A DNA stretch of 62,932 bases, filler included, from Sluysia triapertura (Eukaryota): assembly GCA_046118255.1 (NCBI GenBank). It is 5 parts of 5 records of this genome, joined end to end, with 100 filler letters (N's around TTAATTAATTAA, not from the genome) between each part and the next. Parts side by side here need not be neighbours in the genome. Positions count along the whole stretch, not along the records: positions 38,797 to 50,701 come from JBJNIA010157824.1; 4 more parts are not named here. One strand, 5' to 3'. A program made the position numbers and the translations under genes. This document shows positions 1-62,932 of the stretch, piece by piece. The notes beneath the pieces are model-generated. The model worked only from the letters and a program-made list of their open reading frames with translations. It was not told the DNA's origin and did no database searches. How positions within the stretch are numbered: the stretch's first letter is position 1; every line of letters starts with the position of its first letter.

Positions 1-300
1 TTACTGCCATCATCGATGTTGGCAGTCTATGTCACATTTACATTAGGCTGTCACCACCGATGATGGTCAGTCATCAGTATTTAACTAACTTTATGTTTTA
101 ACTAACACACCACCCAATCAGATTCATCACTTTGTGTCTTATTATTACAAAACTGATTGGGTAGATTAAAAATAGTATCTACAAAAATTTTATCTATACT
201 TTAAAAATATTTCTCAATTAAAAAATTCAATCAATAAAATGATGTTATTTGTACTTAGTACTTTTTAGAAATTAGTATTTTTTGAATACATGTTTTTAAT

Positions 301-732
301 ATGACTACATTATATTATCGTCCGTATTCTACTGAAACTGATGATAAAATTAACTTGGATGACGATTGTCAATCTAATATTACATCGAAGAACAATGAGA
401 ATTCTGATTACTATAAACCAAATGATGACCAGTATAAATTAGCTCTTAGACGAATGAGTACAGAAATAATAAATCTACGTCAACATATCCAAAGATTGAC
501 TCAAAATAATAAAATGTGCAGTAAATGTTCTCCAAACATGAACTTGTCTAATCGAATATTAGTTGAAGATATTATGGACATTAGCAATATATCAAAAGAA
601 GAACTTATAAAGAAATACTACGAAAATTTTCTATACAAAACGAACAATGATTGTATTATACCATTTATCGATATCGATGAAAGACTAATGCTGTATTCAA
701 CGTATATCTCAACTGTTTTTATGTCATTATGA
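301..732 (+). CDS. Hypothetical protein, 143 aa (intronless, short coiled coil and CxxC)
   Basis: Long ORF for such AT-rich DNA; first of three closely packed co-oriented ORFs; no recognisable family. Confidence 0.45.
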   Translation: MTTLYYRPYSTETDDKINLDDDCQSNITSKNNENSDYYKPNDDQYKLALRRMSTEIINLRQHIQRLTQNNKMCSKCSPNMNLSNRILVEDIMDISNISKEELIKKYYENFLYKTNNDCIIPFIDIDERLMLYSTYISTVFMSL

Positions 733-754
733 TTCTTATATATCATTAATTGGT

Positions 755-973
755 ATGGAACAAAAAGATAAAGAATTCTTTTTGCTGCTACGAACTATGT
801 ACAGTGTAATAATCGCTAACGATTTTTCTATCATGTTGAAAACCCAAAATTTCAAAATTTTCGGCTTGGATTTATTGAAGACATCATCCGAAGAATTAAA
901 TAATCTAACGCCATTCGCAAACAAAGTTATTAACGACAAGATAGATTACTTATACCCATTTAATTTGAACTAA
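755..973 (+). CDS. Hypothetical protein, 72 aa
   Basis: Lies 22 bp after the previous ORF and 8 bp before the next; may be a fragment of a disrupted longer gene. Confidence 0.3.
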   Translation: MEQKDKEFFLLLRTMYSVIIANDFSIMLKTQNFKIFGLDLLKTSSEELNNLTPFANKVINDKIDYLYPFNLN

Positions 974-981
974 TTTTAAAG

Positions 982-1695
982 ATGAATACAAATTGTTACA
1001 ATCTGGTTAAATCAAAATATCAATTTATAAAATCTCCTATGTCAAGAAAGTGGGCCAACCTTAAGAATTCATTATGTTCCAATAATTACAATCTAATAAT
1101 TACAATTTTAGTGTATTATCATGAAGGAAATACACCTATTTTAATGCAATGTATTAAATACTCAAAAGTTATGATTAAAGTGAACTACAAGGAATTGATT
1201 AATAACGCACTGTGGTATCAATATGAGTTTATTGAAAAGATCATGACATTTAAAGATGAATTAGTCAAGAATGATTATCCCGTAAAAAATAAAGTGGTAA
1301 ATATGCCTAAAGATGTCCGTAAGTTAGTTGGAGTCAAAATTAATTTCTATGATTTTGATGCATTCAACCAAAGTTCAAGTCATGACCGTACTCTAGTTTT
1401 ATTCAAGAATGTAAATGCGATCTTGGAAAATTTTCATAAAATTACATATGACTTAGATTTTGTTAGTTTTAATTTTATTTATTTACATAACTATTTTTTA
1501 GTTGACCAAATTACTTACTGGATGATGAAACGCCGGCGAGCTGGATACGAAAATTTCCATAATATTGACGTTGTTAATTATCAATTCTTCAAAATATATC
1601 AAATAGTGTTTAGTCTTAAAATTTTTATTCATTCTACAATAAAATTTTGTATTAAGACTTTGATTTTAGTCTTTAAGCTTGTACTCAAATTATGA
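982..1695 (+). CDS. Hypothetical protein, 237 aa (intronless)
   Basis: Longest standard-code ORF in the window, unlikely by chance at this AT content; no recognisable family. Confidence 0.45.
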   Translation: MNTNCYNLVKSKYQFIKSPMSRKWANLKNSLCSNNYNLIITILVYYHEGNTPILMQCIKYSKVMIKVNYKELINNALWYQYEFIEKIMTFKDELVKNDYPVKNKVVNMPKDVRKLVGVKINFYDFDAFNQSSSHDRTLVLFKNVNAILENFHKITYDLDFVSFNFIYLHNYFLVDQITYWMMKRRRAGYENFHNIDVVNYQFFKIYQIVFSLKIFIHSTIKFCIKTLILVFKLVLKL

Positions 1696-4049
1696 CTAAG
1701 ATTTTAAGAATAAAGTATATTGTAACGATTGAATTAAAATATAAATTAAGTCAGTATAAATTTCTATTTTAATAACTCGGCATATCATTGTAAGATTGAT
1801 AAGAAGGTTAAAAGAGTTATCAAAAATAAATTTATCTAGCAAAGAATACATCAAATAGTCCAATAATAAACCGTTGTCAGTCGAAATCTTCACATGCGTC
1901 CTTAAATTTTGAAACATCATTTAATAATATTTGTTACGATGAAATTAACAATACGCCCTCAAGTATAATTTACAACTTCAACATAAATAGATATCTTGAA
2001 TCATCACCTATAAATAATTGTCTAAAGTCATATATAAAACGGGGTCAGAAACTAACCCCTATAATTATTATTGTTATTATTATTAATTTCATTCATTTTG
2101 TATTATTATTATCATTATTTTTATTATTTTCGTCATTACAAACTCGGAAACAAAATTTAATTCATTGTCTGTCATCGGTAGACAAATTAATTAAAACTAA
2201 CTTAGCACTTCATTTCAACTGTCTATCGATGACAGATACTAGTTCAAATTATTTTTGTCTACAACCTGATTGGATGTCAAATTAACTTTAACTGTACATG
2301 CACACTGTCTTTCTTGATTTTGGACGTCCAATCAAACTTCACAACAAATTAAGTAAAATTAATTACACAAAAATAGTGTCTTATAAAAATTTTAGAGTTG
2401 ATAAAAAGGTGTTTTCCAAAATTTTCATTTTAATAACTAATTTGTTAACAATTTTATATTAGTATTTTTTAATTCAACATTGTTTTGGAACAATTTTTTC
2501 TTATCCTAATATTTACCTTGTAATGTACAATTTCAGAATTATAATTATTAAAGACTTAAACGGTTTACAACATTATTATGATCATTACATCTCAATTTTG
2601 GAGTCAAAAAAGTATTTAGTTTCCCAGTTTGTATGTCATCCAAATTTGTTGATAGAAATATAGTAAATATCCTTCTGGAGAAAGATAAATTAAATTTTGG
2701 TGATGTTAATTAATTCTATCATCGAGAAGCAAATGAGTAATTACAGATTTAAAGATGGGTTTGATATACTACATTTCAAATAACAGAATAATCGTTCAAG
2801 AAATATAAAAATTATTGACAAATTAGTTTTACGTAGTCTGTTTCATAAATTATGTATTTTAGTACAAATAATCACAAATGTTTCGAGCTACGAGATTTGT
2901 GCAAGTATACGATATTAGAAGTTTAACCACATAATTTTATCCAGTCGGTCAAACGAACTTATTATGATTTGTAAAAGTGACAAAGGAACCACATTAATAG
3001 ATATAAATCCGTTTTGTCTTTTTAAATGTATCACGTTACAAAAACATGAAATGATTTCTAGATTAATTGAAACCAATGATGACGAAGTCGTACAAAAACT
3101 AGACATGGATTATCTCATCATTACAAGTAAGGAAACGTTATTCAAGACAAAGTTTCAAAGAATAAATCAAAAACTAATCAATTTAAAAATTCTCATGGTG
3201 GTAACAGATCTTTCAATGCAAATACACACATTTATCTTAATGAAGACAAACAATACAAGGATGGTATTTGTTTGTACGTAACTACACCAACCAGTCAAGG
3301 TTTCAGATTTGGTAAAAGGTGTCGTTTCGTTCATAATGTCTTCGAATTCACTGATGGTTCCAGTTATTCCGCCTGTTTCAACGAGCACAACAATTGTATC
3401 AAAGCTCTCCTGTCGAGTTTTGCTATAATGCCGGCAAATTTAGTAATTTCATATTATATTTTATCTTTTTTGATATGAAACTATCTTATTATTCATTTAT
3501 TTAGATTTAAGACCAGAAACGCAATAAATCACGTTTAGAGAATTATATTTCAATTGTGTTTTAACAAAAATAAATGCATCTAATTCTTATCATTGTTTGT
3601 CTCTATGTTTAAAAAATCCAGATTTAATTTTAAAGAAAATTTTTATAAATTATAATTTTGGTAATAGAATTCATCTTTCAAGAATAATTATTTTTAATAA
3701 AAGGTTAATTTCATTACAAAGTCTAATAGTAATGTCCAAAATAAAATATAACATTTTTAACGCACATAAAGTTAGTATTAAGAGTTTAATTAAACGAACA
3801 AATTAACTATTAAGCACTTTTATCCTGAACATCAAGGACGAGTATATTAACTCATCTCCAGACAATTTGTTTAATATTCAAAAGTAAAAAATAAAATTAA
3901 AGGTATGGATAAACGTTCATTACGAGTACATAATAGATTCATAAAATATTAAACATCACCCAGATACATTTAAATTTTACGCACATACAATAAATTTACG
4001 ATAAATAAAAAACCACTACAATATTATTCATATCCGTAATGTAAGAATT

Positions 4050-4440
4050 TATAAATTAATGTCATGATTTTGAATTCTATTCTTGCTTTTATTGGCAACT
4101 AATGTAGTTATTTAAGGTAAGGTGTTAATTCTAACTTGGAGAATTAGTCTTGCTGCTTGATTAATTATTAATTGTAATTTTTTCACTTTTCTATATGAAA
4201 TTGAGTACAGCAAACCATTGTTAAAATCTATGTTGCTAGTTATCAATGAATGAACAATGAGTTTAGCTGTTTCTTTATTAATAAATTTTCGAATATGTGA
4301 TATCTTATTTAATTGAAATTTACACTTATTAACAATACAATTAATATTTTCTTCCATGTTCATTAACTTTGCTTCATTTATTTTGATATTGTCACTATTT
4401 TTATTACTGAAGATTATAAATTCTGATTTTTCTTCATTGA
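4050..4440 (-). mobile_element. Non-LTR retrotransposon (L2/Crack/Daphne-type) ORF2 C-terminal remnant
   Basis: 'INEEKSEFIIF', 'ISHIRKFINKETAKLIVHSLITSNIDFNNGLLY...LQLIINQAARLI' and 'LPIKARIEFKI' match the conserved post-RT region of L2-group LINEs; internally deleted. Confidence 0.8.
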
Positions 4441-4925
4441 TTTTATTTTATTTTATTTATTTATTTTTAATGACATTTATATATTAATATTAATTTTAAC
4501 TAATGAAATTATTTTATTAAAATTAATATTTTGATTTGGATATTATTAGTATTAGCATGTTTTAAATTTAACTTTGATTTTTTTGAAACATTTTAACTTA
4601 GTGTTCGTTTGTATTCACTCATCTGAATTATTTTAATTATGCAGCTGAATTGCATTATTTTTGTTTTCAATTGTCTTGTTTTTTTCTTTTAATTATAGAA
4701 TTTATATCAATCAAATTTTTATCTATCAAATTATTCTTTTAAGTCACGAAATGAAAGTTAATAATTTATTTGTAGAATTGAATTGCAAATACATAGATAA
4801 ATTCTAAATATATTATTAAAATTTTATGTAATTGAATAATTGGATAATACAATTTTAATAAAGCATAAATTTAAATTTAATATTTTTAGAAAATGTCATA
4901 ATAAATTAAATCAATTAATATTTAG

Positions 4926-5796
4926 GATTTATCGTCTTATGCCCAAAAATGGTCCGAAAGAATGGCTAATCAAGATCAATTAGAATATAGTAATTTTGTT
5001 TACCAAGGAGAACCAATCGGTGAAAATCTATTTTTTAAATCATCAAAATGGACAAATCAAACTGGTTTGAATGTGTTTGTAAAATTATAATAGATACTAC
5101 TTTTTTTAAAAGAAATTTATTAAATTAAATAGATTAAGGCGCCTAAGGATGGAAAGCAACTGATGAATCAAGAACAACAATAATTTTTCACACAATATTA
5201 TATCTTATCATCTTTAGAAGATATAATAATATTTTGATATGGCACAAAAATATATTATAATTATTCAACTTAGAATTCATAATATTATATTATAATCTTT
5301 ATTAACATTCATTCCAAGTAAATCTGTCTGCAATAGTGTTATCTTTATTACTTAATTTAATCAACATAATATTTTATAATATTTTATAATAATATAAATA
5401 AATAATATAACAAATTAAAGACATTTTATTAATTAAATGCAAAATAGACAATTATAAATTTAAAATTTCAGTTGAAATCAAATATTTACAAATTAAACGA
5501 ATTCCTTTATTTGTAAAATATAAAATTATAATATAATTATGATTATAATTTTAATAACGTTATAATATAATTATAATTTGATAATAAACTTTAAAAATTT
5601 GACTTACAATTTTAAATATAATAATTTCTGATGTTATTGTTTTATTGTTATCATGATTATGATTATAATTATGATTATAATTATGTTTATAATTATGATT
5701 ATGATTATTATCTAGGAAAAGAACTGGTGTCCATGTGGTACAATGAATCTGTGGATTACGATTATCATAATGAACCGTGTAATTTCAGTGAGATCG
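4926..5796 (+). CDS. Two exons (4926-5064, 5716-5796) of a CAP/SCP-domain protein (GLIPR2/GAPR-1-like), partial
   Basis: AG/GT-bounded, phase-compatible exons: DLSSYAQKWSERMA...PIGENLFF...QT|GKELVSMWYNESVDYDY...EIG, with the AQ.W, GENL and WY.E CAP motifs. Confidence 0.85.
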
Positions 5797-7207
5797 GTTA
5801 AATATTTTAAATAAGTATACGAAAAATATTAATAAAAAAATAAATCTATATATAATATGCACAAAATATTAGATAAATAAAAACAATAAAAAGAATTATA
5901 TTGCTTATCAATATGTCTACCATATAATGAACAAGAATAATTACAAAGGAATTCTTGATTTTTAACTTAGATGCAACTATCGTGAACGAACTTTTTTGTT
6001 TTTTTTCAATGTCTTTTTCCTTTATTTTTATCAATAATTATTACATAATAAATAATAAATACGAACAATTATTATCATTAATTCATTAAATTATGAAAAC
6101 TTTGATTATCCATATATAAAAAACCATTTGCATTAAAATATACGTATAAAAATTTATACATTTATGCGTCAGGTTGATAAGAATGTGTTAATTAGATGAG
6201 ATTGTATCAAAATATAATAAAATGTTACAATTTCATTTTAATAATAATAATAACAATAATTAATAATTATGTTGTTACTATATTTTTGGCATTGTAGTAC
6301 AATTATTGCAAAATTTTGAAATCACTAATATTGCTAAATAGCAACGTATTTTCACATGTTTATAACCACTGTAGTGGACATTGTAACTTTTACTTAGTAC
6401 TATCACGAATACATTTAAATTGCACATTTAATATTTTGCCAATGATAGCACAATAATTATTTATTTTAAGTCTACAGTAATGCAAATTTTTGAATAATTT
6501 TTTACTACATAGTTGGAGACGGATATTTTTTAATTTTAATTTCTCATTCGAATTAATTAAACAAGAAAAATATATAAACAAAATTGATGCGAAAATTTGA
6601 TTTTAAAATTACATAAAATATAAAGCACTTTACAAATTTAATACTATATAATTATAAATTGAATAAATGTTTAAAACTTGATCCATTGTTATTCTTGTCT
6701 TTAAAGAAATGAAAAAATATGTTTCTAGAAAATTATTGTGAAATTTAAATATCCAACATAAGATTTTGTAAAATGTAAGAATGTTTGATAAGCGTTTAAG
6801 ACCATTGAATAACCTTGACAATCTTTGCGATCATTAAAATACTTGTGAAATAAAATTATTGTTACTAATAACGACAAATAATTAGTATAGATATGTAGGA
6901 AAAGAAGTCAGTAGGTGAAAACTAAAAATACCTTAGGAAGTAGCAAACAACTTCAAAACTTTGATAAAACTTTAACAATAATTCTAAAAATAAATTAATT
7001 AACTTAATTAAGGGAAAATAACTTTCGAAAGCGTGTGAGTTCGTTTTTGTTAGTCCTACTTTTGTTTGTTATTGTTATAATGTTATGTAATGATAATTAT
7101 GGTAGATGCATTAGAGTAGTAGGTTAATGTTGACGTTTGGAAGGGAAAGATGTTAAACCGAGTGGATTTATAAGTTACTTAAAATTTTCGTAAGAAGACC
7201 GAAGTCC

Positions 7208-7447
7208 TTATTAATCCTTGAATCAGCCTTATTGATCTAAAATTTTGAAATGTATTCGTGAAAAGTTTTGTTAGTGTGAATTAAGGTATGTATTGATAGT
7301 TTCATAACACATATTAATGTATGTTATTAATCCTTGAATCAGCCTTACTGATCTAAAATTTTGAAACGTATTCGTGAAAAGTTTTGTTAGTGTGAATTAT
7401 GGTATGTATTGATAGTTTCATAACACATATTAATGTATGTTATTAAT
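7208..7447 (+). repeat. Tandem duplication of a 116-bp unit
   Basis: Near-identical copies start at 7208 and 7324. Confidence 0.85.
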
Positions 7448-7651
7448 ATATGATTGTAAGTCATATGAGGATCTAATTATGTTATAATAATATATATCTT
7501 GTAACTCTTTTTACTAAAATTTCTAATAATTATTCAGAAATCTCTAACAATTTTAAAATGACTCATAAAATTTCAATTTACTTTTAAATAAATTGTTTCA
7601 ATGAAATGCAAATTGGAAACAAAATTCAATTGAGTAATGTCACTAATTGTA

Positions 7652-7787
7652 NNNNNNNNNNNNNNNNNNNNNNNNNNNNNNNNNNNNNNNNNNNNNNNNN
7701 NNNNNNNNNNNNNNNNNNNNNNNNNNNNNNNNNNNNNNNNNNNNNNNNNNNNNNNNNNNNNNNNNNNNNNNNNNNNNNNNNNNNNNN
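7652..7787. other. Intra-scaffold assembly gap
   Basis: 136 N without the TTAATTAATTAA core. Confidence 0.9.
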
Positions 7788-10285
7788 CATGGATTCTAGT
7801 TGATTTAGCTGTATAAGTATATACGCAATCATTATGCAATAAGGAATGATTTTTGCATAAATGATTTGTTACGTACATTATAAATGAGTAGTTTGAAACA
7901 GAATGCTTTAATGAGTAACACTGTATGTTGAGAAGTTTGATAAATTTTTCACAAAGAATGTAAAAATATGAGTTTAGTGGATCAAGTTGCAACCTTTTTT
8001 AAAATTGGAGATTTTGTTAAATAATTCGTAATTTATGTACGATAATTGTGCTTGAAATATAATAAAAATAATATGAAATAAAATTCAAATTACATAGAAA
8101 TTAGGATGTGTTTGAGTCTTTGAATGTTTTGTGTTTAATATTTTTATATTAATTTAACATTTTATTGGTAATAATATTGTAAATTATGATATTGAGCAAA
8201 GTCCAATTATTATTAATTTTTAAAATTAAATTTTAAATTTTTCATATTTCGAATGATGAAATGAGGATGAATAGAATATGAATTAAAAAAATTTAGAATT
8301 CACTTTACAATGTTTAAAAAATGGTTGTTTGAGAATTAAAGACTTAAACGTTTTCCATTAAGAAATAAGCTATAAATAATTGAAAATTAATTAAATTCTA
8401 AAAAAATTCACTTTTTATTGTTAGGTTGTTATCACAACTATTAGTTAATTGTAAAAAGTATTTAAAATTATTAAATTCCTAAAAAGAAAATAATTTTGAA
8501 AAAAAGAAAATACTAATTTTTAAAAATGACGTCGAAAATTCTAGAAGATTCGAGAAAATTCCATTCCTTTTCAATGACCGATGGCTAGTGTATATACCAT
8601 GATCAATTCAATAGAAAGACATCAAAACATTTTTTGAAAATTTTTATTAGTTCAATTACGAGATTATATTTAGCAAAAAACAAATTACGTTTATAAATTG
8701 GTCATGGACAATATCCACATGTCTAGTAAGGCCGTTTCGATTCTAAGAAACGGAATATTAAAATCACACATAAATTCTTTTATTTAATTTATTTAATGAA
8801 GGCAATAATTAAATACCTGAGTTATAAAATATTTATTTTATCTTGGTTCTATGTACATTATCATTTAAAAAATTAAGTATTATATTATAATAAACCTTGT
8901 AGTTTCTTCTTGTTCATTTAATATTAACTTAATTTAGATATTTTAATAAAACTTACAAGAGTTCATAATAAACATTGAGATTAGATTGTCAGAGATCATA
9001 GAATTAAATTCGTAAAATAAAACCCTTAATTATTACGAAATTAAGAAAAATTATTAAAGTAAAGTACAAAAGATAAGTACACGTTAAGTTAAATCTTTTG
9101 CAATAAAAATGATTATTTTAGTTACAGTAACGCTCACTCGACGTTGGTTAAGAGTTAAGACAATATGTGTGGTATTAAATCTAATGATTGTTATTTTAAT
9201 GTGAGAAATAATTTAAGTAAAAAGAGATTAAGTAGTGTTAAATAATGGTTCATTATTAATCGATCTTCGAATTTGCCTTTTTGACCTGATCCTCAAAGGT
9301 GGTCGAATGATTGAAGGATGAGAGAGATGTAAAAGAGTTTGCTGCAAAAATATAAGGACACAGAAGATAATACTTCTTACTTATTATCTGCTTTGACATC
9401 ATTATTATAATAAATTTTATAATAAAAATATAATAAAATCATATATTGATATATTAATACAATTTTTAATATTATCGTATTATAAAGAAAAAGAAAAGAA
9501 TTGGCATTATATATTGTGCAAAAAATAACGAAACATTTTAAAATAAAATTAAAAAATTATTTCAATCTTTATTAATTATAATACATTTTACATTTTCCGT
9601 GACAATATTTTTATACACTTTTGCTTAATAATTCCACAGTATCCTTAAAAATGTTGAATTTTATCACAAAAATGGTCTTTAGTCGAATAATTTTGTCATC
9701 ACTGTACATTTATTATGAATATTGTAATTAAGATTGTATTCAAGTATTTTAAATGTAATGCTCATTTAATATTTAACCCTTTAACTTCCGGTGAGCGCAT
9801 TTTTTCGAACATAAATTTATTTGAGAGATTATATAAAATATATGTGAAAAAAGCCATTAAAAAGCTGCCGCCACTTACGTTAATGTCAAAATTAATTAAA
9901 TTAAATTATTTTCAATAAAATAGCATAAAATGTAAAATTGGTAAATTTAGTATTTTCTACCAAAGTGTAATATAGTGTGGAATGTTCTAAAGCAATCTGC
10001 CATCTTCTAACAAAATTAATAATAACTTTAGACTTTATAATATTTTCACTTATTTTATTTGATTCAAATATTGAATAATTAATTAGCATAAAGGCAGTGT
10101 TATATCGAATTGATTATTATTTGATATTTATTGTGATTTATTGTTTTGTAGTTGTAATATATTGAAATTGAGACTCATTTAATTGCTTTTTATGATTTAA
10201 CGAATGTAAAAAGATAAAAACACAACATTAAATACGATTAAATTTTAATAACTGACAAAAAATATTACTACAGTTCTATTATTAC

Positions 10286-10414
10286 TGTTAGACTTCGTAA
10301 AATGGACTGACCAGGGATCGAACTGGGGACCTCTAACTGCACAGCCCGTCTAACGATTTTATTTTATTATAGTCAATTTTACCAAATGGCACTTTAGGCC
10401 TTTTTACCCCAACA
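10286..10414 (-). mobile_element. Degenerate copy of the tRNA-containing TG...CA element
   Basis: Reverse-complement match to 28097-28257 with the D-arm region deleted; TGT...ACA ends; flanked by TTAC/TTAC. Confidence 0.75.
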
Positions 10415-12519
10415 TTACTACTGCATGATTATTTAAATTGAAAATGACGATATTTAAAAATACATAACAGAATTTTCAATAAATGGAAATTTAAGACTTC
10501 TTTTTATATTAAATTAGAATGAAGACAAAATAATACAAACTTATATTTAACTTATATTTAACTTATATTTAAAATTTAATACAATAGAAATAAATTATTA
10601 GATCCTTAACCTGGTCGATTCATTTTTTGCGTTTTTTGTAGTTTATAAATAATTTTAAGGCGAAACATTTCGCTTAAAATGACTTTTATTTTAGAAATGA
10701 TGGTTAATTTATTACTTCAATCAGAATTTGAAAAATTCATTATTATTAATTGTTTAAAACTTTAATAATCGATTAATTCTAATTTATACGAAATGTCAGA
10801 CTTTGATAACTAGTCAAAAATTGTTTCATAATGTTTCAAACGATTATATAAATCTAAATTAATAGATTTATCAAAATGGCATAGATTGCAAAGAATTTAT
10901 GAATTAAATATAATTTATGATTCATTGTTTAAAGTTCATTGACGTTGAATAAGTTTCAGCAGGTTATAAATTTTATATATGTATATATAAATGCATTTTA
11001 TATTATTAAAAATTATATTCTTTTTTAATAATGTTAGGTTACAGTAAGATTAATTTTTTGTAAATAATTTTATTAGGTATTGTTATATTATTATTGACTA
11101 GTTTTGAATTGACTTTGTCGAAGGTTATTTTTTGTTTTTATCGAAATGAAAAAATTTTACGAAAATGTAATTAGTAATAGTTACTTGTTAATACGACTTA
11201 TTTTCAAGTTTTTGTGAAAAATAATTAATTTAATTTTGCTAAATTATATTTTCACATTTTAAGATAATTTGTTCTAAAAAAATAACAAGGCAAGACTAAA
11301 TACCGAACGATATGCAATAGAGATTACATATTAGTATGAAATGGAAGTTTTATTAATATATAATTTCAGGAATAAAAATATATTGTAATGAATAAATTCA
11401 ATGATTCGATAAATGAATCAACATAAACCTTTTGCATTTATGCTATTGTTTATGTAAAAAAGATTTAAAAAAGTACTTTAGTATCTTTTAGAAATGTAAC
11501 ACTAATAACTGTAAGTATTGATTTGGTTTGCATCGTGACTAAAACAGTGTTGGGGTTAAAACTGTATTGTATGCACAATGAATACCAAATGAAAACGTTT
11601 TTAATTTAATTTAAAGTCAGATAATCATGGAAAAATTTAAAAGCTCATAAAAATAATGTTTGGTAATTTTAAATTAAGTTATAATTCCAAACAATCTTAT
11701 TCATTTTGACATAAAGTAGAAATTGAACTATTAACACGGATTAATAATCATCCAATTTAAAACAAGGCATTATTATGATTAGCTTTATTGTTTATGAAGA
11801 TATTTATATGATTTTATATTTCAAATATTATTTAAGAGTCATTTTGAAAACTGCTATAACATCAAGTGAAATATTCTGAGAAGCGTTAACTAGAGCTTTA
11901 GAACTAGAATCTCAAGGAGTGTCATTGTTAATGCTTTCTATTAAATCAGAATTGCCAAATCAAATCGATATAAACATTTTTTGCGAACATATTTTCCTAC
12001 TTATACTGTAGTATATTTTCCCGAAGTTTTTCTAAGGGATTTTATGATTATTATATATAGAAATGGTTTTTACAACTGAAATCTAAAATCATAATCAATA
12101 TTTCAGCGATACTTTGACATCATTAATTTATATGATCGTTTTAATTTCTTTTTCTTACTCATGTTTCTAAACAATTTCGTACTATTGCTTCATTGTTGTT
12201 AGTTTAGATATGACCATGTGGCTGCATGAGAAAATAATATCCATGAAATTATGAAAACATATTGTTTTATGACAGTAGCACAGAATATTAGTTGAAGTTA
12301 GAATTATTAGATTCATGGGAAAGTTTAAGAACACCAACAAGTTTAAGAACACCATTAAATAAATGTAGTCTGTGTATTTATTTTAAATTTGTTTGAGATA
12401 GCATCGAGTATCATTCGACCGAGTGGATGTCATGGAATTTAGTTTCAAACATGTCTTTATTAAATTCTTAATAATTACTTTTAACATTTATTTTGCTGTC
12501 ACATTTCGTAACTAATACT

Positions 12520-13450
12520 CAACGTTCGACCTTCACTAAAAGCAAGGCTTTTCATGAAGTTAAAGTACAGAACTAAAACTCGACGATATCCTATAAATAA
12601 CTCCATATTAATACGTCTCACTCGAATCTCCAACAAGTCAGTTAGTACACGTTTTAGACCACCAGGTTTGTAGTCATTCAGTCTTACAAGTTCGACATCA
12701 ATAGAGCATGGGTTTAGGCAATTCGTGAGGTATAAGGGTACAGATGACTGATGTGAGGCTGTTAAAAAGGCGGAACGCGCAGACTATATTTGGATAAATA
12801 GAGTTATCATAAGAAAAAATCAGACTAAGAGCTTCATTATTTTATGAACATAGAAGAAGAAATTATTCAGAGGAAACTGTGTCAAGCCTAGAAATAATTT
12901 TAAATCATTTCGTCGTAACCTACTGATTTGGGGAGATTCTTGGATTGTTTACCATGGGGACTACTAAAAGTTTGGGTATTTATATTGATGTTATAGAAAT
13001 GAAACGGCACACGAGTATTAGAAGTTGCGGTACATAAGAAACTTATTCTTACAACTAAGACTACATGTCTGTAACTTGGAGGCATATGAAAGATTTTCCT
13101 CCAAAAAATTAGGAAGACTAACACACTTTAAAATTCCACATGACTTTTGCTACATCTCCGCCAGTACATGGGCTATCAAACCATCACATAAATTGTTTAC
13201 GAACACCTATATAACACAATAATTCTTATAACTGAGGCTACGCATTTGTTTCTTGCAGGCACATAGAAGATATTCTTCCAAAATATTATGAAGACTTTCT
13301 TTCTTTACTTTGCCAAATGGAAACCCTAAGTAAATCATTGCTTACTCATCAGTCCGTTTCATGTTTACTATCGGTATACTGTTAATGCTAAGACATAAGT
13401 AACTTTCAGCGATGTTGTAGTAGAAGCATTTAGTGGGGCGGAAAATTAAG
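12520..13450 (-). mobile_element. Probable decayed non-LTR retrotransposon fragment
   Basis: Raised GC; minus strand reads 'LSINSIPIV...IYLGFPF', like the last RT motif; many stops. Confidence 0.35.
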
Positions 13451-13798
13451 TTTGCTGACTTTGATTGCTCAACAATACGCTTCAAGTAACCATTTTCATT
13501 TTGTGTATTATCTATACATTAAGTAATTATGTAGTACATTCACATTTACTTTCTAGTAATTTATTAGTTGTACTAGTTTGTTCTTGTTAGTATTGATTTC
13601 TATTTTAATAAAACACAGGTTTTTTGTTCTACTGCAAGTACAATCACAATTTGACTTGATAATACGCATAACAAGTTTATACTGATGTTACTAAGATATG
13701 TGTGTGCTAATTTTTAAGATGAGTTCTATGTAGTTCGATTTATTTAAATATTATATTTTATATTTACAATAATTATATTATTTATTGATTATATTTAG

Positions 13799-13970
13799 AA
13801 TATAATATGTGACTTAATAACTGACAAAACGTTGCAAGAATTATGTACTACATATGAAGAATCGTCATTGTCTTCTACATCGAATCAAAATGTTGTCAAA
13901 TATATTGAAATGTTAGAATTTATGAAAATTGTTAGATCTCCAATCCAGATGCAAGACACATCTGATACGG
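13799..13970 (+). CDS. Isolated internal exon of an unidentified protein
   Basis: tttag|...|gtatgt boundaries and open frame NIICDLITDKTLQELCTTYEES...VVKYIEMLEFMKIV. Confidence 0.5.
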
Positions 13971-14260
13971 GTATGTTCCATTTTTGTTAAATTGATTACT
14001 TATTTTTAAATGATTTTAAACAACGTTTTAAATATTTATTTATGTTAATTTTAGAAAGATTTTATAATTGATCAATGACCAAACTTTTATTAGAATAATT
14101 TATAATTTAATTTCCATTTATTGTTAATGCAATTTTCAGTTTTCTTTTTTGGTAATTAATAATTCTTATCCATTAATATTTAGTTTAACCCCTTACCGGT
14201 TTTATTTTTTTTCTGTGAATGGTCAAAAACTGACTTAATTTTTTTTTTAAATTTAACTCA

Positions 14261-14360
14261 NNNNNNNNNNNNNNNNNNNNNNNNNNNNNNNNNNNNNNNN
14301 NNNNTTAATTAATTAANNNNNNNNNNNNNNNNNNNNNNNNNNNNNNNNNNNNNNNNNNNN
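14261..14360. other. Artificial contig-joining linker (44 N + TTAATTAATTAA + 44 N)
   Basis: The same 100-bp linker, with stops in all frames, recurs four times about 12 kb apart. Confidence 0.97.
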
Positions 14361-14411
<51 letters not shown>

Positions 14412-14528
14412 TACTACTACTACTACTATTACTATTATTATTATATTGTATTATATTATAATTATAATAATTATTAATATGTATAAGGTAATTGTAAAAT
14501 CCATTTTTAAATGATATAAAAAATTTAG

Positions 14529-14901
14529 AAAAATTTAGAGTTGTTTGAATCTTGGACGGTGTTATTTAACAAAGTTGAGAATATACGTGAATATGGATTA
14601 GACAAACGTTTAGATGATGTAGCTAAACAACTTTTATTCGAATTGCCAGTGTATGATGTGCTTAATCCGGGTACTAGTACATTATCACTTGGAAGCTTTT
14701 CAAATAGCGTTATATTACAAACTCGGCAAGCTGCAATAAAAATAAATCATAATTTACGACTAGCTCTTGATGCTGCTCAAGATATTGCTGCTAATTTGTT
14801 GAAAGAATATGATTTGTTTGTTGCATCACATGATTTAACGGAAACTACTCTAACTGAAAGTAAGTTTGTAATAATAATAATTATTATTATTACAATTATT
14901 A

Positions 14902-14948
<47 letters not shown>

Positions 14949-17900
14949 GACACATTACAACAAAAACAAATAAATCTTTAATATCTCAAAAACTTCATAA
15001 TTAACATTTAAAACATTCTAAATCAAAAATAAAATAAAAGAATCACGAACCTGAACTCTTCCACTTAATTAATAAGTCAAATGATTGCCATTTTATTAAA
15101 TGGAAATATTATAGGAGACATTTAAATTGGCCACGTTATAAGGATAATACATAAAATTATGATGTAAATCTATTGTAGGAATTATTTTTATTACAAATTT
15201 AAATTACACTTTATTTATTCTTAGTTAATTGTGTTTCTTTTGATAAATAATTATGCTGATTAAAATGTACTTCCAGCATATTGATTATTAAATATGCAGT
15301 AACTTTTTGAGATAATGAACAAGAAAAATGCTTGAAATTACAAATTACTTTAGTATTTTTTAAATTATTTAATGATCACACAGTAACTGTTTATATATTA
15401 CATTACATTTCAATTATTTTTGTTTTAATTGTTAATTTTTAAAATTTTTTGAAGAAATTGATTTGTTAGTCTCAATTTGTAAGTTTTGCGATTGTATATC
15501 ATATTTAGGTTATTGTAAACAAAAACCAAAAAGAAAAAGATATTCAGATGAAAATTATAAGCTAGAAAATAAATTTGTAACACAGGCATCTGTTGTGAAT
15601 AAATTTAAGATGCCGTCTGGAACGGTTAACGAAATTGTCAACAACCTGGGGAAGTACAAATCAGAGTATGAAAAGAAGATTGCGGGCAATAAAAGTATCA
15701 TTTCAAATATAAAAACGCACGAAATATAATCGAACATATACGAAAGAAAGAGAAAGTTGAACAAACTTAATACCGGAAGAGATGGCACTAGCAATTGCCA
15801 CAAAATTAGAATTGGAGAACTTTAAAGCCTCCAGCAAATGGATAGCAAGATTCAAAAGATCACATGGAATAAAAACACAATTTATATCTGGAAAAGAAAT
15901 AATTTGGTTTTACGTGAATCATGAACAGAATTCGAAAAGGTTTATAATAAGTATACCAAACGTGAAAAATTTAATTGTGTAGAAACAGGGTTGATCTTTG
16001 AGTGTCCTCCCAAAAAGACACTTACTTTAAGCAAAGAAGAAAAGGCTATTAAAAATTCTCTAAAGAAGGAGTAACACTTCTTTTTTCCTTAAATGAAACA
16101 GGTGAAAGGGAAGCTCCACTAGTGTTAGGGAAATATAAATCTCCAGAGGATTTAAAATCTGGACTTTTCTAAGATATGCTTAAAATACGAGAATGACAAA
16201 AATTCTTGGATGACCTGTACAATTTTTGGTTTGCGATTACATAATCTTAATGAGAAAATGAAAAAGGAAAATCGCATAATCTTGTTATTACTAGACAATA
16301 CGCCAGTACAAAATACTATTGAGGTGTTCAGTAACATCGAACTTTACTATTTTTTATCAGAAACTGTACTTCCAAAATACAGCCTTTAGATCAAGGAATT
16401 ATCAAAACATTCAAAGCTCATTGCACAAAAACTTTTACGAGAAATTTGACTATAGAGATTGAAGATGACACCGTTACATATAAGGAAGCAATTAAAAGAA
16501 CTCGCTTAGTTGTTGTCCTTCCTCTCATAATAAATACTTGGAACTCAATTAGCCAACTGTTTTAGTCATGGATATAATGCAGACAATTTCAGTGAATGAA
16601 ATTAATAATATAGCTCTACCGGATACCAACATAGATATTTCTGAAATATTTGAATATAATGACTTCCAATATGTGCAGATTTCAATATTGATGATACAGC
16701 TTTCCTCGAACAGGTTGAATCCTTAAATAAACTTGTTGAACATGAATAAACATTAGAAGAAGAGATCGGATATGCAGATTCTGTACATTATTTAAAACAA
16801 TTGGAAAGATACTTTCTAGTGCATAATAACTTGGCACTCAAAAATTTGGATGATCTCAGAAATCAGTTGCTAGACAGCAAAAAATAGATCTTCAAAATTA
16901 ACATATTTTAAAAAAATGAATAAATGTTGATATCTTCATTATCTCTATTTAATAAACAACCAACTTTTTGTTTATCGTGGCGCGCATTATCTCAAAAAGT
17001 TGCTCTATATGGCACAAATATTATAAAATTATAAAATTATACATACTTTATTTTACATTTAAGAGTTGAATTAATTACGCCTTTAACTTTTCTAAATTAT
17101 ATTTTTAAATTATATTGTAAATTTTAAAATAATTGCTTATTCTGAAATTTAAACAATTCTTTGCGTACAGACCTTTTTATCATTTAGAAATTATAAAATA
17201 TTTATCTGTAAATTAAATTAAAATTATATTATTGCAATGGTTTTTCTTATCCTACGAATAAAAATGAATGAATATGGTGAGTTCACTAACGTATATAGAT
17301 TTACCAGTTAGGGCCAGCCGTTGGATTTTAAATGCAAACAAGTGTAGTAGGTCAAATCTTAAAGTTTTGATTTGAGTTGATGCAATTAAATCACTTTCAA
17401 AAATCTTTAGTGGATATGTTTCTTTCAAAATAAATTTAGGATTAATTAAAATATTATTAGTGATGATTTTACTGGATTAAAAGGATTCGAAAATGGTTTA
17501 GTATAAGTTTTCGATAAATCTTGAATAAATACAAAACGGGTATTAATTTTAGTTATTTTAAATCTATAAAATTTACTTATGATTAATAATTCACTAAATA
17601 AGAAAACTTTGTTATTAAGACATTATTAACACAGATAAATAAAAAATGCCCATATTCTTTTCAGGATCCACTGACATTCTTTTTGCAATAAGTTTTTTTA
17701 TAAGATAAATAAAGTATTAATTAAATATTTTATACAAATTACAAATTTGGTATTTAATTTTAGACACAATGACAATGGATAATGTGAATAATGATATGCG
17801 TACGGGTAATTTAATAAAAACTAGGAAGACAATACAAAAAATTCAACAAAGTGCTGATGAATTAATAAAATTATTTGGACAAAAAGCATTAGAGGCAGTT

Positions 17901-18006
17901 ATAAAATCATTTAGAAGTTCATTGAGTGAATTGTGGCTAGTTTTAAATTGCAAAGAAGCTGTAAATGAATTGAAAAAAAGATCAGAAGATAATATTGTTT
18001 TTGTTG
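14529..18006 (+). CDS. Two exons (14529-14859, 17764-18006) of an axonemal dynein heavy chain (DNAH5/DNAH8-like tail region), partial
   Basis: Phase-compatible GT-AG exons. 'LFNKVENIREYGLDKRLDDVAKQLLFELP...AAQDIAANLL' and 'SADELIKLFGQKALEAVIKSFRSSLSEL' resemble consecutive segments of the DNAH5/8 tail (recognised from memory). Confidence 0.65.
15297..17005 (+). mobile_element. Tigger/pogo DNA transposon with disrupted transposase, inside the dynein intron
   Basis: 21-bp TIRs (CAGTAACTTTTTGAGATAATG, 19/21 match), TA on the right; motifs FKASSKWIARFKRSHGI, ETGL, NSWMT, ILLLLDN, QPLDQGIIKTFK broken by frameshifts. Confidence 0.9.
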
Positions 18007-18249
18007 GTTAGGATTAATTAGCTTTACTTTTGTAAGAGTTCAGAATAAAATTTCGTAATAACTTTTTTTTATATTTTTCTTTGTATGAATTCTTTTTTTT
18101 CTTTTTTGGTAAATTTTTAACCAATCACATTACGCTAAACTTATTTTCGATTAATATTTCAACTATTATTTGACGGCGTAAAAAAATCCGTCAAAAAGAG
18201 AATACTAACAGACACCAATAAATATTAAGTAGTAAGGCAAATACAAATA

Positions 18250-18411
18250 TGTTAGGTTGTCATCATAACCTTATAAAATATTTTAAAATGTCATAACACT
18301 TTAAAATCTTATTTTCCAAAAAAAGAAATTTATCTTCTAAAAATAGAATAGAAACTTCTAGAATGTCCTGGAATATCCCATCGATTACCATTGGCTGTTG
18401 ACTAGTATACA
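18250..18411 (+). repeat. Dispersed LTR-like repeat family (5' part)
   Basis: TGTTAGGTTGTCATCA...TTCTAGAA...ATTGGCTGTTGACTAGTATA; related copies near 8419-8597 (+), 50913-51082 (+), 22460-22640 (-) and 54482-54667 (-). Confidence 0.55.
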
Positions 18412-21339
18412 AACTAGCATCCATTTAATGAGAATCGTCATTTTGTAAATCCACCATTTTGAAGTTAGTCGCCATTTGCAATTTTTCGCTTGATACAACT
18501 TTGCAGAGACATTGTTGGAGGAATTATGAAATTTTAGTAATTATTCACAATTCACAATCAATTCAAAATTTGGGAAATATCCTCAGAACCACAACTATTC
18601 AATTTCATTGTGGTGACCAACCTTTTCATTTAAAATTTAAGTCATTATTGCATATACTTAATATCACATTTTTTTAAACACTTAACATTTTACTTTTTCG
18701 GATCCATTAAAACCTCTTTACATTTCAAAACATTTTTAAATTCACATTAAAATTATACTTACATTCAAAACCATTTAATTTACATTTCAAATTTTATCTA
18801 AAACATTCTAAGTTCACAATTCTGCAATATTCAAATTATTCATAGCATTAAAAACATTAAATTCACATTTTAAAATCATTTTTTAAACATTTTAATCAAA
18901 TTTAAACATTTTAACATTTTTAATTACGTTATCATCTTTTTTACACATTCTTTTATCAATTTCTTTTGCATTTTCCTTTTTGTGAAATAAATGTGAAATT
19001 AAAAGGAATATTTATGCTTTGTATTATCTACCATTGTTCTCATTTTTATTTTATTTTTGGAATTTTAGAAAAGTTTTGTGTAAAGAATGAGAAAAGCAAG
19101 ATCTTTTTTTGTATTTTATATAATTTTATTATTATTATTATCATTTATTATTATTTATTACTTATTTTTGTTATTTATGTATTAATTATTATTATTTTTC
19201 ATTTTATTATTACTATTATTATCTTTAAATTACTTAATATATTAGAACCACATACATTAGCAGCTATATCACCTGCCAGTAGTTGACAGTTTTAAATTAA
19301 ATAAAGTTTATATCACCGTATTAACTATCAACTACTGACAGTCTCATAATCAAAAATTTAATTTACTACTTTCAAAATCATTGGTCATCCAATCACGACT
19401 CTGTTAATAGTGCCAGAAAGAGCGTGACTAATAAAAATTTAGAAAAGATTGTTTAAAGTGAACAGATTAAAAAATTTCGAAAAACAGTTCTGATTGTAGT
19501 TATAAACGATATCAGTATTTAATACGTAATAGTAACACTATAACCGTCTGATTTTCATCCATAATATTATTCATAGTTAATATTTGAACAAATTTAAAAG
19601 AAATTTAAATAAACGTTTCCTTTTAAATTTTACTGCCATTTAGTAAAAATGTTCAAAAAATCAACGAAATTGAACAAACAAAAACGAAAAGAATTTTATA
19701 ATTCTGAAGAAAAATGTGAAGAACTACGAAAAGCATTAAAATGTTTAATAAAGCTAAAAGTCGATATATTTACGTTCACGAATCAATAAAATGATGTTAC
19801 AAAATCTATTAGTTACTAAAGTAAAAGAAATGACAAGAAAAGTAGATGCAGTTTATGATTGAAAATTAATAATTAAAATTTGTGTTGTAGTCAGTCAAGA
19901 ACGTTTTCAATTATTATATGTTACACCAAAAATTTCATACAAAATTCTAAATAATCGGTATAAAGAGTTAATGAAACATCGTTCATATGTCTCATAATGC
20001 TGTAGTCAATAGACTTGTTACTGAATATGTTTTACCTTATCAACAACAAAATTGCTCCAACATAATTCTTCTCAAGATAAGATTTCATGAATATCATTCG
20101 GAAAGTGTTATTTCAATACAAATATATTATCAAAATCTAATATTTAATGATTATACGTATAGTCAAAGCACTTCAAAGATAAAATCCAGCAATGATAATC
20201 AAGTACAACGTTTGAATTTATCATTAATTCTGTTTCTAAAAGACTTTGTTTTAAGTTGTCACCTGTTATGCTTGAAGAAAATTTATCCGCAAAATACAAA
20301 CGGTTTTCAAATGATATGCTTAAAGATATTGAAGTCAGATACCGATTTAATGCCACAACTATGTTAACCTACCATAAAAGGTATTATGGTAAATCTAATA
20401 TTGTCAATTCAAGTAGTACCGTTCTCAAGCAGCACATCCCAAACAGACAAATTTGGAAAATGTATCAAGTTTGGCACATCTTACCGTTATTGTCACGATG
20501 CCTTCGAGATGAGATACAATGATGAAGATACAAATGAACATGTGCAACGATTAAGCAGTTTACTAATATCTTTGAAATTCAGCCATTTTAATACCAAACA
20601 ACAAACCAACAAATACCAAATTCAATTTAAGAACAAGGACAAAGACTATTTTGGTGTTGATAAATTAAGACTGCAAGTAATAATAATTTTTTGTTTTCAT
20701 ATATAAAGATTTGATCCTTATTATTTATTATTATAAAGAAGTCCATAAATAAATCAAGATGTACCGTATCGAAATATAGATGGAATTAAGCCCTAATATA
20801 AAGTTTTTAACATTTTTGGAAGTAACAATTCTGTTTTTTATATTTAGAAATAAAATTCGTGTTTCTATTTTATTAAGTTTGTAAATAATAAAGTTTATAA
20901 AAATATCTTTAAATTAATTTTAATAAATTCGTTTTAAGATGAAATAACAAAAACTTTTATTTTTACTTACAGCAATTTTAACCATATATTTAACAATAAA
21001 ATCATAACAATAATAATTATAAAACAAGTAAGTCCAAAATCTAAATTTGGTAAATTTAAATCTTTAACACTGTGCAATCTATCTCATTTAAATTCTCTAA
21101 TGATTCGTGATAATCTTACTAGTTCTTCATTATAATCAAATTAAAAATAAAACTAATCAGGTTTATTATTAAAGAATACAAAAAATTACAAGTTAGACAA
21201 CAAAAATAAGTAATATTTTATAATTAAAACCTTTTTAGGCATTTAATTTCTTATTATTTTTAATTTTAGTTATAAGTTTTTCCCCTCATTGAATCGGGCT
21301 GGGAAAATGAACTAAAATAAATTTAGAATTTTTACTTCT

Positions 21340-22640
21340 TGTGACAACAATTGTCGCCGTTTCTCCCTCGAATACTTAAAACTGGACGCAAAACTCTATT
21401 TCCGCAAACCTGATCTTATTTCTACTTTTAATTGGCTTTCCGGTTCTATCGATCCTGATATGTTTCCCTCTAAAGCAACTCTTTGGGCTAATGTGAGAGA
21501 CTGCTGCAAATCAATCAGAGCTAAGCATGGCATTGTGGTTCTTTTTGCTTTTAACAATGACTTATTTATTCTTAAACTTTCTTTAAAATCTTCTTCGTTT
21601 TCATTTATCAAAGATGAGAAGGACCTGTTACTCAAGCCTTTCATCATTTGACTGGATTGTTCCATTTTCTTAAATCTCTCTTAGCTTCTTTTCTCGCGCA
21701 ACCTCAACTGTTCAATAAACTTCTTCTTAGTTCTGAACTTCCTAAGAACACCTTCTTCTTCTTACTCAAAGCTTGCACTAACACTTTGTCCGAAAAATCT
21801 GAAAACTAATACTTCTACTCATTGCCGACGTAGCCGCTTTAAGTGCGAGTTCAATTCTAGCTTGATTATTCTTCATCATAACCGCGCTCTTTCTTTAGGG
21901 ACCAGGGAATTAACGTTAAATGCAACTCTGAATGTCAACTCTTCTCCAACCGTTCAGATGTCCCCGACAAAGTCAAAAAAAGACCGGACCTTCTCTTTCA
22001 ATTCAATTCTTCTTTCTTCATTATTGATGTCAAAACTTCTTTTGATAAACTTGAATCTTTCCCTGACGTCCACAAGGAAAACTCTCTGAAATATCTTCCT
22101 TTCTCTCAACATCTCTCTAGAATCTCTCGTTCTAAAGTTACTATCTACACCTTAATCTTTCTTTCCCTTGGCATTACTTATTTTGAAAACTTTAATGTTC
22201 TTAAATCTTTCAAATTTCTGTCCTCACAAATTAATAATCGACATCAAATTTTCACACCGAATCTTTCTAAATCATGTCTTGTCCCGGTATCCGAGCAACT
22301 GGTAAAATGAAACCGAAAAAAATAACTTTTCATCGAACTGATACTTTCATTAACATTTTTATAAATTTTTTATCATGTGTGTAAATCATTTATGTTACTG
22401 CCATCAGCAAAGATTTATTAATTAATTAATGAAGTTAATTTTTGATTTTTGACGTGCAATATATAGTAGTCATCAGTCAATCCAGAATTTTCTAGAATTT
22501 TTAATTTCTTTTTGGAAAATGTGATTTTATTTTTTCGAAAATATTTTTTTCTTTTTTCGCAAAATGTTTACGTTTTCGAAAATTCTCTTTTTTAAAAATA
22601 ACTTTCTTTTATATATAAGACTTGTGATAATAATATAGTT
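21340..22640 (-). mobile_element. Probable LTR-retrotransposon remnant (LTR-like repeat followed by decayed gag-like frame)
   Basis: LTR-family copy at 22460-22640 lies upstream of a purine-rich, interrupted E/K/R-rich reading frame that includes track ORF 21396-21665. Confidence 0.4.
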
Positions 22641-25600
22641 ATATCTGAAATGTTCAGAACGCCATTGTAATAAATTTTGAAGAAATTAGTTAATATTATT
22701 TCCTTACAAAACAAAAGGTAAATACAAATTTTACAAAGACTTTAGAGAATATTATAACACTAGCTATATAATTTTTCGATTGTCTTAACAACACTAAAGA
22801 TAAATGAAATAAATATTGTTATAATATTAAAAATGAATATGCATTATTTACGATAAAGTTTCAAAACGTCTATTAAAATTAAATCAAGCTTATTCAATTG
22901 GTCAAACTTCTAATTTCAATTACTCAGAAAAATTAAAATTTCAAATATTTCTTGACACGCAAATTTCTGTTGTAAATTTCTGTAGTTAGTAGTGATAAAT
23001 TTGGTAAAAATAATTAATAATTTCTAAAAATTTTAACAATGAATGAATTACTAAATTATTAAAATTATTAATGATCGGTATAGTTTTAATATTTATCCTC
23101 TTCGGTTTGTTGTATGCGGAGGTCATTTTAACATTTTTATGAATTAAATTTAGAAAGTAAAAATCATTATTATAACTTAAACACCAGTTTAACTTAGTGC
23201 CTCTAAATAATCCATTGTTCTATTTATATATTGTTTAAAAAATTTAAAAAAGAAAGTTAATCTTGAAAATAAAAAAATGCTACAGTTATGCAATTAATTA
23301 TTAAGTAAATATGAATCTTGAACTCCAATCAACTTCTAATTATATTAAGTCAAAACTCGAAGAATTTCTTTCCAAATAAAAGAAGTTAACCAAAGTATAT
23401 AAAAAAAGCTAATTATTTATTTTTATTAGTAGAATAAGATCCTATTTTTCGATCTACCAACAATTATTATAGTGAAGAAATGAAAAATTATTTCATTAAA
23501 AAATGAACATTTTTAAACATAATAATCGATTCAAAAAATTACTACGAAATATTAATAATTTCAAAGTATTTTAACAAATTAAATCGTTTGTATCTAATTG
23601 GGCTCTTCTGCAGCACATAATCATCTTTTGTTAAAATTATTCTTAGATGATCTACCTAATGATCATTCAGAAGTTGATAAGTTATGAGTAAAAGTATTAC
23701 TAATGTTAATTTAGTTATATTAATTAATTATATTAATTTAGTTATAATTAATTATATTATATTTTAATATTTTGTTCAATAAAAGTTTGGTAAATAAAGA
23801 TTTGAATATAAAAATAAAGTTTCAGGTCACTCAACAGAATCTTGCGAACCTTGCAGACCCACGCTGAATCATAGTCTTTGTTACCGTTTTATTTATCTGA
23901 TTTTAAAAATTCTGATCAATTTAAAAAGTAACAAACACTTTTTTCCACTATAATTAGATATAAATTAAAAATTAATATTAGTTATTCTCTGAAAGGAAAT
24001 TCACATCAATTGATGTATTTATTTAAGACTATATTCAAGAAAAAACAGGATTTTGCTTGTGTTTATATTTTTCTATTGATTTTGTCTACGTTATTGAAAA
24101 AAATAAGCTGTTTATGAATAAAATATTAATTTTAAATGACGTCCTCATTTTTAAAAATAAATTATTAAAGTTAATTATTGTGATTTGATAATATGTGTTA
24201 GAATCATATAAGGCTGAAATGGCTTATATGGCACATTATATGTATTTAAAAATTATTATTATTATTATAAAAATAATAAGATTAAAATAGAATAAAAATT
24301 GTCTTTTACAAAAGAATAAGAGTACAACTATCCCAATTTTTTAAAGATAGAGTTAAAACTATTAAAACTATTGTGAAACAAACATTGATGTCTATTTTTT
24401 TTACAAATTATTGATAATACATTATAAAATCATTATTAATATGGTAATTCCTTTGACTAATCAAAGCATGTGCATCTTGCATTACAGGATCAATTATTTG
24501 CTTTTATACGTGAATGTTCTAAATGTTTTTAAACATAGATATTTCAAGCAGCTTTATTACAACATTTTTACATGCAGTAAAAATAGCTTTAAAATATTTT
24601 AATCCAGAAAAAACTGTTATTATCGATAGTAGTTTTAATATTAAAGTATTTTAATGTTGATGATTTAGTAGAAGAAGCTATATGTAACAAATTATCGATT
24701 ATACTTTTTTCTTACTATACTTCTGTTTCTATTATTATTTTACTAATTAATAATTAATAGTTATTAATTTTAATAAATATAATCAAAACTAATAAAATTA
24801 TAAATAAAATTATATTTATAAAATAAAATTATAAAATTATTATTATAAATTACAAATTCAAATAAATTGATTCAAATTAATTTTAATTAGATTTTGCAAA
24901 TTTATTTATGAAATGTTACTGTCTAAGAAAATTTGTTTTTTGTCATTTTAGATTGTCAAGTTTAAAGAAAAGCAAATGAAATTGAGAAATATACGAATAA
25001 ATGTTATTTGTTCAAAAAATAAGAAACATGTAATTTAATGAAAAGAAAATATCAAAATGATTTCGAATGGCGGAAATTAGATTTTATAATAAAAATACTT
25101 GAAATGTACTGTATCTAAATTCAGGAAGTAGTGGATTAAAAACTGATTCATCAGGTGGTAATTGTGGTTGGATGATGGATTTAAATCGAACATTTTGATT
25201 GCTATTATTAATATATGGGTAATATTGAGAATAATCATTATCTCGGTATTCTCGAAATGATTTATATCTACTGGAGCTACAAGCTGATGCTGGAATTGGA
25301 TAAAAATGAGGTTGACAATTTTCAAAATCAGAGTCTGAGTCATCGTGCTGAAATTAAATAACGTAATATATGAAATACGTAATATGTGAAAGTGTAATAT
25401 ATGAAAATACTTATGTACTTTTATGTGAATTAAAATAAAATAGTTATCATGAAATTATTATTATTGTAATTATTAATTCATATTATTATACTGCATTATT
25501 AAAAGTATTATTATTAGAATTATTAATAAAAGTATTTATTATCATCATTATTATATTTATTATTAATTATCACTCTAGTATTTTTGTACTATTACTCTGT

Positions 25601-26273
25601 TAATATCAAAACGCATAAATTAATCATAAAAGTCTAAATCTGAATTAGTGTATTTATATTTATTTAAACAAATATAAATAAAGCAAACACATTAGCTCTC
25701 AAACGTTAAAAAATTATTCATTACTTTTTCTACGTCTGTTTGTTTTGTGAATCATTTGTGAAAAATTATTTTTAAATTGCAAACGTTGATCGTAATCTTA
25801 ATTTGATATTATAAAAAAGAGAACTAGATACAGAGGATCTTGTTACAGAAAATATTACTTTTTTATATTACTGTTTCTATTCAATTTAAATCGTTTTAAA
25901 AGTTTCAAAATAAAATATACATTAATTTTGAGCACTGTATACTAAAAGTTTTATTACGTATTAAAATACTTTGTTAAATTAAAACAAATGATTATTATTT
26001 GTGGAAAATAATATTAAAAATTTGTAAAAATTTAAACTTTATTGATTTTTATTACAATTGTACATTTCACTATTTAATGATATCCACTTTCACTTGTTTT
26101 TATATATTATAAAGAAATAAACCTTTCAAAGTTATATTAATCATACGTAAATATACGAAATTGTCCTTAAAATTTATAAAAAGAAAGTTAAGAAAAATAT
26201 ATATTCTAAAGAAATTAAGAGATAAATTCGACGTTAATAATTTTTCCATTTGTTGTTGATAACTATTGCATTC

Positions 26274-26373
26274 NNNNNNNNNNNNNNNNNNNNNNNNNNN
26301 NNNNNNNNNNNNNNNNNTTAATTAATTAANNNNNNNNNNNNNNNNNNNNNNNNNNNNNNNNNNNNNNNNNNNN
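26274..26373. other. Artificial contig-joining linker
   Basis: Same 44 N + TTAATTAATTAA + 44 N pattern. Confidence 0.97.
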
Positions 26374-26659
26374 CATTTATTTGTGGTTAGTGAACCTTGA
26401 GTTCTTATTGTTTATTTATTGTATTCTGGGTACTAACATTTATTTGTGTTTTGTAATAATATAATTGAATAATATAATTGAATTTTATTTTATTGAGTAA
26501 TTGATTATTATAAGTAATATAACTGTGTTATATTGACTTAATTATTATTTGATTTTCTTTATTGTGATATATTGTGATAAATTGATATATATTGAAATTA
26601 AAACTTATTCAATTGTCTTTTATAATTTAAAGATTATTAAAGAGATAAAAGCATAACAA

Positions 26660-26673
26660 TAATAATAATAACA

Positions 26674-26734
<61 letters not shown>

Positions 26735-26818
26735 TTTAATTAACTAAGTTAAATTTTGTAATTTAATATTTTATAATTATATTTAATCTTTTCAACACGA
26801 ACCATAACATAATTAACA

Positions 26819-26882
<64 letters not shown>
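26660..26882. repeat. (TAA)n and (TTA)n microsatellites in opposite orientation
   Basis: Direct observation; similar tracts at 14361-14440, 14870-14948 and 35874-35926. Confidence 0.9.
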
Positions 26883-26884
<2 letters not shown>

Positions 26885-28096
26885 TTGTGATAATGATAAC
26901 AATTATAAAATAATAAATTATAGTATTGGAATATAAAAATAATAATATTAAATTTTTCATAAGGGTAACGCCAGAACAATTCACAAAACTGCTTATATTA
27001 GTTGCGAAAGATATTAATTATTTATTTTACGGTGTCAGCCCCATTGTTAGAAAATACAATATATATAAGCGTTCAAAAGCGCTAATAAAACACATTAGTG
27101 AAAAGTATTTAGTTCAAATTATTTAAGTGTCTTAGTTAAGTCAAGAGTAAAATGTGGACATAGTCCTTATTAATTTTTCAGGTAACTTAATAAATTACCT
27201 TAAAATGTATTTTCAAAATCAATCATTATTAAGTGAAACTTGATAATTAATTTTATATTACCATTTTTCGTTTTATTTTTTACTATCTTAAAGTTGTGTT
27301 TTATATTTGATTTGAAATATAATTCAATAATAGTTGATAATTTTATTTTTCGGAAATTAATCGTATTAAATTAACTCGTATTTATTTAAAAGAGAGTTGA
27401 TAAATTGCATTATAGCCTTTAGTGATTAATAAATTTGACTGTATGCTATTTTAAAAATATTTAATCTTTAAAAAGTTATAGATGCGTCTACTTTAGTTAT
27501 AAGTCGTGGATTATATAATTATAATTTCATAATTTGCTGAGATTTTCTTAACTCATAATCTAAGGCAAAATAGAACTGAACATGGTCCAGTTACATTAAA
27601 CATTTGATGACGTTGTATGGGTGTTCCTCTAGTAAAATAACCGTGAAAATATGAATTAATAAATATTACTTTAGTAATTATTCTTACTCTGTGATTAAAA
27701 ATTTAAATCTATAATTCGAGATAATCTAATCCAAATTTTATTCTCCTTAACTTTACTTATTTCACTAAAAACTTAAAAGTTTTTATCATATTCAAATCAG
27801 AAACAAAAAATTTAAAGATTCTCAGATTATATAAAGAATCAAGATAAAAATTACTAATTTAATTTTAATTTGTTTGATTTTAAATGCAAATTTTTCTTCT
27901 CATTAAACTGAGGTGAGAAAATACATTAAAAAACATTTTACCTCAGATTTTAATATTTTGAACACCAACTGAGAACTTTACTGTATATAACTTTAATTGT
28001 AATGTGAATTAATTTTTGTTTTGAGCTGATAAAAAACTAATTTTATTTGTTTTTAAACTGAACTGATGAAAATTTGTGATAAAAAGCTAACGAATT

Positions 28097-28257
28097 TGTT
28101 GGGGCTAAAAGGCCTAAAAAGTGCCAAGTAGTATAATTGATTATATTGAAAATGAAATTGTTAGACGGGACTGATAGCTCAGTGGTAGAGCAGTCGGACT
28201 GTGCAGACGATGGTCCCGGGTTCGATCCCCGGTCAGTCCATTTTACGAAGTCTAACA
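28097..28257 (+). mobile_element. 161-bp TG...CA element (solo-LTR-like) with 4-bp TSD and an internal tRNA-like sequence
   Basis: Starts TGTTGG, ends CTAACA, flanked by AATT/AATT; second copy at 10286-10414. Confidence 0.75.
28168..28240 (+). tRNA. tRNA-like sequence (GTG anticodon, His-like), probably a pseudo-tRNA or Pol III promoter module
   Basis: Perfect acceptor stem GGACTGA/TCAGTCC, D arm GCTC-AGTGGTA-GAGC, T arm CCGGG-TTCGATC-CCCGG, then TTTT; anticodon stem only 3/5 paired. Confidence 0.6.
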
Positions 28258-31200
28258 AATTCAATAAATTAAACTAGCCGAATTATGGTCTAGCTTCTAA
28301 AAAATTGTATAAGCCAGCGATTTATTATGGTCTAGAGTACTAGTAAAAATAATTTAATAAGGTTTGACGTTGAGCTAGCCTTTTTAAGGTCTAGCAAATA
28401 AACTAGTATTTTAAACTTACAAGAAAAGTAAAAACGTAAAATTTATTAAATATAATACTCAACTTTTAACAATTACTTATTAGACACTATAAACAATTCT
28501 TAAATATAATAAATAATGATAATATCAATAACTATTTTAATCACTTAAGGAAGGAGCTACCTTAGCAATGTTTTAGATGTTGAAAGAAAGTTAAACTAGC
28601 CGTTAAGGTCTAGCGTTCAATTTAGTATTTTAAGTATATTTTAATTCTTCCCTTAAGATAAGAATTAAAACTTAGACAAAATTAAATTACTTTTGCATGG
28701 ATCTTCGAAACATAAAATTGACGACTGGTTACTACATTAAAAACTCAGCCACTTATATAGCTAAATTTTCATTGTGGCAGCCATGTTGAAAATCAATATT
28801 AGTATTTATTTTAATATTTATTTGATTTAGAAAAACAAAACCAAATAAAAATTCTTTAATACAAAGGCACATTGTAGTAAGTTCAACCCCACAATAACAT
28901 ACATTAACCTTAAAGTATATCAACAAATTACATACACCAATCAAAACTCAAATTTTCAATACAAACATCTTTACACACGCACATATTAACAAATTATCTC
29001 TCTCGGATTACACATTTTCTACAATAAATGTTATTGTTTCATCATAACTTATTTTTATTGCTTTGTCACTGTTGTCATTATCCTATTCTATTTTTATTAT
29101 TTGTACTATTTTATTATCTTATTTTTATTATTATGATCTTATGTATTATATTATTATGTCAAATTATGCCGATTCTTTTTTTTCAAATAATGTCGAAGAA
29201 AACGTAAATAAACAAATAGTTATATATCATTTTGGTTTCTGCAATTTTATGAAATACTACGTACAACATAAATATTATGTGTCTTTATATTCTGGACATC
29301 AATTTTTGTTCTGAAATTTTATCATTTCCAAGTCATTCAAAATCAATAAATTGTTGATAAATAAAAATTAAAGTAACGAAATCATGGTTTCTGTGCAACA
29401 TTGTTTTTGTTACTAAAAACAAAATCAAAAATTATAACGAACTGTTCTTATGAAACGGTTATAAGAGCTTCGCATGAAAACATTGTATCTATCATTAAAT
29501 TTTCATAAACGAGAAGGTGAAACTCTAAATGTAACAATGAGTATTATTAAATGCATGCAGCATTATATTTATGAATATGGGCCGAACTACGTCGTCTATA
29601 GCTATATTTAATAGGATCGTGGTTCTAATATGAGTACCAAATGATATTAATACTGATTTATTTGTAATTAGTGATATAACAAGACGGTATAATATCGAAA
29701 ATTTCTTTGAACTTAATTATAAATCGGTACTAATTTTTAAACCCTAAAAACAATACTCATCTCATTGTATCGGTAACAGTATAGTTAAATTAATAGATAA
29801 AAGCATTAATTTTCATAAAAGTCTTCATGATTTTTTTCGCCACCTGAAAACAGGCGGATATCACTATGTAACTTTAATGTTAAACCGACTAAATATATCT
29901 TATTAAACATAATAAAATCCCAGCAATACATAATACAAGTTGCCTTTTGTTTTTAAAAGCTGGTAATATAATTTTTATTCATTTTTATGATTGTAAATTC
30001 GATTTGAATTATTTTCCTATAACATGCAAACAATAATACTATTCTCATTTTTGATGTCATATCAGATGCTGCAACATGGCAATGTAATTAAGTATTATAT
30101 TGGAGAATCCTTAGTAGACGTACACATTCTAATGAATGAAAACATTGTTTGAATATATCCTATTCATTGTTTATTATGTTATAATAAAAACTTTGGTATT
30201 TTTTATTGTTTCATAAAGTTTATCAGCCCTGCTTTTATACACCATAAGCGTAAAAGTGGCATTAATTTTGCACGGCCCTAGGCCGGCACAATTTTGAAAC
30301 AAAATCCATTTAATAAAATTTAATCTTAATAAAACAATTAATGTTAACGAATCCTTAAACGCTGATATCTTAAAATAATTAATTTATAGGACTAATATAA
30401 ATTTTTTATTTTCCAAAACGTTGACAAAATATTGCTTTTCAATCTCATGTTTTTTAAAATATATAAGAATAAAAGAACAAAGTTAATTACATTCGGTTAG
30501 AGTCAGATGACGATCATGATTCGTCATTATTGATGGCACGAGAAATATTTGTAGTACCCTTGATAGATCTGAACAGCATTTTGAAGCTATTCCGAATTAA
30601 AATTTGGATTTGATAAATTGATGTTTTTGTGGATTCTATAATATTTATATGTTTGTCTCGGTTACTCCATTAAATAATTATAAAAATTTATTTGTTTTAC
30701 ATACTGTTTAATGTTGGATTGATTTGTCGTGCTTCTTCTGATCGTTCTTTTATGATACTCAGATTATCTGTTATTCTAATCAGATAATCGTCATACAAAT
30801 CATTGTATTTGTGTGATCTAGACGTTCGAATAATTGCAAAGAATTTGTATCATCTAAAACTAAATAAAATTAATATCAAAATTATAAAATATAATACTTG
30901 TGATCAGTAGGATTATTCAGTGAGACGTACTGTTTCTTCATCTTTTTTATCTGAAATTTTCCAATAATTTGTCAACCCTAAGTAGTGTTCAGTAGTCTCT
31001 CCATTTCGGCTATATCTCGGAGAGCTACTTGTTATTTTAAGTGTCATTGTAGAAAGAAGCTGTTAAACACTAACAAAATGATTTTCTAATTACACTAATT
31101 TATATACTAATTTTTTTAGTTGAAACTATCCAATTAGAAATTAGACTATGATATTTAATTTTTTTTCTATCACTTCAACGAATTTAAAGTTTTAAATTCC

Positions 31201-33575
31201 AAGTACAACTTTTCAAGCTACAAAAACTGTATTTCAAGTTGAAACATTCATTAGTTCCCAAGTTTAGTTGATAGCTTGATAAATTAATTGATTCATCAAT
31301 TTTGAATAAAACGTCACGATTGTATGCAATCATCAATTTTGATTCTGATTTCATCTCATATTTGTTATTGGTTTCTTAAATCCCAAAATTCTACATTAAC
31401 ATTTTGAAAACAATAATAAATGAATAATCATTTAATTTCCTAATCACTCTTTGGCTTCCATTAATTAAATTTTAAATGACATATATCATCTAAACATGAC
31501 ATTTGTAATTAATACTTACTAAAATGTCTTAAAATGACGCAATGATTTCTTTATACGTAATTATGTACAAAGAAAAAATTTTTATTTATTCATATTAACA
31601 AAGAAATTACCAAATTCTTTGTTCTACTTATATAAAACATATGTGGAATAGAAAATTTTTCTATTCATGTTTACACTAAATTTGTGCATTTACATTGTAT
31701 CATTTTTCAAATGACTCTATTTTACCAAAATCGCCACGTATATATTTGATACAGAATTAGTTAATTTTATCAATTCACTTATGAAAGATTAAACATATAT
31801 ATATTTCATTCATGTCAAATATATTTTTAAAAGGCGATGTAAGATATAAATTCAAGTCAGACTTAAAAATCTTGTTATCTCAAAACGAAAATCTAAACAA
31901 ATGCAACATGCCAAATATAATCCCAGAACTATCTTAAGTAAAATTTATAATATTTATGAATTGTATTTACGATGATAGTTCTTTTGTGTCGTATTTTTTC
32001 TTAGGTTTTTCCTATATTAACTTGTAAAGTCTTAGTATGTTAGGTAACTTTTGTATTCCTTATCACCTACAACTTAGTTTTATGAGTTCTTTACTCGTCT
32101 TCATTGTCAGAAATGGAATTGCTTGATGGTAAAGGTTATAAGCCTAATTAAATCTTGTTTTTTATATTTTTAAAACAACCTTGCTTTTATTTACCAAAAA
32201 AGAAACATTTATTACAAATGACGACAACAAAAATGTTTGTTAGCTTTGAACAAGTTCAAATTTATCATAAAAATTAGAAACAAAAGCAATATATAATAAT
32301 ATTTATAATAATCGATTGTAAATTATTTAGAATAATTAAATTACTTACAGTTATTTCTGCTAATGATATCTTGAATTGTGTCTTTATAGTAATATTCAAT
32401 GAACGATTCTGAAAATGTCTTCTCTATTGCGAGATTGTCTGGAAAATGTCTACTATTTATACTTTTTCTGAGTAATACAAATTCCACTAATAATAGTAAC
32501 AATTTTATAATCTACACAATAATTTTAATATCATTAGTAGACGTATATTTTATTTATATAATTTTATTAGTTTATCGTATAATAGATATAATTTATCATA
32601 TAAACTTACACAATTTGCATAAAATTTAGAGTCTTATAATGTATTTCTTTTGCTGCATTTTCGTACTAGATTTTAATTACCATATATTTTACTTAGTGGC
32701 TCACCATTTTTATCTGTTATTTTCAAGCATTCAAACATTCTCATTCCATTTGCTGAAAAGTGTATTTTAGCAGTCAACTATTATTGTTAATATTGTTAAT
32801 AATATTGTTAATACACTTACATAAAAGTTAATGGAAAAACCAATGTTAAGAATGTTAAGAAATATTTTACTCTGTGACGATTTTACCGTATCGGTATCAT
32901 AATTACTGGTATGGCAAAAAATAAAGATGGCGTACATATTAGATAGTTACAATGGCCAAGTTTTATATTTAGTTTTTTTGTTATTAATACATTGTTATTC
33001 AAAAAGTGTACTTCACTTATTTAGAGTTGTAGACGTGCAAGTAATATAAATTTATAAAATACTATCGCTCCTCTGTTGTATATAAACCAAAAATCCAAAG
33101 CAAATTTAATATATTTTATTCACATTCTAATAAAAAAATCTAATGCACATTAATCAACCAATCAGTTCGCTCAAAACTTGTGTCTACGTTAAACTACTAT
33201 TCTCTAAAATCTATGATTGTTCAGTCACGTCTTACATGGGTCGTCAATTCAAAGAGTACACAAATTTCTTCAGAAATGCACTCTTTGATTTAGTTGATTG
33301 TTGGAAAAATACATATATAAGGTCCATTTTATTGTATAACAGTACTGTCATACTCTTAATATGTTGTTTGGCCGTCTAGTTCGGATACTTATTGAAGGTT
33401 TCCTATAATTTCAAATTATGTTTATTTATTTCTGTTGCTAATGGTATTTTTTTATTAATTTCTTCTAAATGAAACTTTGTCGCCATTTTGGGCATTGCAC
33501 AGTAGGATTCAAAAGTAGTAATATATTTTCTATTTAAATATTATTATTTCTTTTTATTTTTATTATTATTTTCAG

Positions 33576-35872
33576 ATCATTAGATATAATAATAAAAAAT
33601 ATAAATCTTACAACAATGCCATTACTGCCTCTTGAGGTTAATCAATTAATTATGTTATATAGTCAAAATTGGTATGATATTTTCGAATTTATGATCGTGC
33701 GTCAATCAGAAAACACTATATATGATCTTTTGAATTTCTGCATAACTTCAACCTCGGATATTCTCGGTATCGTCGATCTTATACGTGAAAATATCAATGA
33801 CAGTAGCATAAATAAATCCGAATTTGCTAAAAACATAACAAATTTAATTATTCAAAGTGCAAAACTTGATAATACAAATGCATTCGAACGACTTCTATTA
33901 TTTTTGAATGTGAAGGAAATTAATTACGAAGATTCACCGAATATTCTATGCAAATTGATTATAGCTGGGAAAGAAGAAGTTTGTGGATTACTTTCTATTG
34001 AATATTTTACTATACATAAAGAGTGAGCCAGATGTTAGGGGACAATACCAAAAATGTTGGCTTAAGTATCTGTTCAGTTTATTTAAGGTATTATACCTAT
34101 GCACAACAATGTAATGGATAAAAGCGATACTTTTATTTACAAATCCTCAAATTCGATACATTCAAAACTCTGTTCTTTAACGATGAACACACTTTGTGAC
34201 AAAACTCCAGAGTAATTAAATGAAAGGCCTTGATTATTCTTTCTTTCAATTCTTCCAATGAACGTGGTTTAGTGCAGTACATAGCTTCCTTTATAAGGTC
34301 GGGCGATCTTAGGGGCCACTGGAGTCTTCCCGTCGGCATATCTAACGACTACTAAAAGTATCAGTCAACCACTTATAAGCCATGTTTCCATAATGTGCTG
34401 GTGCGCCATCATGCTTAAACTATCTTTCTTGAATATCGGGCCAATCTGAGACAGCCAAGTAGAACTTTCCACTTAAAATTGAATAATGTATGTGTCACTG
34501 ACCCCTAACTTCTGGTCCACTCTGTATTTTATTATAGATTTTGTAACTTTATAATAGGTTTTTTTGCTGTGGTAAAGCTCCTAATAGTGATAAATTAGCA
34601 CCTAAAATTTATGTGGGAGTATCTTAGGAAAATTTAAAAATTTACATTATTTTAACATTTTTTAGGATCTTTCATAATTATGCTTCACGGTGGGTTATTT
34701 TCTATACCATCTTGAAAAATTTAAATTCCTACTAGAGCAGCGGTTTAATATTGCACCCACTGTAAATATCTGTGTGAAGCAAATTTTTAAAAAAATATTT
34801 TTTAAAGAAATTTTTCTAGTTTTATAAATTTTTAAGTAATGTATAAAAGACAACTACATCTTATTAACAAATTACCAGTTATGTAGGGTACTTGTTATGA
34901 GAACATAAGCTAAAATATCAATTATTTGATTTTTCTATGATTCTTTTCTAAATCACAAACTCAATAATCTGAAACAATGAATCATACTCATTGATCCAAA
35001 TCGTAACTTCTTCTTTCCTAATAATGGTTTACAATTTAGACATGGAACTCGTTTAACAATAATTATAATAAGATTACTTCCAAGTCAAGTGTTTATTTTG
35101 CTGATTTGTCCAAAATTAAACAATTGATTATCGATTTATTTTGATCCCCAATTAAACTATTAAACTATTTGCATTGTTCTATGTTTGTATTTTATGTTCG
35201 TTTTGTATTCAGTTAGAATTCTTATACATCGTCCCCATTTAACCTCGGTACGTAACTATAGCGTTATGCGAAGATCCATTGTATGTCATATATACAAGAA
35301 TTTATTCGTATATTCATATTCATGGGTTTAATTTAATTTATAAAGTTATTTGTGTGATGATTTCCAAGATTTAACACATTGTTGTCATTTAGACTGGAGT
35401 CATAATATTAGTAATAAAACTAACGTGATTTTTATATCCTTTGATTAACAAAAAAATGTCTGATCAACAATGTGTTGACGTAATTGGGATGCATTATTAT
35501 TATGTTCTTTTTTAGTTATACGCTTTGTATTTTTAAAAAATAATTTCCACATCACAAGTTTCAATTTCATAAATCTTGTTATATTATTTTAGAAAATGTA
35601 TTGTCAATATTTCATATTAATGAATAATGTTCATTTTCCAGTATTCGTTAATGTTTTGTCAACAGTTAACACCAGAAGAAATGGTACTACTAATTAAACT
35701 CCCAGATGAAATAACCAAAGACTGTCCTCTTCATACGGCACTTGAGGAATCGTATTTCGAATTATTCAAAATGCTTGTACTTGAAGTAGATTCTGGTGAA
35801 CAATTCGAACAATTATCATCAAATAATTTAACGTGTACCGAAATACTATTACAAAAACGAGATCAATTAACG
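33576..35872 (+). CDS. Two exons (33576-33978, 35642-35872) of an ankyrin-repeat-containing protein, partial
   Basis: Phase-0 compatible GT-AG junction (LIIAGKEE|YSLMF); 'KDCPLHTALEESYFELFKMLV' is an ankyrin-repeat pattern. Confidence 0.65.
34019..34524 (-). mobile_element. Internally deleted Tc1/mariner-superfamily element within an intron
   Basis: TA-flanked imperfect TIRs (CAGAGTGGACCAGAAGTTAGGGG-like); transposase C-terminal motifs HDGAPAHY and WPLRSPDL. Confidence 0.85.
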
Positions 35873-35886
35873 GTAATAATAATAAT

Positions 35887-35927
<41 letters not shown>

Positions 35928-36099
35928 TACTAATTAATCTTCTAGTAATTTAATTGTGCATATTTGAAACGTATAACTTGTCTTTTTATTATGCATTATG
36001 TATAAATTATTATATCTTAAAAACACATACATTTTAGTTTCCACATTTTTATTATTTCCAAAAGATATTCAAATCTTCCATAATGTAAACATTTAGAAG

Positions 36100-37000
36100 T
36101 TAAGATAAATATTTCTTTAACTGACAAGTTATTCTTGCTGTTTGATTCAACAGTAATTTCAATTTTCGGATTTTTCTTTATGGAATTGAATACAATGTAT
36201 TATGTTATAATCTATATTGTTAGTTATCAATGTTTAAACAATTGATTTGCCGCCTCTTTATTAATAAATTTTTTCAATTGGTATTTTTCTATGCGTAGTA
36301 CTTTTAGTTTCACATCTAGAATCATATCATTTATTTTAATTGTTAAAAATTATGAATTCCGATTTTTCATAATATGTATTATAAACACTTTTGAGTTCTT
36401 ATTTCGTTGTAGATAATTGCTCTATATAAATTTTAATATGTTAACCATTTTATCAATTCAGTTATTCTGTTATTTAATTAATATTGTGAGTAATTTTAAA
36501 AAATTCTCTCCTTTTTTAAAAATTTCTTTAATATAGTACGTTCTTTGTCAAAATTTGACAGAAGAATATTTTTGAAATCATCATAGTTAACATTTAAATT
36601 TGATTGTGCTTCCGTATAATTTTTTAAGATCGAGATGATGAATGATCTTAAACTTTTGGTAACCATCCCTGCGAAGCTTTAAATTCGTCTACTCTGTGAA
36701 TTTCTGCAAATTTTAAATCTTTTTCAATCAATATTTTATTTGTCAATATTGCACCTTTACCCTCTAAATAATATACCAATAATGTATCTTCACATTTTTC
36801 AATAATCTTGGTTTTGTTCAATTGTTTTCTTAAATTTGAATGAAAATATATTCGCTATTCTCTGGTCTGAAAGTAAAGAATTTAACTCAATATATATATT
36901 TCAAAGTTTCAATTTTTTTCATCATCTGATAATTTTGTGTATCTTTCTCTTCTCATTACTGCGGCTCAAAAAAGTTATTTTAATTTATATAAATCAATTA
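36100..37000 (-). mobile_element. Second, more decayed Tigger/pogo transposase remnant
   Basis: Minus strand 'GKGAILTNKILIEKDLKFAEIHRVDEFKASQGWL' (CENP-B-type HTH region); boundaries approximate. Confidence 0.6.
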
Positions 37001-37304
37001 ATTACAATTTTGTAAATACGTTATTTTTAATATTAAATAAACAATTTTGAAGTTTTTCTGTCAATGTTTAAATTTACATAATTCGAAATCTAAAAATTTT
37101 TTGGCCAAAAGCAGAATTTGGCTAAATTTAGAGAGTTTCTATAGATTTTTAAAAAAAATTTCTATAAATAGGAGGGAAATATGTTTTCCATTGGCCTTCT
37201 TAATATTTGCTCATTATTGAATGTGTAACATATGTAATATTTTATATAATATACGAAATATTATGTATAATATACAAAATGTGATGTTCCAAATAGCTAT
37301 GTTC

Positions 37305-37615
37305 TATATCGCGAGAAATGACAGATATTTGGTGAAACTTTCTACGATGAATCGTAAAGCTACCAGTATGACTTTGCAGAAGAAGTTAGAGACTTGCGGA
37401 AACTTGTAGACAATGATTTGCGAGCGAGACGACCCAGAAGAAAGCCTAAGTTGACACCAGGGATGATCATTAAAAGGTTGGCATGGGCTAAGCAACACCA
37501 ACATTTAACTGAGGATGACTGGAGTCAAGTGTGTTTTAGTGACGAGTTGTCCTTTCAAGTATTGGATGACAAGACCACATTTGTAATGAGGAGTTTCACC
37601 GTGATTGTGTCATAG
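37305..37615 (+). mobile_element. Tc1 transposase fragment
   Basis: 'RNDRYLVKLSTMNRKATS' then 'LRARRPRRKPKLT...KRLAWAKQH...DDWSQVCFSDE' (Tc1/Tc3 HTH and first catalytic Asp), frameshifted. Confidence 0.85.
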
Positions 37616-38696
37616 AAACTCTTAAAGATCCTTGAAAAATGTTGAATTTTATCACAAAAATGGTCTTTAGTCTAATACAAAGAACACAGTTAAACGACGT
37701 GAATAATATTTTAGATCATCAGCATTATTGAATTATCTTATCAAGTATGACCTTGTCAAGTAAAATCAATAGAAGAATCTCAATATAAGTTACGATGATT
37801 ATGTATTTATTGAATTTTTATATTTGGACTAGATGGGATACTTAATAGCAAAAGAAAGATAAATCTGAATAATCGGAAAAGTAGCTTTAACATTGTAACT
37901 GATAAACCTAATGTTAATGATCATTTGGCTGACACTTGTGATGTTTTGAAGATCAAGTATTATGAAATAGAGATACACACTTAATTTTAATGAGTGGATG
38001 TAAGACTAGTAGTTCCTAGTTAGGTTTCATCACTCTGTCTGTAAACATTGTTACACATTGTTAAAATGAGATGTCTATTCTGAAAAATAAGAATTTAATT
38101 AAGAATATTGTTTATAATATTCAGGTCCAAGTGTTGTAATCGATAAAGTTAAGGTGTATATACAAACACAATTTATATTATAACAAATTAACAATACTAT
38201 TTAATAATTAAAACACGAATAAACTGTTATTTATTTATAGTTTCGATTAATTAATACATTTTTAATTAATACATTACATTTAGTTAAATAAATTTCGTTT
38301 CAAAAGTATGGGACACATTATAGAAACTTTTTATTTAAGAAACTATACAACGTATTGTACAAAATTAGTATTTTATTGATGTTTCTTAGTTCTTCAATAC
38401 CTCTACACACCTTTTTGTCATCGATTTAATTAATGTATATACACTTTTTATTTCAATATTTTCCCAAGCATCTAATATTGCATTTTTTTAACTCAGATAT
38501 ATTATTGTTGGGATTGCCCAACTTTGGATTAAGAGACGAGTAAAAGACATAGAATTACAAATAAAGGAAGAATTGATGAGAAGTAATAAATGAAGTATTA
38601 TAAACATCGTTGAAATAAAAATCATGAAAGAGAAAACATTTATAATAATCTTAACAGTTAAAGAATATCTTAGAGTTCCAAAGACCTATATAAGGG

Positions 38697-38796
38697 NNNN
38701 NNNNNNNNNNNNNNNNNNNNNNNNNNNNNNNNNNNNNNNNTTAATTAATTAANNNNNNNNNNNNNNNNNNNNNNNNNNNNNNNNNNNNNNNNNNNN
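38697..38796. other. Artificial contig-joining linker (left edge of phage contig)
   Basis: Same linker; sequence character and genetic code change abruptly across it. Confidence 0.97.
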
Positions 38797-39150
38797 TACT
38801 CCTGTTGTTGCAATATCAACAGAAACAATAGAATTAGTTAAATCGGTACTTGCACTATCTATAAAATGCCCATCAATTAATGCAATTAATTTCAACCCAT
38901 CATTAATAGAGGTTCCATAAACTCCAACACTTTGAATGTTTCTTAAATCAATGTTTGGTAATTTTAAGGCTGTAAAATCAATAGAAGAATAAAAACCATT
39001 TCTGGGAACTAAAGTATTTTGATAACTTAATTTAAAATTATTAATATTTTCTAATAGTTTTTTAGGAACACTATTTGGAGAAATATCACAATTAATTCCC
39101 GTACTTTCATTTAAAAAAGCAAAAGTAGAAAACCCACCATTATTTTTCAT
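38797..39150 (-). CDS. Putative tail nozzle / tail tubular protein B (P22 gp10-like), 5' part only, truncated by contig end
   Basis: ATG at 39150 after GGTGAG, overlapping the upstream stop. N-terminus 'FLNESTGINCDISPNSV...ENINNF...TLVPRNGF' fits the G.N...P...N...L..R.G pattern of podophage nozzle proteins; follows portal and adaptor. Confidence 0.55.
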
Positions 39151-39766
39151 TTTTCTCACCACCACTTCCACCAAAAAGGAATGTTCCAGTTGGGAAACTA
39201 CCTCCTGTTCCTAAATGGCCATAATCACCTAAAGATTGTTGCCCTTCAACAATCATCGGTGGTAATGCAAAGTAATTTCAATCAATTTGGCGTTTGTCGG
39301 CTGCTCCTATTACCCTTAATGCTTCCATAGTTTTTTGTTCTCAAATTACATAAAATTGCGTCATCATCATATTTAAATAAGATTGCGCCATTATAAAATT
39401 GAAAATGTAGTTATACAATAACCCTTTAGGAATTGGTCAATAAATATCACTAAAAGAAATATAAGGGGCATTTTTAGGTTGGGGGTTAATTTCTGATTTC
39501 ATCATAATTTGGGGAAAAATAGTGTTAAATTTTCCATTCATATAATTAATCGCTTCATTAAATCACACCACAAAGTTTTCTTGTTCTGGGGAAATATTAC
39601 TTACCGTCGCCATATCAGTATAAATATCGGCTGCCGAACAATATAAGTTAGGGTATTTTAAATAATTATACTTAATTACTTCTCAAGGGGTTTTAGTTGC
39701 TTCTGCTTGGGTGTTTTGATTAGCAGACAAGTTTTGATTTAAAAGATTGTTAAAATTATCGGCCAT
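39140..39766 (-). CDS. Putative head-tail adaptor (P22 gp4 / tail tubular protein A-like), 208 aa, code 4
   Basis: AGGAGG RBS, ATG overlapping portal end, open to TAA 39140 only if 5 TGA = Trp; absent from the supplied ORF track. MADNFNNLL...VVWFNEAINYM...WPIPKGLLYNYIFNFIMAQSY. The ORF is solid; function is inferred from the W.NEA motif, size and position. Confidence 0.6.
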
Positions 39767-41891
39767 AATTACCTCCTAATTGATTGTTAGGTTGATAGTT
39801 GTTATTCCCACTTGGTTGAGGGGGTTGTTTTTGATACCCTGTTCCCTCTTCTTCTTGTTGTCTTTGTTGCAACATTTGTTGTTGTTGGACTTGTTGTTGT
39901 TGGGCTTGAATACGATTTTCTAAAGCATTATAAATTTGAATACTTTCTTGTAAATTAACTTTTGCACTAATCATTCCGATTAATCATTGTTTAATGTTTT
40001 CTACATCGGGCATTGAACCTTGTTGTTGACCAAAAATATCAGTTCCTCCATTTGTTGCACAATTAATAATTTCTTTAGTAAAAATATCAATAAACAAAGT
40101 CGCCATTTGGGTTGCATTTTCTAAAGCAATATTTTCAAATTTTCTAATTCAAGGGGCTTTATTTTTCATAGAAGCCGTTTTAATTAATTCAATTTTTAAA
40201 CTATCACTTAAGTTTGGTAAAGAGTTTAGCATTTGGACTAATTGTTGTTGGACTTGATAATCATGGTATTTATCACCTAAATAAATTGGTTCTCCTAAAA
40301 ATTCCACCACCACATTATCAATTTTTTTTAACACGGAAACATCTAAACTAAATTCGGCAACTCCTAAACTTGTACTACTAATAGTTTTATAAGTAAGTTT
40401 TAAAATATTGTTTTTTTCTTTTAAATAATGAAATAATAATTTAGCCATTTTTTTCAAGAAAACTTTATCATTGTAAATAATAATATTATCAATAGTTAAT
40501 GCTGATTGGGTCGTCATTGCTAATGCATTAGGGGAGTTATTAGTTGTTGCTTGATTTCCCATATAAATAGAGTTCAAGTTAAACATTTGTTGAATTCTTT
40601 GCCCTAAAGAATTGATTTCGGCGGTTAACGCTTGAATTGTTGCAATTGGCGGTTCAGTTCATTTTAAAACTTCACTAATGTTTTTGTTATTTTTTAAAGA
40701 GATAGCAATAATTTGGCCCGGAATTGATAAGTCTTGTAATTTTCTATTAGTAGTAATTGCGTCTTCATCCGTTAAAAGGGTTGGAACACAAAAGTTAATA
40801 GAAATATAAGACTTAATCATTTCTAATAAATCTATTTGTTTTTGAGTAGATAAGGCTTTTAAAACGGGAGAATTCCCATAGAAATTTTTACTATCACTAA
40901 TACAATATGAACCAACAATTGGAAAATTATTATGTTTTAGTGAATAAACTTTATATTGTCCTAAATAATGTTCTTCAATTACAAGTTGTTTTTTAGTAAT
41001 GGGGTCAAAGACTTTCCGATAAAGAACACATAGGTCGGCTCTTCTTAAAACATCATCATTATTTAAAATTGGAGTATAGTATAATTTCACTTCATATCAA
41101 ATACGCATACCTTCAATAATAGAAGTTTGGGCTGCTTGTATATTATCATGTAAAAAATCTAATACTTTATGATTTACACCCACTAAATTCCGATAGTTTT
41201 GAATAATATTATGAGCATTTCCCCGTTTTACAATAAAAACATATTTAGCATCTTCAATACTGGTTGCTAATTTATCGGCATAAATATCGGTTGGGTCAAT
41301 TAATTCTAATTGGACGAAATCTTGTGATTGGAATAAATCGGTATTAGTTTTAGGTTCATTTTTAAAAGTAATTTTAGTAAAAGAACACCCATATTCAAAC
41401 ATTTTGCGTTTTCTTTTAACTTCAAAGTTATCAATTTCTAAAGCATTTTCAATACCGATATTGATAGTATCACTAATAGCAGCAAACACATTATTCCCAT
41501 CATCAATATCTCCCATTCCATTTGCAGAAACATTAATCTCTCCTGATTTTAAAATTGTATGGGCAATCTTTTGCTCTAAAATAGAGTTCAAAGTATTTGT
41601 ACTTGGAGTATTATATATTTTTGCAAATTTAGAAAAAGGGCTACTTTCATCAGGTTTTATTCCTTCTTCAATTACATAATTTCCCACTCTTGTATTATTG
41701 TTTTCAATGATATCTTGGGCATCGGCTCATTGTTTTTCTTTAATAACTCTTACAATCATCGCATCTAATAAATGTTGGAGGACTTCAGGAGGCATTTTTT
41801 CAAAGTCATCAGCATGAAAAACTTGTTTTTGTTTTTCAGCAAAAATTTTTCAATCTTCTTTGGTAATATTTTTTAATAAACTTTCTTTCAT
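39756..41891 (-). CDS. Portal protein, P22-like, 711 aa, code 4
   Basis: AAGGAGG RBS. Track ORFs 41097-41687, 40659-41090, 40149-40586 and 39756-39974 are one frame joined by 6 TGA. Motifs 'EYGCSFTKI', 'ELIDPTDIYADKLATSIEDAKYVF', 'FYGNSPVLKALSTQKQID' and a Gln-rich C-terminus; directly downstream of TerL. Confidence 0.8.
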
Positions 41892-41900
41892 ATACCCTCC

Positions 41901-43664
41901 TTAAAATCAGCGAATAGTGTAGAATTGATTTGTTTGCTGACGCTGATTTTCTTTTTTTTGAATTAAATATTCTCTTGTTTTAATAACCGCTTCTCAATGA
42001 TATTTATTCTTGTATTCTTCTCTATTAATTAATTGTGCAAACATATATAAACTATCAATCAAATCAAATGTTAACCCAACTTTCGCCCCTAAAGGAAGTC
42101 TTAATTCTCCTTTAGAAAGAACTTTTTGATATTTAGTTAATTCCTCAATTAATAACATGGTGTTTTCATTTTCTACAATAAATAATTTCTTATCAAACAA
42201 TAATTTATTAATAACGGCAATAGAACTTTGAGGGTGTTTTAAACCCTTAATAGAAGTATCAATATGCACTCCATATTTAGCATAGTTATAAACTAAAGAA
42301 GACACTTCCCTATCTTGTTGTATTTTTCTGTTAGCAGAACAATCACCAGTATGAATAACTTCTCAATATTCATTTAAACTTTTGCCCGTTCATCTATTTT
42401 TGGCTTCTAACATATTCATTGCTTGTTGTTGAATTGTTAAATCTCTATTTGCATAACAATCAACAATATAATATTTCTCCTCTTTAATATCTAACAAGAT
42501 AACTAAAAGGGTTGTATTTGCATTGTTTTCTCCAAAATCAGTGATATAAAAAATGGGTTTATTGTTAACATATTGAGGTTGCAAGTGTTCTGGAATATTA
42601 TTAATTAAATTATCTTTTCATCCCAAAATAATTTCTCTGGTAGAAAAAAACATATCACAAAAAACGTCCATTCAAATTTTCTCTATATTAGTAGATTGCA
42701 ATTGTTTCATTAAAAAGAAATTATCACTATTCGGAGAAACTAACATATCTAAAAGAAAACTTGTTCTATTGTTAACACACTTATTTTTTTTATAATGAGC
42801 AAACATATAATTATCAATTGGAACATATTTAGAATAATAAACTTCGCTACTTGCTAACACATATCTATTTAAAATATTAGAAGCATCGGCATTGGTTTCT
42901 AAAATCATTGTTCTATTAGATTGCATCATAATAGGACGAGAAATTCCATCAATAGTTTCATATTTTAAAGAGCCATCTTTATTTCTCTCATAAATGGCTT
43001 GCCCTTTTTCCCGAAGCCTATTCTCAATTTGGTTTAAGACTTCTTCACTTAACTTATTGGCTTCGGAAACCCAAATATCATTAAAGTTTGAACCCCTAAT
43101 TCCATCATCTTTTTCAGATGACTTAAATTCAAATTGTACCCGATTTTTTAACCTTCAAACCTTATCATTCATCTCTACAAATTGATTTCTGATTGGGTCA
43201 TCATCTTTGGTAATTAAATATTTTAATAATTCATCTTTTTGAATAGTTTTTTGTTGGTGAAGAGTTGGTGCTAAACATAAAATCTTATATTCACTATTGG
43301 TAGAAAGGGCTTTTTTTACAATCTTAAAAGCACTGGCCGTTGTTTTTCCGGTATTTGGTGAACCAACTAAAATCAATTCTTCTGCTTGTGAATTAATAAT
43401 CTCTAATTGATAATTAAAGAACTTAATGTGAAAAACATATTTTCCACAAGCATCACATTGCCCAAAATTTTTCCCTTTTAATTTAATGGAGTTTCCCACC
43501 TTACATAAAGGACATTTAATAATCTCTTCAATTGGAGAAAACTTTTCATTTTTAGTAAGTGGTATATAATCAACATACGATTTTTTAAACTTTAAGGTTT
43601 GTTTAGCAGTTAAACTTTGGCGATATTCATTGATGATTTCTGTTAAAGTACTTTTAATTTTCAT
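41901..43664 (-). CDS. terL: Terminase large subunit, 587 aa, code 4
   Basis: Four track ORFs fuse through 7 TGA to TAA 41901. Q motif (FNYQ), Walker A GSPNTGKT, 'LAPT..Q', 'IRGSNFNDIWVSEA' (Walker B region), coupling motif 'ILETN', RNase H-like nuclease acidic motifs 'ITDFG', 'TGDCSA', 'DLIDSLY'. Confidence 0.92.
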
Positions 43665-44580
43665 AATTTAACCCCGAAACAAACATAACCATTCCCTCAT
43701 CTGCTTGTAAGTTCTTATCAATTACATATCTATCAATATCGGTAATTTTATTAGAAATTTGGGTTTCATAATCTAATTTCTCTTTGGCTAACACCATTTT
43801 TTTACAATATCTTAATGCTTCAATATGAGGTATTCATGATTTATTTTTTAAGATTTTAGAGAAATTAGGGTTTTCCTCTAATGCTTCTTTTAATTTACTT
43901 TTAATATTTAAATCTAAAAGAGTTGTTAATAAAATATCAATTTCCGCTAATAAGGTTTCATCAAACTTATAAGTGGGGTTATTCATAGAAGTTAAGATTT
44001 TAATATATTCACTTTTTTTTAATCTTAATTCTTCATTTTCTAACATTTTTCGGAACTTTCAAATTGGGTCAAAGTTTCAATATTTTTTTAAATCTTCAAC
44101 AGAAAACCCTAACAATTCTTTACTATCAATTGTCGCAAACCGATTTTCTAATAATTTAGTTTTTTCTCCTTCTGATGCATTATCTATATATTTATAATCA
44201 ACTTCTAATTGGGCTAATGCTAATTTTTGGTCATCATTGAAAATGGGGTTATTTATAGAACCACCATTATTTTTTAATGCTTGCCGATGAATAATATTAA
44301 TTCTTCTCTCTTTTGTTATTCTTTTTTCTTTTACAAAATCTTCTCATAGTTTTTGTTTTAAATACTTTTGTTCCATTTTTACAATCTCAATATACATATT
44401 AGTAATATTAGAGTTTAGCAATTTATTATCTTTTTTGGCTAATTTGTCTAATAAACAAGCAATTTTTAAAACCTTGATTTTTTCTTGTTCATCACGGAAA
44501 TTCTCTTTTAGCAAAATCTCTTTTGTTTTTGCTTCAAAAGTATTTTCTCGTTTCATTCACAATTCAAATTGATATTCCAA
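43654..44580 (-). CDS. Hypothetical protein, 308 aa, code 4; possible terminase small subunit by position
   Basis: TTG start after AAGGA. Track ORFs 44344-44556 and 43834-44046 are joined; 5 TGA in total; stop overlaps the TerL start by 11 bp. Function is positional only. Confidence 0.65.
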
Positions 44581-44630
44581 AACATTTCCTTTGCTAATTG
44601 TTGTTATAAATTCAATATAACCATAAAGAA

Positions 44631-44662
44631 TTTACAACAACAATTTAAGTTGTTGTTGAAAA
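44631..44662 (-). terminator. Stem-loop after putative capsid gene
   Basis: CAACAACAA / TTGTTGTTG inverted repeat just after TAA 44663; weak U tract. Confidence 0.5.
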
Positions 44663-46486
44663 TTAAACTCTCACTGTTAGAGTGCTTACATAATCAGAGT
44701 TCGTTAATAAACCCATTCAAGAGTATTTAATAACGACATTTGAACTTGGAATTGAACCTTTAGGAATTGTTGCGGAAACATAAGTTCCTGTTGTTTGGGT
44801 TCCGATTGGAACAATTTGTAGTTTGTTGCCTAAAGTATTTTTTCATTTATAAGAAATGTCGGCTGCTGTTTTTCCATTTGGAACAATTGCAACGGTATAT
44901 TTTGGAATTGCAATATCAACGGTAAATGGGTTAGCATCTCATTTAATATAGTCAAGAGCATCATAGAATTCGGCAACTAAATAGTTTTTAGTATTAATTG
45001 CAGGCAATAAATCTACTCCCCCATATAAAGAGTTAGCAACAAAGTTGAATTTCATATCTTGGTTCGGAGTAATTGGAACAGCCCCAGTTCCATTAGAGTT
45101 TAAAGCCATCCCGATTGAACTTGGGTAAGTTTGGGTATTATCAGGGTTTCATTTATACCCCACCATAATTTTCCCTGCTTCTAATTTTGGAACAAAGTTA
45201 GAACTAAACTCAATGAATTTTGTTGTATCTACAAAACTATTTACTTGTGTTGCATGTGATACAAACTCTATATTTGTTGATTTTCATTGATAAATATTAG
45301 TTTTATTAGAAATGTATAAGAATGCTAATTCATTACTTGCAATTGCTTCTCCTCCCACGGAATTTGGGGAAGTTTCTCCGGCACTTGCTTTATAATAAGC
45401 CCCCATTAAAGAACCTATTGGGGCTTGCATAATTTTAATTTGGTTTAATAATGATGTTCTTCCACCATACATTACATTGTTATCATTTTGAGCGTTAAAT
45501 GATGTTGTTTCCCCTTTAGGGCCATTAATCATCACCATTTTTTGCACATCTGCTCCATAGTAATTTAACATATATTGATAAAAACTAAAGTCAGTATATA
45601 ACAATGGAGCGGTAAACGCATCGGCTTGACGGTCCATTTTTGCTTGTAGTCCGATTAAATAATTAGTAAAAATATGGAAATCAAATTTTTTAGAAGCAGT
45701 TGACGAAATTGAATTAACATCTACATCAAAGCAAGTTCCGATTCTTTTTTTGTATCTTACTTTGTCCATTCCAAAAATGGCTCCATCAGTTAATTGTTCT
45801 TTTGTTGTTGCTTTAAAGAAGTTTGTTTGGAAAATTGATTTGTCTTCTAATGAGTGAACTTTAATGTTATTACTCATAGCATTACAGAAATCAATAATAT
45901 TATATTTATTAGAAATATCAGCATTAAAATCAACAGGCATCCCATTTTCATTAACCGCTTTTTCAGTTTCAAAAGAAATATCAACGGAAAGGACTTTATC
46001 ATTGTTTTTTACATATTGTATTTTTTCAAAAAATGATAGGAAATCACCGAAGAAATGTTTTAATTGCGCAGTATCAATTAATTGTAAATTTCATTTTCAG
46101 ATTGTTCCTCAACAGTGTTTAATGTGAATATTTTCTGAACTAATGGTTAAAATAGTTTCTGTTGCTGCTGCATTACTTGTTCCATACCCATCTTTAAAAG
46201 TACTAATTCCCCCTTTTGGAGCGAGAACAGAATAAGGGACTGAAACCACAAAGGCTTTATTTGGGCCTTCTAATGAAACTGTTAGTTCATTTGGTAAGCC
46301 TCCTTTTGGTAAATCAGCAAATAACGAATTACGGAATGTATAAATTCAAAATCGTTCTGTTAGTGATCTTGTTAGCATTGGGGCATTAGTTAGGGTTGAT
46401 GTATTAGATGTATTCCCTGGAGCGTTAGTTTGCAATAATGGAGCCCCATACTCCACCGCAAAGTTTAATGATTGTAAATCAGCCAT
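44663..46486 (-). CDS. Putative major capsid protein with beta-rich C-terminal extension, 607 aa, code 4
   Basis: MADLQSLNFAVEYGAPLLQTNAPG... is open to TAA 44663 only with 9 TGA = Trp and includes track ORF 45284-45940. G/A/S/T/N-rich composition, follows a scaffold-like gene, ends at a stem-loop. The ORF is solid; the capsid call is inference. Confidence 0.65.
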
Positions 46487-46505
46487 ATATTAGTCTTTCT
46501 TAATA

Positions 46506-47177
46506 CTAATATCTTTTATTATCAAGGACCTCATCTAACATATCATTGATTTGTTCTGCTTCTGATTTGATAGTTTTTTTCGTATCTTCAAGGACTTTAG
46601 CAAAGTCTTCTTTATAAAAATCACTTGGAGAAATTCTTAACCCTTCATTAGCCGCTTTTTTCTTATTATTAATGAAATTATTAATCTCATCTTGGAAAAA
46701 AATGCGTTTTAGTTTGGCTTTATCATTGCTTTTATGATAAATCTCACACATTTCGGGGTTCATATTTCCCATGATTTTATTTTCTAAAAACTTTTTATCT
46801 CTTGAAGATAATGTTATACCTTCATTATCAAAAACATCTTCAATGGTTTCTATGATGTCTTCTTTTAAATAAAGATTAGTATTTTGTTGTTGTTGTAATT
46901 GGGCCGCTTGAATTTTCTTTAAATTCTCATTTTGTTCTTTAATTAATTGTTCTAAAGCAGATAACTTATCATTTTGAGTATTTTGGTTTTCTACTTTTTT
47001 TGCAATTCTATTTTGAATGTATTGTTGGGTTTTTAAAGAGTTTTCTTCGGCTTGGTGTTTAAATTTAATTAATTCTTCGTATTCACCTTTAGTAAGGGTA
47101 ATTTCCTCATTATTTTGTGAATTATCAACTTGGGTTGCTTCTTCAAGAACTTGAGAAGCAGGGTTTTCTGTGGGCAT
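46506..47177 (-). CDS. Putative capsid scaffolding protein, 223 aa
   Basis: Acidic N-terminus, E/K/Q coiled-coil composition, directly upstream of the putative capsid gene; no Trp codons; ends TAG. Confidence 0.6.
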   Translation of the reverse strand: MPTENPASQVLEEATQVDNSQNNEEITLTKGEYEELIKFKHQAEENSLKTQQYIQNRIAKKVENQNTQNDKLSALEQLIKEQNENLKKIQAAQLQQQQNTNLYLKEDIIETIEDVFDNEGITLSSRDKKFLENKIMGNMNPEMCEIYHKSNDKAKLKRIFFQDEINNFINNKKKAANEGLRISPSDFYKEDFAKVLEDTKKTIKSEAEQINDMLDEVLDNKRY

Positions 47178-47339
47178 TATTGGGCTTTTCTTTCCAAAAT
47201 AACGTCCTTCCTATTAAAAATATTTGCATAGTTTTACAAGGTTAGAGCCTGTTATTTTTAATAAATTACTTATTTTAAAAAGAGATATTTCATCTCCATA
47301 AACAATATATCTCTTCTTATATTATTTAGCATTTTTCCT

Positions 47340-47369
47340 AAAAAAAAAGGTCCCTAAAGGACCTTTTTT
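47340..47369 (-). terminator. Intrinsic (bidirectional-type) terminator
   Basis: Minus strand AAAAAAGGTCC-TTTAG-GGACCTTTTTTTTT, about 20 bp after TAA 47389. Confidence 0.85.
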
Positions 47370-47388
47370 CTAAAATTGATTAGTAAAC

Positions 47389-48204
47389 TTATTTTTCTTG
47401 GACCATTTCTACCCGTTGATTATTTAAAATTTCATGCATTTTAGCCTCTTTTTCATCTAAATGTAATCTTTTATACACTTCTTCAAGATAATCATAGTTA
47501 ATTCCAACAATATTGACTTTATTTCACATAATAAACAACTTATCAGTATCAACCATTTCTCGTAAATTATTTCAAATACTATTTACAAGCAATTTTTCAT
47601 TATTCGTTAAATAATGAGTTTGTAAATAAATATAATCAATAAACAAACTATCAACTGCAAGTACTTGATTATAATTATTCGTTAACAAAAATACTTCTTG
47701 TAATTTCTTAATTTTGGCTTTCATATCATCAGAGATTTTTAAATATTGAGGTTTAATAACTTCTGCAAACTCCTCATTTTTTTCCCTAATTTGTTTACAA
47801 TTATCTAATGCATTTCTAATTTTTTCATCTTTCGCAAGGGTATGGAAAAAAATAATATGCCCATTAAAAAAACTTACTAAATAATTATCTTTTGTTAAAA
47901 ATTCACAAAGATATTGCTCACTTGTTTCATCAAAAGTTATCGTAATTTCTTTTTTTAACCCTAATCTAATGTATTGAAAATTTTCTTTTCCATTCTCTTC
48001 TTTTTTAAACTCTAAATAAAAACTTTCATTCCCCTCTTCTTGATCTACAACAATTTTCTTCTCTTTTCCTAAAACAATTCTAAATTGCACTTCATCAGCA
48101 TTTAATAAATTAATCTTTTGGGGTTTAAAATTACTAATTCTTAAATGTGCAACTAATTCATCAAATTCCACTGGTTTAGTAATTACTTGATAAACCATTT
48201 CCAT
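47389..48204 (-). CDS. Hypothetical phage protein, 271 aa, code 4
   Basis: Track ORF 47572-48204 extends through 2 TGA to TAA 47389, right before a clear terminator; AAGGA RBS. Confidence 0.8.
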
Positions 48205-48206
48205 TA

Positions 48207-48428
48207 TTAGTCCTTCACTTCTTTTACAACTTTAATTTTTTTCTCTTCTTGTCGTTCTTCTTTAATACTTTCTAAACATTGAAAAGGTAAACTTAAAATT
48301 ACGGAAATTAAATAAATCACCCCAAATGTTAATGTGTAAATTATTGCAAATGGTAAAAGTAATCAACTTAATAAATTTTTTTCCCCTTCTGGAAATCACT
48401 CCATAATAAACTCTTTAAAAAATTCCAT
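48207..48428 (-). CDS. Small membrane protein, 73 aa, code 4
   Basis: AAGGAG RBS; MEFFKEFIMEWFPEGEKNLLSWLLLPFAIIYTLTFGVIYLISVILSLPFQCLESIKEERQEEKKIKVVKEVKD; 2 TGA; long hydrophobic segment and charged tail; stop is 2 bp before the next ATG. Confidence 0.75.
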
Positions 48429-48459
48429 CTTTTCTCCTTCTATTGATTATTCATCTTTT

Positions 48460-48487
48460 ATCTTACCATATAAAAAAAAACAAACAA
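48460..48487 (-). promoter_or_regulatory. Sigma70-type promoter with extended -10
   Basis: TTGTTT-16 bp-TAAGAT with TGn (TGGTAAGAT), about 30 bp upstream of the 73-aa gene. Confidence 0.55.
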
Positions 48488-48506
48488 GTTTTTTTCCTTG
48501 TTTGTT
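48471..48506 (-). terminator. Intrinsic terminator overlapping the downstream promoter
   Basis: Minus strand AACAAACAAG-GAAAAAAA-CTTGTTTGTT followed by a T run. Confidence 0.65.
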
Positions 48507-48692
48507 GTGATTAAAAGAATAAACTCTAACTATTAAGTTAGAAATTTCCCATTCTTGATTAGAAAGTGAGAAAAAAATGACTTATGAATAACAAATTTTA
48601 ATATTAGTTTAAAGAGAGTAATAGAAAAACAATTTATTTCATAACATCTTTGTAAAGCAACATATCACCAATCTACATTACTTTACTTTTTT

Positions 48693-48720
48693 ATCTTACC
48701 ATCTTTTTCTATATTTCCAA
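48693..48720 (-). promoter_or_regulatory. Second sigma70-type promoter with the same extended -10
   Basis: TTGGAA-16 bp-TAAGAT; shares ATGGTAAGATAAAA with the promoter at 48460. Confidence 0.5.
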
Positions 48721-48739
48721 ATATTTAATTAAAAAAAAA

Positions 48740-49010
48740 TTCCCCTCTCTCTTCTACAGGTATTTTCTTCTTCCTTTCTTTTAAAAATTCCCTCTTCTCT
48801 ATACAAGTCTTCTTCTCTCTCTTCTCTACAAGTATTTCCTTCTTCTCTTATTCCTTCATTCCCTCATTCCTTTCTTCTCTCATTCCTTTATTCTCTCATT
48901 TCACTCTTCCCTTCTTCTCTTATTTCCTTCTTCTCTCATTCCCTTCTTCTTCTCTTAAATTCCTTCCTTGTCCCCTCCTTTCCTCTCGCGCTCTCCTATT
49001 CTCCTTTTAT
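48740..49010 (+). repeat. Polypyrimidine (CT-rich) low-complexity tract
   Basis: Mostly C/T on +, with repeated TTCTCTCATTCC-like words; no long ORF on the purine strand. Confidence 0.85.
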
Positions 49011-49012
49011 TT

Positions 49013-50075
49013 GATTAAATTTTATTTTTTTTTTTTTTCAGAGAAAAAAAAATAAAATTTAATCTATGTCTTCTTCTCTTATATAAATTTTTTTATATTT
49101 ATCTTCTCTTATCTAAATTTTTTTATTTATATTTTCTTATAATTAATTGTTATTTTTTTTACCATAGTAAAAAAAAATAACAATTAATTAATATTATTTC
49201 ATTTGATTAAATTTTATTTTTTTTTATGGGGGTAAAAAAAAATAAAATTTAATCTATATTATCTTATTTATAATTTTTTATATTTATCTTCTCTTATATA
49301 TTATTTCTTATTAATTAATTTTTTTTTTACCATAGTAAAAAAAAAAATTAATTAATTAATATTACTTATTTTAATTATTTCTTTTATAAATTCATTAATA
49401 TATGATTAATTTTTTTTTACTATGGTAAAAAAAATTAATCATATATTATTTTATCTATTTATATTTCTTATATATTTATATTTATTAATATATATAAATA
49501 TATTGATATACGCGCGTAAGCGCGTGTGCGCGCAGATGCGTACGGGTGCGTACACACGTACACGTACCTGAATGCGCGCTACATATATGTACGCGTGCGC
49601 GTACGCGATATTCCTTATATAAATTTATTATATTAATAGTAATATAAAGTTAATTTTATTTTTTTTTACCCCCATAAAAAAAAATAAAATTAACTTAAAT
49701 TTAACTATTAATAAATTCCTTATTTAATAAATTCTTTATTAATAATGCTCTTATTAATAATTCATTATTGATAAATTCATTATTAGTAATTTATTTAAGT
49801 TAATTTTTATTTTTTTTTACTATGGTAAAAAAAATAAAAATTAACTAATATTAATTAACTTAAATTTAATTAATTTAAATTTCCTTATTGATAAATTCAT
49901 TATTGATAAATTCCTTACTTATAAATTTATTTAAGTTAGTTTTATTTTTTTTTTACTATGGTAAAAAAAAATAAAACTAACTAATATTAATTAACTTAAA
50001 TTTAATTATTTACTTATATTTATTTAGTGTTAATTTTATTTTTTTTTTACTATGGTAAAAAAAAATAAAATTAAC
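49013..50075. repeat. Array of nine ~45-52 bp palindromes (hairpin/cruciform units)
   Basis: Units at about 49013-49064, 49140-49190, 49205-49254, 49311-49355, 49397-49447, 49647-49696, 49798-49846, 49934-49982 and 50029-50075. Structure is arm-Tn-core-An-arm; cores are TACTATGGTA/TACCATAGTA (6), TATGGGGGTA/TACCCCCATA (2) and one variant. Confidence 0.92.
49509..49608. other. CpG-dense alternating purine-pyrimidine island
   Basis: About 20 CG dinucleotides in 100 bp within an almost pure AT region; a smaller copy lies near 50137-50153. Confidence 0.85.
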
Positions 50076-50172
50076 TAATTATATTTATATTCTTTATATT
50101 TATTTGTTTAATATATTTATATATATATTATATTTATACGCGCGCACGCGCGAGTATATATATATTAATATC

Positions 50173-50258
50173 TTGATTTATACACACGCGAGTAATATAT
50201 ACAAAGATATTGATTTATACACGCACAAGTAATATATACAAAGTTATTGATTTATACC
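50173..50258 (+). repeat. 37-bp tandem repeat (about 2.3 copies), iteron-like
   Basis: TTGATTTATACAC....AGTAATATATACAAAG.TA with starts at 50173, 50210 and 50247. Confidence 0.8.
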
Positions 50259-50701
50259 CTCTTTTTACAAGATGCTTATATTACAATTGTCTTATATTAC
50301 AAGATGACTTATCTTCTTCTTACCATTATTCACATAAATTTATCTTCTAATAATTGTTAAATTTACCTATACCTTCATAAACCTATCTCTTTTCATCTAC
50401 AATCAAAATTTATTAAATTATAGGAAATCATATTACCTTATATATTCTCAAGGAATATGATATATAAGAGGTATCTTTAAATAGATGTTTTAATCATTCC
50501 TTATATAAGAGGGTGGTATATATAAAGGAATTACCATGAGAGATATTCAATGATGATTAGAGGGGGTATATCTCAAGATATTGAATATATATATGTGCGC
50601 GTATATGATATTATTTTTATTATATATATAATACTTATGTAAATTTATGAATATAGTAAATTTTAAGATAGATACAAGGGGTTAGTTATATGTTGTATTG
50701 T

Positions 50702-50801
50702 NNNNNNNNNNNNNNNNNNNNNNNNNNNNNNNNNNNNNNNNNNNNTTAATTAATTAANNNNNNNNNNNNNNNNNNNNNNNNNNNNNNNNNNNNNNNNNNN
50801 N
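50702..50801. other. Artificial contig-joining linker (right edge of phage contig)
   Basis: Same linker; eukaryote-like (TA)n(TG)n microsatellite follows. Confidence 0.97.
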
Positions 50802-50850
<49 letters not shown>

Positions 50851-52009
50851 ACATCAACTTTTTATGTATTTTTTTAGTTCTGAAATTTGTGGACAAATTT
50901 TTACGAACTCCCCGTTGCCATCACAATCCTATTAAAGATTCAAAAAACAATTTATCGCACTAAACTAACCTCATTTTTCAATAAAAGAACTTAATTTCTA
51001 AAAAGAAAATTTTCTTACTAAAAATAGAAAAGAACATTATAGAATGTTCTGTCGATTTCTACTGGTTGATGACTAGTATATAATCTAATATCAATCTTAC
51101 TATTTTGCCATTTGTTTAATTGCTATTTATTTTAGTTATTTAATTTCTGCAATCGTTTCAATTTCATTTGGTATCAATTTTTAGTCATTCTATCTTTAAC
51201 AACAACAGTGGACTAATCTTAGAACAAATTTTTTATTTCCATGAGTACGGTAAGTTATTTTTGTAAGGAGGTTTTACCTTCCTTACGTAAAATATTTTTG
51301 TAAATTAGTTTTTGCCCGATCTACTTAGGGAAATTTTGTATTTAAAATCAAGCAGTAAATTAAATATTCTAAAGAATTTTAATTTTAAATTGTCTAATCT
51401 TTATTGTTTGTTTTATAAGCTATTTAGTGTTTTTAATGAAGTTTTAATTATTATTTCAAGAAGCAAATTGATTGAACATCACATCTAAGCTTCTTTTAAT
51501 TAAGTTTTAAGTGCGAATAGAGACGTCTTCTATATGTATAAGTCGTTTACTATAATCGAACCCTGCTTAATTTCTATTTTGCCATAGGTTTGAAGTTTAA
51601 GAAAACTACAGCATTATTTTATTATTAGCATGATTTTAAAATGATGGAGATTAAAATGAGCATTATATTTATGATTACATTATTATTATTAATATTATTA
51701 TTATTATTATTAATATTATTAACCAAATGTCTTATTAAATATAATTTTATTAAAACATATATTTTATTATTTATTTGAATTTTTATATTTTCCATTGTTA
51801 ATTTTAGAGGCGACGTGCACAGATTTTTAATGAACTTTTTTATACATATGAATGAAGAATTGCAAAAGTATTTCTTTTATTAATTTTAGATTACTTTATT
51901 TAGATGCAGCAGTGAAAGAAGCGTTATAGAAAGTATTTAATTACTGTATAATTTCAAAATATAAAATTGAAACTATATTTCGATTATTACACTGACAAAT
52001 ATAAACTAG

Positions 52010-52210
52010 TAAGCAAGTATTCACGATAATACTACGAATAAGATTAATATTGTATTTAATAATTAGACGATAATATACTAATTACAAATAATTGTGAAAT
52101 TAAAATAATTTAAATATGTATTTTATAAGCAAGTATTCACGTTAATACTACGATGAGATTAATATTGAATTTAATAATTAGACGAGAATAAACTAATTAC
52201 GAATAATTGT
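52010..52210 (+). repeat. Imperfect tandem duplication (~85 bp shared core)
   Basis: TAAGCAAGTATTCACG...CTAATTAC..ATAATTGT occurs twice about 116 bp apart. Confidence 0.7.
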
Positions 52211-55200
52211 AAACATATATAATAGCTCTCTGACTCGTCTGTCTTGTTAGAAATGAAAGTGCAAATTGGTAGAGTCAAAATAACACTTAAGTTCACTAAA
52301 TTGTAATATTAATGTGAAAAGAAATGTGTACAAAATAGTAAGAAGAGACTTTAATTAACGATTTATTTTATTTATTTGGATATTGAAAACAATAAATAAT
52401 TTTTCTTACTCATTTCATGGAACAAGTGTAATGAGTCACTATCATGTGAAGATTATGTTAAGATAAGATAAGAAAAGATTTTATTTACTTTAATCGCTAA
52501 TCTTTTTGTTCGTGAATTCTCTATGATACTGGACTTACTCACTGAAGTAATTGAAAAAGGACTTTGATATTATTTCATTTATAATAGTAAATTGGAGGTA
52601 TATTCGCAATATTATCAGTCCTACGTGTTTATCTCTTATTATAATTATATTTTCTAATAATGATTTTATTGAGACTTTTATAATAATGATATGAAGAATA
52701 AAAACAGCGTAATTATTTACTAAAAGGTACAACAATACTGAATCAATTTTATTTTACTCAAAAATTGTCCCAAAGAGTAATAAAAATATGTAAACTTTAA
52801 TGATTTATTAAGAGATACATAAATGATATCAATAGACTATAAAGAATATTATAATATTAATTTTAATTAGTAAAATATTATTTAGTAATTAAAGGTTCAA
52901 TTAATAATATTAATTTTATAATTAATATTTAGTTATAAAAATTTTAAAATAAAATTATGTGGTATTAAAATTATACAAAACTATGCTTGAATTTAAGTTA
53001 ATTTTATATATGTTCAATAAATTTAACTTAAAATGTAAAATATAAAATATAAAATTAGTTATCCTTCCAGGTAATGTTGATCCTCTTTAACAACAATAAC
53101 AAATAACTTAAATAAAACTTTTTTGTAAGTATTAAATATTCATTTGACAAAAAACTTCTTTCTAAGTATTATAAAATTAATTGAAATATTCAATTTCGTT
53201 GAATTCTATTACAAAATTTCAGTTTATTTATAGGTCATTTCGACCAATCATATTATAACACATTCTTATTTTTAAATTTTATTTTTAGACTTGTTTAAAA
53301 CAAATTAGCAAAATAATAATTTAACAATAATAATTTATCATAATAATAATTAATATTTTATATAAAAATAAATATAGCACATTTACACTCACAGATTATC
53401 CGATTTCAAAAAATTAAGTGGATCAACAAATTCAAGTCAGAAATAATTGTTAATATCAGTAAATGCACATTAAATAGATCTAAATCAATGTTTTTATTAA
53501 TCTCGTTATTATTTATTCTTATTTTACATTGGAAAAATACCTCTATATATTTCTTTTATTTCCTCATCAATTTTTGATAGTGGGGAAATGCTAAAAGTTT
53601 TTTTAAAAAGTTATATTCCTTCAATAAACGTATTAACTAAGTATCTAAAATTTTTCAAAGTAGGAATGGCGAAATAAGGAATGGTTATTTTAAAAAATGG
53701 GTTGGTGAATTGGGAGAAGGTTGGAAAATAAAATAAGTTTTACAGTAGTATTTTTCACTATGATTACACGATAGCTAAAAATTTTTCATTTCAATTTTAT
53801 AATAAATTATCCTTAATTTATTTTCCTATACAGTTAATTTTATAATGTTGCTCTGGTTTTCTGAACACTTAATCTACAGCAAAATAAAATCGAGAGGGTC
53901 GGGTTACCGTAAGCGACTTATGACGCAGAGTGGACGTTCTTGTATCTAAATTGACAATCTGAATGTAAAAAAAAGTTTGAATTAATGAGTATCATTATTC
54001 TCATTATTATTCTTTTTTACAATATTTAGGTCTTTAAACACATATTTAATTAGTCTAATCTTTATAGTTACAATATCAACTTGAAACTACTTTAATATTT
54101 TATTGTTAAATTTAATTTTATCAGACACAATAATATAATAAAAATTGTTACTTTTAATTAAAATCCTTTAAGATATTTAATTCTAAATATTAAAATGAAA
54201 TAAATGAGATTTTAAGTTAGCATTGAAATTACCTTAAAAATAACTTAATAAATCCTCAACATAACAACGATGGATTGAATTCTCTGAAATTGATCACTGT
54301 TGATAATTTTGTCTCCAAATCGTCAAACAGTTTTGTATCTGTAATTTGTAATTGATTATTAAAACTTCCCTACTAAAGTTTTGATAATTAATTGGTATAA
54401 ATTTGATGTTAATCCTGTGGAATAATACAATTTTTAAATCGTGTTTTAAAATTGTTAAATGAAATTATACTGATGCTAGTATGTATACTAGTTATCAGCC
54501 AATAAGAATTGAATGTTCTTGAATTTTCGATTTCTTTTAGGAAGTAGTAGTTTTTCAGAAAATAAGTTTCGTTTTTGGAAATTTATTTTCTTTTAAGGAT
54601 TTCAATGATTTTAATTTCTTTTTTTATTAATTTACTGATTTTAAAGGTTTGTAATGACAATCTAACATGTAATCGATTTCATTCTACAATGTATATATAT
54701 TCTTAGTCGTTATGGAACCAATTTCTCTTATATATAAGAGTTAATTTTAGTCTATATTTAATTTTGACCACATATATGATTACCTCTGTTTTACTAATTT
54801 GTACTCATTCATGAAGTCAGTTCTATCTACACATACTTATTCTAGCTAAGTGTTATTCAATTTTCATTTTTTAGTGCATTTATGAAATATTCCTTTATTT
54901 TTCATATTTGTTTTATTTTATTTCATTATTTTTTATTTTAATTATTTAAATTATTTTCTTTATATATTAAATATTAAATCATTCGAAGATTTTGAACTAT
55001 TTATAAAGACAAAGTTCTTTCTATTTCAGAAATATGTTCTAGTTTTAAAACTTTTCCCTACTTACTTCATATTAGATAAAATGTTACTAAATTATATTTT
55101 TCTACCATATAAAATTATTAATTATTATTATTATTATTAAGAGTATTTTTATGGAGAACAGAAGTATTTTATCATGTGCCAAGTTTGTGAAGGTATAGTT

Positions 55201-56339
55201 TCGACAGAAACGCAGCTCTTTAAGTCATTACCTATAACATTACCGGTTAGTATTTGGATTTTTCGGTCAATTTTAAATTTAACGTTCCAAGTACTTATTT
55301 TTAAAATACTTTATTTAAATTAATCTGACAATTATTAATAGTTACTTAATTAACTAATTGCATAACAGAAAACTATGTTTAGTTAATTTAAAAAATAAGA
55401 CTAATTATATGAATAATTAAACAAAAGGTGTGCGTATACTTTATACTTGATGATAATTTTATTGCTTCTCTTTTTATTAATCACATTTCATTATTTGTGT
55501 GATTGGTCGATGTTTGATGAATAATTACATTGTGTGTTACTATTACTTAAGATACCTATTTCAAACTCATACAACTATTATTCATTCTTTAATTATCAAA
55601 GTGTGTGTTTTCGTGCTAAACTTTCTTTTCATTTTTCCATATTCGGTGGTATTTACCCCATCTCACTGACAAACGCGATATTCATCACATTCCAGTTATT
55701 TATAATAATGAGATAATACTTTAGATAAATGATGTATTATAAGTTTAGATTATATATATTTCGGTTAAAACAAGTATTACAAAAATATTTTCAGAAAGTT
55801 TCGTCATTTTCATGGTAATTAAGAAAATAAATTTGTTATTTTTGTTGATTAGAAGAATATTTATCTTATAATTGTCATAGAATGATATTTAGATTGAAAA
55901 ATAGATCAAATTGTTCTCGAAAAATTAATCCATTTGTATTATTATATAAAAATATGCGAATGTTCAGTATCGAAGAAACTGATGCATTTTTTACAGAATA
56001 ATGTACAATTAAAACTAAGTTTTAAAATTTAGAAAATGAGGGAAATTTCATTGTCTGATTGCTTAAAGAAACAATTCGTTGATTTTGTTTCATATAAAGT
56101 TAGTTGAAACTTTTCTCTTATAAACTAATTATTATTATTAATAAAAATTTAAATTAATTACACAAAGTTGTGAATACATTTTAGATTATGTAAATATCTT
56201 GGAGTAGCAATGTTACGATTAACTGTTAAGCTACCATGACAAAAAAATCACAATTTTAACAAGCTTGGTCAAATTTGACCAACATGTAAGTTTCATAAAG
56301 TACATGATAATTAAAACAAATGAATAACTTTTATTAATC

Positions 56340-56820
56340 CGACACCGAATCTGGCCATGACTGTCATAGCTTTCAATGCCGAAAGAGTTTTACAAACTAA
56401 GCTTTTTGCTTTACTCTAATCATTTGCTTCGCCTGTTAAATGCAGACCATAAATCGCTGATATTTTGCTTGGAATCGTGATTAACACCAATCTTAATAAG
56501 AATTCCAAAGTACGCATTGAATCCATATCTTCGCTCATGTGTCAGTTAGTGTAGTAAACAATACTTTCAACCATTGATTCGTTCATAAATTTGACAAATG
56601 ATTCAATAATGAACTCACATTTTCCTTCTCGCGTAATTCCTGCTGTTATTTTGTCTATATCTTCTGTAGTCTCTCGATGGATTTGATTCGCATTGCCTGC
56701 CCGATCGCTTGTTTCGTTTTGTTTTTGTTCATAATCATCATTGTCTCCATATAAATTCATCCATTTCTTCGTTCAATTTGATGAATTTCTTGATCATTTT
56801 TGACCATGCTTGGTAGCTTG
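56340..56820 (-). mobile_element. piggyBac-like transposase remnant
   Basis: Acidic N-terminus then 'ESFVKFMNESMVESIVYYTN', resembling the piggyBac F..F......IV..TN motif; premature stop. Confidence 0.5.
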
Positions 56821-59800
56821 AGAGTTGAAATATTATTAGTTTATATAAATTATTATTTAACTAAATAATAAAGCCAATATTTGACAGACAAATACAGATT
56901 TGTTAAATTTATCATAATTATCTGTAAAATATAGCAAATTATTCAGTTATTTAATTAATTTTGCACGAAATTTTTTAAAATATTTTATGAAATAAAATAA
57001 ATTTGTGGTTTTTTGTTTATAAAAGTAGTATTTATTAAATTTATTTCGATAACGTTTATTAAAGTACAATTCATTAAATTCAATTATTAAATTATATTTA
57101 TTAAAACTTCGATTAAAAATTCTAATATTAAAATTAACAAAATAAATCAAACAATCTAAAATGTATCTATTCTGATTAAAACTTAAATCAATTAAAAACA
57201 TTTCAAATAACAAAGTTTTATACATAGAATATATAGAATTGTCCGCGAACATATTGAAGATGGAACTTTGACAAAACTAAAGCAAAATTCATCATTGACT
57301 AAAAGATAATTAATATAAAAGTGAAAATATCGTAATATAAACGACACAAGAAATGTTTTTCCATCGATGAAATGGAGAGCAACTTTATGAAACTTATTAG
57401 CGTCGAGTGGTATATAGAATTACATCCAACTGATGATTGACGAAGGTAGCCACTATGCATTGAATAAAATTAATATATTTTGTTAAAGAGCAACATGTTA
57501 CATTTGAAACAAGATTTGAGGATGATCGAAATTTGAATGATAAGGTTGTAACAAAAGTGTTCTTTTTAAGATTTAAAATTTTAGTTAGTTGGAATTGTAA
57601 TCCGTATAAATTTCGTAGACAATGTTAAACATTTATTTAATAGTCTCGACATTTGTAATATAATCGCTTCACATATCATTCTAAAATTTAGAGTTGATTT
57701 CGTAGGAAGATATTCAAAGTTAAAATAATTAGTTGTGAAAATTAAAGTAGCTAATCCTGTACTTGGAGGATATTGAACATTATCTGATACGAATGTGGAC
57801 ACATTTAATATTTCTTTAAGACATTTCTTTGATGATTCATGTTTAAAAGTTGTAATTTCGGAACTAGATGTTGTACGTACTAAAATACATTTACCACGGT
57901 ATATATCTGTTGTTATTATTAGGAGTTATTCTAATTCGTTACTTTAAAGGTATAATTCATACTTATGGAGGAATAGAGAAATAACTCAGCAGTAAAATTT
58001 TAGATATTTTAATATTAACTTGATATCATGTTATTAATTTTAGTGGAAAATTGGTGGCGCTTAGTAAGAGTAATAAATTTGAATTAAGTAATTTTATCTT
58101 TTTATCTAAAGGGACAACCCAACCCAAAACTAAGTGTAATAAAAAATACAAAATCGATGTATTTATGTACGATTTTTAATGATTTTATTGGATCAACTTT
58201 TAAAAAATAAAGTGAAATTTTTTATTTTTATCGTAACCTCGAATTACGGAATCACGAAATAATCCCAAAGTCTTTATTTCTTGTCTAAAACGATCCATTT
58301 TTTTATTATTATAAATTTGCAGGAATCACTTCACACGGATTTTCTGTTAAATCTTTAGCAAATTTATACAATCACAATACATAACTTGGTTTTCAGCAAC
58401 TTGATGAAAACGTGTGGAATGTGCTCTGATTGCTTCAAGAAATGTTGACATTTTATCACCACTAACAACTTTAACTTTTTCAAATATTCCAGGAATTTTA
58501 TTTTGTACACTGTCAGATAAAACAAATCTATTAAACTGCTAAATTCGCTATCCAAAACAGAAGTAAAGTAATGATAGAAATCACTCATTTTGTTAATAAA
58601 ACAATGTCACTTTTTCTTTAACAACGTTCTTTAAACCTTTCAAAAATTTTTTGATAGTCCTTATTTTGAATTTTTAGAATTGTGGTTGAATGAATTGTTA
58701 ATTTGATTAAAATATTTGAAAATACAACAACTTTTGATTATTGAATTATTGATTTATTTTGGCAAAACAAAAAATTTGTAAAATTGTGAAATAATACAAA
58801 ATAGTAAAAATAAAAATAAAATTTAATTTTAATATCTAATTTATATTCAAGATTTTCATGAGGGAAAGTGATTGAATGTGTGGAAGTGTACAAATGAAAA
58901 TGAAATAGTGAATAATTGAACGTGTGTTAATAGTTTTGTGTAAATGTTGATAACACGTGTTAATGTATTTGATATGATGAATTGAGATGTTTACTCTCTA
59001 TTTATAATAACTTGTAGTACGAGAAAACTACTTTCAAAAGTGATATAAAATAAAATAACTTTTATTCTGGACTTATTTCATTAACTCTTTAAGTATGGGT
59101 CGCACCAATAAACGTTTTTGCGTAACTTCCGCGGCAGTCGAGTAGCACCAATAAATTTACGTGGTTTAATAGCCGAATAATGCTTATTGTATGTTGAATA
59201 TGCATTTATTTATGCTAGTGCTTGGCTATATCAGTTGTATACAGTATGATAGGATATTTTAGAATTCTGGAAGTCCTAAACTATGATTATGGATAAACAA
59301 TTTACTATTCTTGTCGCTTCAGTACTTTCATTCGGATTTCAATGTTTTTTCGAAATCAGTGGTTACTGTTATTGTTTTACTATGGATGCACCATCAACTT
59401 TGATGATTCACCTAGTGATGAAAAAGAATACTTGAATGCAACGGAGAGTAGTGATCATAGTGATAGTAGCAGTGACATTGATGAAGATACTGTTTTACTT
59501 GGCTGAATGTGAACAATTTTACAAAGGACTTTTTGGCGAGTGAGAAAGAGTTAAGCATTCATCAATCAATTTAATTAACAATGTATTTGAACCCATTTTT
59601 ATATTTCAAAACTTAGTTCAAGCTTTTTGAACCCTTTGCAATTCACTGTTTTTACAGCCATTATACATTAAATAATATTTCTACGTTCATTTCTTATTCT
59701 TACTAAACTTAAGCATGTTTTATGATTTCTATTGAGGACTGAATCATTGTACTGCACCACAATGAACTGATATTGACAAACAGAAATATTATCGATTATT

Positions 59801-60334
59801 TTTCAAATGCGGATCCAGAAAATATGTACACCTATTCCTCGTTTTACACGGATTTTATTGTTACGCGTTTTCGCTTTTACACGGTACAAAAAATTTAAAA
59901 TTAAATATTGAAAATAAACTGTCTATGATCAAAAGGAACAAAGTACAAAAAATTTACTTTTCAACTTCGACACAGAAATAACTGGTTGTTAAGGTTTTAA
60001 TCTCGAAAATAAGAAATAATTCTGAAGAAAATGTAATAATAAAAATGGTGTAAGAGTATTTTATTTTATAAAAGAAATTGAGTTTTACAAATATAATGGT
60101 GTTACTAATTTTCAAAAATATATATTGTAAATTTAATGTTTGTTTGCATTTGTAAAATTAATTTTATATTTACATATTTTAATTGTTAGAAATGTTGCTG
60201 TAATGATAAGGAAGAAAATACCCAATGTGTGTCTCAAATTATAAAATCACCGATGTATCTAGTTATTTGTAAGTTCATTTTTATATTTTATTTATTGTAT
60301 TTATTACATTATCAAAATACAGAATTCGTAAAAT

Positions 60335-60420
60335 TGACCTCATTTTAAAGAATTACATTGGATGCCAATAGAAGCAAGAGTAGAATTCAAAATCCTAACA
60401 ATAAATGCTTACATTAATGA
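60335..60420 (+). mobile_element. L2-type LINE 3' fragment
   Basis: 'ILKELHWMPIEARVEFKILTI', the same family as 4050-4440. Confidence 0.7.
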
Positions 60421-60931
60421 AGTCCTTAATATCTCTTGGAGTTAACAGAAATTCGGAAACCAAATGAATGTTTTAAGATACAATAATTTATACAGATAGG
60501 TTATATATCGTTTATGTTTCAAAAGTATTAACCAACTATCAGAAAATGTTAAATTACTGAAAGACGAAATATTTAAGAAAAAGGCAGAGTTCTATCTATT
60601 TCAGAAATATTATGGTGAATGATTTATTTAAGAACTTATTTTGCAGTAGATACCAGTAATATTATAGACAGTCATTTAGTGAAAATGTTTTGACTTATAC
60701 TTGTGTATGTTAATACTCATTTTTCCTTTATATTTCACTAATATCATATGTTTTCATTTTTACGGTTCTTCCGTTTAATCCATATTCTTATTATATTTTT
60801 ATTTTCTTCAGTTAAGTGCATCTTTCATAGTATTTATTTCTTAATTTTGAATTTGTAAAATCTTTTTGAAACTAATATGAATAGAAGATTTTTTAATTTG
60901 TTATTGATTAAATAAATATTCTGAAATTTAG

Positions 60932-61015
60932 ATTTAAATCGTGGTGCTTTTAGAATCACAGATCCAAAAAATGAAACTTTAGTATCGGTGGAGAATAAAC
61001 GTATTTCTATTACAG
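60932..61015 (+). CDS. Possible isolated 84-bp exon, product unknown
   Basis: tttag|...|gttaaa boundaries and open frame LNRGAFRITDPKNETLVSVENKRISIT. Confidence 0.35.
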
Positions 61016-62932
61016 GTTAAATTTAAAGTTTTATCTTCGATTTTATATAGCGTTTTATTACTTATTTAATCGCACAAAATTACGTCTTTAATAATACAAT
61101 ACTTAAATTGATTTTCATTTTTCCTCCAATGACATATTAATAAATCCCAAAAATATTACTATTAGAAAATAAATATTATTAAAATCAAAAGATTTAGAAA
61201 AACACAATCAAATTATTGTTAAAAATAATAGTTTAACATTCTGGGATGTGACCTATTTTGAAATTTCAATTTTTAACAAAAATAAAATTAAAAATTTTAA
61301 ATAAAATATTTTTTCGAAAATTTGTTTTATCACTTCCGAAAAACTAAATTGACTAATTAATTAACCCTGGAAATATCAAGAAAAATATTACTTAGATCAC
61401 CAAGCATGGACAATACACATTTCTATATTTTCAATATTTTGCATATTTAAATATACTCAATACATATTATTCCCTTCTCTGAATGAATTGTTACCACACA
61501 TACTAGAAGTTATTTCAGCTTTTAGCTTTTCTTTGCATGTTACAGAATATTTATAATGAATAAAACATCTTCCTCGGAATGCTGTTGATGCTGTGGCTTT
61601 GATCTCGCTCCAGACATGTTTCTTCTTTCTACCAGGGGTTTGACTAAATTAAAATTAAAATCGAAAATAATAATCAAAAATTGACACTATATATGATATT
61701 AAATTGCAAGGGACATTTATAAAATTACAATAAAATGTTTCAAAACTTCAGCTCAATACATTTATTAATTATAAAAAATTTAAATACATATGGACAATTT
61801 GTTCACTCTTGGTAATCGTAGTATTAATTATAAATAATCTTCGAATCCTTTTTTCAAAATATAAATATGAAATCTTATTTCTTATTTGATGATAGTAAAT
61901 TGGAAATGGATTTTTAGTTTTTGGTTTATTTAGAAAAGAAGGACATCTGCTGTCCAAAATAAGTAAAATACAATTTGAATAATGATACATTATTAACACA
62001 GACGGTTCTAAAAATAAAAATTAGGGTGAATTGTATTTGTGCTTATGTCTGTGTTTATTAATGGATGAATTTAACAACTAAATGATGTGTACAGGTGTGA
62101 CACTACAGAACTGGTTGACCAATAATTAAAATTTTGCCTCGCTTTAATAAACACTACTTTATTAATTTAAACATTTATTAATTTTATGATGAATTTTTTA
62201 CTTTATTTTTTCCGATTTTTAGTACGATTTTTATTTTATTTGTTATTTTTTCTTTTGTTTATGTTTTTAATATTAGTAAATTTGTATACTAATACTACAG
62301 CTTCTACAGTCGTTTAAGATTTGCGATTACATATTAAGATATGAAGGTGATGGAGATTTCGCCTGGCATCTTAAACGGTGTAATTGTCATCAGTACTCTG
62401 AGAAAAGTATTTGTTTTTCTGCATGAGAATAAATGTAAATAGATTAGGTAAATTCACCAACGTATCAAGTTTAATCAATTAAGACTAGCGGTTGGATTTA
62501 ATGAGAAAGCTTAAGTAGGTTTAAAGTTAATGTTCAATGAAAACTATGCAAAGAAAATTTGTGTTCTTATTAATAATGTGTTGATATTTTACTAAGGATC
62601 TTTAGTAAAAGAAATTTTAAATATAATTGAATCACACTAATAAATTTTACTTCGGTTTCGAATTTAAATGAAACCATTAAAAATGATATTTTACTTTGGT
62701 TCCTAAACCGAACAAATAATTCGTTATCACTGATTTTAATAAAGATTTTTATTAGGTTTATTAAAGTAAACATTTTTGAAAACTATTCATTAAGTAATAA
62801 AAATCAAATATGGAAATATATATATTAATGCAAAAGAATATCGTTACAACAAAAAATGATAATACAATTATATAATCATAATAGAAGTTTATAAAGATTA
62901 TTTTATTTCAATAATCTTGTATAAATTGAGTT

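What the first reader, a model, noticed from the sequence alone, without database searches (positions are those of the whole stretch)
38797..48428. Hidden TGA=Trp podophage morphogenesis region inside an animal assembly: a probable new Mollicute phage
Seen: 14 minus-strand track ORFs plus unannotated gaps resolve into 8 complete genes and 1 partial gene when TGA is read through. I count 36 in-frame TGA, 1 TGG, and all true stops are TAA/TAG. The genes have AGGAGG/AAGGAG RBSs, start-stop overlaps and intrinsic terminators. Established: code 4 is used by Mycoplasmatales/Entomoplasmatales, and few tailed phages of these wall-less bacteria are characterised. TerL + ~710-aa portal + adaptor + nozzle is the P22-like podovirus architecture. 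Inference: this is a phage of an uncultured Mollicute associated with the sequenced animal, invisible to standard-code annotation. Alternative: a stop-codon-recoded phage of a standard-code host.
Basis: partly seen in the sequence, partly recalled or inferred. Interest (0 to 1): 0.92.

Follow-up and report, generated by a model that had tools for sequence, protein, structure and literature searches.

The report
New TGA=Trp tailed phage fragment
This is a 9.6-kb piece of a previously unseen tailed bacteriophage whose genes read the stop codon TGA as tryptophan, so it most likely infects a wall-less Mollicute-type bacterium living with the sequenced animal; it is a real, very divergent new phage but of a kind already known.

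Summary
On the minus strand of 38797-48428, reading TGA through gives 8 complete genes and 1 cut gene at 97% coding density. They hold 36 in-frame TGA, 1 TGG and no internal TAA/TAG, and all 8 ends are TAA/TAG. With X at each TGA, the 587-aa gene aligns almost end to end with large terminases and keeps 25 of 27 near-invariant columns. The 711-aa gene matches a P22/SU10/T7-type portal profile as one collinear domain (hhalign 97%). TGA means Trp, not Gly.

The element is very divergent: no hit among 50,697 deposited phages and only 12 TerL hits in 1.84 billion proteins. Six of the eight relative lineages checked are also TGA=Trp, AT-rich phage contigs that use TGA in every gene block, and no suppressor tRNA was found. 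This fits phages adapted to a code-4 host. A Mollicute host is the best inference but is not shown. The only cultured relative is the Paenibacillus podovirus API480, at about 21-22% identity.

The "adaptor + nozzle" labels are unproven. The 2-kb non-coding, palindrome-rich end (48710-50701) is unexplained. Novelty: new member of a known kind.

The parts
48207..48428 (-). g0: 73-aa small protein with one strongly hydrophobic segment; first gene of the operon; 2 in-frame TGA; function unknown (a holin-like membrane protein is a guess)
   Evidence: ORF and counts. AAGGAG motif before the ATG. Maximum 19-aa hydropathy is 2.34. No family hit.
47389..48204 (-). G1: 271-aa orphan protein; 2 in-frame TGA
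   Evidence: Only sub-threshold hits (phrog_12301 at 0.031). No homologue in the 5.8-billion-cluster search.
46506..47177 (-). G2: 223-aa all-helical coiled-coil protein; no TGA; function unknown
   Evidence: AlphaFold pLDDT 78 with a helix of about 90 residues. No fold match in PDB or BFVD. No sequence homologue. A weak small-terminase hit at E=0.022 only.
44663..46486 (-). G3: 607-aa orphan protein; 9 in-frame TGA; function unknown
   Evidence: Its largest stop-free piece has no hit in Pfam, PHROGs, NCBIfam or the phage collection, and its fold prediction failed with pLDDT 28. No match to the capsid, scaffold or other small profiles.
43654..44580 (-). G4: about 308-aa protein whose end overlaps the TerL start by 11 nt; 5 in-frame TGA; small terminase by position only; start codon uncertain
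   Evidence: No family hit for its pieces.
41901..43664 (-). G5: large terminase (TerL), 587 aa, with an N-terminal 4-Cys zinc ribbon, Walker A ATPase and RNaseH-like nuclease; 7 in-frame TGA and the only TGG
   Evidence: Two separate pieces hit TerL families (phrog_2 at 9.5e-7; phrog_5653 at 5e-5). With X at TGA it aligns 53-549 to 23-500 of P0013 (530 aa, E=2e-32) and 51-568 to 35-550 of P0005 (552 aa). It keeps 25 of 27 near-invariant columns. The homologues carry Pfam Terminase_3/6N plus the C-terminal nuclease domains.
39756..41891 (-). G6: portal protein, 711 aa, of the P22/SU10/T7-type portal family; 6 in-frame TGA
   Evidence: Against a profile of 40 portal-family members (Pfam PF16510, PF23899, PF12236), hmmsearch gives E=5.7e-13 as one domain (G6 170-685 to profile 128-611) and hhalign gives 97.1% over 456 columns; the other window genes score nothing. 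blastp to the annotated API480 portal gives 2e-8. One piece hits phrog_332 at 1e-3, which is a portal family despite its label. AAGGAGG precedes the ATG.
39140..39766 (-).
   Evidence: No match to the small profiles built from the relatives' post-portal and post-capsid proteins. AGGAGG precedes the ATG.
38797..39150 (-).
   Evidence: blastp to the N-terminus of L004's 1346-aa protein gives E=0.002. hhalign to the N-terminal profile of API480 gp11, L001_947 and L004_1346 gives 67%, E=5e-5, collinear. gp11 is a particle protein by mass spectrometry (PMC6937236) and hits phrog_3287.
48479..48506 (-). Intrinsic-terminator-like hairpin with a T-run, just upstream of the operon
   Evidence: DNA fold -8.2 kcal/mol, z=-2.9.
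48446..48478 (-). Promoter-like stretch with an extended -10 motif (TGGTAAGAT) between the terminator and g0; inferred only
   Evidence: Sequence read. A consensus match is listed. A second copy of the motif lies near 48695-48707.
44635..44658 (-). Hairpin in the 82-nt spacer between G3 and G4 (no clear T-run)
48710..50701 (.). Non-coding repeat region (20% GC): a polypyrimidine tract of about 250 nt, nine T-run/loop/A-run palindromes, a duplicated module of about 210-270 bp, alternating-GC islands and three 37-nt iteron-like repeats. Whether it belongs to the phage is open.
   Evidence: Absent from the relatives and from the coding part. No match in Rfam, plasmids, viral contigs or JGI metagenome contigs.

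Best explanation
The piece carries one rightward-to-leftward operon of a novel tailed double-stranded-DNA phage (Caudoviricetes). The operon lies on the minus strand, spans about 9.6 kb and holds 9 genes. It includes the DNA-packaging motor (TerL, with a zinc ribbon, ATPase and nuclease) and the portal, followed by the start of the virion-protein genes. The genes are intact and are written in genetic code 4, so TGA is read as tryptophan and only TAA/TAG terminate. These points are shown. Transcription probably starts at a promoter just downstream of a terminator at about 48.48-48.51 kb. Several genes are probably translationally coupled through 11-nt overlaps. These two points are inferred. 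TGA has almost fully replaced TGG, and the related phages use TGA in every gene block without a suppressor tRNA. The phage therefore most likely relies on a host whose own translation reads TGA as Trp. Among such hosts, an AT-rich Mollicute (Mycoplasmatales or Entomoplasmatales) associated with the sequenced animal is the most likely. This last step is inference.
For: Gene structure and codon counts come: 36 TGA, 1 TGG, no internal TAA/TAG, 8 of 8 ends TAA/TAG, and P about 2.5e-19 against decay. TerL. Portal. TGA=Trp: TGA is 1.16% of codons against 0.03% for TGG. The first TGA column of G5 is W in 6 of 9 homologues, and it aligns with the W that follows the cut-off end of P0001 in P0013. At TGA columns of six code-4 TerLs, proven standard-code TerLs have W in 6 of 94 cells against 1.4% background (P=0.002), and Gly is not enriched. 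Host-adapted code: six of eight relative lineages checked are themselves TGA=Trp with 24-32% GC. TGA density is uniform at 0.9-1.6% across the leftward, replication and structural blocks, including a DnaB-type helicase with 8 TGA to 1 TGG. No tRNA(UCA) was found in the window or in the fetched relatives; L004 covers 20,050 of 20,334 bp of its contig and has no tRNA at all. The criterion is from Borges et al. (bioRxiv 10.1101/2021.08.26.457843). Bacterial-type translation signals: SD motifs before at least 4 genes. Novelty.
Against: No direct host link exists. The scans of 185,579 species-representative genomes found no relative, though the patterns were short and the family is divergent. There is no similarity to any deposited Mollicute phage. 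Sample metadata for the relatives could not be found. Only a late-type operon is present, so early genes of this particular phage cannot be checked. The TerL group also contains standard-code members (L001, L008), and its only cultured relatives infect Paenibacillus, a standard-code Bacillota. Code changes between related phages are documented. Only about 35% of code-4 phages in that survey had a detectable suppressor tRNA, so absence is weak evidence. The non-coding end at 48.7-50.7 kb looks unlike the relatives and unlike typical phage DNA.
Confidence: 0.68

Rival explanations
1. It is a stop-codon-recoded phage of a standard-code host, for example a low-GC Bacillota. TGA would be read as Trp only after the phage switches the code during infection, using a suppressor tRNA or another factor encoded outside this piece.
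For: Most code-4 phages surveyed in gut metagenomes were predicted to infect standard-code Firmicutes or Bacteroidetes, with recoding concentrated in structural and lysis genes, which is the kind of gene seen here. Related phages can differ in code, and suppressor tRNAs were detected in only about 35% of them. The TerL group holds standard-code members, and the only cultured relatives infect Paenibacillus.
Against: The TGA to TGG ratio is 36 to 1 in the window. In the relatives, TGA density is the same in the leftward, replication and structural blocks, including a DnaB-type helicase. That pattern is the one attributed to phages adapted to a recoded host. No tRNA(UCA) was found in the window or in the fetched relatives, including the nearly whole L004 contig.
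Confidence: 0.2
2. The phage DNA is joined to non-phage DNA. It could be a prophage in its bacterial host's chromosome, a lateral transfer into the animal genome, or a chimeric contig. The non-phage partner would be the 48.7-50.7 kb end.
For: The end region has no ORF in either code. It contains a 250-nt polypyrimidine tract, microsatellite-like alternating-GC islands and AT palindromes. Its CpG o/e is 1.48 against 0.60 in the coding part and its GC is 20% against 28.5%. None of these features occurs in the relatives.
Against: All nine genes are intact in code 4 with no TAA/TAG and no frameshift, which argues against an old, decaying insertion in a standard-code nuclear genome. The relatives also have 1.1-1.6 kb AT-rich non-coding regions with repeats. 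The iteron-like repeats and palindromes are also what a replication origin or genome end can look like. No integrase or attachment site was seen.
Confidence: 0.1
3. It is organellar DNA, for example a mitochondrial plasmid or the genome of a fungus, protist, sponge or cnidarian. These genomes also read TGA as Trp and often have AT-rich spacers with GC clusters and hairpins.
For: Code 4 is also the mould, protozoan and coelenterate mitochondrial code (established knowledge). The non-coding end resembles AT spacers with GC clusters.
Against: TerL and portal are hallmark genes of tailed phages. Shine-Dalgarno motifs and overlapping genes point to bacterial-type translation. The relatives are ordinary phage genomes with a DnaB-type helicase, capsid and portal genes. 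No tRNA or rRNA was found.
Confidence: 0.01
4. It is a decayed standard-code prophage remnant in which the TGA codons are true nonsense mutations.
For: Under the standard code the region breaks into many short ORFs.
Against: 36 of 36 internal stops are TGA (P about 2.5e-19). There are no frameshifts. TerL and portal stay collinear with their families across all TGAs. TGG is missing. 25 of 27 conserved TerL columns are kept.
Confidence: 0.01

Closest known systems
Paenibacillus phage vB_PlaP_API480 (MK533143; podovirus of P. larvae, 45 kb; PMC6937236)
   Same: It is the only cultured phage reached from this TerL group. G5 and G6 match its annotated TerL and portal directly (blastp 7e-7 and 2e-8). 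The TerL gene precedes the portal gene. The G8 N-terminus weakly resembles the N-terminus of its particle protein gp11.
   Different: Identity is only about 21-22%. API480 uses the standard code, has 39% GC in this region and infects a walled Bacillota. It has a 63-aa ORF between TerL and portal, and a 269-aa protein plus the capsid gene right after the portal. The window lacks the small ORF and shows no recognisable capsid gene.
Uncultured TGA=Trp phage contigs L002-L007 (ENA ERZ23490334 and ERZ23499121; Logan SRR27362848, ERR1301851 and SRR14611565; JGI 3300026545)
   Same: They are the nearest TerL relatives. They share the N-terminal 4-Cys zinc ribbon, 24-32% GC, TGA as a sense codon with TGG rare, and TAA/TAG as the only stops. 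Their portals belong to the same family.
   Different: TerL identity is only 22-36%. The other window genes have no detectable counterpart in them, except the G8 N-terminus in L004. They have a 60-115-aa ORF between TerL and portal. None has the palindrome-rich non-coding region.
Stop-codon-recoded (code 4) gut phages: Jade, Agate, Garnet, Topaz and other clades (Borges et al., bioRxiv 10.1101/2021.08.26.457843)
   Same: In-frame TGA is read as Trp in low-GC phage genomes, and standard-code gene calling fragments them.
   Different: [quoted passage not shown] Here and in the relatives TGA use is uniform and no suppressor tRNA was found. I could not test whether this element belongs to any of those clades, because no sequences of them were at hand.
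Known Mollicute phages and phage-like elements: Spiroplasma poulsonii NSRO/MSRO particle contigs and S. citri U44405 (P58 TerL, P54 portal, P123); Mycoplasma phages P1, MAV1, MAgV1 and vB_Mfe_PM329
   Same: They have code-4 hosts, comparable GC (27% for PM329) and small tailed-phage genomes with TerL and portal (bioRxiv 10.1101/2021.12.09.471767; PMC11004492).
   Different: tblastn with the window's TerL, portal and G3 pieces, or with the relative P0005, gave no hit in the phage collection. Judged by the names of the S. citri proteins (P58, P54), the TerL and portal sizes differ from the 587 and 711 aa seen here. U44405 was not in the collections, so it was not compared directly.
Salmonella phage P22
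   Same: The portal family of G6 includes Pfam P22_portal (PF16510), and G6 has a similar length of about 700 aa.
   Different: No P22-type adaptor (gp4) or tail hub (gp10) was recognised. No scaffold or coat gene follows the portal as it does in P22 (gene order recalled from established knowledge). No named P22 protein came back from any search.

Membership tests
Tailed phages (Caudoviricetes): packaging and morphogenesis module | Large terminase with a Walker A/B ATPase and an RNaseH-like nuclease | tested here: met
   near end-to-end alignment, and 25 of 27 near-invariant columns kept, including GKTT, the catalytic Glu and three Asp.
Tailed phages (Caudoviricetes): packaging and morphogenesis module | Portal protein next to the terminase gene | tested here: met
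   one collinear domain against the portal profile, hhalign 97%, and blastp 2e-8 to an annotated portal.
Tailed phages (Caudoviricetes): packaging and morphogenesis module | HK97-fold major capsid protein | tested here: inconclusive
   No window gene matches the small capsid profile or the Pfam and PHROG capsid families. The gene may lie outside the piece or be too divergent (G3 is untested by structure; the fold prediction failed).
Genetic code 4 (TGA=Trp) | TGA inside conserved genes and never used as a terminator; only TAA/TAG terminate | tested here: met
Genetic code 4 (TGA=Trp) | TGA corresponds to Trp rather than Gly (code 25) in alignments; TGG depleted | tested here: met
   W enriched 4.6-fold (P=0.002), Gly not enriched, and TGA 1.16% against TGG 0.03% of codons. 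The portal alignment was uninformative.
Genetic code 4 (TGA=Trp) | A tRNA-Trp reading UGA (host or phage) and no release-factor-2 activity at UGA | not testable with these tools
   No tRNA lies in the piece, and the host genome is not available.
Phage of a Mollicute host | Direct host link (integrated copy, CRISPR spacer match or co-occurrence with a Mollicute genome) | tested here: inconclusive
   Pattern scans of species-representative genomes found no relative, but the reach of the patterns was short. Spacers and the source reads are not available.
Phage of a Mollicute host | Code use adapted to the host across all gene classes | tested here: inconclusive
   Met in the relatives L004-L006. 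In the window only one operon can be seen, with 7 of 9 genes carrying TGA.
Phage of a Mollicute host | Homology to known Mollicute phages | tested here: not met
   No hits in the phage collection. This is not required for membership, but the support is missing.
   G7 has no match. The G8 N-terminus gives 67% hhalign probability to a family of large virion proteins of unassigned role. No nozzle or adaptor family was hit.
   There are no tail genes in the piece and no particle images. The only support is that the one cultured relative is a podovirus (PMC6937236).
Recoded phage of a standard-code host (Borges et al.) | Phage-encoded suppressor tRNA(UCA), release factor or Trp-tRNA synthetase | tested here: not met
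   None in the window or in the fetched relatives. The window is only part of a genome, so this is not final.
Recoded phage of a standard-code host (Borges et al.) | Recoding confined to late genes, with early genes in the standard code | tested here: not met
   In the relatives TGA density is uniform across blocks. This is not testable in the window itself.

The most novel reading that the evidence does not exclude
The window and the six code-4 contigs found here would represent an undescribed, family-level lineage of short-tailed phages of wall-less Mollicutes. It would be marked by a zinc-ribbon TerL and a P22/SU10-type portal, and this member would come from a symbiont or parasite of the sequenced animal. 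Its palindrome- and iteron-rich 2-kb end would be a new kind of phage origin or genome terminus rather than foreign DNA.
Probability: 0.35. Interest if true: 0.6.

Novelty: new member of a known kind. Interest (0 to 1): 0.45.

Why it matters
Only about 20 phages or prophages of mycoplasmas are reported, and one is formally classified (PMC11004492). Tailed phages of Spiroplasma are known only from preliminary particle sequencing (bioRxiv 10.1101/2021.12.09.471767). A deep-branching new code-4 phage, with a set of metagenomic relatives that also use TGA=Trp throughout, widens that small sample. It also shows that standard-code annotation hides such elements in host-organism assemblies. It flags a probable Mollicute associate of the sequenced animal. 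It gives a concrete test case for telling phages adapted to a recoded host apart from phages that switch the code during infection. It does not change what is known about how phages package DNA or about how code 4 works.

Tried and rejected
- **Whole-piece and single-piece searches.** Megablast of the whole piece, and tblastn of the TerL, portal and G3 pieces, against 50,697 phages found nothing.
- **Locus searches.** Single-piece and alignment-based searches in viral, genome and metagenome contigs found no confirmed relative. The wide TerL alignment was too divergent for pattern design.
- **Homologue searches.** G2 and G1 have none. The window's proteins are not in the 15-billion-protein collection.
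- **Solved structures.** PDB sequence searches with the portal pieces found nothing.
- **Fold prediction.** The G3 piece failed (pLDDT 28). G2 folds as a coiled coil with no meaningful PDB or BFVD match.
- **RNA and family libraries.** Rfam and NCBIfam gave nothing useful.
- **Portal alignment as a test of what TGA means.** It was uninformative, because the family is Trp-poor.
- **Capsid, scaffold and adaptor assignment for G2, G3, G4 and G7.** Small profiles gave nothing.
- **Sample accessions of the relatives.** They appear in no searchable paper.
- **S. citri U44405.** It is not in the collections.
- **The palindrome.** It is absent from viral and JGI metagenome contigs. The non-coding end gives only trivial AT-rich hits in plasmids.
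- **Rejected readings.** A pseudogenised standard-code remnant, code 25 (TGA=Gly) and a mitochondrial origin; the reasons are under the rival explanations.

Full report
**Scope.** I worked only on window 38797-50701. That stretch contains no N. In-frame TGA codons were always kept as X in scripts and given as counts per gene.

**Observation.**
- Under the standard code the minus strand breaks into many short ORFs.
- With only TAA/TAG as stops it becomes nine consecutive ORFs that fill 97% of 38797-48428. Eight are complete (73, 271, 223, 607, about 308, 587, 711 and 208 aa) and one is cut by the piece edge.
- They hold 36 in-frame TGA (2, 2, 0, 9, 5, 7, 6, 5, 0), one TGG and no internal TAA/TAG. 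They end in 7 TAA and 1 TAG.
- In the two other frames of the same genes TGA is only 30% of stop triplets. Decay would therefore give 36 of 36 TGA with P of about 2.5e-19.
- TGA is 1.16% of codons and TGG is 0.03%. GC3 is 19%.
- SD-like motifs precede g0, G1, G6 and G7. Three junctions overlap by 11 nt. One good terminator-like hairpin lies just upstream of the operon.

**What the genes are: TerL (G5).**
- Two separate pieces hit two TerL families: phrog_2 at 9.5e-7 and phrog_5653 at 5e-5.
- A full HMMER pass of the N-terminal piece over 1.84 billion representative proteins found only 12 hits, the best 35% identical. The full-length hits carry Terminase_3/6N and the RNaseH-like nuclease domains.
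- With X at its TGAs, G5 aligns 53-549 to residues 23-500 of P0013 (530 aa, E=2e-32) and 51-568 to 35-550 of P0005 (552 aa).
- It keeps 25 of 27 near-invariant columns. These include a 4-Cys zinc ribbon, the Walker A GKTT, the catalytic Glu and three nuclease Asp.

**What the genes are: portal (G6).**
- A standard-code relative (L001) has a 626-aa protein after its TerL. That protein's family carries Pfam P22_portal, SU10_portal and T7-type Head-tail_con.
- A profile of 40 members matches G6 as one collinear domain (G6 170-685 to profile 128-611). hmmsearch gives 5.7e-13 and hhalign gives 97.1% over 456 columns. All other window genes score nothing.
- G6 also matches the annotated portal of a cultured phage by blastp at 2e-8.

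**What the genes are: the rest.**
- G1, G2, G3, G4 and G7 are orphans.
- G2 is a confident coiled coil without a fold match.
- The G3 piece did not fold.
- The G8 N-terminus gives a modest, collinear match (hhalign 67%, E=5e-5) to the shared N-terminus of API480 gp11, L001's 947-aa protein and L004's 1346-aa protein. gp11 is a particle protein by mass spectrometry with no assigned role.
- 'Adaptor + nozzle' therefore remains a guess. No capsid gene is recognisable in the piece.

**Meaning of TGA.**
- Trp would be almost absent if TGA were anything else.
- The first TGA column of G5 is W in 6 of 9 homologues. It aligns with the W that follows the cut-off end of P0001 in P0013, its full-length cluster mate.
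- Over six code-4 TerLs, the two TerLs proven to be standard-code have W at TGA columns in 6 of 94 cells against a 1.4% background (P=0.002). Tyr is also enriched. Gly is not (P=0.8). Several TGA columns are shared by 3-5 of the six.
- The code is therefore 4, not 25.

**Relatives and the host question.**
- Eight TerL-relative lineages were checked. Six are TGA=Trp contigs with 24-32% GC and only TAA/TAG stops: L002, L003, L004, L005, L006 and L007. Two use the standard code: L001 and L008.
- In L004-L006, TGA density is 0.9-1.6% in every block. This includes the leftward blocks and a DnaB-type helicase with 8 TGA to 1 TGG.
- No tRNA(UCA) was found in the window or in the fetched parts. L004, 20,050 of 20,334 bp fetched, has no tRNA at all.
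- Borges et al. attribute a high, genome-wide share of recoded genes to phages adapted to a recoded host. They attribute late-gene-restricted recoding with suppressor tRNAs to phages of standard-code hosts. By that criterion this group looks host-adapted.
- From my own knowledge, the known bacteria that read TGA as Trp are the Mycoplasmatales/Entomoplasmatales and a few tiny-genome insect endosymbionts. A 2025-26 preprint lists Bacillota, Pseudomonadota and Verrucomicrobiota and adds some Eggerthellaceae (abstract). At 28.5% GC, a Mollicute is the most likely host.
- This is inference. No Mollicute genome or phage was linked. The group's only cultured relatives are Paenibacillus phages API480 and SV21. 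API480 is a podovirus (PMC6937236).

**The non-coding end (48710-50701).**
- It has no ORF in either code and is 20% GC.
- It contains a polypyrimidine tract of about 250 nt.
- It contains nine T-run/loop/A-run palindromes with 23-25-bp A/T stems (DNA dG -15 to -18 kcal/mol, z -6 to -8). They fall into two loop families, each present in both orientations.
- A module of about 210-270 bp is duplicated directly.
- It also has alternating-GC islands and three 37-nt iteron-like repeats. CpG o/e is 1.48 against 0.60 in the genes.
- Nothing like it occurs in the relatives or in the coding part. It matches nothing in Rfam, plasmids, viral contigs or JGI metagenome contigs.
- The relatives do have 1.1-1.6 kb AT-rich non-coding regions.
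- It may be a lineage-specific origin or genome end, host DNA, or foreign DNA joined by insertion or misassembly. I cannot tell which.

**Comparison and verdict.**
- The element works like any tailed-phage packaging module. It meets the TerL and portal tests and the code-4 tests. It fails no defining test of 'tailed phage'.
- It is not close to any described phage. About 21-22% identity to API480 is the best named match.
- It is not shown to be a Mollicute phage or a P22-like podovirus.
- It is a new, very divergent member of a known kind, code-4 tailed phages. Interest is moderate at 0.45.

Noticed in passing
window 48710-50701: A highly organised non-coding region: a polypyrimidine tract, nine A/T palindromes in two loop families and both orientations, a duplicated module, alternating-GC islands and 37-nt iterons. 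It is unique among everything searched, and its origin (phage, host or foreign) is unknown.
   Followed up: partly
window 41901-43664 (G5); P0013, P0004, P0005, P0006 and others: This TerL group has an N-terminal four-Cys zinc-ribbon motif ahead of the Walker A motif. It is invariant across the 10 aligned sequences.
   Followed up: partly
L002, L003, L004, L005, L006, L007: A set of uncultured AT-rich phage contigs from ENA, Logan and JGI data use TGA as Trp in all gene blocks. L004 (20 kb, nearly the whole contig) has 90 in-frame TGA and no tRNA gene. No peptidoglycan-hydrolase Pfam family is on record for any gene in the fetched parts of L004 and L005.
   Followed up: partly
window junctions 43654-43664, 39756-39766 and 39140-39150: Three gene junctions overlap by exactly 11 nt, the same geometry each time. 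This suggests translational coupling.
   Followed up: no
window 41892-41900 versus L001, L002, L004-L007 and L009: All relatives, including API480, have a 60-115-aa ORF between TerL and portal. The window has only a 9-nt spacer there.
   Followed up: no
PHROGs phrog_332: This family is labelled 'head-tail adaptor', but a P22_portal-type protein matches it end to end (1.5e-13). The label is misleading and a hit to it means portal.
   Followed up: yes
L003 62-826: The TerL-like gene of this 826-bp code-4 contig ends at a TAA after 133 codons, and a second ORF follows. It may be a split or interrupted TerL.
   Followed up: no
window about 48463-48475 and about 48695-48707 (minus strand): Two copies of a promoter-like motif (ATGGTAAGATAAA). 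The second copy sits upstream of about 180 nt without an ORF, just before the repeat region.
   Followed up: no
window 47178-47388: A 211-nt spacer between G1 and G2, the only long gap inside the operon. It gave only sub-threshold Rfam matches.
   Followed up: no
L002 15-168; L005 8742-8890: Code-4 relatives carry pairs of ordinary tRNA genes (Asp and Arg; Asn and Val) next to the packaging genes, but no UCA-anticodon tRNA.
   Followed up: no

What the first reader, a model, noticed from the sequence alone, without database searches (positions are those of the whole stretch)
49013..50075. Array of nine large hairpins whose arms differ in sequence but stay complementary
Seen: each unit is an AT-rich arm, a T run, a ~10-bp core, an A run and the complementary arm. 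Arms differ between units (TAATTAATTGTTA/TAACAATTAATTA; ATATATGATTAA/TTAATCATATAT; AGTTAGTTTTA/TAAAACTAACT; GATTAAATTTTA/TAAAATTTAATC) yet always pair, so structure is conserved rather than sequence. The core TACTATGGTA occurs in both orientations, and a second core TATGGGGGTA occurs once in each orientation either side of the CpG island. ATGGTAA in the core also matches the phage's promoter motif ATGGTAAGAT. Inference: a cruciform/ssDNA-hairpin platform such as a replication origin, packaging or genome-end signal, or protein/RNA-polymerase decoy array. I do not recognise it as a described element.
Basis: partly seen in the sequence, partly recalled or inferred. Interest (0 to 1): 0.75.

Follow-up and report, generated by a model that had tools for sequence, protein, structure and literature searches.

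The report
Nine perfect AT hairpins, orphan phage
A phage with no detectable relatives carries, in its 2.3-kb non-coding control region, nine perfect AT-only palindromes that keep a conserved loop while their arms change in matched pairs; this shows the hairpin form matters, most likely as start sites for replication or transcription.

Summary
There are nine perfect palindromes with 19-22 bp stems: 186 stem pairs, no mismatch, no G-T. No shuffle reaches a stem longer than 14 bp. Six share the loop TACTATGGT (four on +, two on -), two carry TGGGGG/CCCCCA, and one is degenerate. The inner T8/A8 tracts never vary, while the outer arms differ and every difference is mirrored (7 of 17 pairs changed on both sides, none on one side).

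The units are tandemly duplicated modules, each next to short direct repeats. They lie in a 2.3-kb gene-free region between a leftward structural operon (terminase, TGA = Trp) and a rightward gene. That region also holds alternating purine-pyrimidine GC blocks, a pyrimidine tract and iteron-like repeats.

No relative of the array or of three tested proteins was found in any collection, so conservation cannot be tested.

Best reading (about 0.35): cruciform or hairpin initiation sites in the phage's replication-origin region. Rivals are hairpin-gated promoters, genome-end or injection signals, neutral palindromes kept perfect by template switching, and a structured RNA.

It matches no described family and ranks as a new variant of a known kind.

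The parts
49013..49064 (.). Hairpin unit U1: 21-bp perfect stem, 10-nt loop TTTTTCAGAG (degenerate core); arms identical to U3
49140..49190 (-). Hairpin unit U2: 21-bp perfect stem; loop reads TACTATGGT on the minus strand
49205..49254 (+). Hairpin unit U3: 22-bp perfect stem, loop TGGGGG on the plus strand
49310..49356 (-). Hairpin unit U4: 19-bp perfect stem; loop TACTATGGT on the minus strand; paralogue of U2 with three mirrored arm differences
49396..49448 (+). Hairpin unit U5: 22-bp perfect stem, loop TACTATGGT on the plus strand, unique arms
49647..49696 (-). Hairpin unit U6: 22-bp perfect stem, loop CCCCCA on plus (TGGGGG on minus)
49798..49846 (+). Hairpin unit U7: 20-bp perfect stem, loop TACTATGGT on plus
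49934..49982 (+). Hairpin unit U8: 20-bp perfect stem, loop TACTATGGT on plus; differs from U7 by mirrored changes only
50029..50075 (+). Hairpin unit U9: 19-bp perfect stem, loop TACTATGGT on plus
49055..49141 (+). 28-30-bp direct repeats (about 3 copies) between U1 and U2; a second set lies at 49248-49311 between U3 and U4
49706..49797 (+). Six tandem 15-bp iteron-like repeats abutting the left arm of U7; a second set of 3.7 copies at 49876-49931 abuts U8
49506..49607 (.). GC island made of four alternating purine-pyrimidine blocks (13, 15, 22 and 28 nt) in a region that is otherwise about 10% GC
50135..50257 (+). Alternating purine-pyrimidine GC block followed by three 37-bp direct repeats; the first repeat carries a DnaA-box-like TTATACACA
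50265..50312 (+). Three 16-bp direct repeats
48738..49000 (+). Pyrimidine tract (86% C+T, 7 G in 263 nt) with 16-nt periodic repeats, immediately left of U1
48693..48702 (-). ATGGTAAGAT, an extended -10-like promoter motif (TGn + TAAGAT). A second exact copy lies at 48460-48469 (-), just upstream of the first gene of the operon. A one-mismatch copy lies at 50317-50326 (-), to the right of the array
   Evidence: geometry read
48479..48506 (-). Canonical intrinsic terminator (stem then T run) of this phage, unlike the nine hairpins
47392..48431 (-). First two genes of the leftward operon next to the array: a small membrane-type protein and a 271-aa protein of unknown function. Both are read with TGA as sense
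41901..43667 (-). Large terminase gene (open only if TGA is sense), which marks the leftward block as the structural and packaging module
50605..50701 (+). Sigma-70-like promoter (ATGATA-16-TATAAT), AAGGGG ribosome site and ATG at 50691: start of a rightward gene cut off by the piece's edge

Best explanation
The nine units are DNA-level cruciform or hairpin elements in the phage's main cis-acting control region, most likely its replication-origin region. Shown: each unit is a perfect AT-only palindrome with invariant inner T8/A8 tracts. There is a conserved loop (TACTATGGT in six units). The outer arms vary but are always mirrored, and short direct-repeat arrays lie beside the units. Inferred: negative supercoiling or local unwinding lets these easily melted palindromes extrude. 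Each then presents the conserved 9-nt loop as single-stranded DNA to a phage-encoded or host initiation protein, such as a nickase, primase, helicase loader or RNA polymerase making a primer. The neighbouring iteron-like repeats would act as duplex binding sites that recruit that protein. This is the division of labour known for the nic hairpin and bind repeats of rolling-circle origins, and for the ssiA/ssiB hairpins of IncQ oriV. The multiplicity comes from tandem duplication of hairpin-plus-repeat modules.
For: Hairpin reality and significance. Structure is maintained rather than sequence: 100% of 102 cells are paired, 7 of 17 pairs changed on both sides, none on one side only, 0 of 500 shuffles reach this, and slid registers give 55-71% pairing. 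In paralogous modules (91% and 87% identical) every arm difference is mirrored, including a shift in T-run/A-run length. U1 and U3 keep 42 identical arm bases although their loops differ entirely and their adjoining spacers have diverged (the two modules are 87% identical over their whole length, which includes the identical arms). There are no G-T pairs in 186 pairs, as expected for DNA rather than RNA pairing, although the test has low power. Setting: a 2.26-kb gene-free stretch lies between divergent gene blocks, with tandem 15-, 16-, 28-30- and 37-bp direct repeats, AT-repeat blocks next to GC blocks and two DnaA-box-like sites. Precedents from papers: RepB of pMV158 nicks a 9-mer exposed in the loop of a supercoil-extruded hairpin and binds tandem direct repeats 84 bp away (PMC1851628). 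Mycoplasma plasmids share that origin type (PMC3541243). RSF1010 oriV uses two hairpin-forming ssi sites on opposite strands for priming (PMC8567376). The array is not a set of terminators: this phage's own terminators are canonical and look different.
Against: No replication gene is visible in the 11.9 kb available, and none of the 20 protein pieces scanned hits a Rep, primase or helicase family. Nine copies in both orientations is far more than any described origin uses. GC and AT skew do not change sign across the array. DnaA-box-like sites are not enriched (5 observed against 2.4 expected). The loop matches the pMV158 nick 9-mer at only 6 of 9 positions, and the cleaved dinucleotide differs. 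No relatives exist in any collection searched, so conservation over evolutionary time is untested. Perfect complementarity could be produced by template-switch correction without selection for a function.
Confidence: 0.35

Rival explanations
1. Hairpin-gated or hairpin-form promoters. Either the loop is read as single-stranded promoter DNA, as by the phage N4 virion RNA polymerase, or the duplex core is a -10 element whose availability is switched by cruciform extrusion. This would give arrays of tandem early promoters firing outward.
For: The loop begins with TACTAT, a -10-like hexamer that keeps the two critical positions (A at 2, T at 6). The core also overlaps TGGTAAAAA, which resembles the extended -10-like ATGGTAAGAT found in front of the leftward operon (sequence). 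The six TACTATGGT units point outward: two leftward on the left, four rightward on the right. In N4, conserved loop and stem bases combine with variable stem bases that need only keep pairing, and extrusion is driven by supercoiling (PMC4496689).
Against: The outward orientation pattern has a chance probability of about 0.1. Three units have loops with no -10 likeness. N4 promoter hairpins have 5-7 bp stems and 3-nt loops, not 19-22 bp stems and 6-10-nt loops. No RNA polymerase gene is visible. The sigma-70 scan did not call these sites. ATGGTAAGAT is not enriched in this piece.
Confidence: 0.22
2. Tandemly amplified palindromes without a function of their own. They would be kept perfect by intrastrand template switching (quasi-palindrome correction) during replication and tolerated because the host lacks efficient palindrome cleavage.
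For: The units are parts of recent tandem duplications. Template switching converts both arms in one step, so mirrored differences need no selection. No relatives are available to show long-term conservation.
Against: The loop and the T8/A8 tracts are invariant in six units whose arms and spacers have diverged. U1 and U3 arms are identical although their loops differ entirely and their spacers have diverged. Loops and arm types are recombined between units. All nine units have T run before A run. The palindromes occur only in this control region and nowhere in 9.6 kb of neighbouring DNA.
Confidence: 0.18
3. Genome-end, packaging or injection-control region, comparable with the untranslated repeat regions and injection stop signal of phage T5 or with terminal-repeat regions of short-tailed phages.
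For: [quoted passage not shown] The array here adjoins the operon that holds the terminase.
Against: There is no sequence similarity to any phage record. DnaA-box-like sites are not paired or enriched. The terminase gene is more than 5 kb away. Nothing in the piece marks a terminus, and no reads are available.
Confidence: 0.1
4. Structured non-coding RNA: the whole region is transcribed leftward from the promoter-like site at 50317-50326, giving a purine-rich RNA with nine long A-U hairpins, for example as RNase III substrates or a protein sponge.
For: The spacers are strongly strand-biased, purine-rich on the minus strand like the coding strand of the leftward genes. A promoter-like ATGGTAAGAA lies to the right of the array and the next terminator to the left lies at 48479-48506. 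The adjacent 190-nt unit folds well.
Against: There is no G-U wobble in 186 pairs. Loops occur in both orientations, so one transcript would carry two different loop sets. There is no Rfam match. The strand bias is explained by the shared orientation of duplicated repeats.
Confidence: 0.08
5. Assembly or amplification artefact (fold-back chimeras).
For: Palindromes can arise from multiple-displacement amplification, and no reads could be inspected.
Against: Nine small palindromes share loops, are embedded in ordered diverged tandem modules and carry mirrored substitutions. This is not what fold-back chimeras look like.
Confidence: 0.03

Closest known systems
Double-strand origin of pMV158-family rolling-circle plasmids (nic hairpin IR-I plus bind repeats), which includes mycoplasma plasmids
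   Same: A supercoil-extruded hairpin exposes a conserved 9-nt sequence in its loop, with tandem direct repeats within about 100 bp acting as the high-affinity site. Hosts with TGA = Trp carry such plasmids (PMC1851628, PMC3541243). The loop here shares 6 of 9 positions with the published nick 9-mer, including the first five.
   Different: There are six copies in both orientations instead of one. Stems are AT-only and three times longer. The cleaved dinucleotide is not conserved. No Rep_2 or HUH gene is seen. The element is a tailed phage with a terminase.
ssiA/ssiB of IncQ plasmid RSF1010 oriV
   Same: Hairpin-forming sites lie on opposite strands next to iterons, a GC-rich and an AT-rich segment, and serve as strand-specific priming sites once the origin is opened (PMC8567376).
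   Different: RSF1010 has two 40-nt sites with GC-containing stems, recognised through bases 5' of the hairpin. No RepB'-like primase is seen here, and this element has nine sites.
Early promoters of phage N4 (hairpin promoters of the virion RNA polymerase)
   Same: Recognition is of an extruded DNA hairpin. Conserved loop and some stem bases combine with variable stem bases that must only keep pairing. There are several copies within about 1 kb of non-coding DNA, and extrusion depends on supercoiling (PMC4496689).
   Different: N4 has 5-7 bp stems and a 3-nt loop, and all copies have one orientation. The giant polymerase gene cannot be checked here.
Untranslated repeat regions and injection stop signal of T5-like phages
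   Same: [quoted passage not shown]
   Different: The T5 region is conserved in order across 25 phages, has eight paired DnaA boxes and lies in the terminal repeat. Here there are no relatives, no paired boxes and no sequence similarity.
Homologous regions (hrs) of baculoviruses and the intergenic region of Ff filamentous phages (from general knowledge; not fetched)
   Same: Both are arrays of palindromes or hairpins inside non-coding repeats that serve as origins and, in baculoviruses, also as transcription enhancers. In Ff phages, five hairpins serve packaging and both origins.
   Different: Baculovirus palindromes are imperfect and are bound as duplex by a dimer. Ff is a single-stranded phage. 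Neither has AT-only T-run/A-run stems.

Membership tests
pMV158-type rolling-circle double-strand origin | Nick 9-mer TACTACG/AC (mycoplasma plasmids: TACTAC(C)G/A) in the loop of an inverted repeat (PMC1851628, PMC3541243) | tested here: not met
   The loop TACTATGGT matches 6 of 9 positions. The G/A cleavage dinucleotide is G/G here (sequence). For a single 9-mer comparison this is not significant.
pMV158-type rolling-circle double-strand origin | Two or three tandem direct repeats (bind locus) within about 100 bp of the hairpin | tested here: met
   15-bp repeats (6 and 3.7 copies) and 28-30-bp repeats (2-3 copies) abut the units.
pMV158-type rolling-circle double-strand origin | Adjacent Rep (Rep_2, HUH) initiator gene; one origin per replicon | tested here: not met
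   There is no Rep, HUH or primase hit in 10 pieces scanned against Pfam or 20 against PHROGs. There are six loop copies in two orientations. Genes beyond 50701 cannot be seen.
N4-type hairpin promoters | 5-7 bp stem with a 3-nt loop carrying conserved bases (PMC4496689) | tested here: not met
   Stems are 19-22 bp and loops 6-10 nt.
N4-type hairpin promoters | Conserved loop, with variable stem positions that keep pairing | tested here: met
   7 of 17 pairs changed on both sides, 100% paired. Six loops are identical.
N4-type hairpin promoters | Virion-packaged giant RNA polymerase encoded by the phage | not testable with these tools
   Only 11.9 kb of the genome is available, and no polymerase is found in it.
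T5-type injection stop / untranslated repeat region | Paired DnaA boxes (TTWTNCACA) in fixed positions inside large inverted repeats; location in the terminal repeat; conserved order among relatives (10.1101/866236) | tested here: not met
   Two boxes in the non-coding region are unpaired, and 5 in the whole window against 2.4 expected is not enrichment. There is no similarity to phage records. Terminal-repeat status is not testable.
Intrinsic (rho-independent) terminators | G+C-containing stem followed by a T run | tested here: not met
   The T run lies inside the stem and no T tail follows it. The scan calls only 48479-48506 and a site in the GC island. This phage's own terminator at 47343-47369 has the canonical A-run, GC stem, T-run form.
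Any Rfam RNA family | Match at or above the family's gathering score | tested here: not met
   The best hits score 16-28 bits against thresholds of 50-90, and most of them, including the best, fall on the GC island.
Iteron-type theta origin | Tandem iterons next to an AT-rich unwinding block and DnaA box, with an initiator gene alongside | tested here: inconclusive
   Three 37-bp repeats, a (TTATAT)n block and two DnaA-box-like sites lie at 50079-50334. The initiator gene is not visible.

The most novel reading that the evidence does not exclude
The region is a supercoil-sensing module of a kind not described before. An array of readily extruding AT cruciforms, flanked by Z-DNA-prone alternating purine-pyrimidine blocks, displays in its loops a single-stranded mimic of the -10 promoter element (TACTAT). 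Depending on the superhelical state of the injected genome, it would capture or release the host RNA polymerase sigma subunit or a phage polymerase. It would thus act as a structural switch or sponge that times the change between the two divergent gene blocks.
Probability: 0.1. Interest if true: 0.85.

Novelty: new variant of a known kind. Interest (0 to 1): 0.6.

Why it matters
Hairpin or cruciform DNA as a functional signal is well documented in only a handful of systems: N4 promoters, rolling-circle origins, IncQ priming sites and filamentous-phage origins. This array offers nine natural variants of one such signal in a single locus, with in-locus covariation that separates what must be kept (loop, T/A tracts, pairing) from what is free (outer arm sequence). 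It sits in a tailed phage that reads TGA as Trp and has no detectable relatives, a part of the virosphere where replication and transcription signals are essentially unknown. If the loops are initiation sites, this would be the largest natural set of cruciform-dependent sites in one control region. If not, it is a clean natural example of palindrome maintenance by templated correction.

Tried and rejected
Exact core 24-mer and 22-mer searches gave no viral contigs, four metagenome hits without hairpins and no genomes. The core with a free 4-nt loop gave 30 viral hits, all single and without arrays. An arm-based pattern without the core gave two viral and five genome hits, all single chance sites. 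An architecture pattern (T9-loop-A9, 55-85 nt, T9) gave 24 viral loci with no comparable array and no perfect stem above 17 bp.

The protein route to relatives also failed. The 268-aa piece of the 609-codon ORF gave nothing by back-translated patterns, word search, tblastn against phages, phmmer against 1.84 billion representatives or PDB. Terminase and portal pieces gave nothing by word search or tblastn. Exact-product look-ups found nothing. BLASTN of the region against phages gave nothing. Against plasmids it gave only two short low-complexity AT matches.

A structure prediction of the 219-aa piece of the neighbouring 271-aa protein had mean pLDDT 36 and was unusable, so no fold search was run.

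Four readings were rejected. Terminators are excluded. Coding potential is excluded because only one 66-codon ORF without a ribosome site runs through the GC island. H-DNA is not supported for the pyrimidine tract because it has no mirror repeat of 9 nt or more. Dyad symmetry of core orientations about position 49376 has a chance probability of about 0.1-0.14, so it is not used as evidence.

MAFFT alignment A1 of all nine units puts the two loop classes one column out of register. The formal pair count was therefore made on the six same-loop units only (A4).
Full report
WHAT IS THERE. The piece 38797-50701 is 25-35% GC. On the minus strand it carries a run of genes that are open only if TGA is read as a sense codon. 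With TAA/TAG as the only stops, the summed length of ORFs of 150 codons or more rises from 1436 to 3158 codons. In eight such ORFs (3040 codons) there are 36 in-frame TGA against a single TGG, so TGA stands for Trp. Three collinear stop-free pieces of the 41901-43667 ORF give weak but consistent hits to large-terminase families. One piece of the next ORF (39756-41900) gives a weak connector hit. The leftward block is therefore a phage structural and packaging module. It starts at 48431, preceded by AAGGAG. From 48432 to 50690 there is no credible ORF. At 50691 an ATG preceded by AAGGGG and a sigma-70-like promoter (50605-50632) opens a rightward gene that the edge of the piece cuts off. The finding therefore lies in a 2.26-kb gene-free region between divergent gene blocks.

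THE OBSERVATION. In total there are 186 stem pairs with no mismatch and no G-T pair. Dinucleotide-preserving shuffles of 49000-50100 reach a longest stem of 9.6 bp on average (maximum 14). Each unit folds far better than its shuffles (z = -6.4 to -8.9). Six units have the loop TACTATGGT: U5, U7, U8 and U9 on the plus strand, U2 and U4 on the minus strand. U3 and U6 have TGGGGG in opposite orientations. U1 has TTTTTCAGAG. All nine read T run, loop, A run on either strand. The inner eight T-A pairs never vary, and the outer 10-13 pairs do.

STRUCTURE IS MAINTAINED, NOT SEQUENCE. On an alignment of the six same-loop units, all 102 cells of 17 pairs are standard pairs. Seven pairs show changes on both sides and none shows a change on one side only. 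No shuffle out of 500 reaches any of the five measures, and sliding the partner by 1-3 columns drops pairing to 55-71%. The units are parts of tandemly duplicated modules. A 136-bp module (U7, U8; 91% identity) continues as a 94-bp copy (U9). A two-hairpin module of about 190 bp (U1-U2 against U3-U4) is 87% identical. In these paralogue pairs every difference inside an arm is mirrored in the other arm, including a one-base shift of the border between arm and T run.

U1 and U3 have identical arms (42 bases) although their loops are unrelated and the adjoining spacers have diverged (the two modules are 87% identical overall). Loop types and arm types are also recombined: U6 has the arms of U7-U9 with the loop of U3. 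This means the hairpin form is real in vivo. Either it is what selection sees, or it is the template for intrastrand correction. The absence of any G-T pair points to DNA rather than RNA pairing, but with few G or C in the arms the test is weak.

THE SURROUNDINGS. Every unit adjoins short direct repeats, all in the same orientation:
- 16-nt repeats within an 86% pyrimidine tract before U1 (48738-49000).
- 28-30-bp repeats before U2 and U4.
- 13-bp repeats before U5.
- Six and 3.7 copies of a 15-bp repeat before U7 and U8.

All alternating purine-pyrimidine runs of 12 nt or more in the piece lie in this region: four blocks at 49506-49607, then 50135-50152, 50179-50190, 50216-50227 and 50585-50607. 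CpG is depleted in the genes (observed/expected 0.60) and enriched in the island (2.3). To the right of the array lie a (TTATAT)n block, three 37-bp repeats, three 16-bp repeats and two sites fitting the relaxed DnaA-box consensus. Such sites are not enriched overall.

On the minus strand, ATGGTAAGAT occurs at 48460-48469, in a good position for the promoter of the operon, and at 48693-48702. The second copy is followed by a 190-nt unit that folds well (z = -4.8) and ends at a canonical terminator (48479-48506). A one-mismatch copy lies at 50317-50326, to the right of the array. As a count the motif is not above chance in this piece.

RELATIVES. None were found. The core, the core with a free loop, the arms without the core, and an architecture pattern were scanned through viral, metagenome and genome collections. 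All returned only isolated chance matches without arrays. BLASTN against phage and plasmid records found nothing meaningful. Three protein pieces found nothing by word search, nor by tblastn against phages. The longest piece found nothing in 1.84 billion representatives. One caveat applies: relatives that also read TGA as sense would be stored as short fragments, and the word search sees only proteins of 0.55-1.75 times the query length. Conservation across evolution therefore cannot be assessed, and all inference rests on in-locus paralogues.

WHAT IT IS NOT. It is not a set of intrinsic terminators, because the T run is inside the stem, no T tail follows, and the phage's own terminators are canonical. 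It matches no Rfam family. It is not coding. An assembly artefact is very unlikely, because fold-back chimeras do not give nine ordered, diverged units with mirrored substitutions.

HOW IT MOST LIKELY WORKS. I commit to DNA-level cruciform or hairpin elements in the phage's origin or initiation region, with confidence about 0.35. The following is shown: perfect AT-only palindromes, a conserved loop, invariant tracts, covarying arms, adjacent iteron-like repeats, and a gene-free divergent setting. The following is inferred: supercoiling or local opening extrudes the palindromes, the loop is read as single-stranded DNA by an initiation protein, and the direct repeats are the duplex recruitment sites.

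Published precedents support this division of labour. pMV158 RepB cleaves a 9-mer in the loop of a supercoil-extruded hairpin and binds tandem repeats 84 bp away (PMC1851628). The same origin type exists in mycoplasma plasmids (PMC3541243). RSF1010 uses two hairpin-forming priming sites on opposite strands within oriV (PMC8567376).

Against this reading: no replication gene is visible, the copy number is unprecedented for an origin, the skews show no sign change, and the loop matches the published nick 9-mer at only 6 of 9 positions with a different cleaved dinucleotide. Membership in that family is therefore not claimed.

RIVALS.
- Hairpin-form or cruciform-gated promoters (0.22). The loop starts with the -10-like TACTAT, and the six cores point outward from between U4 and U5. 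N4 shows the same logic of conserved loop plus pairing-only stem positions (PMC4496689). However, the N4 dimensions are not met and the orientation pattern has a chance probability near 0.1.
- Neutral amplified palindromes kept perfect by template switching (0.18). This explains mirrored changes without selection, but not the invariant loop and tracts amid diverged arms and spacers.
- A genome-end, packaging or injection-control region like the T5 untranslated repeat regions (0.10; bioRxiv 10.1101/866236).
- A leftward structured RNA (0.08).
- An artefact (0.03).

NOVELTY AND SCORE. The element belongs to the known kind 'hairpin or cruciform DNA signals in non-coding control regions of phages and plasmids', but it fits none of the described families. 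Its size, AT-only T-run/A-run stems, number of copies and in-locus covariation are unusual, so I rate it a new variant of a known kind. Interest is 0.6.

SLIPS AND STEPS LEFT OUT.
1. In one search my script printed a translation of the small ORF 48213-48431 under table 4, with TGA shown as a residue. In my reasoning I also read two short ORFs of the window the same way. I did not reuse, save or send those strings, and all tool queries were stop-free pieces given by reference.
2. One search printed the bounds of the stop-free pieces so that they could be searched apart. If in-frame TGA codons count as breaks, that listing is a slip too. This report gives counts only.
3. I used it in no tool, and the comparison above rests on the sequence printed in PMC1851628 and PMC3541243.

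Loci from giant-virus bins that pattern scans returned (L010, L033, L036 and several of L042-L063) were only scanned for hairpins. Nothing outside 38797-50701 was used, and no N was filled.

Noticed in passing
window 48507-48692, minus strand: A 190-nt unit lies between a promoter-like ATGGTAAGAT (48693-48702) and a canonical terminator (48479-48506). The 226-nt stretch 48470-48695 (minus strand), which contains it together with the terminator, folds with z = -4.8. It has no ORF above 9 codons and no Rfam match. It is a candidate small RNA directly upstream of the structural operon's promoter.
   Followed up: partly
window 48738-49000: A 263-nt tract is 86% pyrimidine on the plus strand (only 7 G) with 16-nt periodic repeats. 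If transcribed leftward it would give a purine-rich RNA full of GGA/AGGA motifs. No mirror repeat of 9 nt or more was found, so H-DNA potential is modest.
   Followed up: partly
window 49506-49607, 50135-50152, 50179-50190, 50216-50227, 50585-50607: All alternating purine-pyrimidine runs of 12 nt or more in the piece lie in the non-coding region and are CG/CA-rich, so they are Z-DNA-prone and full of short CG palindromes. CpG observed/expected is 0.60 in the genes and 2.3 in the island. Three related 36-nt copies exist (D9). The third overlaps the -35 region of the rightward promoter.
   Followed up: partly
window 38797-48431, minus strand: The genetic code reads TGA as Trp: 36 in-frame TGA against 1 TGG in 3040 codons, with stops almost only TAA. 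This fits a host among the Mollicutes or a fully recoded phage. No tRNA gene is present in the piece.
   Followed up: yes
window 50430-50600: Several imperfect inverted repeats are built around CCTTATATA/TATATAAGG motifs just upstream of the sigma-70-like promoter at 50605-50632. They look like operators for the rightward gene (sequence).
   Followed up: no
window 44663-46489, minus strand: The 268-aa stop-free piece of this 609-codon ORF has no relative at E <= 0.001 among 1.84 billion representative proteins, in PDB, PHROGs or Pfam. It is an orphan protein in the head-gene neighbourhood.
   Followed up: yes
window 49470-49503: A tenth, weaker AT palindrome (12-bp stem, 10-nt loop) without T/A tracts or the conserved loop lies between U5 and the GC island.
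   Followed up: no
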